Of a stretch of DNA of 64,000 bases, positions 1-64,000 are shown one piece after another (positions within the stretch are counted from its first letter, which is position 1; each line of letters starts with the position of its first letter). This DNA comes from Felis catus. Its lineage: Eukaryota. Below the pieces are notes generated by a model. That model had not been told where the DNA came from and made no database searches. It saw nothing but the letters and a program-made list of their open reading frames with translations. The stretch covers positions 76,138,001 to 76,202,000 of the forward strand of contig NC_058368.1 of the NCBI RefSeq assembly GCF_018350175.1. The letters are read 5' to 3'. Position numbers and translations under genes: made by a program.

Positions 1-621
1 GTTTTACATAAGGCCTTTCACAGAATTATTTTTGAGCCAAGTAATTTCATGTCAGCCAAATACTAACTGGTGGTACAACAGAATTGTAACATGATATATT
101 TTCTCCTCAAGAAATGCAGAATGTCTTTCGTGGTTTATCTTTCAGGACTTTGAACTGGGGATTGCAAGGGGAAGGCAGCACCAGTGAGAATGGAAGTTGG
201 GAGCCTGCCTTGTCCGTAGCCCTCTGAGCACTGGCTGCTTTTCTCAAACAGGTGCATTCCTGAGCCTGGAGACGTGCTTAATCTCCTCACTTCTCATCCC
301 CACTTCCAGACAATTTCCCCTCCCTCCAAGTCTAGCTGGGAATAATATTGCTGACTCTGCCTTATAGTCCTTGTTGTTCTCATTTACCAGGTCTCTCTTG
401 TCTTCACACGTAGAGATTTTAATACTTGTGTAGATGATCCTTGCAATAACTGGACTCTCAACTCTTAAGAATCTTTTCCTCCAATGAACTTGTCCTCATG
501 CAACTCACCATTCCCCCGTAGCCATTTCTAGATCTGGTCATGACCAAGGGTCAAGCATTCTTCTCTACTAGAACCCTGGATCCCACAATCCTTTGACTTT
601 AAATAAAACTACTACTCATTA

Positions 622-623
<2 letters not shown>

Positions 624-664
<41 letters not shown>

Positions 665-674
665 CATATAGTGA

Positions 675-720
<46 letters not shown>
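624..720. repeat. Compound (TG)n/(TA)n microsatellite
   Basis: Direct reading. Confidence 0.97.
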
Positions 721-722
<2 letters not shown>

Positions 723-1072
723 TATCTCCTACCACTCTACATTCCTATTCCTATTCAGAATAATTTCCATGGCCAAGAGATATAATCAGTGCCTTCTATA
801 TATTCTCAACATCCATTTTCCCCTCTCTCTATTGCAGGTACTTGTAAGCCACATTCTAGCCTGGATTTTACCCAATTTCTATCTCCTCCATGCCTCACTC
901 ATACAACAACTTGTGGAACTAACCATGACTGGAGAAACACAAACATCGGTACTGATGAGTCACACTTCCAATCCATGTTGGTAGCCCTAAACAGACCCTC
1001 ACACTGCCTGGCAGGCATCACCATACTGTATCTCCTTAGTGCCTTCACTTTCCTTCTCCCTCAAGTTTCCTT

Positions 1073-1298
1073 CTTTTTTTTTTTAATTTTTTAAAGTTTA
1101 TTTATTTATTTCGAGACAGACAGAGACAGTGTGAGCAGGTGAGGAGCAGAGACAGAGGGAGAGAGAAAGAATCCCAAGCAGGCTCTGCACTGTCGGCGCA
1201 GAGCCCCACGCAGGGCTTGAACTCACGAAACCGTGAGATCATGACCCGAGGTGAAACCAGAGTCAGATGCTTAACCGACTGAGTCGCCCAGAGACCCC
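1073..1298 (-). mobile_element. CAN-SINE (carnivore tRNA-derived SINE)
   Basis: Reverse head, (AG)n and poly-T tail; TSD tcaagtttc. Confidence 0.93.
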
Positions 1299-1967
1299 TC
1301 AAGTTTCTCTTTCATACATTTTCTTCTCTCCTCAAACTTCCGGCACCTTCTCTCCTATTCTCACTCATCATTGGTTTTCTTGATTCTTACTTCAGTTAGA
1401 AAACAGAAGCAGTTAGAAGGTATTCCTACAGATCCCGCCACCTGGTGAATGTCAGTCTGTACATTCTGCCTTCCCCCCCTTTTACGGTGGCAGCCCAGCC
1501 ACGTTCCTGGTAGAGGCTCCCCCATCATGCCCTCGATGCTGTCTTCTTCGACACTTAAGGGCATCACTCAAGTTATTCTCTCCTTTCTCCTCTACATCAA
1601 ACACAATTTCCTTCACTAGTAAATCATTCTCATCAGAGTATAAACACGCCATTGTTTCTTGCATCATAAAAGAAAAAAAAAATCTTACCCTGTCTCTCAC
1701 ATTCTCACCCTCCAAATAGTAGATTGCCTCAAAAGCGTTGTTTGTACTGGATTTTCTAGGCTTCACCTAGTTTCATTCTAAACAGATTCACCTCCATGCT
1801 ATGATCACATCTACTACTATGAATGCACTCAATGACCTCTACATTACTGAAACCTAAGATCAATATCCACATCTGCGCTGTCAGAAGAACGGGACACAGA
1901 TGGGTATTTTTAGAAAAGAGGAATGGTCCTCAAGTAGTAGAAATTAGGAACAAGAACACCTATTCCA

Positions 1968-2095
1968 GGGCGCCTGGATGGCTTAGTTGGTAGAGCATAT
2001 GAGTCTTGATCTCAGGGTCATGAGTTCAAGCCCCATGTTGGGCATGGAGCCTACTCAAGTTTAAAAAAAAAAAAAAACATTAATAATTAAAAAAA
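1968..2095 (+). mobile_element. Short, older-type CAN-SINE
   Basis: gggcgcctgg head, B-box gagttcaagccc, A tail; TSD-like aagaacac flanks. Confidence 0.85.
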
Positions 2096-2859
2096 GAACA
2101 CATACTCTACTTCTCTCTCCTTCAAACACACTCTTTAGTTAGGCCCCAAGATACTACCATGCCCTGGTTCTCCTCTCACCTTGACCAGCTTATCATCTCT
2201 GTTTCCTTCCTCCTTTACATCTTTATAGGAAGTATATCCTTATAATACGGGGACCCTAAAGGCTCTGTCTTTGGACCTCGTTTCTCTATGCACTCACCCT
2301 CATGTTTATAGTTTCTAATGCTTTCATATTAATGTTCTGAAACTTGTGCCCCCCCGTCCTGACTTTTCCTTAGAATTCCAGACCCACATGTCTAACTCTG
2401 TATCAAAATTCCTTTTATTCAAAGATCCATTCTCAGCGCTAGTGAGTTCCTTGGCTCAATGCCTGGATGTTCAGTTTGCACTTCTCCTTTTACCTCCATA
2501 CTCTGGCATCTCTGTGCCCACCTTGAATAGTGTGGTAGGAAGAAGAGTTTGTCACATCTGTGCAGTGCCCTCAGAATCATCACAGGCTTCTGCTGAAGAG
2601 TAGTTGGTCTATTTGGCCCTGGACTAGTAAATCTCTAGCATGTGTTTGGAAAGGTGGATTAAGGCCAGTATCCCCTGATACAAGCATTCCCTACCACCTG
2701 CCCCCCCCCAAGAAGTATTTCATGTCTGCTATTTTAAAAACAGATCTGCAATGGTTCTATTACAGTTTTACAATGCTCTAGACACAATGCACCCCCTTAT
2801 CATCCGCACATGATATTCTACTTTACCATCGCTGTCACCAAACTCACTGATTTAAAAAA

Positions 2860-3074
2860 ATTTTTTTTTGATCTTTATTTATTTTTGAGAAAGAGAGAGA
2901 GACAGCGTATGAGCAGGGGAAGAACAGAGAGAGAAGGAGACACAGAATCCAAAGCAGGTCCCAGGCTCTGAGCTGTCAGCACAGAGCCCAATGCAGGGCT
3001 TGAACTCACGAACCATGAGATCATGACCTGAACCAAAGTCGGCCGCTTAACTGACTGAGCCATCCAGGTGCCCC
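2860..3074 (-). mobile_element. CAN-SINE
   Basis: Full reverse copy; TSD tcactgatttaaaa. Confidence 0.93.
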
Positions 3075-4167
3075 TAAATTCACTGATTTAAAATACCCTC
3101 AACTTTATAGTCCTAAGACGTCTGCATCGCCCCATTGAAGGTAGACAGTGGAGGGAAGGGAGAGGAAAGATGACCAGAGCAAGTGAGTTCCTCACAGAAC
3201 TCACTGTAACTCACTTAGCCTAGAATGCCTACCCCACAGGTTTTCAACTCTTTTGGTATCTTCAAGGCACTGTCCTTACTTTGGTTCTGGTGTCCCCACC
3301 CCTAGCAAATGTCACTTCTCACACAAATCTCTCCCTTGCAAACAGCCATAGTTTGTCTTTCCCTTCTGCCTCTGGTGGGTGAGCTTGGCCAAACATCACC
3401 TCGGTTAGATGAGAGCAGGTAAATATAGCTACACAAAAATGCCTGACCATTCTGACAGATCACACTTGAGATCTCTTGTCAGAAAAATCAAAGCATGCCC
3501 TTGGCTGTGCTGAACAACCCCACGTTTCATTACACTCACTAAAGAACTACTTCCTCACTTTTTCCCACTTCTCCTGCCTCCAACAGCTTTCCTTTGTTCT
3601 CGCATTCAGCTAAGGGCTCAGCCTCTTACTTCATTGAGGAATTATTAGCATTCAGAATAGATGCAGGTTATAACCTGAATAACACCTTTACCAGCCTACT
3701 TGGGTCTGAACCATATACATACTCTACCTTTGTTCTCAAAATTGCAGGTGCACTGCATGTATTTCTATCCAGTAGTCCTGGAGAAGCGGACCTCAAACCC
3801 CTTGCGCAAGGTCAAGACCTTTACATTTGAAGTTTGCATTCATATTGCTACTTCATCAAGTATTCCATTTGATGTTTTATATACTCATTTTTATATATTG
3901 TTAAATCTTTCATCATAAAAAACAATAATAAACTATACTTCCCTGGACACAAGCCATCTCCCATTTCACAACTTAGCAACACCCTCCAAGAGCTGTCCGT
4001 ATCTGTTGTTCTACTTCTCTCTGTTGTTTATGCATCAGGGAGGTAACACACGCCAATGCCTCCACTTGGAACACATTTCCCTTTGAACAACACCCAGCTC
4101 ATCACATCACTTCTTTGTCCAGCTCTCTGATCAGAATACTGTTTCTTTAGAGAAGCACTTTGATCAT

Positions 4168-4382
4168 CTTTTTTTTCCAAGTATTTATTTCTTTATTTTT
4201 GAGAGAGAGAAAGAATATGAGTAGGTGAGGGGCAGAGAGAGAGGAAGAGAGAAAATCCCAAGCAGGCTCTGCACTATCACCACAGAGCCCAACTCAGGGC
4301 TCGAACTCACAAACCATGAGATCATGACGTGAGCTCAAATCAAGAGTCGGATGCTCAACCGACTGAGCCACCCAGGGGCCCC
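4168..4382 (-). mobile_element. CAN-SINE
   Basis: Full reverse copy; TSD tcatcttttt. Confidence 0.92.
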
Positions 4383-4464
4383 GGTCATCTTTTTAATAAG
4401 CCATCCCCATATCCCAAGGGACTCTCCATTACTCTTGAATTCTTCTTATCATTTACCACCTCCT

Positions 4465-4519
<55 letters not shown>

Positions 4520-4971
4520 ACCTTGTATGTTCTTTTTTTCTATCTCTCCTTTAGAATATAAACCTCCAGAAGGCCAGTGACTTGGATTACTATGTTCAGG
4601 ACTAGAGGAGGGCCTGTCATCATTTCAGCCTACACTATGTTTGGTAAGTGAATGAATGAACCAAAAAAATTCTTATATTTATTTTTTGCATTGAGATGCT
4701 ACCAACAATTTCATTTGTAACAGGGTGTTGACAACCCAAAAGTTTGAAAACTTCTGTACCAGATGATAAACTCCCCTCTTCACTCTTTTTCTATTAATAT
4801 CTTTTGGTCTCGGCCACATTGCATTCCAGCTTTTTGGTTATAATTCTATCAAAGAACTTGTCCAAAATACATAATTAAATCCATTGTATAACAAAGAAAT
4901 TTTTTTTAAAAATCTGAGTACTCCTAGCATATTGATACTACAGCCTCAATAATCTACACTTGGAAGAATTA

Positions 4972-5196
4972 TTTTTTAAAAATTTTTTTAGCATTTATTC
5001 ATTTTTGAGAGACAGAGCACAAGCAGTGTGGGGGGCAGGGGGTTGGCGGGGGGCAGAGAGAGGGGGAGACACAGAACCCAAAGCAGGATCCAGGCTCTGA
5101 GCTGTCAGCACAGAGCCCAATGCAGAGCTCATGAACTGTGAGATCATGACCTGAGCCAAAGTTGGATGCTTAACCGACCAAGCCACCCAGGTGCCC
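4972..5196 (-). mobile_element. CAN-SINE
   Basis: Reverse copy ending cccaggtgccc; TSD-like tactt.gaagaatt. Confidence 0.92.
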
Positions 5197-5419
5197 TACT
5201 TCGAAGAATTCTAAAGAGTGAAGAGTTATTCTGTTATTTGAGAGGACATTAACTGTTTTAAATGAGTCGTTATCCAAAGTCATCCGCACCCGACATTACA
5301 GGTGAGGTCTACTGGAGGCAGTCCTGGAGACCAGTATTCATATTCAGGCTTATCCTCTCGCATGTGAATTTGGGCAAGTCTATTTCAGAAACTTCTATAA
5401 AATGGAAGAGTAGACATCA

Positions 5420-5940
5420 TAGTGGACAGACTGCAGGGTGGCCCTCATGTTTTATGCTCTGTCTCTTGCCTTCCCCTTGAGTGCAAGGGGGACTTTTGAC
5501 TTGCTCCTGACACTGCACAAATCATGGGATGTCACTCCTGTGATTTGGTTTTATGCTACATTACATAAGACTTCCATCTTAGCAGATTGGAGGGAGGTAA
5601 ATCTGGCTGGCTTGATGAAGCTTGCAGCCAGGTTTGGAACATTCACATGACAAGAAACTGTGGGCTGCCTTCAGGACCTGAGGGCAGCCCCTGGCCAACA
5701 AGCAGCACAAGTCTGGGCCCTCAGTCACACAGCTTCAGGCAAAAAAATTCTGCCAACAACCTGAAACAGAGTGGAGAGAGATTCTTTCCTAATCGAGCCT
5801 CCAGATGAGAACACAGCCCAGCTGACAGCCTGACTGTGCAGAGAATGCAGTTAAGTCATACCTGTACTCTTGATTTATAGAAACTATGAGATGACTGACA
5901 TCTATGTTTTAAGCCACTAAGTTGCGGTACTGCTTTATGA
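5420..5940 (+). mobile_element. MLT1-like (MaLR) solo LTR
   Basis: Characteristic segments aattctgccaacaacctga, gagcctccagatgagaacacagccc and ttttaagccactaagt. Confidence 0.75.
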
Positions 5941-6231
5941 GACCAAAAGGGCCACCATACTTAGAGTTATAATAACGGATAAGATAAAGGAATGAAGAAT
6001 AACTTTGACCACCATGAAGATACCCATCGTGGTCTATGGAAAGTCAGTGGAGAAAGATCTCCCTTTCCACTCACTGAGGCTACAAGGTAGAAATGGTTGC
6101 AGGGCCCCAGGGTGGAAACTAAACTTCATTACTTGAATCACCAGTGTAATAACATGAAAGGAAACAGTAACAAGCCCTTGTCTTATTTCTACTTAACATT
6201 TACATCAGAAAAAAATTGTTTTTTACCTTAC

Positions 6232-6261
6232 CTGATTCCCAAAATAGTATTTTTTGCTCCC
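6232..6261 (-). other. Putative 30-nt exon (GSKKYYFGNQ in phase 0)
   Basis: Acceptor aaatcctgcag|G, strong donor CAG|gtaagg. Adjacent to an L2-like remnant, so it may be cryptic. Confidence 0.25.
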
Positions 6262-6400
6262 CTGCAGGATTTGTAAGCACTTCTTACAATCATAAGAAAT
6301 TATTTGTGTATTTATATGCAGAATGACCATTTTCCTTTGAGATGGGGACAAAAACAGCATCTGCCGTTTTGGTAACTGCTTAAACTTAGTGATTTCTCAT

Positions 6401-6615
6401 GGCCCCTGGGTGACTTAGTCAGTTGAACATCCAGCTCTTGATCTCAGCTCAGGTCATGACCCCATAGCTGGGATCAAGCCCCGCATCAGGCTCTGTGCTG
6501 ACAGTGTGGAGCTTGCTTGGGATTTTCTCTCTCTTCTCTCTCCCTGCCCCTCCGATGATTACTCTTCATCTCTCAAAGCAAATAAATTAAAAAAACAAAA
6601 AACAAAAAACAAAAA
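6401..6615 (+). mobile_element. CAN-SINE inserted in an L2-like 3' end
   Basis: TSD cttagtgatttctc on both sides. Confidence 0.9.
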
Positions 6616-7309
6616 CCTTAGTGATTTCTCAATAAATGTCTGTAGAACTGAGAAAGACCAGTTGAATGCTCTTGAATGCTCACAGGGTAATTCAATGACC
6701 CCATTTCCAGCTCTCTGCTCAATCCTCTATGGATCCTATGGAGAAGTTTTGCAAAGCATCATCTCTATTTCTGGTCCATGAAAGCGTGCTCAGCACATTT
6801 TTTGGTGTACAGGATGGCAGTGATTCCAATTAGCAATAAAGGTGATCCTGTAGATAATATACAAGGGGGGATGTGAGGCTACGACTGTGCTCAGCTCCCT
6901 GAGCCACTGGGCACTGTTTTTTGTCCCCAGAAAGCTTTAGACAAAAAGCTACAGACTTATTCAGAACCTCTGGCTTGATAAGGGCTGCTGGAAATTCTAC
7001 ACAATAAGAACAGTCTATACATAGATCTTTTTTTTTTTTCTTAAGCCACTGTTCCCTTCTACCACCATGACAGATATTATCTTTGATGTCTGGGAGTTAT
7101 ACTTACTTATTTTTATGTTACGGGAAGTCTAAATATAATCCTAGAAATCAGGGGGAGAGATTAAGAGTTTATTTTATTCCCCTCAAGAAAAATGTCCAAA
7201 TTTGTAAGTAGAGATAGCAAATGTTGTTACTGTCCTTGTTCACTAAAACATCCTGGAAGACTTGTCAACACATCCTAGTTTTGTTTTGTTGTGTTGGGTT
7301 TTGTCTTAC

Positions 7310-7411
7310 TACCCTCATCGAAGGAAGGCATTTATGCTCATCCCAAGCCTTCTGATGCAGGAATGCTTGCGATGGGTGGTAGGGGAATATATATCCCATT
7401 ATTAGTAACAG
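7310..7411 (-). other. Putative 102-nt exon, open in phase 0 (LLLIMGYIFPYHPSQAFLHQKAWDEHKCLPSMRV)
   Basis: Acceptor cattccttggttatag|C, donor GTA|gtaaga. Confidence 0.3.
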
Positions 7412-7723
7412 CTATAACCAAGGAATGACTTGTAAAATTGGATAATTAGCCTCTTTCATCTTGGCGAGATTAACAATATACCATCCCAGAAATGGGGGTC
7501 AGGAGATAAGCCCCTGCTTTGCTTGAACCAATGTGACCCACCGGTGGGGAAACCTCAGCAGGATAAACCATTAAAGGTACCTGCTTTCATGGATATTGAA
7601 CTTTACCAGGACATTAAATCTAAGGCTTCCCATTTTTCAGTTTATTAATAGATTCTACTTAACATCCCTGACAAAAACAGTGCTAAATCATCTATGCTTT
7701 TCTTCAGAGCACCCAATGATTAC

Positions 7724-7816
7724 CTCCAAGAGAAGACTTCTGAACCTTGGCGTTACCATGGAAATATGAAGCGGAGTCTCAGAATCCGTTCACTTTTCCA
7801 AACCATCCAAATGTTC
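7724..7816 (-). other. Putative 93-nt exon with one in-frame TGA in phase 0 (EHLDGLEK*TDSETPLHISMVTPRFRSLLLE)
   Basis: Acceptor acattttaaaacag|G, donor GAG|gtaatc; internal alternative donor ATG|gtaacg would give 60 nt. Confidence 0.4.
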
Positions 7817-8095
7817 CTGTTTTAAAATGTCATCACTAGTAAATCTACTTTGTTTCATTTTAAAATGTGCACAGCAGTAATCCAGGGAAGTAGTAAGCCT
7901 TTTATTAGCCTCCAGTATTGCAATCCTAAAAGTACTTATATATAATAAATATATATTATGTTTATACATTTTGTCCTAACAGAAATGTCTATACAAAGCA
8001 ATTTTCATAATTTTTGTGATAAATTTCTATTCTACCACATTAAGAGCTGGAAATGATTTTTTCTTGGAAAGTTGACAGGAGCTGAACAAAATGCA

Positions 8096-8161
8096 TATAT
8101 TATTAAATATATTTTTATATATTATTAAATATATATTATATATATTATATATTATTTAAAC

Positions 8162-8233
<72 letters not shown>

Positions 8234-8240
8234 ACTATAT
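8096..8240. repeat. AT-rich low-complexity sequence plus (TG)n(TA)n microsatellite
   Basis: Direct reading. Confidence 0.95.
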
Positions 8241-8337
8241 ATTTAATTGTTTTCCCAAGTCCATTTACTCTGAAAACAAAATGGGTCAATATATATTTGA
8301 AGTAAATGAATATATACAACATTTTTACTTTTATTAC

Positions 8338-8373
8338 TCCCCATGTCTTCTCTTCTCTGCATTTTTATGATGC
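8338..8373 (-). other. Putative 36-nt exon; reads AS* (TAA) in the joined frame
   Basis: Strong acceptor tttattttctgtctttctaattag|G, weaker donor GGA|gtaata. Confidence 0.35.
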
Positions 8374-8952
8374 CTAATTAGAAAGACAGAAAATAAATAA
8401 ATAAAGGAAAATGAGTTTAGTCCCCATTCTCTACAGCTTATAAACTTCAACAATGTTGAACTCCCATAAGAATGAGGATCATTTTTACTAAGGATACAAT
8501 AGCTATATTCCCCAGAGCTATTGTGAATAATTTTATAGATCATAAATAAAAAAAAATTTAATGTATGCAAAATATGGCACAGGAAGAACTACAGCCATAT
8601 GTACAATTCACAAAAATAAATCACGTCATTTCTGGCTGTTAATTAAGTCTGTTTAAAAGCTTTTCTCTCATATTTAATGCATCTTTGAGAACAGCAGAAA
8701 AAAATCTCATTGACCAAAATGTGCTAATGTGCAGTTAATTTAAAAGAAAGATGGAAATTTTTGAATCACGATCTAAAATTAATTACTGATGGGGCAAGGT
8801 CTTTTTTCAGTTTGACAGAAATAGCCAATTATAATTTTGTACTTTAAATGCTGTTTCTTTGAAGCACACAGGCTTCGAAATTCGTCCAAAGCAACGTTAT
8901 TTCTCAAAAGCAAATTTACCTTGGAAAACATGTCTTCCCTTTGTTAGCTTAC

Positions 8953-8980
8953 CAATGGATTAAATCCTCTATAAAACAGT
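8953..8980 (-). CDS. Putative micro-exon, 28 nt (LFYRGFNPL)
   Basis: Strong acceptor ttatttttctttcacccaccacag|A, donor TTG|gtaagc. Confidence 0.5.
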
Positions 8981-9933
8981 CTGTGGTGGGTGAAAGAAAA
9001 ATAATTCCTTTTGATTGATTTTGAAACATATTTCAGGACTTGATGAAGACATGTTCTCTGGAAAACCCAGAAACCTTAACTCGCCGTTTCCTGAAGCTCC
9101 TGTCAACTTCCCCAGAAAACGTATTTTGAGTTCTTCATGTGATAGAACAGAAACTTTCTCTCTAAGATTTATGAAAAGAGAGGGACATAGACACTTGTGT
9201 TAGGACAGAAGGAAAAACTTCTCACATACTGACAGCTTATCAAGCATCCTAACAAAAGGTGTGGTTTCTCTCTTCAACTGGTTGTCCAACCATGTGCAAT
9301 CTGGAAGTGGCCCAGGAGCCTGTCTCTACTCAGCTCAGGGAGTCATAAGAGGGAAGACAAGAAATAATCCACGATTCAGAGACTGTGGCTGTTGAAACCA
9401 ATAGAACGTCCTGCCGTCCAGCTGGTTCGGCTGCAGGGCGTCCCAGCTACAGAGTCACAGACCCCAACATCTAAAATGCTCAGACCAATGTGGCTATTCC
9501 AGCATAAGAAACCTCACAGGGCTGCTGTCTGTTTTTCAGATTTTTCACTGTGCACAATTGTCAAATTCTGTACTACTTAATGTTTTAGCTTGTAAACGGA
9601 AAGGTTAGAAAGACATCCAACTGAAGGCAGGAGGAAAAGAGAGTTTGGGATTTTTTTGTTTTTGTTTTTAAGATGACTATGTCTGAATATTAGGCTTATT
9701 ATGCTTATTAGGCAACATCGTTCTAAGTAGCTCACATATTTTTACTGATTCACCCCTGCAACTAAATGACAGATGAGGAAATGAAGGCAACAGAGAGAGG
9801 CCGATAATTAGCCCAAGGACACATCTAAATAGCAGAGCATTTAAACCCAGCATCCCAGGCTTGGGGACAATGTGGTCCACAAATCCATTACACTTTCCTT
9901 TCGTGGTCAAATAAACTAATTTAATTAAAAAAA

Positions 9934-10133
9934 ATTTTAACATTTATTTAGTTTTGAGAGACAGAGCACAAGTGGGGGAGGGTCAGAGAGAGAGGGAGAC
10001 ACGGAGTCTGAAGCAGGCTCCAGGCTCCGAGCTCTCAGCGCAGAGCCCAATGCGGGGATCCAACCCTTGAAGCGTGAGATCATGACCTGAGTCAAAGTTG
10101 AACCCTTAACCAACTGAGCCACCCAGGCACCCC
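9934..10133 (-). mobile_element. CAN-SINE
   Basis: Full reverse copy. Confidence 0.92.
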
Positions 10134-10269
10134 TAATTATTATTATTATTTTTTTTAATTTCACTTAATTGAGTAGGTCTGGCATTATTCAGGTCCAACT
10201 TCAAAACTGGTTCCACAACCTATTTTATAATATAGTAACTGGGTATTGAGCAATTACCTAGGCTTTCTC

Positions 10270-10990
10270 TAAATTCATTCATTCATTCATTCATTCGAGC
10301 ATTCAAAATGATGTCAGACCCTCTGCTGAATCTGGGGCTATTTTCTGCACCCAGACAAGTATGATTCCTGCTCTGAACTCTGCACTCACATTCTAAGGGG
10401 AGAATAAGAACCAGCTGTCATACATGGGATGAACATAGCAAAAGGGGAAGCACATATTGATGTAATGCCAAGAAGCATGTGGGGGTGGGAGGAGGGCTGA
10501 GAAGCAGAGGAAGGGTCAACAGCAGCGAATGGGGATCATGCGGAGATTTGAAGGCAGGGAGAAGTTAACTAGTCAATGTTGTGGGGAGTGGCTGTATCCC
10601 AGGACTTAAAGACCAATGTGGCTGAGTGAATAGGACCAAAAGGGACCCAAAATTGGGCTGGCAAGAAGGCCAGGATGGCTTATTCCGGGCCCTGCAGCTG
10701 AACTGAGGACTGGGGACTTCATCAGGTGGGCAATGGGAAGCGATTCAAGGCTTAAGACCTGGGGAGGGTCCTGTGCCAATTATAGGTCTTAAAAGATGTC
10801 TCCGGTTCCAGCAGCAGGTGAGAAGAACAAATCCGTACACCTGCCGGGAGACTATGACGGTTGAGCAAGTTCAAGATGGTGGTGGCTCATCCCCAAGGGG
10901 GAAGGATTAGACAGACGCTCAGTGTGTAGAGTGAACAGGGCAGGTAGAAAAGCAATTGAATCAGCTGGGGGAGGGAAAGACAGAAAGAAG
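10270..10990 (-). mobile_element. Ancient L2-like remnant
   Basis: (ATTC)n reverse terminus followed by a purine-rich L2-like body. Confidence 0.55.
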
Positions 10991-11110
10991 CCAGTGACAC
11001 TTTCCTTGTGGACAGCATTCACGTATTACTCTGTTCCTTTCTGGATTAAGTCTCAAAACATGATACAGGCCAAAGGACTTATAAAACCACTTCCTTGACT
11101 TCAGCAAATA

Positions 11111-11330
11111 TTTTTTTTTAATTTTTTTTTCAACGTTTATTTATTTTGGGGACAGAGAGAGACAGAGCATGAACGGGGGAGGGGCAGAGAGAGAGGGAGA
11201 CAGAATCGGAAACAGGCTCCAGGCTCTGAGCCATCAGCACAGAGCCCGACGCGGGGCTCGAACTCACGGACCGCGAGATCGTGACCTGGCTGAAGTCGGA
11301 CGCTTAACCGACTGCGCCACCCAGGCGCCC
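11111..11330 (-). mobile_element. Young felid CAN-SINE (SINEC_Fc-like)
   Basis: CpGs intact; TSD acttcagcaaatattt. Confidence 0.96.
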
Positions 11331-11805
11331 CAACTTCAGCAAATATTTCTAATATCAAGTGTTTTTAACGTTCAACGGATGTTGGACATTCCACATTCAA
11401 CATCAACGGATGTTCAACATTCAAACGGATCTAGGTTTGTGTTCCCCTTTCTGTAAGTAAAGGCCTTGTGGAAGAAAAGTAAAATACTTTTGATTGTTGT
11501 CAGAAGACCCTCACGACACACACAATTAAACTAGCTTTACATTCTCTTGCATTCCCATATTTACATTTATATTTAACTTTGTAGGGATGAGTCAGAGCCT
11601 CACACGTGGTTGTACCGACTACACCACACAGCCACGCTCTGCCAGGACAACAGCTCTGGAAAGGGCATCACTGATTTACTTTCGTGGTTGTGTAAATTAA
11701 CTGTAAAAGATGATATGGTTCTTCAGCACTATTGAGTAATGTTGCTCAGACTTTGCTTGGGTGTCACTCAACTTCTACAGTAACATCGCTAGACAAATGA
11801 CTTAC

Positions 11806-11823
11806 TTCTCGCCTAAATAATGG
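11806..11823 (-). CDS. Putative micro-exon, 18 nt (CHYLGEK)
   Basis: Consensus donor GAA|gtaagt, acceptor cattttcatcgtattag|C. Including it removes the TG|A stop otherwise formed at the next junction. Confidence 0.35.
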
Positions 11824-12037
11824 CTAATACGATGAAAATGTCATTTCCTCAGTCATATAGACAAAATATTCAAGATTGAATAAATATTAATTGAGTCTTT
11901 GAGTGCCCTGAGATCAGGTTATTCATGCAAAGGTAAGAATGGCCAACCTAAGTGGAGCGATTCCTTAATGCCGGGCACCAAACTAAGAATTTCACACATG
12001 CTAACTCATTTACTTCTCACAAAAATGTAGATGGTGT

Positions 12038-12058
12038 TTTTTTTAATATTTTTAATTT

Positions 12059-12102
<44 letters not shown>

Positions 12103-12228
12103 CCGAAGCAGGCTCCAGGCTCTGAGCTGTCAGCACAGAGCCCGACACGGGGCTCAAACTCACGAACCACGAGATCATAACCGGAGCCAAAGTCAGACGC
12201 TTAACCAACTGAGCCACCCAGGTGCCCC
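12038..12228 (-). mobile_element. CAN-SINE within a MIR-like remnant
   Basis: Reverse copy with a long (AG)n. Confidence 0.92.
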
Positions 12229-12487
12229 TGGGCAATAATATTTAGATCTTTATTTTGTGGATGAGAAGTGAAGATCTAGAATTTAACTGTCCTGCCCAAA
12301 GTCAAAAGCTAGGAAGCTACGGAGAGAGCATTCAAAGCAACCATCCTGCTTTGACAGCCTACATTACCAGAAAAACATGGAGCTTCTCCATGGAGAATCA
12401 CTCCTCTGCCCAGACAGGGAAAGCAAAGTTCCAAACGTATATCTGAATAAGCACACCTTAAAATAATCCCATTTAATGTACATATAC

Positions 12488-12530
12488 CATGTCTCTTCCC
12501 TGGGAACGTCAACACTATAAAGAAGATCAT
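12488..12530 (-). CDS. Putative micro-exon, 43 nt (YDLLYSVDVPREET)
   Basis: Acceptor ctactctattttag|A, donor ATG|gtatat. Confidence 0.45.
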
Positions 12531-13061
12531 CTAAAATAGAGTAGCTGCCGCGACTCGAGTTAAGTCTATTGCCATTTGGTAGATAACCTTCTTATCATGC
12601 AGAAAAATACCAGGGCAGACAAATGGAGCACACAGGAAATGAGACCATCAGCAAAGAAGATAAAGAAGTTTGCACAAAGCACCTTTTTATAAATGGATGG
12701 CTGTCAGTTAAAAATCAATTTCCCGTGGACATGACTAAGAGCAAGCAAGAGGAAAGTAAACATGTTTAAACTATTGGAGAGTCCATAATTTAAATATAGA
12801 CTCTTCTGTTGAGTGGTAGTATGTATTGAATCAGTTCCACGGTGGCGATAACAAATGTCACGCTGCATTTCAGGAGGCACGAGAGAGAGGAAGCACGGGG
12901 AAGAAGAACGAATGCATCATTGATGCTGAATATTTTCGGTTGCCTAGAGCAAAGGCGGTTGGGGCTGCATAAAAACAGATCTTTGAAGATTTAATAGATT
13001 CCTCATTCTCTGTCCGTTGGTCCTCTCAGATTTGTCAAGAGTGAGCTCTGTTTTTCCTTAC

Positions 13062-13076
13062 ACTTAGGTTTTTTAA
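13062..13076 (-). CDS. Putative micro-exon, 15 nt (VKKPK), or 21 nt to 13082
   Basis: Acceptor after a T run, cttgccctaaaagccatag|T; donor AGT|gtaagg. Both acceptor choices keep the frame. Confidence 0.35.
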
Positions 13077-14486
13077 CTATGGCTTTTAGGGCAAGAAAAA
13101 AAAAAGATCGGGTCGAACTTAAACTAATGGGCAATAAAACTTGAAGATTAGAGATGCTGTTTTATTCAGCAGCTAGGTGAGGATCTGCAATGAATTCGAA
13201 CTTTAAAAATGCATGTTTTTCTAATGACACAAGCTGTATCACCATGACATGTTCTTAGAAGGGAAAGATTTGAAATTGCTGACATTTGCATGATAAATTG
13301 GAATGTGTGGAATAGGCAAGGGAAAGAAAATAAAGGCATAACTCAAAATTAAAGGTTACTTGTTAATACTAAAGGCAAAGTTCTAGCTGAATTGGAAGGG
13401 GCGGGGAGGGGGGGAAAGGGTTGCTAATTATTTTTTTTTTCCTAGAGATGGAATGTGAAACCCAGTGTAAAAAGTTCATGAATGAGGCCCAAGGATTGGC
13501 ATTACAGCAAATTCAATGATTTCTGAAATGCATGCTTCTACAAAGAACACACTATTATTCTGTCTAGACTTCATGGCACAGTAGAATAAACAAAGACTGA
13601 CAGCATCAATATATTTCATAAATACATTACTGGAATTTACATTATTTCTGACTATTAATATTTTCTGAGCTACCTTAGTAAAGCAATATGTACATCTTAT
13701 AAAATAAAATCTATTGGTAATGTCATTTGTTAGCAAAGAAATAGTAATGGCATTTATTTCTGAATATATTCATCTTCTTAAGTAAACCTAGGAAATCTGA
13801 ACTTGGACCCATAGATAATTCATTAGGTTCAGTCCATAGGTTTGCTTTCTTAGAGTCTTCTCATACGTATAATATCCTAACACAGTTTTTATAAGATTGC
13901 TTCAAGGGATTTTTTTTGTCCTGAAAGGGAAGGGTATATCTCATATAAAATAAACTATGATGGGTAACTTGTAAAGCTATCGATCGACACGGAGCTGAAA
14001 TAACTTCTAAAACATTTCTTCTGGAGATACACACATTTTTGTAACGAAACCACTAGCAACATATGGAAATCCACCAACAGGCCTCAATTTTTTCAGTCTA
14101 ACATTTCCTAGAGCTGTGGATACAGCGAAGACAACTAAAAATATAATTTTTGAGGACAATTAGTCACTCTCAGGAAATCTATAAATACCAATGGAAAGCA
14201 ATATGGCATAAACATTCTGCCCCACAGGAAAGATGAGCCATGTTATATTATATCATGTCATGATTTGCAACGTTGTGTGATGTAGACATGTTTCACCGGG
14301 TTTTGTTTTTTTTTTTTTTCTTTTACTTTTGTTTTTAGGAATCACTAAAAAGCAAATAGTCCTTCGGCTGAAAGGTCTGTGGAGGATGTAGGAATGCCCC
14401 TCGCCCCTCCTGCCCTGCACTGGGGAATCTTCCGGGAAGGTTCCTTCCTGTTCTCACTTGAGGATGAGGTTTTTGCCTGCTCACAC

Positions 14487-14515
14487 CTACGAAGTTCTTC
14501 CACAAATACGCCTTC
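14487..14515 (-). CDS. Putative micro-exon, 29 nt (KAYLWKNFV); 25- and 31-nt donor alternatives exist
   Basis: Acceptor ggtttgttttcatag|G after a ~150-nt T-rich tract; candidate donors TAG|gtgtga, TTC|gtaggt and GGT|gtgagc. Confidence 0.45.
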
Positions 14516-14823
14516 CTATGAAAACAAACCAAAAAAAAAAAAACCCACAAAAACAAAAAAAAAGGAGCTGAGCAAAACAAACAAACAAACAAACAAAATA
14601 AAAAAATAAAAGGAGCTGAACAAAACAAACCAACCCAAAACAAAAACAAACAAAAACAAAAGGAGCTGAGCACATGGAGTGTGCTTCTTTTGAAAAATAA
14701 AAGAACTAGCTTGATTTCTCAGAGAATTGGGGATACTGAGGAAGCTAAAGTTCACAGATACGATAAAATCACATATGCATCTATGCATGAGTGTGGCTAG
14801 TCATGAACCAGGTTATCTGTTAC

Positions 14824-14863
14824 CTCAGAACATGGTGTTGCTCTAGTTTCTTGCATATAGAAA
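14824..14863 (-). CDS. Putative micro-exon, 40 nt (ISICKKLEQHHVLR in the joined frame)
   Basis: Acceptor tatttttattatag|T, donor GAG|gtaaca. Confidence 0.45.
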
Positions 14864-15117
14864 CTATAATAAAAATATTTAGTGTAAAATAATTAGTAAT
14901 GTGTTGTGCCATAGGATATTGCCAATATTTCTTCACAGAACAGCAAGCCCATACAGTTCTTAATATTAGTTATTTAGAGGTGTGGTAGGTACAATAATAT
15001 ACTGCGTTTAGTTTTTCAATTTGTGCTCATACATGCTGTTTCTTTTATTACTCCTCAGGAATTAGTTTTTAGAATACGCTCTCCAAACTCCATTCATGAT
15101 TTAATAAGTGTTTATAC

Positions 15118-15148
15118 TCTTGGGTTCAAATCTATCCTGATTCTCTTC
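15118..15148 (-). CDS. Putative micro-exon, 31 nt (EENQDRFEPK)
   Basis: Acceptor ggttttcag|G; weak donor AGA|gtataa. An alternative donor CAT|gtatga would give a 116-nt exon (15033-15148) with in-frame stops. Confidence 0.35.
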
Positions 15149-15277
15149 CTGAAAACCATAGCCCCAAATTCATATTGTGCATATAACAAGATACAGGTAT
15201 GAGAAGAAAATTGTTATTGATCATTAAAATACAAACCAAAGGACTTAGGGAATTGATTTCCGACTCATCAATTAAAA

Positions 15278-15495
15278 CAGCAGTCCCAAACCATAGCCTA
15301 GTGACAAAATCCAACCCAATGCCTGTTTATATAAAGAAAGTGTTATTGGAACACAGACGCATTCATTCTTTTTCATTGGGTCTATGGCTGCTTTTGGGCT
15401 ACACAGAGCTCAATAGTTGCAACAGAAACTCTAGCCCTCAAAGTGTAAAACGTTTACCGCCTGGTTCTTCACAGAAAATGTTTGCTGCACCCTGA
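15278..15495 (+). mobile_element. MER58-like hAT-Charlie MITE
   Basis: ttattggaacacag...gtctatggctgctttt...cagaaaatgtttgctgcaccctg. Confidence 0.75.
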
Positions 15496-15554
15496 TTTAA
15501 CACATTGGTAACATTTGATAACTGGAAACCAAACTCTAATACTTTTATATCACG

Positions 15555-15960
15555 TCAGGGTAGACTAGGTGATACTGAAGTGACAAGAAACCCGAATGAT
15601 CATGGTTTAGAACAGCTGGTTTCCTGCTCATACTGATGGCCATCACTGGAGTCCGGGGCTTTGCCCCATGCAGTCATCAACCTCACTGGAGAGTCACATA
15701 GCAGGCGTGGATGGAACAGCTATCTGGAACCGTGCCAGTAACCTTGGCGGAGGAAACAGGAAACACAGTGTCTCAAAAACACACACTGGTCCTTGAAGCT
15801 TGTGATGGAAAATGACATAGGTCACTCACACATCCTTGATCGAAGTCTGTCACGTGGTCTGGTAGCACCTGAATTCAACAACGTAACAAAGGGGACGTCC
15901 TCCAATGAGGAGACGTGGGTACTGAATCACAGCCCTGTCAATGACTATAACTTCCTAGAG
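15555..15960. mobile_element. Old MLT1-like LTR remnant
   Basis: Degenerate MaLR-like segments. Confidence 0.45.
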
Positions 15961-16298
15961 GATGTTATGCCGGCCTCGAGTCTTCAAAAGGCACAGTAAC
16001 CAGTTCTGCCAAGAGGGACGGGGACACTTCTACTCCAGACCCTGCACGTATTACAGTCTGATGGGAGAGAGGAGAAAGAGAAGAAGCAAGAGAGAAGACT
16101 GGATGTGTGGCCAGGGTGGACCCTGGAGGGCCTTGATACAATACCAAGGAACTTCACCTTGACGCTGATCATCATGGGAAGCCAAGAACAATTTTCTTTT
16201 TTCTTTTATGCCACAGGCCTATTTGGCGATAGCTGATACAGCAACAGAACTCTTTGTAAAACCGCATGAAAAATATTCACGACTTGGTTTGTACCCAC

Positions 16299-16349
16299 CT
16301 GAGAATGTTTATTTTTAAAAAGCTCTACAGTGAGACTTTGATAGGAACC
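16299..16349 (-). CDS. Putative exon 2, 51 nt, phase 0-0 (GSYQSLTVELFKNKHSQ)
   Basis: Acceptor tcattttcaatctag|G, donor CAG|gtgggt; open and in frame with exon 1. Confidence 0.5.
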
Positions 16350-16622
16350 CTAGATTGAAAATGATGACTGAAAAGGATGCATCCAGCATTTACTGCGATC
16401 ATAGGTGCTTTCAAACGTACTCAGATGGAAGACAGATCTATGCCCTTCATTGCACACTCTCCATGGTGGGGCCCTGTTACTTCTCAACAGAACGTTCATT
16501 GCAAGAGGCCCATCTCCTCAGTTAAAAATTCATTGATGTATGTCTTCTTCATATTCAGTCCTAATTTTATTTCTAATTAGAAACCAGAGTGGATGTAAGA
16601 TAAAGAATATATGATAGATCTT

Positions 16623-16810
16623 GGGGTATCTGGGTGGCTCAGTCGCGATATCACAGCCTGTGAGTTCCAGCCCCATTATTGCGCTCTGTGCTGACAGCTC
16701 AGAGCCTGTAGCCTGCTTCGGATTCTGTGTCTCCCTCTCTCTCTGTTCGCCCTCTGTCTCTCTCTCTCTCTCTCTCAAAAATAAATAAACATTAACAATA
16801 TTTTTTAAAA
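16623..16810 (+). mobile_element. CAN-SINE with an internal deletion, in putative intron 1
   Basis: Long TSD aaagaatatatgatagatctt. Confidence 0.92.
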
Positions 16811-16944
16811 AGAATATATGATAGATCTTAAAAAGTCGAAAGTATGCTTAAAATATCCTTCCATTCACTTTCAAGTAATCTAAGCGTTGTTTCTTTTTTA
16901 AACCCCAACTCTGCTCAAACCAGACTTTTTTGGGAAAATCTTAC

Positions 16945-16998
16945 CTCTTGTGAACCTGTGGGTCTGCCCTCCCCGGGACTCTGGCTCTGGTCGTCCAT
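16945..16998 (-). CDS. Putative first coding exon part of an unidentified micro-exon gene (MDDQSQSPGEGRPTGSQE)
   Basis: ATG at 16998 (gcagATGG), 18 open codons, then donor GAG|gtaaga in phase 0. Confidence 0.5.
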
Positions 16999-17900
16999 CT
17001 GCTTCTGCTTGGCGCCTAGTGACCCATCTTCTTAACAGCCCATCTTGGGCCGGGTCGGCCTCCTGGCCCTCCGCCCTGCAGCCCTGTCTTCGGGACACCC
17101 TTGGCCAGAGGCTGGAGCCTGGGCCCGGCGGCGTCGAGTTTCCCAAAAGGCCAACAGGGCACCCCTGGAGCCGCAGGGTGCTGCTAGGTGGCGTTGGGTG
17201 GGCGGGGGCAGTAGGTGCAGGTCCGCATGGAGGTGCCAGAGGTTGGGCTCGGATGAGCTGAGCCGCAGGCGGGGCCCAAGGAAGGGCGGAATCCGGCCGG
17301 AGGCGCTGCTCTGCACGCACCCTTCCCCGGAGGAGCCGGGTCTCCAGGGACCTCGGGAGTTACACCTGCTGCCAGGGGGTCCTAGGAGCGGAAACACCTG
17401 CTGCCCTGCTGCCGCGGCCCCTCCTCGCAGGCTCATCTGTAAGGACTCTGGCTCCTGCCACTTGTCACGTCCCCAGTCCTTGTGGGCGCCCGGCCCACAC
17501 TGCGCAAAGTCACAGGCGAGGCCCGCTCAGGTGCAGGAGTGCCGCTCTGCGGTGAAGACGGTGCCAGGGCGGGCCCTCTGCGGCCAGGCGGGGCAGTGAA
17601 GTGCGCATGCGCGGGCCGCCCAGGGGGCAGGCGCCCAGGACGGGGTGGGCGGAGGATGCTGGGAGCGGGGGCAGCGCTGGTGCAGAACCAGGGGTGCCGG
17701 CGGCTTCCAAGGCCAGCCAGGCGCACGTGCTGGCCCATAGCACAGCCTTGGCGCCGCTGGTTCCTCCCGTCAGCTTGGAGCTTTCTAGAATTCATCCCAG
17801 AAGATCCTCGCTGTTTCTCCAGCCTTTCTTCTCCAAAACCGCCTCTGGAATGGAGGGCTACCGACCCTATGCTACATACGGGGTCGGGTAGAGGGTCCAT
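16970..17900 (-). promoter_or_regulatory. CpG-island promoter, most likely driving the minus-strand spliced transcript to its left
   Basis: Only long GC- and CpG-rich non-repeat stretch in the window. Contains an NRF1 palindrome TGCGCATGCGCG (17602-17613), several GGGCGG GC boxes, a CACGTG E-box (~17724) and a CRE-like GTCACGTC (~17464). A strong minus-strand donor GAG|gtaaga sits at its left edge (16945/16944). Confidence 0.85.
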
Positions 17901-18199
17901 CAGTAATCCCACTGCCTTGTCAGGGTTTTACCTCAAATGGGCATGCAAATCAGTTCTGGTCAAATAACCATATAGGTAGGACTATTTGTATGCTTCTAGA
18001 ATGCCCTGGCTCTTAAGAAGATAGGTAGGTAGGTAGATAGATGATAGATAATAGGTGATGGATAGATAAATGATAGATAAATATTTCTTTTTATTTATTT
18101 CTTCCTACCTTTCTTCCAATCCTTTCTTTCTCTCTTTTATTTGTTTTTGCTAAATTCAGTGCTACCCAATAGATTCCCCAGGAAGAGGTAGATGTTCTG

Positions 18200-18362
18200 T
18201 ATCCGTGCTGTCCCATGTCATGACTAATAGTAGCCACATGTGGCTCTTGAGTCCTGAAATGTGGTTAGTGCCACTGAGGAACGGAACTTGGAATTTTATT
18301 TGATTTTGATTCAATGTAAGTAGCCACATGTGTCTAATGGTTGCCCCGCTGAAAAGCACAGC
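18200..18362. mobile_element. MER3/MER33-like hAT MITE
   Basis: gtgctgtcc...tagccacatgtggct...tagccacatgtg...agcacag palindromic layout. Confidence 0.7.
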
Positions 18363-18670
18363 TCTGGATGGCATCATGCCTACATGTAAGGCCGCGGTCG
18401 TATTACAAGCCTGTGAAATGGGACAATACTGATGGTAAAAAGGAGCAACAGAGGAAAATCCACATCCTTGGTGCATCATTGGAGCCCCAGGGGCCGCCCT
18501 AATTCTGATTCTTTGTTAGGTATTTATAAAGGTCTTAGATTTAGGTTTGGATTCTTATGGCATAATCTAAAATATCCTAGCTAATACAGACGGGCCTTAA
18601 TTTTATACCGTCCTATAGTCTCCAGCCTTGCGCTAACGTGTAAGCAATTTCACTATAGGAGTCTTACTCT

Positions 18671-18893
18671 GGGGCGCCTGGGTGGCGCAGTCGGTTAAGC
18701 GTCCGACTTCAGCCAGGTCACGATCTCGCGGTCCGTGAGTTCGAGCCCCGCGTCGGGCTCTGTGCTGATGGCTCAGAGCCTGGAGCCTGTTTCCGATTCT
18801 GTGTCTCCCTCTCTCTCTGCCCCTCCCCCGTTCATGCTCTGTCTCTCTCTGTCCCAAAAATAAATGTTGGAAAAAAAAATTAAAAAAAAAAAA
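18671..18893 (+). mobile_element. Young felid CAN-SINE
   Basis: CpGs intact; TSD aggagtcttactct. Confidence 0.96.
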
Positions 18894-20166
18894 GGAGTCT
18901 TACTCTACCTTTGCGTATCCCACAATGCTTGTGATACACAACGCCTACACTGCATGTATTTGTTGGGAAGCACACAGACCAGGTTGAGGCCCTTTTCTGG
19001 CATTTTCGGCAGTGGGCTCTAAGGTGCAAATTGCCTTGTGAGAGTAGCCGGTATATCTGGTAACCAATCATGAGAAAATACAGAGTTCTCCCCAATATTG
19101 CTCTCAACTGCTCTCCCGTAAGTTAAATGTGATTGCCGTCGAACAGTCTTCCCATCGTTTACAGTAGTGATTTCTTGCACTATTTTGACATGGTTTTCTC
19201 CTAAATAAAAATTTACATAGAAATTCACTGTAAAAGAGCAGATGAACGGATAGCTGCTGGGTGTAGAGGTGGTGGTCAGAAGCTCCACATCATTCCTCTC
19301 TCTGGCTTGACTTGACCCCCTTCTGCAGACCTGGAGGTACCTTCTAACAAGCCCAGGGCTGCTGTGCAGAGAGCTTAGTCTGAAGAACTGAGATCTATAT
19401 GTAAATTTCTACCTTGGTAAAATGCAAAACTATAAATAAGGGTAATTAAGTTCTGTAAGGCAGTAAGCCTTTGGTTATGAAATGAGCTAGCCAATGTTTT
19501 CGTAATATGTAAAAAAAAAAAATTTACAATGTATGTTCAACATTTAAAAGAGTAACACTTCCCTTGCTTTGTTTTTCATGCTGGAAGCATTGACATGAGG
19601 CCATTGGGAAATTGCTGTGTGTGAGCCTAAATTTGTAACACTTGGTTTCCTAAAACACACATTTGTTTTGTCCCCACTTGCCTCCTTTCAAATACTTTTT
19701 TAAGCTGCCAGCGTAAAAATGGTGTATATTTGACAAAAGATGGAAAGGTGAACAAATTTTTCACCTAAAACTCTATTGTTAACAAGTGCAACACTGTCAA
19801 TATTTCTGTATATTTTTTTCCAATCTTATTCTATATCTATATTTTTGCAGTTGTAACCAAATATGTTATATTCTTCTAAACACATAATTAAGAACAGTTT
19901 TTTCTGAATTATATTAGCTAAGAAGACATGTTTCAAGTATGTTTATATATAGCTAGCTAGATCTAAACATACATTTACATACATACATATGTGTGGGTGT
20001 GTCTCTTTTAATGGTTATTTCCCTTGGAAATAACAAAAATCGGGAAAAGAATAGGAGAAAAACAGAAGACTTTGAAAAGAATGATAATTCCATTATCTTC
20101 TCAGCAATAAATGGATTGAACTTTGAAATACATGTAAGTTGATTGATTTAAATATAAAAAGACATA

Positions 20167-20506
20167 CAATGAGAAAGAATGAAATATGGCCTTCTATAGC
20201 AACGTGGATGGAACTGGAGAGTGCTATGCTAAGTGAAATAAGTCATACAGAAAAGGACAGATTCCATATGTTTTCACTCCTATGTGGATCCTGAGAAACT
20301 TAACAGAAGACCATGGGGAGGGGAAGAAAAAAAAAATGTTAGAGAGGGAGGGAGCCGAAACATAAGAGACTCCTAAAAACTGAGAACAAACTGAGGGTTT
20401 ATGGGGGTGGGAGGGAGGGTTGGGTGGGTGATGGGTATTGAGGAGGGCACTTGTTGGGATGAGCACTGGGTGTTGTATGGAAACCAGTTTGACAATAAAT
20501 TTCATA

Positions 20507-20538
<32 letters not shown>

Positions 20539-20548
20539 AATAAATAAA
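20167..20548 (+). mobile_element. 5'-truncated felid-type LINE-1 (ORF2 C-terminus, 3'UTR, tail)
   Basis: Encodes MRKNEIWPSIATWMELESAMLSEISHTEKDRFHMFSLLCGS*, matching the L1 ORF2 end; G-rich 3'UTR, aataaa and (TAAA)n tail. Confidence 0.93.
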
Positions 20549-20692
20549 GCAAGCCATATGTGGCTAATGGCTACCATATTGAAGAGCGTCATTCTAGAGA
20601 GTGGTGTCATGCTTGGATACAAGGTCACTGTCATGCTACAAGCCTGTAGAAGACAACACTATGATGGTAAAAAAAAAAAAAAAGAGCAATGG

Positions 20693-20922
20693 AGGGACGC
20701 CTGGGTGGTTCAGTCGGTTAAGCGTCTGACTCTTGGTTTTTGGCTCAGGTCCTGATCTCACCTGATTGAGGTGATGCATGAGATCGAAGCCCGAGTTGGG
20801 CTCTGCGCTGTCAGCACAGAACCTGCTTGGGATTTCCTCTCTCCCCCTCTCTCTCTGCTCCTTGCCCTCGTGTGTGCTTTCTCTCTCTTTCTAAAGTAAA
20901 TAAATAAAATAAGCTTAAAAAA
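20693..20922 (+). mobile_element. CAN-SINE
   Basis: TSD gagcaatggag. Confidence 0.92.
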
Positions 20923-22532
20923 AAGGAGCAATGGAGAAAACCCATGTCTTTTGCGCATCACTGAAACTCTATATAAACCAAGCCCAATGGCTACCCTAAC
21001 TCTAGATTCCCTGTGAGGTGTTTATAAGGTTCTGTATTATTTAATCAGGATTTCAATCGCATGAACCTGAAAGCATCCTAAATAACACACATTCCCTCCT
21101 TAACTGTATCGATTGTGCCCTATCCTTAGGGCCTTATCGTCCTATATTTATCAGCACTAAACATTAGCATTCAAAAAAAAAAATCTGCAAAAGTTGACTA
21201 ACAAAAATAACGGAAAACTAAAAGCTGTGTGTTTGCTGCATGCAAGATATTATAAATCACTTTTTCTTACTATCTCCCTTCATCCTCACAGCAATCAAGA
21301 CTTGGGATTCCCACTACCCCTAATTTGCAAATGAGGAAATATTAACACACTACCTGCTGGGGCTATGGTCTCCAACACAATCAGACTCAAAGCCCAGCAT
21401 TTCTTGCATTTCCCACCAATGTTATGCAATAAAACACGATTTCAGGTCTTTGCTCGTTTGTCTCCTTCTGGGGGAGGCTTTCTTTGTATGCCCGACTTAG
21501 AATTCCTACTGCTGCCACTCACAATGTCCTCTTTTGTGCACCGCCCTGCTTTTTTTCTCTCTTCCGTACTTCATAATATCTCACATAGAATGATATGTAT
21601 TGTTTTCTATATTTCCATCATCGTCTCCAGGAAGATGGGCTTCATGAAGACAGAGATTTCCTTTCTTCTATTTTGTTTACTGCTATATTCCCAGTCCCTG
21701 CCTATAGACGACATTCAAAACGCATGTGTTTAAGGCAGGAACGAATGTTCTACTTTGCTCTTCTTGGATTAATAGTGCTATAAACTTTTAAAATGATGAT
21801 CAATCACTTTTCTTTTTTTCTTTTGAGTGATGTCTATTTCTCCTCTGAATCTGGCTCAGTCATGGAACTTAAGGCCCAGTTGCTAAAGACCAGGTGTGGC
21901 AAATGATCGCTTATCTGTACTATCTTCCAGAGATTTCTTCTCGTGCCCAGCTGAACTAAATTTCCGGTACCTCTTTTCTCTGGATTCCAATCCTCCGGCT
22001 CCGTTTCTGGCGATTGATTTTTAGGGTATCGTGACTATGCAGAGGGATTTGGAAACACTTTTTCTGGTCTGTGGAAACTTGGTGTGGGGCTCACTCTGGG
22101 TCTCCCCATTGTTGAGCTGGAGTTTACCTGTGAAAGCCTTGACAGGTGGGGCCAACCCGCACAGGCCCAGGAAGCTCAAGGCGTTAGACAGTTACTTGTT
22201 TTGAGCCTCTGGATTGGCATATTATGTGTTAACCAATATTTTCTTCTTGAAAAAAAATCTGTATTTGTTCTCTGTAATAAAAGAGTAACTTCTCATTATT
22301 TATTGAAAACACTTCTCTCAGTTCTAGTATTTATAAGTTGCCACGTGGATTTGTATCTTAGGTTTTTTTTTTTTTTTCTTATCAGCTCTGGTTTCTTTCT
22401 TCTAACAAATTATTAGATCTTTACAGTTCATTCCTAACTTTAACCTCTTGTCAAAATATGCACATTTTTTTAAATTCACAGTTTATCCTAAAGTTCTAAT
22501 TCTCTCTAGTAAGAAGTGTATTCTCAGATTTC

Positions 22533-22572
<40 letters not shown>

Positions 22573-23369
22573 GGCATGAGTTGCCTATCTGGATTCCTCG
22601 ATTTAATGGAAACTTACTATATCTGTCTCTAGCAACTGCTCAACATTTTCATGCGTAAGGGATTTCCATCTCAGGGTTAAAAAAAATCTATAAAAAGTCC
22701 TCTTAAATATATATTTTTTTATTTCTGCAAATGCATGCCAGGCATTGTGTTAGATTTTGGGGACAGAGCAGACAGAGCGACACAGTAGCTGGCCCATGAG
22801 TCTTTTCCTTCCAGCCACTACATATTTATTTTTGCGAGCGTATTACACATAAAAATGTGTGCCAGGCGCCACCGAAAGGACACCAACACACAGACCTTTC
22901 AGGAAGAGTCAGGATCAAGTCTTCACCCTGCTCTGTTACTTGCACACCGTGTGGTCTAGTGGAAGTTTCCTGAACTTCTCACGTGTGCCGGGTCTCAAAA
23001 TTATGTTCAAAAAGAAATTCTTCACCTGAGTCCCCAAACTAATCCTGCCTCAAAGTTTCTCCTATTGGCAAACGGGATCTCAATTCTTCCAGATACTCAA
23101 ACAGAAAACCTTGAAGTCCTTCCCAACACCTCATTTTTCCTCTTACACAACTCATTCAATCTATTAAGAAGATACACCATCAGCTTTGTCGAGACAGGTC
23201 TAGAATGTAATACTTAAGGAAAATCACCACCCCTATTATATGATAAAAGGCAACATCATTTCGGACCTGGACAACTGCTATAATTTCCCAGCTCGTCTAT
23301 CTGTTTCTACCTTCTTCCCCTATGGTTCCTGTCCACAGGGCTGCCCGTTACCTTTTATTGTTGTTGTTG

Positions 23370-23655
23370 TTTTTAATAGACCTTATTTCTGAGAGCAGTT
23401 TTAGGTTCACAACACAATTAAGTGGAAAATACAGAGATTTCCCATATCCTCCCCCACACCCCTGACACACAACAGCCCCCACTATCAACACCCCCACCAG
23501 ACTGGTGCCGTGGTTACAATCCATGAACCTTCACTGGTGTATCATAATCTCCCAGAGTCCGTGGTCTATATTTGGGTTCGCTCTTGGCGTTACACCTGCT
23601 AGGGGTTTCAACAAATGTATAAGGGCACGTAACCACCACTGTCATATCATATAGA
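23370..23655 (-). mobile_element. Old L1M 3'-end fragment
   Basis: gagcagttttaggttcaca...acagagatttcccatat...tacaatccatgaacct, typical of reversed L1MA/MB 3'UTR. Confidence 0.7.
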
Positions 23656-23999
23656 CCCTGTTATCTTTTCAACGTGGGGTTGAGTCTCTAATCTGCTCAA
23701 GACTCTTTGATGGCTTGCTCTTGCTGGTTCTCTCCAGATGCTTCCAGATGGTTGCCTTCACCTCCCCCTTGGCCACACTGCTCTTCTGCAGGCATCAGCT
23801 CAGCTCGTCCCTCGCATGGCCACTTGCTTTCACTCCACCATCACCTTGGCGGAAGGACAGGCGTCACAGCCAACCCGGCTCTTCTGGAAGCCACTTTACT
23901 CTCCACGCCCTTGTTCTTCTTTCTTTCTTATCTTCCCTAAATATTTTATGTATTTTTTTTTCTTTATGTGTCTGCTGTCATTTTGTTCAGACATAATGT

Positions 24000-24720
24000 A
24001 AACCATGAGGCTAAGGACTTTACTCTTTTTGTTCGCCATCACACTGAATAAATCGACTTCTCCGTGCCTCTGTTTTTCCATCTGTAAAATGGATGTCATA
24101 ATAGAAACCACAGTCTCGGATTTCTACAATGAAGAAATAATGTCCCAAAGCAGATCAAGTTCTGCCCAGCGTCACTTGCTCACTACGTGTTAGTTGTTAC
24201 TATTTTTGTCATTTGGAAGATCAGGTTGAGAGCTCACGGTCTTTTCCTCTGGCTCTTTTTCCTCCTTTTAAACTTCAGTCTCTTTAGACTCTTTCAAACT
24301 AGTGTCTGGACCTTATGAATCTCTGCCATTCTATGTATATTAATACCTCTACCAGGCCCTAAATACCTAGCAGCTGGCATCTTAAAACACATTAATATAG
24401 TGTTTTAAATGACAATATTCTTCCAATAGGGAAATTGAATGTGATTTAAAATAGTCTTATAATAATACATAACAATCATAATAATGCCCACTTTATATGG
24501 AGAAACTACTACGTGCCAGAGACTGTTTATGTGTGTTTTTCTAACGCTTTCTAACACTTACAATGATCTTGCAAGGCTGAGATTATTTCACCAAGTTTTA
24601 AGACTAGGACATGGGTTGTTAGAGCAGTTAAGGCCACATTGCCTCTTTAGACCACAAACCCAGTAAGAGGTGGGCTTGGGATCTAGTAGCAGGATGCTTT
24701 GGTTTCAAAACCTCACTCTT
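24000..24720. mobile_element. MIR-like remnants (about 24000-24200 and 24480-24720)
   Basis: cctctgtttttccatctgtaaaatgg core and a reverse MIR-like segment. Confidence 0.6.
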
Positions 24721-25368
24721 TTTACTATGACATGAAGCTTGGGCAGTGACGATGGGGCTTTAAGGGAACATAACAGTAACGCGCACACATGTGAGGCGCA
24801 CAGAGGCTGGCACGGGCTCCCCAGGGCAGGTCTGGCCACGAGCAGGGACACCTGGAGGGCCTCGAACATCCACACCATATATATATATATGTATATATTG
24901 TGTTTAGAAAAGTAGAGACCATCTAGTCCAAGCAGACAGATACATCCTGTAATATAATATATACAACATTTAACATGCCATCATTTGAATCTCACTGGCT
25001 GCCTGAAAAATACCTGATTGGTTAATTGCATTTAGCTTTTCTGTTTATTGTTTTTTACACTGTGTGTGAGTGTGTGTGTGTGTGTGTGTGTGCGTGGTTC
25101 ATATGTTCTTCCTCTCTCTGACTTGGTGCTGGGCTTTTTGCAAAGAGAAATATATCCATTTTGGGTGTTTTTCTCTTGAAGTGTATATTCATATTTTAGG
25201 AAGTCACCGAGATTTTTCTTGCTTAAAGCAGTATTAGGAAGGTGGGGGTAAGGCGTTCGCTTATCTTTGCCTACAAAATGAATTCTATGCAGTTCTTCAT
25301 TTGTTTATATTCAAAGTCAGTTTTTCTCCCTTATACCAGGAGAATTCCACCCTTCCTTTTTGCCTTTT

Positions 25369-25582
25369 GGGGGCACCTGGGTACCTCAGTCAGTTGAGTG
25401 TCTGATTCTTGATTTCGGCTCAGGTCATGATCCCAGGGTCATGGGATAGAGCCCTGTGTCAGGTTCACTGCTGAGCGTGAAGCCTGCTTGGGACTCTTGG
25501 GATTCTCTCTCTCTCTTTCCCTCTGCCCCTCTCCCGAACTCATGCATTCTCTTTCTCTCTCTTCCTCTCTCTCAAAAAAAAA
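25369..25582 (+). mobile_element. CAN-SINE
   Basis: gggggcacctggg head, (CT)n, A tail. Confidence 0.9.
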
Positions 25583-28357
25583 GTAGATGATAACCAAAAT
25601 GAGTTACTAAAAAAATAAAATGAAAAGGTTAGTGGTATTCCCCCCCAAAATCCCTAGTTATACTACAAAACCAGTTATCAAACTATTTAATCCTTAACGT
25701 AGGAAAATCCTTCTTGAGGGTAGACACATTTTGGGTTTTGTTGCCAGCTGCCTAAAGACGCACACCAAAAGTCTCAGTTTAGAACAGGCTTCCATTTCAC
25801 TTGTTTCTTGGCAACCCCACATGAGGGTGGGTTTGACTGTCAAAAACCACACTTTGCACACAAAACAAAACAAAGCAGAAAGATGAGGTTGTTGCAATTG
25901 TTTCCATCTCTAAATCAGGAAACCCACGGCTATGGGAGCAAAGAGTTCTAAGTTGCTCACAGACTAAGGGATTTTTCTGGGATAACTATGGAGGAATTTG
26001 GCTTGTGCAGCTGATTGGGTGCCTAGTGATCTTTCTTACTTTGGATCAGATTAGCTGTCAGATGAAGAAGGGAGTCCAGTTATGGCCTGACCAGACTTGA
26101 TGTTTGGAGATTGGAGGATGCCCTCTACCAATTTCTGAGAAGCGCTGTAACTTCCTGTGAGGTTGGGTGAGGGTTCCTTCACGCACCTGCACTGACTGTC
26201 TCCATCATGTCCTTGACGTAGGTGACTTCATTTCTGTTTTGGTCTATAGAAGTCATAGGTATGAAATAAATCATGTCAAAGCAAGGGTCGCACATGGGGC
26301 ATTTGTAGATATCACCTGACATAAATCTTCCTGACATGTAAACCAAGCCTTTTTATACGCCTTTTACAGATGAAGAAATTGAGTTCTAAGTAGGTTGCTT
26401 AAGTCACAGAGATAGGGATGTTGCATAGACTTAAAATTGGTTTTTCCCCTTAAACCATGGCACTTTAAGGGATGGCTTTTTTTGCCCCCTGGCCTGATCG
26501 TTGAAAATACATAGTATACACACAACAAAACAAGATCAAACAGTACACAAGTGTTTAAAGCCCAACGCCATTCCACCATTTCCAAATCTACTTTGCAAAA
26601 TTTATCATTGTTATTTAATATACAATTTTCTAAATTTTTCAATGTCTAGACGACTGGAGTTACACCAGGGCTAGGCCAAGGTTTGCCTGCACATGTATTT
26701 TGCTTGGCTAATGCCATATTTTTAAAGCATTTAAATGAAATGAAAACATTAAACACACACACAAAAGTATACATTAGCACCTGAATCTAGTCTACCTTGT
26801 CTTTAAGAAACCTAAATATCTGACTAGGTGGGACACTGGTTCCCACAGGGCTCCAGTCGGCAGGCACCGGGGATGATGTGCCCCAGTCCACACATCCCCC
26901 TCCCTTCTAATGTGCCCAGTCACCTGCCCTAGGCCACACCTGGTCTGATATTACCTGGGTGGCCCCTGGGAGCACTTTCAGCTTGCAACTCGTATATTTA
27001 TTCGTTAAACTGCTTTTTCCACTTATGATTCTATTGGGACTGTCTTTCCATATCTTTCCTTCATTTCTTAAATACCTGCCCACTAGTCCATTGTTTGGCT
27101 ACAATATCCTTTATTTCACCCTCTCACTGTTGAAGAAGAGTTAAGCCTGTTTCTGCTATTGAAGAGCTTTAACAATTGTCCTTATAGGTGTATTTTGCCA
27201 CTTGTGTTTGTGTTGCAATAAAATATAGTCCTAGAGGTGGCAATGCAGGGTACAAAGGGATGTGTGTTTTGTCCTCTGAGGAATTGGCCAAATAGGCATC
27301 TAAAGTGTGCACTGAATATATTACATGTAAAAAGCATCTATTCCCCAGGGCTCTCATATGGATCAAGTCACATATTAGTAGACACTCAAATTTGGAACCA
27401 TTTTGGGAAAAGCGTGCCTTTCAGCACAATGAAAGAAACAAAGTACCATAAACTTTATTTCAAAATGCATTTTAAAACACTTACATCCACACTGAACTTT
27501 AGTCACGATGCCATCATGGCGGATGGTGGAATCACTCTTAACTGTAAAGTAAGACAGTAACGAAGAAACCGCAGGAAACTGTTCTGCTGTGCTTAGATCC
27601 TCTTTGGTAAATGCCATAAAGAACTAAAAAGAAATGAAGCATTGCTATAGGAAATTGTACTGAGGGTGGCTTTTTAATTGTTCCTCGCTTTTGGCCTATT
27701 GTTTAAATAATTTTAAGGGAAAAAAAATCCCTCCTGAGAAGGAAATATAATAAATACCACTTAGGAAATACAGAGATATAAATATAATTATGAGAAGAAT
27801 GTGCTATTTCTGCCAAATTACTAGTGGAAAGCTAAAAAGGAAATTAAAGCTTTTTAAACCCCAGCAAAAATGTTCACTTTACAAAGAATAAATCCTGCTT
27901 AAACCTAACCTGAAGTGAGATTTGTGAAAGACTGACCTGACATTCATCTCCAAAAACACGAAAGAGAGCGTGAGCACCGAAGTATTTATGACTTTGCTCT
28001 TACTAGAATGTGATCATTGATCTAAGTATTTTTCTATGACAACAGAGATCATGGCTGTTCTTTTATACATTTCCTTCTTAACAAGTCATTTTAAACTGTG
28101 TGTGTGTTTGTGTGTGTGTGTGTATTATATATGCATGTGTTTATATGTGTGTTTGTACACACATATATACAAACTAGAAACTGTATGAGGAAGATACATA
28201 CGTATACATCTTCCTCAAGCAGAATATAAAGATTGACCGTTAGTTTCATTACAGTTTAAATAAATTTCACTCTTTATTTTCCAAAAGTAAATACCTTGTC
28301 CAATGATCAACTACACAGAAAACCAAAGTCAATCTTTATCATATAAGAGCACCTCCA

Positions 28358-28575
28358 GGGGCGCCTGGGTGGTTCAGTTGGTTAAACATCTGACTCTTGA
28401 TTTTGGATCAGGTCGTGATCTCATGGTTTGTGGGATTGAGCCCCCCTTGGGGCTTTGTGCTGACAGAGCAGAACCTGCTTGGGATTCTATCTCTTTATCT
28501 CTCTCTCTCTCTCTCTCTCTCTGCCCCTGCCCACTCCCTCTCTCTCAAATAAACTTAAAAAAATAAAAATAAAAA
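28358..28575 (+). mobile_element. CAN-SINE
   Basis: Full copy. Confidence 0.92.
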
Positions 28576-29338
28576 AGAGAATACTTCCATGACAAAGATT
28601 TTAAAATAGAAGTGTAGAAATTCTCTACCCTGAAATAGATCAACTTTTCCATTTCTTTCAAATCACTACTTTCCTTAACCTTAATATGCCCCATTTTAAC
28701 TTTTCAGTTCTCATTTCTCTCTGAGTAGGTAATGATAGTAAGTGACTTTTACACACTTTGGTAGAGATTCAATGAAAAAAAATCAATATATTACTTATGC
28801 CTATCCTTGATCGGCCAAGAGAACATTTTACAGCCTTCCCTTCCCCCATATCCGTTGCAAAATGGGCCAGATCAGAAAAATATGGGAATAAATACACCAC
28901 TTTACAAATGAGAACACATGTTATCCTTGTCCAAGTGGGCTATAGATCACATTTTGCTTAAAATATCCTAAATTTAAAATTCTCCCAATAGATTGAAGCA
29001 ATGTAACATTAATTCATTCAACAAACACTTGTTAAAGATTTACTATGGGCTAAGCTTCATATAAGGTGTTGCAAAGAATATTAGGAACTATCAGGTCATT
29101 TCTTCTTAAAATATGAGTAAGAAAGAACATGTAGGTAACTATCTGGAAAGCCCAAATTTTGACCCAGACAAAAGAAAGGGACCACTGACAAATGTAAAGC
29201 TCTCCACTTAATTTAAAAATAATCTGTTTCGTATGTTCACATTTAGAAAGAACTGAGAAGTGGCTAACACAGAACTCCCTTAAAAGTGTCTGTCATCATC
29301 CCAGACTGAGCCCCAAGATGTTAAAGTGCAATAAAAAT

Positions 29339-29543
29339 ATTTTTTAATGTTTATTTATTTTTGAAAGAGAGACAAAGTGTGAACAGGGAGGGGCAGAGAG
29401 AGAGGGAGACATGGAATCCAAAGCAGGCTCCAGGATCTGAGCTGTCAGCACAGAGCCCCACTCGGGGCTTTAACCCACAAACCTTGAGATCATGACCTGA
29501 GCCAAAGTCAGATGCTTAACCAACTGAGCCACCCAGGCACCCC
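29339..29543 (-). mobile_element. CAN-SINE
   Basis: Full reverse copy. Confidence 0.92.
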
Positions 29544-30059
29544 AAAAATCTTACAGTAAATAAGAAACATTGGCCAGAATCAACCGAGGAGGAAGTGGCT
29601 ATGTGCCCGACACACAGTAGATACTCAACAAACTGTTGGGAAATGAATCAATACATGAACTGTCTTCAAACATGGTTGTAATAAATACCTGAGGAATAAA
29701 GCAGGTTTGTTCCCTATTTTCACTTTTGTAGGGTGGAAATAAATAACGTGAAGAAGAACTGAAAAGAAAGCAGGTTCCTCAACCTATGGTCCTGTTTTGT
29801 AAATAAAGTTGTATTAGAACTTGGAACCATCACACCTACTTAGTTACCTTTCTCTGTAGCTTCCCTTAAAGACTAGATTATTTACTACGTGGATCTTTAC
29901 GGCTATTCCCTGCCACCAACAGCGTTCTAGCAGGGTCCATGGTAACCTTGTTACAATAGTGCTGATGAGTGTGTAAAATAAAGGGGTGCAGCGTTGATAA
30001 AGGGGAAAAGGAGAAACATCAACAGTGCATTTCATGTTGAAGCTTCTTCATTCTTTATT

Positions 30060-30272
30060 ATTTTTTTTAATGTTTGTTTATTTTTGAGACAATGCAAGAG
30101 ACAGAGTGCAAGTGGCCAAGGGGCAGACCGACGGAGACACAGAATCCCAAGCAGGTTCTAGGCTCAGGGCAGTCAGCACAGAGCCCGACGCGGGGCTCAA
30201 ACTCACGAACCATGAGATCATGACCTGAGCCCAAGTCGGACGCTTAACCGACTGAGCCACCCAGGTGTCCCT
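30060..30272 (-). mobile_element. CAN-SINE
   Basis: TSD cttcttcattct. Confidence 0.92.
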
Positions 30273-30767
30273 AGAAACTTCTTCATTCTGTTGCAGCTTC
30301 TCCTGGGCTTATTTTCCTGCTTTCCTATGTAGGATGATTTTCAAAAAATAGGTGTTTCTGTGATCAACCACATTTAAAAAGGACTACACATCATAAGCTC
30401 TTACTGAAGATTCTTAAAAAATCTTTAACCACCTTTTTACTTTTATTCTGATGTGATCCATGGGCAAGGAGCCAGGGTCCCTTTGTTTAACCCATTATTT
30501 GCCAATTATATTTGAGGAAGGAACTCCTGTTCTCAGAGCACTCTTTAAACTCACTGGAGTGCCAGCATATATGGGACTTTCCTTCAAGAAGATTGCTTCC
30601 TTTGTCCATGTAAAGGAACTGGTAGCAGTGTCCTAAGTAGTGTAGATATGCACAGTGGAAGATGACCATAAGGACGAGAATACATGACAGACATGACTAG
30701 AATACCAATAAAGCACATGACAAAGTATGGATCAACTTGGTGATTAGAAGTTTGTCTATACTAGGAC

Positions 30768-31005
30768 AGTGTTTTTCCAAGCAGCCCATGGACCTTCGGC
30801 GTCAAACTCACCTGGGATACTTGTTAAAAGTGCTAACTTTGGGGCACCTGGGTGGCTCAGTCACTTGAGCATCTGACTCTTGATTTTGGCTCAGATCATG
30901 ATCCCAGTGTCGTGAGATGGAGCCCCACATCGGGCTCTGCACTGACAGTGTGGAGCCTGCTTAGGATTCTCTCTCTCCTGCTCTCTGCCCCTCCCCTACC
31001 CAGGC

Positions 31006-31058
<53 letters not shown>

Positions 31059-31220
31059 CTCACTATCCCTCTTTCAAAATAAATAAACTTAAAAAATCTT
31101 TTAAAAAAGTGCTAACTTCATGGTTCCACCCAAGACATAATAAATCAGAATATTTGTGGTGGTGATGTAGATCTTGATTTTGACAAGTCCGCAAGGAATT
31201 TTCACATCCCTTATTATTAA
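30768..31220 (+). mobile_element. MER5-like hAT element interrupted by a CAN-SINE (30841-31108)
   Basis: cagtgtttttccaa...cacctgg...cttgttaaaa[SINE]...aatcagaat; SINE TSD aaaagtgctaactt. Confidence 0.8.
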
Positions 31221-33971
31221 AGAACCAAAGCCTCCAGAAGATCAACAGAGATCTCTGGGAGACAATCCCAGGGCCCACTTGCCCATGATGTTCCTATTTT
31301 CCACAGAGCTTTGGTAAAGCCGTATATCATCCAAACATGAAGCCCTACTGCCTTGACACAATATCAGTGAAGGGTGTAAGCAGATTAATGTAACTCTGGG
31401 AAAACCACAAAACAAATATTTGCACCTATCAGAGCAATCTCTTTACCAAATTATAAGAAATCAAGAACACTTGCAAAGAAGTTTCGGCTTCATTTCGCAT
31501 ATTTCCTTAAAGCTTTTCTTGAATCCTTCAGTCTTCCAAAATGTCTTGGTCCCTTGAACTTGATTGTAATTTACTTTCTTTCTAAATATTTATATTGCAC
31601 TGAATATGATACAAATCTTTTATTTTATATTTGATAATTCTTATCGCCCCATTGCATATACTTAAAAACATGTTTGTACATTGTGGGACACAGCAGGGAC
31701 AATTAACTCGGTTTTATGAAATACATGTGATGCATTCAATTTACTGAGAGCTAATCCCAGGTAGATAGTAACATATGTATCAACCTTGACAAGCCTTGTT
31801 CATGGCTCCTGTTCAGTCCCAGCTATTTCCCCATTTCTGTCTTGTTTATAAACACGGGTTTCCATGACTTTAGGGAGATGATCTTCAGGGGGAAGAGTGA
31901 TTCCAAGGTCATACAATATTGGGAAATAGTGGCTCAGCGGTGAAGCTGGGAAAACAGAGCTTAGAGTCTGCTTGTTTCATTAATCAGATAGGCTCAGGCA
32001 GCAAATCCCCCGCAGTCACAAGGTACAAGTTGAATAACAACAACAACACTATTGTGAACAAAAAGGAATGTTTCTCCGAGTGGAGAACGTGGTAAAAATT
32101 GTGTATCCCCAAGGTCATAGAAGCAACCAGGCATCCGGAGCCTTAATTAGGAGAAGAAGTTGTCGAAAAGAGTTCTCTGGAGGTGCTAATGCGACGCGCA
32201 TGTGTCGGGCGGGAAAGGTGCGGGATCGGTGATGAGGTGACGTGGTTTCTGGTAGCTTGCTGCATGGCAGAACTATAAAGAATGGAGTGAATGTATAGAT
32301 TCAGAAAGGAAACAATATCATAAAAACATGAAGGCACAATTCAGTAGTGGTGGGGGACCCTTTGACAGAAGATCAGAGAGAGCTCTAGGGTAAGACCAAG
32401 AGGAAACCCCAAATATACCACTTAGACATTAGTTTTTCAAGCAAACATGTAAGTGGGGGTCCACATTCCTATGGTCCAATAGAAAAAAGAAAAAAAAAAG
32501 CCCAGGACTGCTCTCAAAAAGATCGGGGGCCACCACTGGGGGCAGCAGTCGGTGTGGGTGTGTGGAAGGGGGTTACCTCCGCAGTCCACCTTGGTGCTCA
32601 GATCATGATCCCAGGGTCACGAGATCGAGCCCTACCTGGGCACCAGCCCACTCCTGCAAGAACGTCTTTAGTCTTCAGACAATTTTTCCTGGGTTTGAAG
32701 GAAACTTTGATTAATGAATGAGAAAAAAAAAAGGGGGGGGGGGTAAAAGCTAAATGTCTCTTTAAGGCTCAAAACAGTCTATCATAAAAAGTAAATTCAA
32801 GGGGTCTGTAATTTCATAAGGACAGGAGCCTGCCCCATGGCCATAGTAGGCACACGGGAATTACATTTGCAAGAGAATATAATTTTCCACCAAACTTTCT
32901 CACAGAAGCAAAACTTAGTTATGCCTTTGAATACCTTCTGCGCTGAATTCAGCACAGGCAGCCTGAGGGGATGCAAGTTACCACCATTAACAAGGAAAAG
33001 CTCGAGAAAGATCCAAGGGTTTTTGATTATCTCTACGTATTTCTATATCAGCGTCTACATTTTTACTAGATCTAGATATTTTGTAGATTCTATATGTGTA
33101 TATCTGAGACAGGTTAATATCAGCCCTCATCTGTCTATGGCTTCTACCTACTGCTCCTTTCCGTAGTTTTCCTTACTTCTGTTGGATTGTGGCAACAGAA
33201 AGGGATACACTGCAGAGTTATCTGGCCGGGCGGCTTACAGTTTGGAAAATAACTAAATGTCTTTGCAGTCGGCTGTCCGTATTCCTGGGATGGAGGAGGT
33301 CGGTGCCCTATTTTGGCGACCACACAAGAAGGAATGGGTTCTATCAGCTAAAGTACTGAATTTTCCGAGCGAGGCCTCCACGTAGCAGATTACAGTTGTT
33401 TGTCGTTGTGTTGTTTGCTTGCTTCTGATGATTTGCTTCTCCCGCCCTCTTTCTGGGCTCTTTCAAGGTCAGCAGCTCCCGAGAGCCCTCCTCTCCCGAC
33501 TTCCCCAGTGTCTGCTCAGAGTTGTTCCCAAGGAAGCTCCGGTTGCTGATCAGAAGTAGCAGCTCTGCTCCTCTCATGGTACATTTACTGAGAATTTGAG
33601 AGCAATCAGATGGATCATGAAGAGTAATGAGCTCTAATTTACAGTGAATTGAACAGGCAAGATGCTGTCTTTGCCTGAAATGTATCCTTCAGAAACCTTG
33701 TTTTGTGGTTCCACCGTTATTGCCCTAGGACTACCCTAACACCATCTAGGTTGATCCTAAGCCACTGTGCTCTCTGACTACGACAGCAAATGTATTTCCC
33801 CTCTCTAAAATTAAATTTAGTTAAATTTAATTTTCATTTCTTTTTTTTTCTTTTTTTTAGAATTTGATACCAACTTTTAAGACGCTAACGTTCAAACTGT
33901 ATTTGAAAAGGAGACAATGAAGCTTTTTAAAACACGAAGATATGCCTGCCAGCTTAGAGATGACCCTTTCC

Positions 33972-34165
33972 GGGGGTGCCTGGGTGGCTCAGTCCACTGA
34001 GCATCTGACTCTTGATTTTAGCTCAGGTCAGGATCTCATGGTTCGTGAGTTCAAGCCCCGCACTGGGGGCTTGGAATTCTCTCTCTCCTCCCTCTCTGAC
34101 CGTCCCCTGATCATTCACTCTCTTTCTGTCTCTCAAAATAAATAAGTAAATATATACTTTTTAAA
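33972..34165 (+). mobile_element. CAN-SINE with an internal deletion
   Basis: gggggtgcctgggtggctcag head and aaataaataa tail. Confidence 0.88.
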
Positions 34166-35848
34166 GATGAACGTTTCCCTCCCATTTCTACCTCACCCAC
34201 TGCTCTGGCCCTAGTAACTTTTGCAGAACCACAAGATGTCTGAGTGATGCTGCTGTGACATCAACGTTTTTTCAGATAAAGAGTATTTTGTGGGACTAAC
34301 ACTAGCATTCACGTTGTCTCCTGTAGAAGTCCTGGTTAGAGAGTGAAAGCTCAGGTCTACTCAGAATGTTCTCTCCTATTTACCTTCCTATGTGCCAGAA
34401 ATAGCCTTTCATCAAAAAATAATTTTAATTTTTTTAAGTATTTATTTTAAGCCTACACATCTGTGGCTGGAATGAACCAATTGAGAGAAACTAGTTTAAT
34501 CATTCTCATCAGATAATCGTCTTATTATATTTATGTTTTGCTACGATTTTTCTCATAAATTCCAACTCATCCTTCTTGCCGTCTCAGAAAAATCTGTTGA
34601 ACTTGGAGAAAATCCATGTTCTGAGTGAGAATATTCTGTCTGCCAAATGGTGACGGTTGGCATTTGAAGAAAAAGTAAACAGAAAGTGAAGTAGTGAGAT
34701 AATTATTTTTATGAAAAGTCCCAACAGGAACAATATACCAAAGTTTGTTCTTCAATTACTTTAGACTATAACTAGGCAATCCAAAGAGGATGACGGGAAA
34801 GATGATTCCAGATTTCTATTTGAGTTACACTAGTTCCAAAATGTAAAATTATATCATATTCTCCCAGATATTAGTGCAATTAACCGAACAGCAGATGCCA
34901 TTCTTTATGGACACTTGCTTATGCACTGAATGAGAAAGACGCAATTATTGGCTTGATCCAGATGGCCATGGGAAGTAATTGAGATTCAGAAATAGTCAGA
35001 TTTCTGAAGAAATATGAAAGAGATACTGAATCAAAAACAGATTTCAGAAAAAGATCATGGGAAACAAATTCAAGCAAGGAATAGGGCTTTAAAAACTGTG
35101 TGATTTTAAAAACTCACATTACATGATTTCAGATGGCATGGATTTAATACCAATGTTGCAACTGCACTTTGTTCATTAGATACTGTATTAGTCTAAGATC
35201 GTAACACTATTTCTTCAGAACCCCTGATTCCCAGGGCACAGTCAGATCCAAAATGATAATAAATATGTGACTCAGTAGCTCCAAATTTTCACAAATCTAA
35301 CAATCATTCATTTCCAGAGTATGAGATGTGTCACAAAAATTCCTATGCAGTTTCTTGTTCTATAAAGGCTCTGAAAGCATGTCTAGTTATTCTCAAGAAA
35401 TCTCAATATACAAGCGTGACATTCTTGCCACATAAGGCCAACCCTGTGTCAATCAGGACTACTGTTTGGAACAAAAGAAATGAACTCAGTTAACAGAAAC
35501 AGAAAAAATAAATTATCATCATAGGGGTGCAGATAAATCAGAGCATCAGTAGGGAGCCTGGAAACTCAGATTTGAGGACCCAGGTTCAGAATGATGGTTA
35601 GCTATAACAAAAATCAAGGTCACCCACAGGAACAACTGAGGTAGTGTGTGGCTGTGTTAAGCTCTAGACCACCGAGAGTGTTATCTCTGGAACGTGGGTG
35701 CTCCCAACTCCAGTGGAATAAATTCTAAGTGCTGCTTGCCATCACAAATGGAAAAACCCAAGTGGGGACATTTACATGGACATACTTAGGTCCCCTGGCC
35801 TTACTGGAGCTAGACATGTCTTGGAGAGCAAGTATCTACTCATCCGTC

Positions 35849-35943
35849 CTTTCTCCTTCTTCCTTCCTTCCTTCCTTCCTTCCTTCCTTCCTTCCTTCCT
35901 TCCTTCCTTCTTCCTTCTTTTCTTGCTCCCTCCCTCCTTTATC

Positions 35944-35995
<52 letters not shown>

Positions 35996-36200
35996 TCCTT
36001 CCTTCCTTCCTTCCTTCCTTCCTTCCTTCCTTCCTTTCTCCTTCCTCCCTCCCTCTTTTTTCCTTCTCTCTTTCCTTCTTTCCTTTTCTTCCTCCTTCCT
36101 TTCCTCCTTCTTTTCTCCTTCCTTTCATCCTTCCTTCCTTTCTCCTTCCTTCCTTCCTTCCTTCCTTCCTTCCTTTCTTCCTTCCTCTCTCTTCTTTTTT
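35849..36200. repeat. Long compound (TTCC)n/(TTTC)n polypyrimidine tract
   Basis: About 350 nt with only three purines on the + strand. Confidence 0.97.
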
Positions 36201-36560
36201 GATGTAAGGTAGATTCAGAAATTCGAGACACTGAGCATCCAGAGGAATGACAGTGCTCATGAACAAGTGGTGTCATTTCTCCACTGTGCCCACCCAGTGG
36301 TGTGGTGAGGCAGTCTCTCAGCTGTGGCCACTTTCCAGTTCAGAAAATATGACACTATTGACTGAATTTATATTGCTTTGTTTAAGAAAGTTTTATGACA
36401 TACAATTTCTATTATTGTTGTCAAGGTTTCCTGTGTTCATTATGAAATAATTGGAAAACAGACAGGCAAATAGAAACAATAGCACTCATAACTCATCCAG
36501 CTGGAAATAACAAGGGGTCAACGTTTTGTTGTGTTTCTCAAGATTAAAAAAAAACTTTTA

Positions 36561-36740
36561 GGGGCACCTGGGTGGTTCAGTTGGTTAAGCATCTGACTCT
36601 TGGTTTCAGCTCAGGTCATGATCTCATGGTTCATGGGTTAGAGCCCTGTGTCAGGCTCTGCCCTCAGTGTGGAGCCTGCTTGGGATTCTCTCTCTCTCCC
36701 TCTCTCTCTGCCCTCCCCCCCCCAAATAAATAAATAAACT
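36561..36740 (+). mobile_element. CAN-SINE
   Basis: Full copy; TSD-like aaactttta. Confidence 0.9.
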
Positions 36741-36810
36741 TTTATAAACTTTCAAAATAAAAATATAGTTGTGTGTGTGTCTAAATATATATGCAAATAT
36801 ACACACATAC

Positions 36811-36841
<31 letters not shown>

Positions 36842-39800
36842 GGGTAACTTGAGAATACAAAACAATATATCTCAAAGATTTTTCACATTTCACAGTTTTT
36901 CTACATCTTTTCAACTTACATAAATTCCATCAAATTACTGTATCATAATTCACTTAATGCATCCCCTATGGCTGCCATTCAGGGAGCTCTCTTTGTATGT
37001 TTTTCCTATGATAAACAAGCCTACAACGAACATCTTTATAGAAATTGTGCAATTATGTTCTTACGACAAATTTTTAGACTTGGTTCCTCACAGGATCAAA
37101 GTGGGATTCCTAATTGTCTTTTATCTGAAAGCAAAAGCTCCAGATTATCTCACTGCGACAGAGCTGGCATCCTGTAGTGAACAGCTGCTGACTTATAATG
37201 GGATCCATCAAGATGAGAGTCTAAGTTGTTTCCCCTCTTTGCACTGTTTGATAAAGATAAGGCCCAAGAAGAAAGCGAACCCCTGATGGCCAATCAGATT
37301 CCCAGAATGGAGTCCAGCCATTAGGGAGCAAATTTAGGACCAAAAAATTCGTTTGCCTCTCTTTACCCACACCCAATAATGTCCAAATCCTCTTTATCTA
37401 TCCTTCAAATGATGACCAAAGTACTGCCATTCACGAAAGCTTCTTAAATGGGAGGGATTCCTCCCTGGGTTTCACTCCCTTTACATGTATTTCCTGCCAC
37501 CTCCCCCCCCCAACCCGCCCACCCACAAATTTTGGCTGGGGAGGGTAGTTACTCTACACCTTGTTCTCTATGCCCTCATTTGCTCGTATTCCACAACCAA
37601 GACTCTACATTTTTACCTACCATTCTTTGTTAACCGACCTAGAAAAAAATCTTTATTTTCATCACAAATATAATGTGTGCTAATTTTTTTAAAGCTGTAA
37701 TTACAGAAAAGCATAAATAAATACAAACAAGTATAAATGAACATGCTCTGGAATCCAGTCCTTACACACAATCGGATTTCTAAGTGCCACTGTTCCCCAG
37801 GAGTGTTTCTTGGGGGCCCCTATCATCTCTCAATATATACCAGTCTTTCTAGTTAACATTGGTAACCAACAGAGTCAACCAGTAATTTGCAAAGGATTCA
37901 AGCCTCTTTCTGGATTTTGGATGCTTCTTTCAAGTGTCTACTGTATCCCTTTGCCTGAAGGATTATTTTGTTCAGTGTCTGTGCCTTGGCTCTGAGGCTA
38001 GTGACTCTTTTGATCCCAAGATGCCAGCCAGCACCTCCCAGTGTTGCATTCACCCTCATGCATACCTGCCTGGTGGGAAGTGTAAACATCTTCGTCTTGG
38101 TTCCCAGTGTGCCCTGAGTGTCATTCTGGTGGCTTATCTGCAGATGATATCTTGATAGGATCTTGATTAAAAAAAACAAAAAAAAAAAACAAAACAAAAA
38201 CAAAAAAAAACCGTGCAAATTGGCTTGTCTTGATCACTTGTTCCTCCAGTTGAAGAAGGAAGACACTAGCTTTCTCAAACCACACAGCTGATCATGAGGA
38301 GGAGGTGACCTGTCCAAAAACTGTGACAAGAGAAATGGATGCTTGGGGCACTTAGAAATATTTGAATTCTTAAGCACAGACCTCAGACCTTCCAGTGTTC
38401 CTTTGCAGCTGCATTTCTAATCTGAGCCCAAACTAGACTGCTCAGTGTTCTCAGAAATTGGATTCGGTTTTTTTGTTTTTGTTTTTTGTTTTTTGTTTTT
38501 TTTTTACTATGCTTCTAAGGCTTAGCCTAAGTTGTTCTCTTAGCTTAAATGTTATTTGTACTAGACAGGTTTCCCTGGCCCTTATCACTTGTCCATCACC
38601 ACCCCAAATAGATATAATTGCTTTTGAATCCATATTTCCATGGCACGTTGCAAAAACCTCCGTTAACGTCTGGATCACGTAGACTTGCAGAAATTCATGT
38701 TTACGTTTCCGTCTCTCTTAGTCAACTGTGAATTGCCAAGGCTAAGTCTTTTCAGCTTAATAAACCAGGATGCCTAAGAAAGTGCTTTGGCGAAAATGTA
38801 AACTCAATAAACATTTACCAAATTCAATTTTTGTACACTTAGCAACAGAAATATTTCAGAGTTGTGCATACTATTCTCGTTAATCCAATCAGCTTCAACC
38901 ATACATCGTAACCGTGTGAGAAGGTTTGAGCTACTGCAGTATCACTGACATATAAAAGCATTGGAGTTATTGGTTGGTAAAAACAAGAAAGCAATCTGTA
39001 CTATGAACAGGCTCCATCATATTTATAGACCATTTTCTTCCAATCAAACATTTATTGAACATCTAAGCACCGTGCACAATGCTAGAATCAGAGGTTGTTG
39101 ATGTTTTCTATAAACGTTGACAATAGTGAGATTCTCTTCTCTTAAAAGTTGAGTGTTGTGGGTGGCCATCCATCTGCAAGGCCAAGCAGAAAACACCCCG
39201 AGACTGTGATACCGTGATTTTTCTGTGCGCAGACGAACGCTTCTAAGTTGCAATGCACTCCGTTAATTAAACAAGTCTGTATGTCCATAATTTAATTTGC
39301 TGAAATAATTCACACAAGGTATGGGAAACTGGGTTCCCCTGTTTCCCATAAATGTAATTGATGTGATGAGCAGCTTTCTCTTTTGAGTCACGATGCCTTA
39401 CAGTAATACCTGTCTCATGTGATACCAAGCTCTCTTGGAGTTGCACAGAGAAATAATTTTCTAAGTGCAATTCAACTCAATGGAGATAGATATCACATCG
39501 CATCAGAGACTTCAGAAGTAAAGAAAAGTGAAAATTACTTCAGTGAACTTGGTGGGTGGAAAGAGTAAAATCTGAGTCAAAGAACAATTCACGTGAACTC
39601 ACACAACATATTTCCCTTTCCAGGTATTTTCAAAGTTGGCAAAATTTGAAAAGGACAGAAACCAATCTTAGACCGAAACATGGAATATGTTACACTGTAT
39701 TTTGATCAGCAGTTTCTGAGCACTTCTACATGCATTACCTTGGTGTTTTATACAGCAAGCTTATGAATGAGATGTCTGTTATCACACTCCCCATCATTCC

Positions 39801-41659
39801 CCTTTGCAAATGATAAGACAGGAGATTTGAAGGATTGCGTAATTTGAAACTACGCTGCTTCCACGATATAATTACAAGATTGTGTTAGCATTTATCATGG
39901 AGTCAAGATCCTACTAGATGCTCAGTATTTACCCAGCATATGGACCCAATAGCATAAAAGACCACTTTTATCATGACACGTATTCCTACAAAAATTTTAT
40001 GCTTAATGCTGACCACCATGAGGTCAAATATCCTTATCAGTCCAATTTCCTCGAAGGTGACAGTCACAAATGTTTTGACTTTTGGTCTCGTTTAATTTTA
40101 AAATGGGATTTTCGGGCCTCCAAGATACAATAACCAATAAAAGAGGAAAAGAGAGTTTTTGATTTTCTCAATGCACTTTCTACCTCCCCCTCTTTCAGGG
40201 TTTACTTTCATTCTTTTGTTTCTCCCACTGACCTTCCTATTGGTGGTTTTTTTCCCAGTTAATTATTTGTAGACTTAAGATTTCAAATGCAACTCCTTTC
40301 TTCCCTTCCCGGGCTACCTTGTGAACAATCATGAAGAAAAATAACCAGGGAGCTAATAAATGTCATTTTTTCCATGTTATATAAAGTATTTGTAAAACAG
40401 TAAGCACTGTTCAAGTATCCTTAGAATTGGCCATTTAAGACTTTAATATCTGGCACTGAGAAAAATAGTACTTTGAAAGCTTTCATTTTATACCTAGGCT
40501 ATAGAAATTTCAGCACCTACTGATAGGTTGTGAACATTTACAAGTGAATGAAACAAATTAAATGGCAAACTCCTACCCGTGTTTGAAACATAATATTTTA
40601 GTGGCTGCTTTATTTATCAAATAAAAATAGAACACTGAGCAACTACTCAATTAACTTAGTTTTATGATTCTTTGAAACAACTTGGCTAAAAATTGCATTA
40701 TAGGGAGGAAGATGTATTTTATATTTTTTTATTAATTCAATCTATTTCTCAGATCTCTGAGGTCTTATGCCAGAGTCTCAGTGGATCACAGAGACTATAT
40801 GTTTATATCTGCATATCTGGCTCTGTATCTATTACCTCCTTCCTTTCATGAAGGTTGTTTGGAAACGTGAGCCTGGGTGTTTTTTGTCTACAATACTTCT
40901 TTTGTCTCTCCTCTGTTGCTCCAACTCATTTTAGTTAACACTTTAGACCTTATAAGGCAACTAGCTCGGAGAAGGAATGATACAGCCGGAAAAAGTCCAT
41001 TTCAAGCATCATTTGAAAGAATGGTTTCAAACGCATGGCCTGTCGATGTGAAAGGACTTTCAGCATAATGTGTCTGCATGTGCCATCAATAGGAGACAGT
41101 TTCTTGCCCCTGGGCTGGGAGTCTCCTGGTCCCCATCACCAGCCCCATCAACAGGAATTGTGGCAAGGGGACACATATCAGAATCTAGATAGGTTTATAG
41201 AATGTGAAAGTAGAAACTGCGTCCTGCTTCATCTCAGAGACAGAAGAAGGGAAACAGCAGCCTTGCAAAGCTCTTGGAAGGACTCTGGTGGGGACACCAA
41301 AGGTGCTAAGTGTGGTGTCAAGGCACCGGGGCCTTCAATGAGCCCACAGCATTCACTGGTATCCCAGAGTACCCATGGAAAGCAGCCAGTGTTCCCCATA
41401 CTCCCAGGAAGGGCATGCACATCAGCAGAGACTGGGGCCCGCACGTTTGCAGAGGGCTCGGGGTTGCGATGAGGGACTATGCTCGCAAATAACACCGTGG
41501 GCCATTGGTCAGATGGCTTGTGAAATCAAGTCACCGGGGCAGGTGCTCACAAGAGCCAGACAGGACAACATATCTATGGAGATGTTAGTGTGGTCCACAT
41601 AATCTAGATCAGACATTCAGCCCCCTTCTACCCTATTATAAAAACAAAATAAAAAACAG

Positions 41660-41890
41660 AGTTCCTGGTGTCTCGGTCGGTTAAACGTCCGGTTTGTGAG
41701 TTCAAGCCCCGTGTTGGGCTCTGTGCTGACACCTTGGAGCCTGGAGCCTCCTTCAGGTTCTGTGTCTCTCTTTTTCTCTGCCTCTCCCTTGCTTGCCCTC
41801 TGTCTCTCTCTGTCTCTGTCTCTCCTTCAAAAATAAATAAAAATTAAAAAAATATATTAAAAGATAAATAAATAAAAAACAAACAAGCAA
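41660..41890 (+). mobile_element. CAN-SINE with a degenerate head
   Basis: ggtcggttaaacgtcc...ggagcctggagcc...(CT)n, A-rich tail. Confidence 0.85.
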
Positions 41891-42363
41891 ACAACTCCAG
41901 AATTGTAGATCAGACCTAGGGAGGAAAGGAGATTAGATGGAACCAAACCCTAATTAATTCCGTAAAATAGCTTCTACTGAGGGAAAGGAGCTCCAAATAG
42001 AGATGAGTTTGAAAAGATGAGCTTGTAAAAACTAGCATACCCAAGTTTTTTCTGTAGAAACATTACCTATTTCAGATATATCCAACCAAGCTAAGCAGTA
42101 CCATAAAGTAGTGCATGATAAAGTTCCTTAAGGATACAAATCAAAGTTTCCTAATAGTTCAAGGAGAAAGCGCAGGAAAAAGAATTTGGTAAAAGTGAAG
42201 AATTACCTTAAGAGATAAACCTGGGACAAAAACTCGATGGAGTTTGCATGGTATACTAAAATGATTCGACTTTTATACCATTCAAATAATGAGAAGTAGG
42301 TTGTTGAATAGGGGGTTGGCATAATCATATCTACAATTTCGATTAACTTTGAAGAAGTGTCAT

Positions 42364-42790
42364 TGTTTTTAAATGTTCATTTATTTTGGGGCGCCCCACT
42401 GGCTCAGTCCATTGAGCATCCAACTTGCGCCCAGGTCATGATCACGGTTTGTGAGTTTCAGCCCCACTTCGGGCTCTGTGCTGACAGCTCAGAGCCTGGA
42501 GCCTGCTTCGGATTCTGTGTCTCTCTCTCTCTCTGCTCCTCCCCTGCTCGTGCTCTGTCTCAAAAATAAATAAACATTAAAAATAATAAAAATAAATAAA
42601 AAATTAGGAAATGTTTGTTTGTTTGTTTGTTTTGTGGGGGGAGAGCAGAGAGAGAGGGAGAGAGAGAATCCCAAGCAGTCTGCATGCTCAGTGCAGAGCC
42701 CAACATGGGGCTTGATCCCACGACCAGGAGATTATGATCTCAGCCGAAATCAAGAGTCGGACGCTTAACTGACTGAAACACCCAGGCACC
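42364..42790. mobile_element. Plus-strand CAN-SINE (42388-42605) nested in the tail of a minus-strand CAN-SINE (to 42790)
   Basis: A reverse-tail motif tttttaaatgttcatttatttt precedes the plus copy; the reverse body resumes at ~42611. Confidence 0.85.
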
Positions 42791-43929
42791 TCCAGATTAA
42801 TTTTATTTAAAAAAAGTGTGAACTATGAATGCAAGATTTAGAGATTAGAATATTAATTGAGAGGTTATCGCACGTGTCCACGCAGGGGATAATAAGGTAG
42901 TGAGAGTAAAATATGAGAGGTAGATCTCACAAAGATGGAATTAACAGCATCAGATTTGACTGGTGATTAATTATGGAGAAAGAAAGTTGTCAGAAAACAA
43001 TTCAGACTTCAAAGACTAAGGGTACATACGTGGTATTAATGAAGGAGAGGTGTTGACTAGTGGTTAATAGGATGATATCAAACACTTTTAGTTTGAAGAG
43101 AGGGAAGGACACCTATGATAGCAGGTAAGAAATAAATCAACAGGGGAAACATCTAATAGAGATGATAGTTGAAGACAGGGAGGGAGATAGGATTGCTGAG
43201 GGCAACAGTACAGGAAAAGAGATTTGCCTATGTGTAGGGAACAAGAAGAGAGAAGAAAGAGCAGAGATGGGAAAGTAGAGAGGTGGGAAATCAGCAGAAT
43301 GTGAAGATGCCAAGAAATCCAAGTCAACTTTCTCTTATGATCGTGGAGGAGTCAGTCAGTTGAATAGTCAACACAGCTCACTACAACACTGATGGTTCTT
43401 AGACGTATACGGATAACATAGAAGCTGGCGAGTGTCTTAAAAGCAATTGGCAATAATGACAATGACTCTGAATTATGCATGTTCCTTCTTCTGGATTTTC
43501 CAAGAAAACTAATTCCTTTTTTTTAATGTTTGTTTTAATTACAATGTCTATGCATAGTGTTTCATCCTGAAATTTTTATTTTCCAAATGGTTTTCCATTT
43601 TAAAAAGACTAAATAAAGATTCTGACTAAGCTGTACTTGTGGGAATTCCTAGATCTTTTTATAGGAAGTTATTTTAGTCAAATGGAGTTGGGAATCAGAT
43701 TTCCAGTTGGAAAGAATAACAGAGACATGCAAATTCAGAATATAGCTGTACAGCACCCTCATGTTAGTAAAGAAAGAAAATTTTGAGTCATCTAAATAGT
43801 AACCACTAAGCATCTGAGTATTTAAAAGAGTTGAGGCAGAAAAAGAAAAAAATAAAATAAAATAAATCCTGTATGTTACTCAAGTTTTCATTTAATTTAG
43901 TGAACTTCAGAGGGCAAAAACACTGATAG

Positions 43930-44320
43930 AGATTGCTCTTTGCTTATTCAAATCCAGGGGTCCTTCTGCTTCTGGACAATGAAGATTTCTTGTTCACGGT
44001 CCCTTGTGTTTAGTTGAGACCAGGAGACTAAGTTATAGCCAATGGAATGTCTGACTCCCTAAACTGTAAATACCTTCCAGTCGTGACCGCTCACATTTTT
44101 TTCTCATTGGTCATTTGGATGGGATGACCTTTGGCATCTTAGAAGTTAAGGATGGAAGAGACTCTATCAGCCTGATTCCTCCGGGAATCATGCGGAACCA
44201 AGCGCCCGTGATGGATCTGGAGCTGCTCCGGCTGGCTTATAGAGAAAACTGAATTCCTATTGTGTTTGTGACATTATGCATCTTGGGGTTTATTTCTTAA
44301 ACAGCTTGTGTTACTTCTAA
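43930..44320 (+). mobile_element. MLT1-like LTR remnant
   Basis: agccaatggaatg...gatggaagag...tcagcctg...ttggggtttatttctt. Confidence 0.55.
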
Positions 44321-45633
44321 TTCAGATGCCCCCAAATTCAGCATCATTGGGGAACTTCCATCCCTTGTCCCTTCTCTCTCTGTCTCTCCTACTGACTCTT
44401 TCCCTCCCTTCCTTCATTTAATTATTACGCTCTTCCTCCCTCCTCCGGTCCTCATGCTGAAATAGAGAGGTGAGGATACCGGCTGTTGTTCTCACTCCTT
44501 ACTGTCAGACACAGTTCTTCCCATAATGGACTCTGGTCATCTTGCCGACTTCCATGCCATAGCCCCACATGCACCGAGGTGATGACACAAAACTCATAAT
44601 GGTCCTAAGTGTCTTATTTCGGGAAGATGTCTTTCAACACATCGAGCTTCAAACTTCTTGGCATCCTATGTTGCTACTTCATTAGTACACACTTCACTTA
44701 AGCAGCTCACCGTCATATGCACATTGAACTCTTTGTCTTTCCCTTAAATGTGTTTGAATATTTTCAAATCTGATGTTCTCTTTTGGGTCATGGCTTCCCA
44801 TTTCGCTACTGTGTTTAGTCTGGCACATGCATGCTATCTTCAATGGCCTCACCATTTCAATGGCCTCGGCTTATTCTCTCTGCCTACAAGCTTTGCTTGA
44901 TATAGAGTCATCCAGCGTCTATCCAGTGTGTCGTATTTGAATATTAGTATCTAGTACCTGGATCTTATAGCCAATCACTTCAGCTACTGTTTCACCACGA
45001 ACAACCCCCTTATTCCCTTCAGCATCCCCCGCCACTGCCACGCTCATTCAGCACACAGGGTTTGAGCACTTCACGGGAATCTGGAGATCAGGGGAGAGGT
45101 CCAGAATGCAGTTATAAATGCAGGAGCCACCAGGACTTAAGGTCATGGGACTAGAAAAAAGTCTTCTAAGTGTGAGACAGTAACTAGAGAAAAGGGCCCA
45201 GAATCAAGTCTAAAATAACTCTTGAGAAAGAGCTAACGAAAAAGAATGAGGAAGAGAGTACAGTGAGCTACAAAAGAAAATTCAAGAGCATTTAGTATTG
45301 CTGAAGGCAAAAATGGATGTATCACATCAGGTTCTTGTAATTCAAGCAACAGAAAACAGATGAGGCTAACCTCAGGGAAACGAATTGATGGGGAAAATAT
45401 TTTGAGGGACACAGAATTGAGCAAAAACTGGAGAAAACTTTGAAACCATAGGCGGTCTAGGGTAACTGGAACTTATGCATGGTCTTATCACTGGGTCGGC
45501 TAAAGTCTAAATATTTTTGGTCATTGTGTTGCTCTGTTTAAAAGTTACATACCCAAGAATGTTACGCCAGGGCAAGAGTAGAAGTGAAAACCCACAAACC
45601 ACACGATTAAGTGGTTAAAAATGATAAATCTCA

Positions 45634-45763
45634 GGGTGCCTGGGTGGTTCACTCAGTTAAGTGTCTAACTCTTGATCTCAGCTCAGGTCTTGTTGTTAGG
45701 GTTGTGAGTTCAAGCCCCGGGCTGGACTCTGCACTGGGCGTGAACCCTATAACTTTAAAAAAA
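45634..45763 (+). mobile_element. Short CAN-SINE
   Basis: gggtgcctgggtgg head, B-box, A tail. Confidence 0.85.
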
Positions 45764-46303
45764 GTTATAAGTCTAGGTAAGAAATTATTCATTGAAATAT
45801 ATTATTTGCTCCTACCTGGGCAAATATACCTTCAGGTGGAGAAATATGTGTAAAAATACAATTTTACATAGCTGAAATCGGGCAAGACGTGGAGGATGAG
45901 TAGACCATATCATTGAGCATGTTTCGATGAGTAATGACATGAAGACACACGATGTATAAATTATTACATGGTTATTCACATAAATCATGTTTTGTTTTCA
46001 TTTCAGAAAAATGCTGATTAAATCATTGTAAGCATTATTTTTACATAATTTGATTTTTATTGTGACATGAAATTTAAGACAATGCAATTATTCAACCATA
46101 TAATTTTAAAGTATATTTTCATCAGAATTGTATATCAGAGTCTTTATAAGATTTGAAGAGTTAAGTCATCTTTTCATATTTTTAAATGTCACCTTTCTTG
46201 AAAGGTGTTCAAAATTATCTTTAACATAAAAGGCAAGTTCTAATTAATACCAAAATATATTAAGTCATTTACATAAACTAAACTTTATCCACTTTTTAAA
46301 AAA

Positions 46304-46513
46304 ATTTTTTTAACGTTTATTTGTTTTTGAGACAGAGAGAGACAGAGCATGAACGGGGAGGGGCACAGAGAGAGGGAGACACAGAATCGGAAGCAGGCTC
46401 CAGGCTCTGAGCCATCAGCCCAGAGCCCGACGCGGGGCTTGAGCTCACGGACCGCGAGATCATGACCTGAGCTAAAGTCGGACGCTTAACCGACTGAGCT
46501 ACCCAGGTGCCCC
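46304..46513 (-). mobile_element. Felid CAN-SINE
   Basis: TSD-like aactttatc.actt. Confidence 0.94.
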
Positions 46514-49019
46514 AACTTTATCTACTTTAAAAGTAATTAAATCTACAAGAATAATTAAATCTTACTAAATAATGTTGATAAAAACAAAAGTGCTTACAAT
46601 TTTAGAATTTAAAATCTATCTGCCAAAATGGGAAGTCAGTATCATGCCTCACACTTGGTAAATTATAGACCTACATGCATCAAAATTTGAATAATAGGGA
46701 TTTTCGAAAATTATAAATGTTCCTCAACTGCCTCATGCAAAAAATACAATTACATGTAAATAACGCCGTATTATTACAGTATGCCTCTGGAATCATGTAC
46801 AGGAATACAAAGGGAAGCAAGAAAATAAGCCTCCAGCCCTACTGGGAAATGATAGCTCATTGACCAGTCCAAAGCTGTGTCTATTTTCACACCAGCAGAG
46901 GCATAACCCACAAACCTTAGACATAGCCATCTTTTAAGGATGTTGGGCAAGAGACGTGGAAAGATTTTCTATGAAGCCTGAATTGTATTAGGCGTCAGAG
47001 CAGATGTTAGGGGTACAGGTAATCCTGGGTCAGGGCTGAGCACTGGATCCTGAGTGATAGAACTGTCTATGTATTTGTTAAACAACAGAGCCCACAGTAG
47101 TGAACTTCATGCCAGGATCTCAGACTAGTCCTGGTTGGGTGATCCCCTAAAGTGAAATTAGGGTATACTAATTAACTAAGGGGGAATAAATGGAGGTCAA
47201 ACAAAAATACAAGAAGAGAGAATTGGTCAATTGGTTAAATGTGGCTTAAGTAATTTAAAAATCGTATATAGAAGTATTCACTTGAACTTTGCAACATGGG
47301 AGTCACTAATGACTTTAGCAAGATCAGTTTCACTGAAGTGGAGAGGAAGGAAATCCGATTGAAGTGAACTGAATTGTGAATGGGAATGGGAAGGGAGGAA
47401 TAGAGACAGTGAGGCTTATCCCTCGAGAAATTGTGTGGTAAATGGTGAGTAGAGGCAGGGATGGTCGTGTGAGGAGGATATAGGGTATACTGTATCAATG
47501 TTGTAAGATAGGAGATACTAGATAAATGTATTATGCTAAAAAAATTAGCATAAAGGGATACATGGATGGTTTGGAGGATAAGGGGAGTAATTAAGAGAGC
47601 AAAGACACTGAATAGAGGAGACCGAGGAGGGCCAGAGAAGAAATAGAAGAACTGACCCCCAGTATCAGAGGAAGGTGTAGCCAGAACACGAGGTGGGACT
47701 CATTACAGAAACTGATTCAAGGAGGTTTAGGGAAGCAGGATTTGGTAGGTAGTTACTTAGCTCCAAAACATATTGAAAAAGCTCTTCTCCTCAACAAAAT
47801 TAGCCATGATTCCAGGGTACTGTGGCCTAAGACTTTAAAGAGCCCACAACTCAAAAGGGATAGAGGGAGTCTCAAACCTACATAACACAAAATCAGATGT
47901 CATTGCACCCACGATGAACAAATGACTTCCAAAGTGGGAGAAAGAAAGCATGAAGAACAGGAGAAAAATGACACTCTTAACAGAAATGAGATGACAAGTT
48001 GGAGTGAGTGCCATCTTTCTAGAAAACACTGGATGTGTTTAGAAGTGATAATGAGATATCTAAGTAGAAATGACTTCGGGACACTGAGTCAGAATTTAAG
48101 ACCAGATATTGGAATCTGGGAGTAATCATAGTCTCCTCTCTAACTCTTAGCACATTAAAAAAAAAAAAAAAGAAAGAAAGAAAGAAAAAGAAAAGGAGGA
48201 AGAAGAAGAAAAAAATAAACCGAACACTTTAATTTTGTATGTATAATATGAACAATTTATAGCAAAATAAAACATCTTTTTTCTAAAAATAGATTCCTAC
48301 ATGTTTTCTTAATTCTACATTAAAAACAATTTGATCTTGTTTTGTACTTTTTAATAGAAAAACATTTATAATACACAAATGTGCACAGAGAGTTGAATCA
48401 TTAACTCTATATGTAATAAGTTTAGTTTATTAAAAGCATTTTTATTGGTCTCTCTTAAAAGCGATGTCACTATTGCCTATGCAAAGTGAGTTTTAGCAAA
48501 CTAGTCTAATATAACAAGATGAAACTTTCACATTGTTTGGATTTATCTCAAATCTTCTGGCTCATAGAGATGATCATGCCTTGCCTCCTAACTGAGCTAA
48601 TGTAATTTGTGTCACTTAAATTATCGCCGTGAAACTAGGCGATAAAATTTCGATCCGCATCTAATTGGTGAAGCTTAAATTGCTAAGTGTACTGATGAGA
48701 GATTCAAAAGTTTATAACAAAAGAATTAAGAGAGTAAAAATAAAGGGAACTGTCGAGTAGAAAAAAATATATATTGAAAACATATTTGGAGGAAAGAGTC
48801 TGTAGAAGCAATAATATTGTGGAGGTCTAATCTCTCCCTTCTGGAACATCTAGTACCACATCAAAGAGGGGGAATATAAAATATGCCACATTTAAAGTGC
48901 TCTCTAGGAAGTTTTAAGAGTTGAAAATTACAAATTAATGAGAAATCAAAATTCCTATAAATGGTTTAGTCAGAATGGACTAAAGGGCTATTCTTTTTTT
49001 CCATTTTGAAAATTTTAAC

Positions 49020-50920
49020 AGTATTTTTTGCCATTTTTAAATAAACTTTATTATTATTATTATTATTATTATTTTCGTTTTTGTTTATTTCTTTTGAGAG
49101 AGAAAGAAAGACAGTGCAAGTGGGGGAGGGGCAGAGAGAGCCGGAGACAAAGAATCCCAAGCAGGCTCCACACTGTCAGCATGGACAGAGCCCAACATGG
49201 GGCTCGAACTCACAAAACTGGGGGATCGTGACGGGAGCCAAAACCAAGAGTCGGACACTTAACCGACTGAGCCACCCAGGTGCCCCTAAGTAAACTTTAT
49301 TCTTTAGGACAGTTTTACATTTACAAAGTAATTGAGAAGCTAGAACAGAGAGTTCCCATATATTCCACACTCTGTTTCTCCTATTATTAATACGTTATAT
49401 TAGTATGACACATTTATTACAATTATAAACAAATATTGCTACATTATTATTTTTTATTTCTTTCTTTTTTCAGCAGGCTCCACAACCAGCATGGGGCCCC
49501 ACGGGGACTTGAACTCACAACCCTGAGATCAAGATTGAAGCTGAGATCGAGAGTTGGACACTTAACTGACTGAGCCACCCAGGAGCCCCATTGCTACATT
49601 CTTTTTCACTGAAGCCCATATTTTATTCTGATTGCCTTAATTTTTACCTAATGCCCTTTTTCTGTTCTGGGATCCCATCCAGGGTACCACCTTACATTAG
49701 TCACCACTGACTCCTTAGTTTCTCAGACTTATCTTCGTTTTTAATGACTTTAACTGTTTTGATAAACACTGGTTAGATACCTTATAGTTTATCCTTCAAC
49801 TAGGCTTTATCTGATTTTTTCCCCATGATTAGACAGAGGTTATGTGTTTTGGGGAGACAGAAGAGAGAGGTAGTCTGCTATTTTTATCATATCATATCAA
49901 GGATACTTGGTGCTGACCTTGATCACTTGGCTGAGATAGTGTTTGTCAGGTTTCTTGACTGGACAAGTTACTCATTCTTTTTTTTTTTTTTTTTAATTTT
50001 TTTTTTAACATTTATTTATTTTTGAGACAGAGAGAGAGAGAGAGAGCATGAATAGGGGAGGGTCAGAGACAGAGGGAGACACAGAATCTGAAACAGGCTC
50101 CAGGCTCCAAGCCGTCAGCCCAGAGCCCGACGTGGGGCTCGAACCCATGGACCGTGAGATCATGACCTGAGCGAAGTCGGACGCTTAACCGACTGAGCCA
50201 CCCAGGCGCCCCAAGTTACTCATTCTTAAAACCCCTTTCCATCATGAGCTCCCTGGAAGGAAGCACTGTGAATTGCATAAGCTCAAGAAGCCATGCTCCC
50301 CACTCTTTGAGGTGGGGGGGATATCTACACAAATTATTTGCAATTTCTTCTGCATGGTGATTTGTCTCTTCTTCCCCATTTATTAATTTACTCTACCATT
50401 TATTTATAGCCGTGCGGGCTCATGCATATTTATGTTATTCTTTGGGTTATAATCTAATGCTATTTTGGTTACTTTGCTGCTCACATTATTCCACTTTGGC
50501 CGTGTAGCCCTTCCAGTTTGCTTTTGTGTCCATATGACATCCCCCACGAATGTGAGTTTGGATTATTTCTCTTGAGGACTTTTATACCTCCTGACACTTC
50601 AGGAGGCTCTAGGATCATCTTGTATTATCCTTCCCAAGTACTAAAATCAGCCATTGCTCCCAGGATCACTGTCTTCTTTCCTTAGAGAATGGAATTAGTG
50701 AGCCATTCTGGGTGCTGGGTGAGCTCACTTTGTCGATGCCATGGATTCTAGTCCCTGTTAGCCAGCGGAGCAAGGAAACATACCCCTGTGTACTAGCCTG
50801 TGTATGGCCGCACATCTACAGATATCTCTATATGTAGTCAAGTGATCTATATCAAGCTAAATATGAGTTCATATTAATGATGTCTTCAACTCTAACCTAT
50901 GACTATACAGATCCTTCTAG
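49020..50920 (-). mobile_element. Old L1MC-like 3' region carrying three minus-strand CAN-SINEs (49050-49286, 49445-49589, 49976-50212)
   Basis: Reverse L1M-like segments (acagagagttcccatat, gggatcccatccagg, ccttgatcacttggctgag); SINE TSDs taaactttatt and aagttactcattctt. Confidence 0.75.
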
Positions 50921-50959
50921 ATCCTTCTAGACTTTTCCCGTTGGCCAGTGCTATTTTAA

Positions 50960-51031
50960 AATGGTTTTTGTTGTTGTTGTTTTGCTTTGTTTTGCTTTGT
51001 TTTGTTTTGTTTTTGAGAGGCACAGGGGAAG

Positions 51032-51070
<39 letters not shown>

Positions 51071-51197
51071 ATCCCCAGCAGGCTCCACACTGTCAGCACA
51101 GAGCCTGATACAGGGCTGGATCTCACAAACAATGAAACCATGACCCGAGCTGAAACCAAAAGTCAGACGCTCAACCGACTAAGACACCCAGGCACCC
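50960..51197 (-). mobile_element. CAN-SINE
   Basis: TSD gccagtgctat.ttaaaa. Confidence 0.92.
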
Positions 51198-51320
51198 TGA
51201 TGCCAGTGCTATATTAAAAAGGAACAGAAAAAATATTTTTTTAAATACCTGAAAGAAAAATAGAGATCGGGCTTGAGCCCCAAATTACTCCCAATGCATA
51301 TTTAATTGACATGGGTACAT

Positions 51321-51778
51321 TTATTTATTTTATTTTTTTTTTAAATATTTTTTTTTCAACGTTTATTTATTTTTGGGACAGAGAGAGACAGAGCATGAAC
51401 GGGGGAGGGGCAGAGAGAGAGGGAGACACAGAATCGGAAACAGGCTCCAGGCTCTGAGCCATCAGCCCAGAGCCCGACACGGGGCTCGAACCCACGGACC
51501 GCGAGATCGTGACCTGGCTGAAGTCGGACGCTTAACCGACTACGCCACCCAGGCGCCCCTTTTATTTTTTTATGTTTACTTATTTTTGAGAGAAAGAGAG
51601 GGAGAGACAGGGTGTGAGTGAGGGAGGGGCAGAGAGAGAAGGAGACACAGAATCTGAAGCACGATCCAGGCTCTGAGCTGTCAGCACAGAGCCCAATGCG
51701 GGGCTTGAACTCACCAACAGTGAAATTGTGACCTGAGCCGAAGTCAGACGCTTAACCAACTGAGCCACCCAGGTGCCC
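51321..51778 (-). mobile_element. Young CAN-SINE (to 51559) inserted in the tail of an older CAN-SINE (51560-51778)
   Basis: A shared outer TSD tgacatggg.acatttattta brackets both copies. Confidence 0.92.
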
Positions 51779-54700
51779 TGACATGGGGACATTTATTTAG
51801 ACAGAGGATAATATTAGCCCAATTTGCATGTAGGCCAATATTGTACATGGAACTTTGTACAGAAGCAGGCAACATGGATGTCTTCAAGGTATAATTTGAT
51901 ATTTACCACTACCCTGGCTATTTATAATTTTTGAAATCTCATCGTTTGAGAGACAACTACTTTTTAAGTATTCTTGGTCCTTATGAGATCTCTGTGAAAA
52001 TGACAACAGACCTAAGGAATATCACACAATCTATTAACAGTTTCATAAGCAAGGAGCATTCAGAATTCTCATGCTCAACCTTCACCAGCACTTAGTTGAT
52101 AGCTGGGCAAAGGATTAGGAATACCAAAGAACTGACTGAATTTGGAGTATAGCAAGGATAAAAATAGAGATGAAGAATAATGCCTTGTGATCTCACGCGA
52201 TGTTAGACTTCAGTGCCCAAAAGGCAACATGAAGCCACTAGGAAGAACTTGGGATTGACAGAAGCTTGGGCGAAGAGAGGATTTCTCAGAAAGGGTCTTA
52301 CAGCCTAAACGTCTCCATTTCTATTAGTATTGGTGAGACGGATTATTCATTTAAAATCAGTCGGTGCAGTGAATTTTTCTTACATGAATTAAACATTATT
52401 CAATGATTGAGAACATTATTTGAGTTCCCAAAAAAAGGTACAATAATTTCTGTGATATAATTATTACCCACAATTATTTATTACTCTTTACCATCAATAA
52501 AGGATATAAAGATTTACGCTATCAAATGCACTTTAGTTAATATTTAAACAGTCCCCATCTTTTGAAAAACACAGATGATGAGGCCCTCAGTGGAATCCCG
52601 GTGTTCTCAAGAGGGGCTGCCTGCCCCTCCATCCCAGGCCTGGGACACGGGAGTCACTTCCTCAAGCAGGGAAGAGGAGAGAAGAGCTGTCAGCGTTCCC
52701 CAGAATGAACATTCCTCTCTTTGATAACTACCCATGAAAAGAGAGAGTTGGAAGAAGTCAATTAAGGCTGCCCCCAGGAGGAGAAAGCCGAAATCCAGTT
52801 TGTTGCCCTATTTGTGAATTTATGAAAGAGTCAACTCAGGGCGACTGGCCTCCATCCATTCCTTCCAAATATATGTTTTCCCTGCCCTCCCCAACTCATC
52901 TGCGTCCTCTGGATGTCTCTTATCCCCCTGACCCGTTTCTCTGCACTTTGGTGGGTATTTTCAGGCACTCCTGCTTCTGTGAATGAGGACCGAAGACAGG
53001 AAGAGGAAAACAACAATCCCCAAACCCTGAGTACTTTCCGATTCTTCCTATCCCCTGTCTTATCTATATGACGGGAAAGAAAACCCGAATTCGTTTGCCA
53101 GGCATGACCAGAACCAAAAGCACAGCCGAGTCACAGAAGGCTGGCAGAAAGCAGATGCGTGAGAGCACAGGTTCGGGAAGACCACACGAGACTGGGAAAG
53201 ATCGTATATTGTGGGCACAGACGGGCAAGAATCCGAGGCTAGAGAACATATTATTTATTAGCGTGGTGTGCAGACAGCCCGTATCAATCATCACTTGAGA
53301 TGTTTATAAAAATACAGGTTCTGGGGCCACCTACTGACTCACTGAACCAAACTGCTATCATAAATGTAGGGAATTGGCATTTTTAACAATATGGTAAGGT
53401 TTGAGAATCACAGTTGCAGAGATTAGAAGGCTCAAAAGCCTTTTTCCAGAAAATCTGTGGATTCAAAAAAAAAAAAAATGTATACAGTTACCACAGATGG
53501 AAAAAATGTAGCTATTTAGGAACCCTGGCCTAAGGTAGAGATAAACCGGTGCCGATGAAGGATGGTGTATCTTCCCCTTCTGAGCAGATGTGAGCCTCTA
53601 CACTCGGGACTTAGCAGATTCTCTCAAGGGCTCAGAGTCCTAAGGTCAGGACCTGCCCTCTCCCGAAACAGGGGCAGGAATGTTGGAATTGACTTCTCTT
53701 TAAGAAAATGAATTTCCTTCCAATCTGGGGATCTAAGGAGGGAGAGGGAGAGAGAGAGGCAGGAAGGGAGAGTCCGGACGAAGGTTTTCAGATAAATGAC
53801 CCCTGGACCTAAGATTTTTATTTTCTTCTGCACTCACCCACACATTCTTTCGCTCACAGAATTCAAAGCTTCCTTTTCAGAGAAGCCGGTTAGGAGACAA
53901 GGACACATGAGGAGGGATTTTAGTGATGTTTTCTTGATGGGTTTTTTTTGTGTGTGTGTGTTGTTTTGTTTTGTTTTGTGTTGATGTAATACCCCTGAGA
54001 AGTTTCCATTCCAGAGGACTCCTTCCCTCGGGGTCCGCAGAGTCCTGATGGAGAGTGGTGCTTTTGCGAAGACCCCTATCTTTGTTTATACTCTCAGCCC
54101 CGGGAAGGCAGACCCGAACAAAAGGCCTTCTGATTTCATTACCGCGTGTGCTTTGATCTCAGTGTGCCTGCCCCACCAGTGCCTGGCCATCATCCTCAGG
54201 TGGGCAGTCTGGGGTACCCCCACGCACGGTCTCTGCGGGACCCCCCTTCCACCAGGTTGCAGGGTCAGGGCTTTGAGCGCCAAGCCCCTGCTTCTTCCTA
54301 CTCTGTTTTCCACACATACCATCCGTTCATTCTCAAGTACGCTTTACCTTGTCTTCCTCATGGATCTCGTGGTATAAAAACACGCCTGATTCTATCATCA
54401 TTGCACAACGCCTCGGGCTCGCTGTAACTCACCAGCACCTAGGTTTTGCACTCCGCGTCACTCATGTGGCCGTATTGACTCTCCTGGGCTGTCGTTAGGG
54501 TAACTGTCATCATTACCTGCCTGCCGTCTCAGGACCACGCTAGGCAATTAGCCAGGTCACTGGATCAAGGTTCACAGGCAAATGATTGATTACGATTCCT
54601 AAGTTACCTCTGACTGTCTACGCTGCTCAGGTGGAGAGGGTCCTATAGGACAGTGGAGGAACTGAGCATTATTAGAGAGCTCCTTGAGTCCCTCCCGGTC

Positions 54701-55559
54701 AACTCAGCTCACAGCTGGTCTGCCGAGACTGACCCAGGCTTCTAGAACATCCGCATCCCTCGCTGCCCACACAGCCATGTAATCTGGGAAAGGCAAATCC
54801 AATGAAACAAACAGCCTGGACACGTCCCCTTCTACAGGGCGATGTAATGACGCTCTGATGGCCCACGACTCACCGGAGAGGTGTGCCCGTAGTCAAAGGA
54901 GAGCTTTTCTACGAACACTCACGCTGATCGATGGTGTGTGTTGTTGCAAGCACAACATGCAAGGGGGAAGTAAGAGAAGTGGAACACACTCTCCAGAGCC
55001 ACAGAGCTGATCAAAAGAAGGCGTGTTTGACCTAGGCCTGAGTCTTGGCCAAGAGCACCTTCTTCCTACCGTGCTGCACAGCATTCACAAGACAGCTGAA
55101 TTACTGCTGGAGTCTGGAAAGGTGTTCTCAATTTTCCCATTCCCCAAATCAGACTCTTACCATCTCACTTTTGGGATAATTATACTACATATTCGAGGAA
55201 TGAATCTCAAGCAAACTGAAAAATGTCCCCTGTACGCTAGACCATACCATGTATTTAGGCCAATAGTTGCCTCGTTCTAAATTAATTTAAAGATTTTTTT
55301 CTTCTCACGTATTCTCTAAATCCCAGATCTTTTTGCCCTGGTGTTTCCCCCTTGAGTGTTTCCATTTTGAGAATAGCAGAGAGGCAGTCACCATAACATA
55401 ATTATTAATTACCTTTAATAAAATGGGGGCGATGACCTCTATCCCAGGAGATGTGAGCGCGGGCAGGTGTGGGGCTTTTCAGGCAGTGAGCACAGGCTTG
55501 CAAGGAGCCCTCCCTTTTTGTACCAGTCTGACCTTCCCCAGGAAGAAGAGTTTCTAGTT

Positions 55560-55900
55560 AATCCGCACACTCATCTGCTCAGTGACTTCCCTATAAACAA
55601 TAAAACCACCTTAGCTTTCTGTTTACAAGCAAAAGCCACCTGCGGTCCTTGGTTGCCCAGATCTGATCGCCAGTTACATTAATCCTCGGAGCTTAAGACA
55701 GGAAGGGAAGTGGGGAGTCAGGAGAAAGGAATTCTGCAAATTGACTGAACATGAAAAGAACCAGGTTAATAAGAAGAGAGGGGGGGGGGGGAGAGGAGGG
55801 GTGGGAACCCCCCCTTGTCTGCTCTTTGCGGTTTCAATTTCAGTAAATAGGAGCATTATCTTCTCAGTAAATAGAAGCATTTCTGTTTCACGTCGTCTTT
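55560..55900. promoter_or_regulatory. Candidate enhancer with clustered ETS/PU.1, NF-kB, RUNX, IRF and forkhead-like motifs
   Basis: GGGAAGTG 55705-55712; GGGAACCCCC 55803-55812; TGCGGTT 55827-55833 overlapping ISRE-like GGTTTCAATTTC 55830-55841; duplicated GTAAATA. Motif evidence only. Confidence 0.3.
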
Positions 55901-56227
55901 CCATTCTTTTCCACTTTTTGGCCCCATCACACTTGTTTAACTTTAGATGCCAGGTGTAACATTGGTCCCAAGATTGATTAAAGGAACCTCCGGGTCCCTG
56001 TGTTTTGTGCTCTCCTAGTTATTGTTAAGACTCCGGTTTTTGTGCAAAGTGAGCAGAATCATGCTGGGGTGTGTCTTCATCTTTGGAGAAGATATTCCTA
56101 GGAAACTGACTATGGCCCGCAAGGTTCTAGGGGCTCCTCTAAAGAGGAAGATTAGCAGTCAATGCTGTGCGTTTTCCAGAACTATCTTTTGGGGGGAGTT
56201 TGGCATGTTCCTATAAGAACGCTGTTC

Positions 56228-56447
56228 CTTTTTTTAAGTTTATGTATATATTTTGAGAGAAATGGAGAGAGAACGAGCAGGAGAGAGGGAGAGAGAATCC
56301 CAAGCAGGCTCCATTTTGTCAGAGCAGAGCGCAACATAACATTGGTCCTGAAATTGATTAAAGGCTCAGTCTCCCAACCATGTGATCATAACTTGAGCCG
56401 AAATCCAGAGTCGGATGCTTAACCGACTGAGCCGCCCAGGTGCCCCC
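56228..56447 (-). mobile_element. CAN-SINE carrying a non-SINE internal insertion (~56337-56364)
   Basis: Reverse SINE body interrupted by taacattggtcctgaaattgattaaagg. Confidence 0.9.
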
Positions 56448-56701
56448 AGAAGTCTGTTTCTTATGTGTGAGCAGCAACTTCTCTCCACAAAATTTTACAA
56501 CTTCCCTGAAATTAGTATGTGATCACAGGAAGTACACAGCCATGCCACTCAGTACAAGCAAATTCTTCTGAAATCCAATCCATTTCCGAAAAATGGAGAA
56601 AACATGGCAGCGATACTTAGCACACAGGGTTGTCTGCTTTCCAAATGAGGTGAGTACACAAGAATGATCATACACTCCAAGACACTATACAACTGTATGA
56701 G

Positions 56702-56739
<38 letters not shown>

Positions 56740-57161
56740 ATTCAATTGGTCATTAATTTAGCAGATACTAACCAAGTATCTGTATGTTACAGGCATGAGA
56801 GGAACTTCTGGGCTTTGCCATTAAGGACCTTATGCCTTGCTCAAAAATAGTGGGACAAGGAAAGAAAATTCCTGTTGACCTCTAACTTCCCAGATTTCAA
56901 GAGCTTTGTATTAGTGGATCATTTAATCTTCCTGCCTCTATCACCAACATCATGTTGGCTCTGATTTATTGAGCACTCACTATGTACCAGGGGCTAAACC
57001 CAACGCTTACGGTTAGCTTATGCAATCCTGGCAAACACGAGGGGTACATATCAGTGTCCCTCTCACAGATTACAAGAAGGTTTCTCTAGAGGGTCACTTT
57101 CCCATAGGTCATAAGGACAGGTTCCAACTCAAATGTGCCCCATTCTAAAACCCATGTACTC

Positions 57162-57275
57162 GGGGCCCCTGGTTGGGTCAGTTGGTAGAGCATGCAACTC
57201 AGGGCTGTGAGTTTGAGCCCCTCATCGGATGTAGAGATGACTTAAAAAAAATAAAATATTTAAAACTAAAATAAA
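57162..57275 (+). mobile_element. Short CAN-SINE
   Basis: ggggcccctgg...cagttggtagagcatgc head, A-rich tail; TSD-like taaaacc flanks. Confidence 0.8.
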
Positions 57276-58620
57276 ATAAAACCGATGCTCGCAATCACCA
57301 GCCAAAATGGGCATCATGCGACTTGCAGATAACAAATCCAAGGTCATGGACATGAAGTAATAGCTTAAGGCTGCATGACACCAAACAGGACCAAAAGCTA
57401 AACCAGATTTCATTTATATGCAAAGCCCTGTTCTTTCTACCACTCCGCTGGCCAGCACCCGGATGTCAAGACCCCAAGCCAGACTGAGCTGCAGAATGAT
57501 AGCATTTCATTGAAGGAGGACATCTTTGAGACAGGCCTCAGAAAATGATTTCCTTTGTAACATTTTCTTTGTAAAGACTATAGGAAATCTTATATATAGC
57601 ATTTAATTTCATTTCTCATTTTCTTAACATGACCGAGGTTGTACTTTTTTTCGTTTTCTGCTATAACCTGCTGGTTTCGTAATCTGTATTATTTTATGAT
57701 GCATCCCTTAATTTTTTTCCTATTATTTCACACTGGGTGTTTTAATAGGCTTTTAGAAAATTTCTGTTTCTTTCTCAAAATAAAAAAAATCTTTCTTGGG
57801 AAAGGTTTTCTTTGGTGCATTTCCAGCTGAGGACTAGTCTCCCAAGCTATATCAAAGGTTGGTAGTTGTCTGTTCTCTCCTCTAGGTCTATGGAGATGAG
57901 CTTTTAATATTTATTTCTCAGGGCTGTTTTCTCTGTTTATATCCTGCTGTTGAAACGAGCAGTTCAATAAACTCCTTAATGAAGGTGGTTGAACCATTTC
58001 CTTTTGCTTTTACTTCTATTGCTTTTGAGATGACAGTGTGGTGAACATTCTCGGCGCTTTTAAAACTTCCTGTGAACTTGCAATGCGCTAATAAATAATC
58101 CCCAAATCATTAATTGGCGTAAAGAACCACTGAGTTTGGAATTATAACGTTTTCCACAAACAAGCATGCTTCCAAGCTTAGATTATCTCTAAAATAAATT
58201 CTCCTACAATTCCATCTCCATAAGGCTTTGTGATAAAGGCTACATCTGGCATTAAGGCTCATTACATATTGTATTCCAATGTAATATAGAGCTCAGATCC
58301 TGTGACATTAAAGCAGTACTACAGCAAAAGAAAATTGTTAGAGACAGAGAAGAAGATTTCCCAGAATCCTGCGCGAGTCCTGCTACACCATGAGTTTGAT
58401 TCCTAATTATTTTTATTAGATTCTGCGGTGGATTTCAAATAGGTTAAAGTGCTTTTCAGAATGTAGGCTCTGACAAAGTCGAAACTATATGTTGCCTCGT
58501 GTCTCACATCAACTAATAGATGTTTACTTCGTATTTAATACCACCAATGAGTAATCTAGTCCCCGGAAATACATTTCCCACACTTCGGAGAACAGCTTAT
58601 TCTTTAAGAAACAAGAATAA

Positions 58621-58740
58621 GGAGCTCCTGGGTTGCTCAGTGGGTTGACCATCCGACTCTTGATTTCTGCTCAGGTCCTGATCCTGGGGTGGGGATCAAG
58701 CCCTATATCACCTCCACGCTGAGTGTGCAGCTTGCTTGAG

Positions 58741-58774
<34 letters not shown>

Positions 58775-59268
58775 CTTCTCCCTCCCTCACTTTCTCTCTC
58801 TAAAAGAAAAACAAGAGGGGCCCCTGGGTGGCTCCGTGGGTTAAGCGTCTGACTTCCGGCTCAGGTCATGATCTCACAGCTCCTGGTTTGGATTCCCCGC
58901 ATCAGGCTCTGTGCTGACAGCTTGGAGCCTGGAGCCTGCTTCGGATTCTCTGTCTCCCTTTCTCTCCGCCCCTCCCCCGCTCATGCTCTGATTCTCTTTC
59001 AAAAGTAAATAATCATTTAAAAAAATTTTGGGGGGCGCCTGGGTGGCGCAGTCGGTTAAGCGTCCGACTTCAGCCAGGTCACGATCTCGCGGTCTGTGAG
59101 TTCGAGCCCCGCGTCAGGCTCTGGGCTGATGGCTCAGAGCCTGGAGCCTGTTTCCGATTCTGTGTCTCCCTCTCTCTCTGCCCCTCCCCCGTTCATGCTG
59201 TCTCTCTCTGTCCCCAAAATAAATAAACGTTGGAAAAAAAATTTTTTTTGGAAAGAAAAAAAAACAAG
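58621..59268 (+). mobile_element. Three head-to-tail nested CAN-SINEs (58621-58815, 58817-59028, 59030-59268)
   Basis: Three heads, each following the previous tail; outer flank aaacaaga.taagg repeated on both sides. Confidence 0.93.
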
Positions 59269-62200
59269 ACTAAGGTAACCATTTTTTTTTCCAACAATGA
59301 TATCCTACTGTCTTGAAAATAGACAAGTTATCTCCTCAAAGGTAGGTAATTATTCACCAGATTGGAATTATTCACAGGGAATAGTCATGCTAGGTTATCT
59401 CATCTCCCTATCTATCCAACTGTGTCACAAAAGATAGAGGGATCTACCACCTATTTCTATCTATCTAGATCTGTCTATCTATCTCTCTATCATCACTGAC
59501 TTGAAGGGAGGAATTCATCCAATTGCTAAGTTACTGGTGTATTATGTCAACATTATTTGAGCACATACAACATATGATGACTACAAGACGAATTCCAAGA
59601 GATCCAAAACATAGATATACATAAGGATTAAAAAAAAACCTCTTTCACTTGCTTGAAACATACATCTAACATGCATTATAAGAGAATAACACTAAAACAA
59701 CTGCTAAAAGGGAAAGATAATGTGGTTTGTGTTTTTAAGGCTGGTGAAGTGAAACCGTGAGAGTGGAGAAGGAGCAAAAGAAACTGTAACTGGCTGTGAT
59801 CAATGAACTATAAACACCGCTGCACTTGGACCCACCAGAAGATAAGGTTTGAAAGCAGTCACAACAGGAAAGTCAAGTACACAAACCAACCCTCAGAGGT
59901 GGGATGAATGAGGGTTGTCGGGCTAAACTTCTTCTAAGGTCCAGACCTGTACTTGCTCCCAGAGCTGGACTTGGAAGGTGAGTTAGTGCCCCTGCTCTGA
60001 GCTGCCCTGAGACGGGGGCTGTTCACCTATATACTCTCTTCTCGCCAGTTCTCAAACTGGACATGAGGAGGACTGAGCTCCTACAAGTCCTGTAATTCTC
60101 AGGCTTGACTCGGTTCAACAGGGGAAGGTGTCCTTCCTTTGTTCCTTTCCTGCCTGGGTTTCCTGCTATAGAGGGTAATACAGCCAAGGAGGGGACTGGT
60201 CTTCGGTAAGGGATGAAGAAGAAATTTCTGGACACTCCTATGAAGATTCAGTCTTCAACTCCAGAAACTTTCAGGTCATCTGTGACTACCTTTCTCTAGT
60301 CCCCCCCCCCGCCATCAATTTGTCCTGAAGGGTGTCTCTCTAATTTCCCACAACTTCTTTTATTCGAGTTGCTTGGTCCTGGGCTCAATGCCCACCACAC
60401 TCCAGACCCCCCATATGGATGGCCATCTATTCTCCTCACTGAGGCCAGGATCACCTACCCAGGTCCAAATTCACACAAGTAATTATTATGATTAAAGGTT
60501 CCTCCTTAATGATTCCCCTCATTCCACAGAGATTAACATAATTGTCAAGAGTAATTGTTTTTATTCAGACTGAGTCATGCAACCCTAACACGGTCACTAA
60601 ATCTTTCCATTCCTCACCTGTAAAATGAGAACCATTCATTCACTCACTTACTCATTTAGAAATATTTCCTGAGATCCTACTATAAGGCAGATGTCGCTCT
60701 ATTCATGAGGGACACATCAATGAACTAGACCCACCCCCCGCAAAGCGTATGTTCTCATGGGTTCCAAAGAGAACAGGGATGAGCCCCTTGCCCTGGAGGG
60801 ACTCAAAGCTACCATAGGAACTGACAAGATATGTCATTATTTAGGTAAACCAAAACAATTTAAAATGCATAAAATCTCTTCCATCCTCAATATTTGCCCA
60901 AAGAAGTTATGAATTCTGCATGTAAATAGGGTAAAGATGTGCAAAAGAATCTGAGTGCGCTTAAACCCCCCTGGTGGAAACCCAGCTCACCTCGTGAGAA
61001 ACTGAGAGCAACTAGCTCGTAAAGTTGTTGAATCAAGTCATTAACGACACATTCCGTGCAAGGCGCCCAGCATGGAGCTGGACGCACAGTAAGAATTCAC
61101 TAAATCTTAATCGGGACTAGAGCACTTCTTCAACCTGATTTCAGCCCACCTTGCGAACCCCGTCCTCAGCTAACTGACCCTACCTCTCTCCCCCACGAAA
61201 CCACCAGCCCAGCCTCAGGGGATCAGAGCTGCCTGGCCCTGCCATATCTTTCATATTCTGCTCCTTACTTACACTTTCTCCCTTCTGCTCAACAGAAGCC
61301 TCAAAATGAGGAGAATTTTACTTGCTTGGGGGTGGGGGGACACCCTTATAAGGAGCTTGCAAATCGGAACAGTGAAACCATTTTTATATTGGATGAAACT
61401 GAATGGTTCAGAATTTGATTTTCATTCATGCTGCTGATGGGCACAGAAGATGGGTAATAGAAATGCGGCCAGATACCTGTTTTGTTTGCCTCATATGGAG
61501 CTTTACAACATTCCGTGCGAATGCCTTCACGTGCGGTGAGTGTTTTCCATTCAGCCAACCTCCTCACTCCCCCACCCCCGGATCTTTGGTCTTATTCCTA
61601 GAAATCTGTGCTCATTGAATTTCCTCCTGTCCCCTGTGGTCATCTAAGCTTGCCCATCTCTGAGATAGTTCGATAAATGATAACCCTCTCACAGCCAATG
61701 TATTTGGTTAAACAAAATGGTACCATTTCTGTTTGCCAAGACTTCTCCAACACAGAATAGAAACCCGGAGAGTGTGGTCTGGACTTGTTTAAATTTAGAC
61801 TTGCTAGAAATACCAGTAGGTATGTCTAACGAGATGCTCAGTCCTCTTGCTGTCCATGCCGTACAAAGGGGAGTCTTACCAAACTTTAGACTTGGGTCAA
61901 GTTTTTTTGAAGGAAAATTGATTTCCAAGAATCAAGCAAGAAACACAACTGCGGCATAATACACTAGATTCTTATTCCCATTGCAAATAATACCGTAAAG
62001 CCTAAAACCTCCCTGTAACATCTTGGATAACCATGAAAAACATATCTAAGTACAAAGAGAAACATTTTCTAAATTATCCTGTTTTCAAATACACAGTATA
62101 AAGCTAGTATACCGGAGAGGGATTCCCTGGGAGGGCTATTTTGGGGGGTTTGATCATAAAGCTTCCAGGTGCCCTCCAATTATATTAGACATTTTATATC

Positions 62201-62620
62201 ATTTATAACAAAAGATAAAAATAATGACATTGCTGGAGGGAACTCTGCATCTTGAACTCAATGACACCAGAAACTTCTAGAAAGTGAGATCTCAGAAATC
62301 CCAAATTGGAATTTAGGTCCATGCTACTGGAAGGAGATTGGAACCAGTTTGTGAACAGTTCATGGTACAATTGTAATGAAATAAGGGTAGAAAGTGAAGC
62401 ATTTCAAAAAATTTATGGCAATTTGACTTTGCTGTAACATTATATTCTATTTTACTAAAATAAGAGTCCTTTATGGGCTGGAAATTGAAAAAATGAACAC
62501 AGAACTTGGCCCTTCTCCACAGATGGTGTGAAAGCTCCTCTTGGAGCTGATAACAACCTGTTAGTGTCTACTGTGGTAGATTTCCCGAGCACAGGGGTTT
62601 GGTATCAGGTAGACGTGGGG

Positions 62621-62730
62621 TCACTTCTGGTTCTGCCTCTCCAGGCTGTGTGTCCTGAGGGTGCTCATTTCTCCGAGACTCAGTCGACCCTGCAAACGGA
62701 GGGTGGAAACGGTCCACACTTTAAGTGTTC
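62621..62730 (-). CDS. Possible last coding exon of an unidentified gene lying to the right (GTLKVWTVSTLRLQGRLSLGEMSTLRTHSLERQNQK*)
   Basis: Acceptor atctctttttattcccccaaag|G in non-repeat sequence, open to TGA at 62621-62623. No upstream partner exon or nearby AATAAA confirmed. Confidence 0.2.
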
Positions 62731-64000
62731 CTTTGGGGGAATAAAAAGAGATAATATTTATAAAGAAATTGGCATATTTCCTGGGATGTTTTTCTAAAAA
62801 GCCTGTTACTGCCAGAGGAAAATGCAACGTTTAAACTTGAATTGCACCTACTGAGTATGTGAAGAACTTGCGGGGAAAAAAAATAAGTGTGTATCATTTC
62901 AGAGGATTGATTATAATGATCTAATAGTTGCACATGGATGTGAGATTGCCTATCAAACACATACTGTAACATCTAGCACTGAACGCACAATTAAATCATT
63001 CTAACACAAATACTGCTCTCTGGGTGAATCACATTTGTAGGGTTGTTTTATAGGTCGAATGCTCATCTTTTTCCTTTTCTTCTCAGCCACAAAGATAAAT
63101 ATAATGTGTGTATATATGTACATACATATATATGCACAGATATGCAGCTTCCATGTATATTTCTGGCCATTCTTGGTCAGATCAATATCCCCTGTGCAAT
63201 TTTTAAAGCAAGCATCTTGGGCTGCAATAGGTAATTTTCCTTGTCCATTCCAACTTTCATATTTCTCGCTAGACCCGTCTGCAAGTGTGTTTTATGGCAC
63301 CATTACCCAGTCCCCTTAGTGAGACGGATGGCTTTCCTTGGGCAATTGAAGCAAGGTTACCCATTTGTATCATCCATGAGTCAAACCCTCCGATTCCACG
63401 CGTATGGCCAGATCTGCCTCCAGAAGCTTCGTGCAGCCTCTCTGAGCCCTTCTAACCAATGGAAACTCTGTCTCATGCGATGAGAAGAACAATCACAAAC
63501 ATTTGTGTTTTACTTGGAACATCCAATGTGCGTTTATATACATGTTTTATTTCCTCCTCACAACCCAGTGAAATGAGATGACTGGTCTTCTCAGAACCCA
63601 GCTTCTGGAAGAGTCTACAAGTTCCAAGACAAGAGGAACTTAGCTATTAGTGTCCATATATCAGTCGCAGATGCCTTTGGACCAAAGAGTCATCAAGGTG
63701 ACAACGGCTGGTTATTTCTTTTATAATAGATTGCTTTCTGCCGAAAGACATTATGTACTCCAGTACACTAAGCCACATGCACTTCTCTTAATTCTATATT
63801 ATATTTGATTACCGGATTTTCTTTTAATGAAACATTCATAATCATTTCCTTTACAGCAGCAATGTTCTCGGTTCCAGGAAAAACAAAGATTCATTAAATT
63901 ATCAAATGCCAGTAATCATTTTATTTAAGCCGGCAATGCCACATACACATAAATACCCAGAAAATACACTTTAAGTGATCAACAAGGCTGTTTTACTGAG

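Follow-up and report, generated by a model that had tools for sequence, protein, structure and literature searches.

A candidate minus-strand gene of very short exons below a repeat-derived CpG island in the genome of Felis catus

The window analysed here is a stretch of 64,000 nucleotides of the Felis catus genome (NC_058368.1, positions 76,138,001 to 76,202,000). It contains a CpG-island-like region situated at 0.766 of the distance from an SBF-family gene to an ephrin gene, which we take from their Pfam matches to be SLC10A2 and EFNB2. In human coordinates, one end of LINC00343 presumably falls at the corresponding interpolated point, and the human gene presumably lies on the plus strand, running away from this point. 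By this interpolation, the locus is probably the same gene-desert stretch as that of human LINC00343. The likeness is one of interpolated syntenic position; the difference is that LINC00343 is annotated as non-coding. Human LINC00343 (13q33.2) is described as a testis-specific lncRNA (PMC4852408, PMC5964872, PMC10116801, PMC4750114).

The island has a CpG observed/expected ratio of 0.61-0.63 in two 500-nt windows. No second clear CpG island exists in the 264 kb around it, where one marginal window lies 101 kb off. The island belongs to a dispersed repeat with at least 30 matches genome-wide. All eight sister copies tested align with it at 61-70% identity, and the ratio is 0.53-0.66 in the island versus 0.03-0.16 in seven of these copies and 0.45 in the remaining one. 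The proposed exon chain begins below this island, which is a copy of an old repeat that retained its CpGs. The flank of one copy had by visual inspection suggested a link between this repeat and LINE-1 ORF1, which was unconfirmed on checking. The NRF1-type motif, E-box and GC boxes (Table 1) were located by motif pattern. Repeat-derived CpG islands are described as hypomethylated in male germ cells (PMC4509998); the present island shares with them a dispersed-repeat origin and CpGs retained in this copy, and differs in the age of its element, as the identity between copies indicates.

Table 1. Features of the locus, in positions of the window.
Feature	Position	Strand	Remarks
CpG-island-like promoter region	17045..17836		GC 0.69, CpG o/e 0.59; from old dispersed repeat
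E-box	17724-17729		six GC boxes nearby
NRF1-type motif	17603..17612		only one in 264 kb
Upstream ATG, strong context	17032..17043	-	three codons, in frame with proposed start, one TAA (17032-17034) between
Proposed exon 1, coding part, ATG to donor	16945..16998	-	donor in top 0.2% of GT sites
Proposed exon 2, 51 nt	16299..16349	-	both sites strong; sole open frame is the chain's frame
Proposed exon 3, 31 nt	15118..15148	-	AG-free zone long (93 nt); donor weak (top 56% of all GT)
Proposed exon 4, 40 nt	14824..14863	-	AG-free zone 65 nt
Proposed exon 5, 29 nt	14487..14515	-	rival donor gives 14458-14515
Proposed exon 6	13062..13082	-	21 nt preferred to initial 15 nt; acceptor 4.0 vs -2.7, frame unchanged
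Proposed exon 7, 43 nt	12488..12530	-	stronger rival donor gives 12457-12530
Proposed exon 8, 18 nt	11806..11823	-	AG/GT-bounded
Proposed exon 9, 28 nt	8953..8980	-	donor at its end
Candidate terminal exon (inferred)	8330..8373	-	acceptor 8373, in-frame TAA 8365-8367, AATAAA 8330-8335
Rival next exon	7107..7140	-	both sites strong; stops in all three frames; protein would end at 108 codons

In the 1.4 kb below the NRF1-type motif, the best two donors were equalled in 26 of 750 controls (plus side, 150 of 750). Within 700 nt, donors were equal on both strands (54 of 752 and 60 of 752), and the strand skews at the locus contradict one another. A very strong donor followed by a strong micro-exon within 1 kb occurs at five loci on both strands of the 264 kb, the exon 1-exon 2 pair among them. 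To judge from the promoter-like island, the strong first donor and the strong exon 2, a spliced minus-strand transcript is likely. The AG preceding the start codon of exon 1 does not resemble an acceptor (score -3.8).

The initial annotation had proposed a micro-exon gene of nine minus-strand segments. All nine were recovered, each with AG before and GT after and 309 nt in all, and their join is stop-free in one of three frames, yielding the peptide originally given. No stop-to-stop frame of at least 90 aa covers the chain, which the initial annotation had described as invisible to the ORF track. The segments also lie in non-repeat gaps: none overlaps the local repeat mask, and genome-wide DNA searches, one of which scored 40 of 467 candidates, showed no repeat over exons 1-6, 8 and 9; exon 7 was compared with the local mask. 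The genome-wide DNA searches revealed no retrocopy or paralogue, and the second match of one of them, retrocopy-like at first, belonged to a repeat present in many copies.

All eight internal segments are at most 51 nt long with canonical AG/GT, and the introns span 254-2825 nt (median about 630). Since five of the eight internal exons shift the frame and three are symmetric, they would be constitutive rather than cassette exons. Splice sites were scored with a simple weight matrix built on human frequencies, not MaxEntScan; seven of the nine donors ranked in the top 6%, with that of exon 7 in the top 14% and that of exon 3 lower (Table 1). The AG/GT dinucleotides claimed at all sites stood. 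Two of these sites proved weak: the donor of exon 3 and, for the 15-nt version of exon 6, its acceptor (top 51% of all AG). Taking the best-scoring site at every exon introduces stops in the frame. Of 688128 site combinations at these loci 6144 are stop-free, and the original chain, with exon 6 taken as 21 nt, is the highest-scoring of these.

Because exon 9 ends at a donor, the initial model lacked a stop. Continued into the candidate terminal exon from 8373, it would comprise 107 codons. Two strong-context ATGs lie 45 and 29 nt ahead of the proposed start, the second opening another three-codon upstream ORF at 17027, and both would dampen translation of the chain.

Across 24 RNA runs, word shares follow run size, and so give no sign of specific expression. 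Reads from four of these runs (tissues unspecified; 1-2% of raw runs) were placed on 8300-12560; at this sampling, none of the four contained exon 7-9 junctions, depth on those exons was near zero, and one RNA contig runs through exon 9 unspliced. The placed RNA was swamped by SINE reads, and all joints among the 15 of 409 listed were between SINE copies. RNA depth at 8300-8585 was low in both orientations and was not counted as evidence.

Three protein searches found no homologue (exon-2 frame at longer and near lengths, 3 and 0 candidates; exon-7 frame, 1 candidate; none of them scored); as a perfect target would reach only E values of 3.6 and 830, these searches were nearly blind. No Pfam family matched any of the three exon frames, exon 2 had no match in ESM Atlas, and Rfam gave no match within the locus. 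The best ESM Atlas match, to fatty acyl-CoA reductase tails, reached 0.84, below the 0.9 mark, and was set aside. Metagenome matches at three loci (46% over 27 residues, of 589 pattern matches) involved mostly intron-encoded residues and were attributed to chance. A Dpy-30/RIIa docking domain was likewise rejected. Three profiles, made from 6, 6 and 11 domains of the cat genome, gave the models -0.3 to 0.4 bits, a level near the 5% point of 2000 shuffles, and the scoring part lay elsewhere than the C-terminus, which had first suggested this domain. In the literature consulted, no coding gene is described at this locus. LINC00343 was absent from the supplementary files covered for PMC10195156, PMC5577775, PMC6886504 and PMC5793779, a check that took in part of the chr13 rows.

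A somewhat unlikely alternative is that the locus produces a spliced minus-strand non-coding RNA, or is a decayed gene, using exons 1, 2 and some others, in which case the 103-codon frame would be incidental or what is left of a longer one that the TAA ahead of the proposed start interrupts. Neither the promoter features nor the strong pair of exons 1 and 2 requires coding, the strong rival next exon is closed in every frame, and the ATG at 17043 and a further one at 17436 are both in frame with the proposed start with one stop between. The probable human counterpart region contains a lncRNA described as testis-specific (PMC10116801). Against a non-coding or decayed locus, exons 2-5 taken at their best-scoring sites are stop-free, as in only 186 of 3000 matched pseudo-exon sets, and a single frame is open in exon 2, as it is in exon 6 at 21 nt, in both cases that of the chain.

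Chance assembly must also be weighed. Candidate micro-exons on the minus strand at 7-17 kb number 12, against 12.7 per 10 kb in the surrounding 264 kb. Control regions yielded a stop-free chain of nine exons that equalled or exceeded the initial score of 96.7 in 55 of 64 cases when tiled and in 207 of 248 when sliding. A stop-free join is weak evidence by itself, since most 8-kb stretches of the cat genome can supply such a chain. The proposal of a micro-exon gene was confirmed for its segments and open frame, but not for a chain beyond chance level. The best chain of the region (124.6) was equalled in 14 of 248 controls. Regional enrichment appeared under only two of five threshold sets (15 and 9 of 244 controls; the others 75, 135 and 53 of 244). 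Exon composition was that of pseudo-exons (purine, 1105; GC, 2404; CpG, 1382 of 3000 sets), and GAA content, a proxy for splicing enhancers, was equalled by 270 of 3000. In contrast, frame compatibility of all eight loci was equalled by 268 of 3000 pseudo-exon sets, and frame openness of exons 3-9 at fixed lengths by 494 of 20000. AG-free zones were longer than in score-matched sites, a result equalled 450 times in 10000, or 100 in 10000 with the 21-nt exon 6. Tests allowing for the choices made in the initial annotation thus lend modest support, from partly independent signals at 1-9% each, figures that overstate the case because the loci were hand-picked. A further reading has no minus-strand gene at all, only pseudo-exons beside an island that may be silent, may enhance the ephrin gene at a distance of 726 kb, or may drive transcription on the plus strand, the presumed direction of human LINC00343. 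This reading agrees with these control counts and with the lack of RNA support for exons 7-9 in the four runs of unspecified tissue, and is unlikely given the donor pair, AG-free zones and frame compatibility.

We tentatively favour, at somewhat short of even confidence, a real single-copy coding gene of short exons on the minus strand, driven from the repeat-derived island. Since similar chains often arise by chance, a testis-type gene is likely rather than demonstrated. Under this coding-gene reading, the island would be unmethylated in the germ line and fire downward on the minus strand, probably in male germ cells, the testis being suggested by position alone. About ten short exons, presumably used together, would be spliced to encode a soluble protein about 107 residues long. 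The predicted product is hydrophilic (12.5 kDa; maximum 19-residue hydropathy 0.43), with neither a signal peptide nor a membrane helix; its first 45 residues are polar and probably disordered, and its second half is basic and aromatic. That it acts as a small intracellular binding partner in spermatids is a long shot, guessed from composition and class.

C12orf54, CCDC7 and TSBP1 are small testis-restricted mammalian genes of short exons, and the candidate resembles them, as a class only, in its short hydrophilic product, many short exons and lack of a domain. Constitutive mammalian micro-exons of at most 51 nt are described as having unusually strong, conserved splice sites, a high density of splicing enhancers and short flanking introns of 955 nt (Li et al. 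2015, PMC4317164); a reported 94% of mammalian coding exons exceed 51 nt. The internal segments fall within this size class and their median intron is comparably short, whereas at least one donor of these predicted exons is weak. A gene made nearly entirely of micro-exons, as proposed here, is also rarer than isolated micro-exons. Schistosome MEGs are described as encoding secreted proteins, and their exons, shorter than 36 nt, are symmetric in 79% of cases, which serves combinatorial skipping (PMC4671649). Like these, the candidate would be a small protein from a run of micro-exons overlooked by standard annotation; unlike them, it has few symmetric exons (three of eight) and no predicted signal peptide.

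If real, this is an ordinary kind of gene, not a new kind of system. It is very doubtful that it combines exons almost all of at most 54 nt with an ancient-repeat promoter, intact and unannotated in cats, with nothing left of it in humans but the non-coding testis locus around LINC00343. If the gene is real, the desert between the bile-acid transporter and ephrin genes, regarded as free of coding genes, would contain a small one, and it would represent a gene shape that exon-length-limited gene finders miss. The region, whose lncRNA in humans serves in a sperm-retrieval biomarker panel (PMC10116801), would then also have a coding past.

The nine minus-strand segments that the initial annotation joined into a 103-codon frame lie where it placed them, each with AG on its 5' side and GT on its 3' side, and once joined (309 nt) they read through without a stop in the first frame. 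We tentatively read them as parts of a real coding gene, with confidence somewhat short of even. The window is G000:C1:76138001-76202000, and its SINEs mark the genome as felid. By eye, the 100 kb on either side of the window held no long frame resembling a coding exon.

The putative promoter is the sole clear CpG island in 264 kb (the window with its two 100-kb flanks), the only other candidate being a marginal one 101 kb off. It holds the only NRF1-type motif of those 264 kb, alongside one E-box and six GC boxes. A genome search gave a 67% match elsewhere, which in turn led to at least 30 listed repeat copies, and eight of eight sister copies tested align to it at 61-70%, well beyond shuffles. 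The island itself thus belongs to an old dispersed repeat family of at least 30 members. Its observed/expected CpG ratio is 0.53-0.66, compared with 0.03-0.16 in seven sister copies. Since CpG retention is a sign of germ-line hypomethylation, the CpGs kept in the island point to that state. Repeat-derived CpG islands are described as hypomethylated in male germ cells in PMC4509998. The one sister copy with retained CpGs (L029; ratio 0.45) may likewise have been recycled as a promoter.

Within 1.4 kb of the NRF1-type motif, the pair of best donors favours the minus strand, being matched by 26 of 750 controls versus 150 for the plus strand; within 700 nt there is no strand preference (54 versus 60 of 752 controls), and strand skews disagree with one another. 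ATGs at 17043 and 17027 each start a three-codon frame in strong context, which would speak against efficient translation. Those at 17043 and 17436 share the frame of the proposed start, with a single TAA between, and given this interruption the gene is possibly truncated or decayed. We consider it unlikely that the locus yields a non-coding or decayed transcript, a reading with which these upstream ATGs accord and the modest frame compatibility of the exons does not.

The island is preceded, at 2382 kb, by an SBF-family exon and followed, at 726 kb, by an ephrin exon; going by synteny, these are probably SLC10A2 and EFNB2. The island sits at 0.766 of the interval between them, and in human the same fraction presumably falls at one end of LINC00343. 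LINC00343 is placed near 106.45 Mb of build 37 (PMC5964872) and, with DAOA, within a 13q33.1-q33.2 deletion (PMC4852408), is included among spermatogenesis lncRNAs (PMC4750114) and is described as testis-specific (PMC10116801).

Scored with a simple weight matrix for splice sites, candidate micro-exon density at the locus equals background. A dynamic program was used to look for the top-scoring stop-free chain that nine unmasked exons (15-60 nt each) can form. It found chains scoring at least as high as the annotated one in 55 of the 64 tiled controls and in 207 of the 248 sliding ones; an open nine-exon chain is therefore cheap, and the observation is confirmed in part, its exceeding chance being unconfirmed. 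The region's own best chain, matched by 14 of 248 controls, has only some of the annotated exons. With the loci fixed and all nearby sites allowed, 6144 of 688128 combinations were stop-free, the top one being the annotated chain with exon 6 extended to 21 nt. It sacrifices 6.7 score units for openness (equalled by 268 of 3000 matched pseudo-exon sets), and exons 2-5 sacrifice none (186 of 3000). AG-free zones, a feature outside the matrix score, are long at exons 3, 4 and 5 (93, 65 and 50 nt) and were equalled by 450 of 10000 matched sets, or by 100 with the 21-nt exon 6. A region-level count test was passed with two of five threshold sets, and in composition the proposed exons were indistinguishable from pseudo-exons. 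These frame, AG-free-zone and region-level signals, from hand-chosen loci and uncorrected for that choice, are modest. The micro-exon-gene interpretation is partly supported, and chance assembly is judged slightly less likely still than a non-coding or decayed transcript.

RNA reads were mapped to 8300-12560, a span that takes in exons 7, 8 and 9 as well as the candidate terminal exon. Depth across exon bins was 0 to 0.18 in two raw-read runs, every joint among the 15 listed of 409 lay between SINE copies, and a contig of X5 runs through exon 9 unspliced. Splicing of exons 7-9 thus found no support, and this refutes the gene only weakly, the runs being of unidentified tissue and the raw ones sampled at 1-2%. 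Protein searches with single exons and intron read-through gave no match, where a perfect target would reach only E 3.6 (exon 2) or 830 (exon 7); nothing usable came from Pfam, the ESM Atlas, a scan of metagenomes or a profile of the docking domain.

Exon 9 terminates at a donor, so the annotated model is incomplete. Because both exon 6 and the 3' end need changing, the 103-residue peptide is improbable as written. The inverted repeat at this end has no further copy found in the genome, and its arms pair at -103 kcal/mol versus -29 for 200 shuffles; in a read-through transcript it could loop out both exon 9 and the acceptor at 8373, or it could represent decayed transposon ends.

Candidate exons and neighbouring elements (window coordinates unless stated)
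Feature	Position	Strand	Remarks
Proposed exons 1 to 9	16945-16998 to 8953-8980	minus	
Exon 6, annotated; extended	13062-13076; 13062-13082	minus	15 nt; 21 nt
Candidate terminal exon	acceptor 8373	minus	stop two codons in, AATAAA 30 nt further; 107 codons
Rival exon	7107-7140	minus	108 codons
Candidate exon	6232-6261	minus	30 nt; area's strongest donor (12.0); all three frames open; may belong to a longer form
Old inverted repeat	9095-9210 and 7969-8083		76% identity; flanks exon 9 and 8373 acceptor
CpG island	~17045-17836		
134-codon frame	17035-17436	minus	from ATG 17436; crosses island in the proposed protein's frame, ending one stop before it
Old dispersed repeat	15287-15507		many 70-76% copies; in the intron that separates proposed exon 2 from exon 3
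Y RNA-like copy	59735-59836	minus	43.6 bits
tRNA-like match	1972-2044	plus	31.6 bits; probably a SINE head
Best-scoring control chains	126,000-136,000 (G000:C1 ~76,264,000-76,274,000)	plus	up to 139.6; perhaps chance, perhaps a further cluster of unannotated exons
Island-repeat copy in another locus	L023 1486-1843		within an old LINE-1, with ORF1-like remnants on one side and ORF2-like remnants on the other

If the gene is real, the island would initiate a minus-strand transcript in germ cells, the strong donors of exons 1 and 2 would launch splicing, and the tiny exons would be defined with the help of short introns and long AG-free zones, much as described for constitutive micro-exons in PMC4317164. 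Five of the eight internal exons shift the frame, so skipping would mostly destroy the product; the chain would therefore differ from the schistosome MEGs, presented as a combinatorial system in PMC4671649. The product would be a soluble 12.5-kDa protein, and our guess is that it most plausibly acts as a small binding partner in spermatids.
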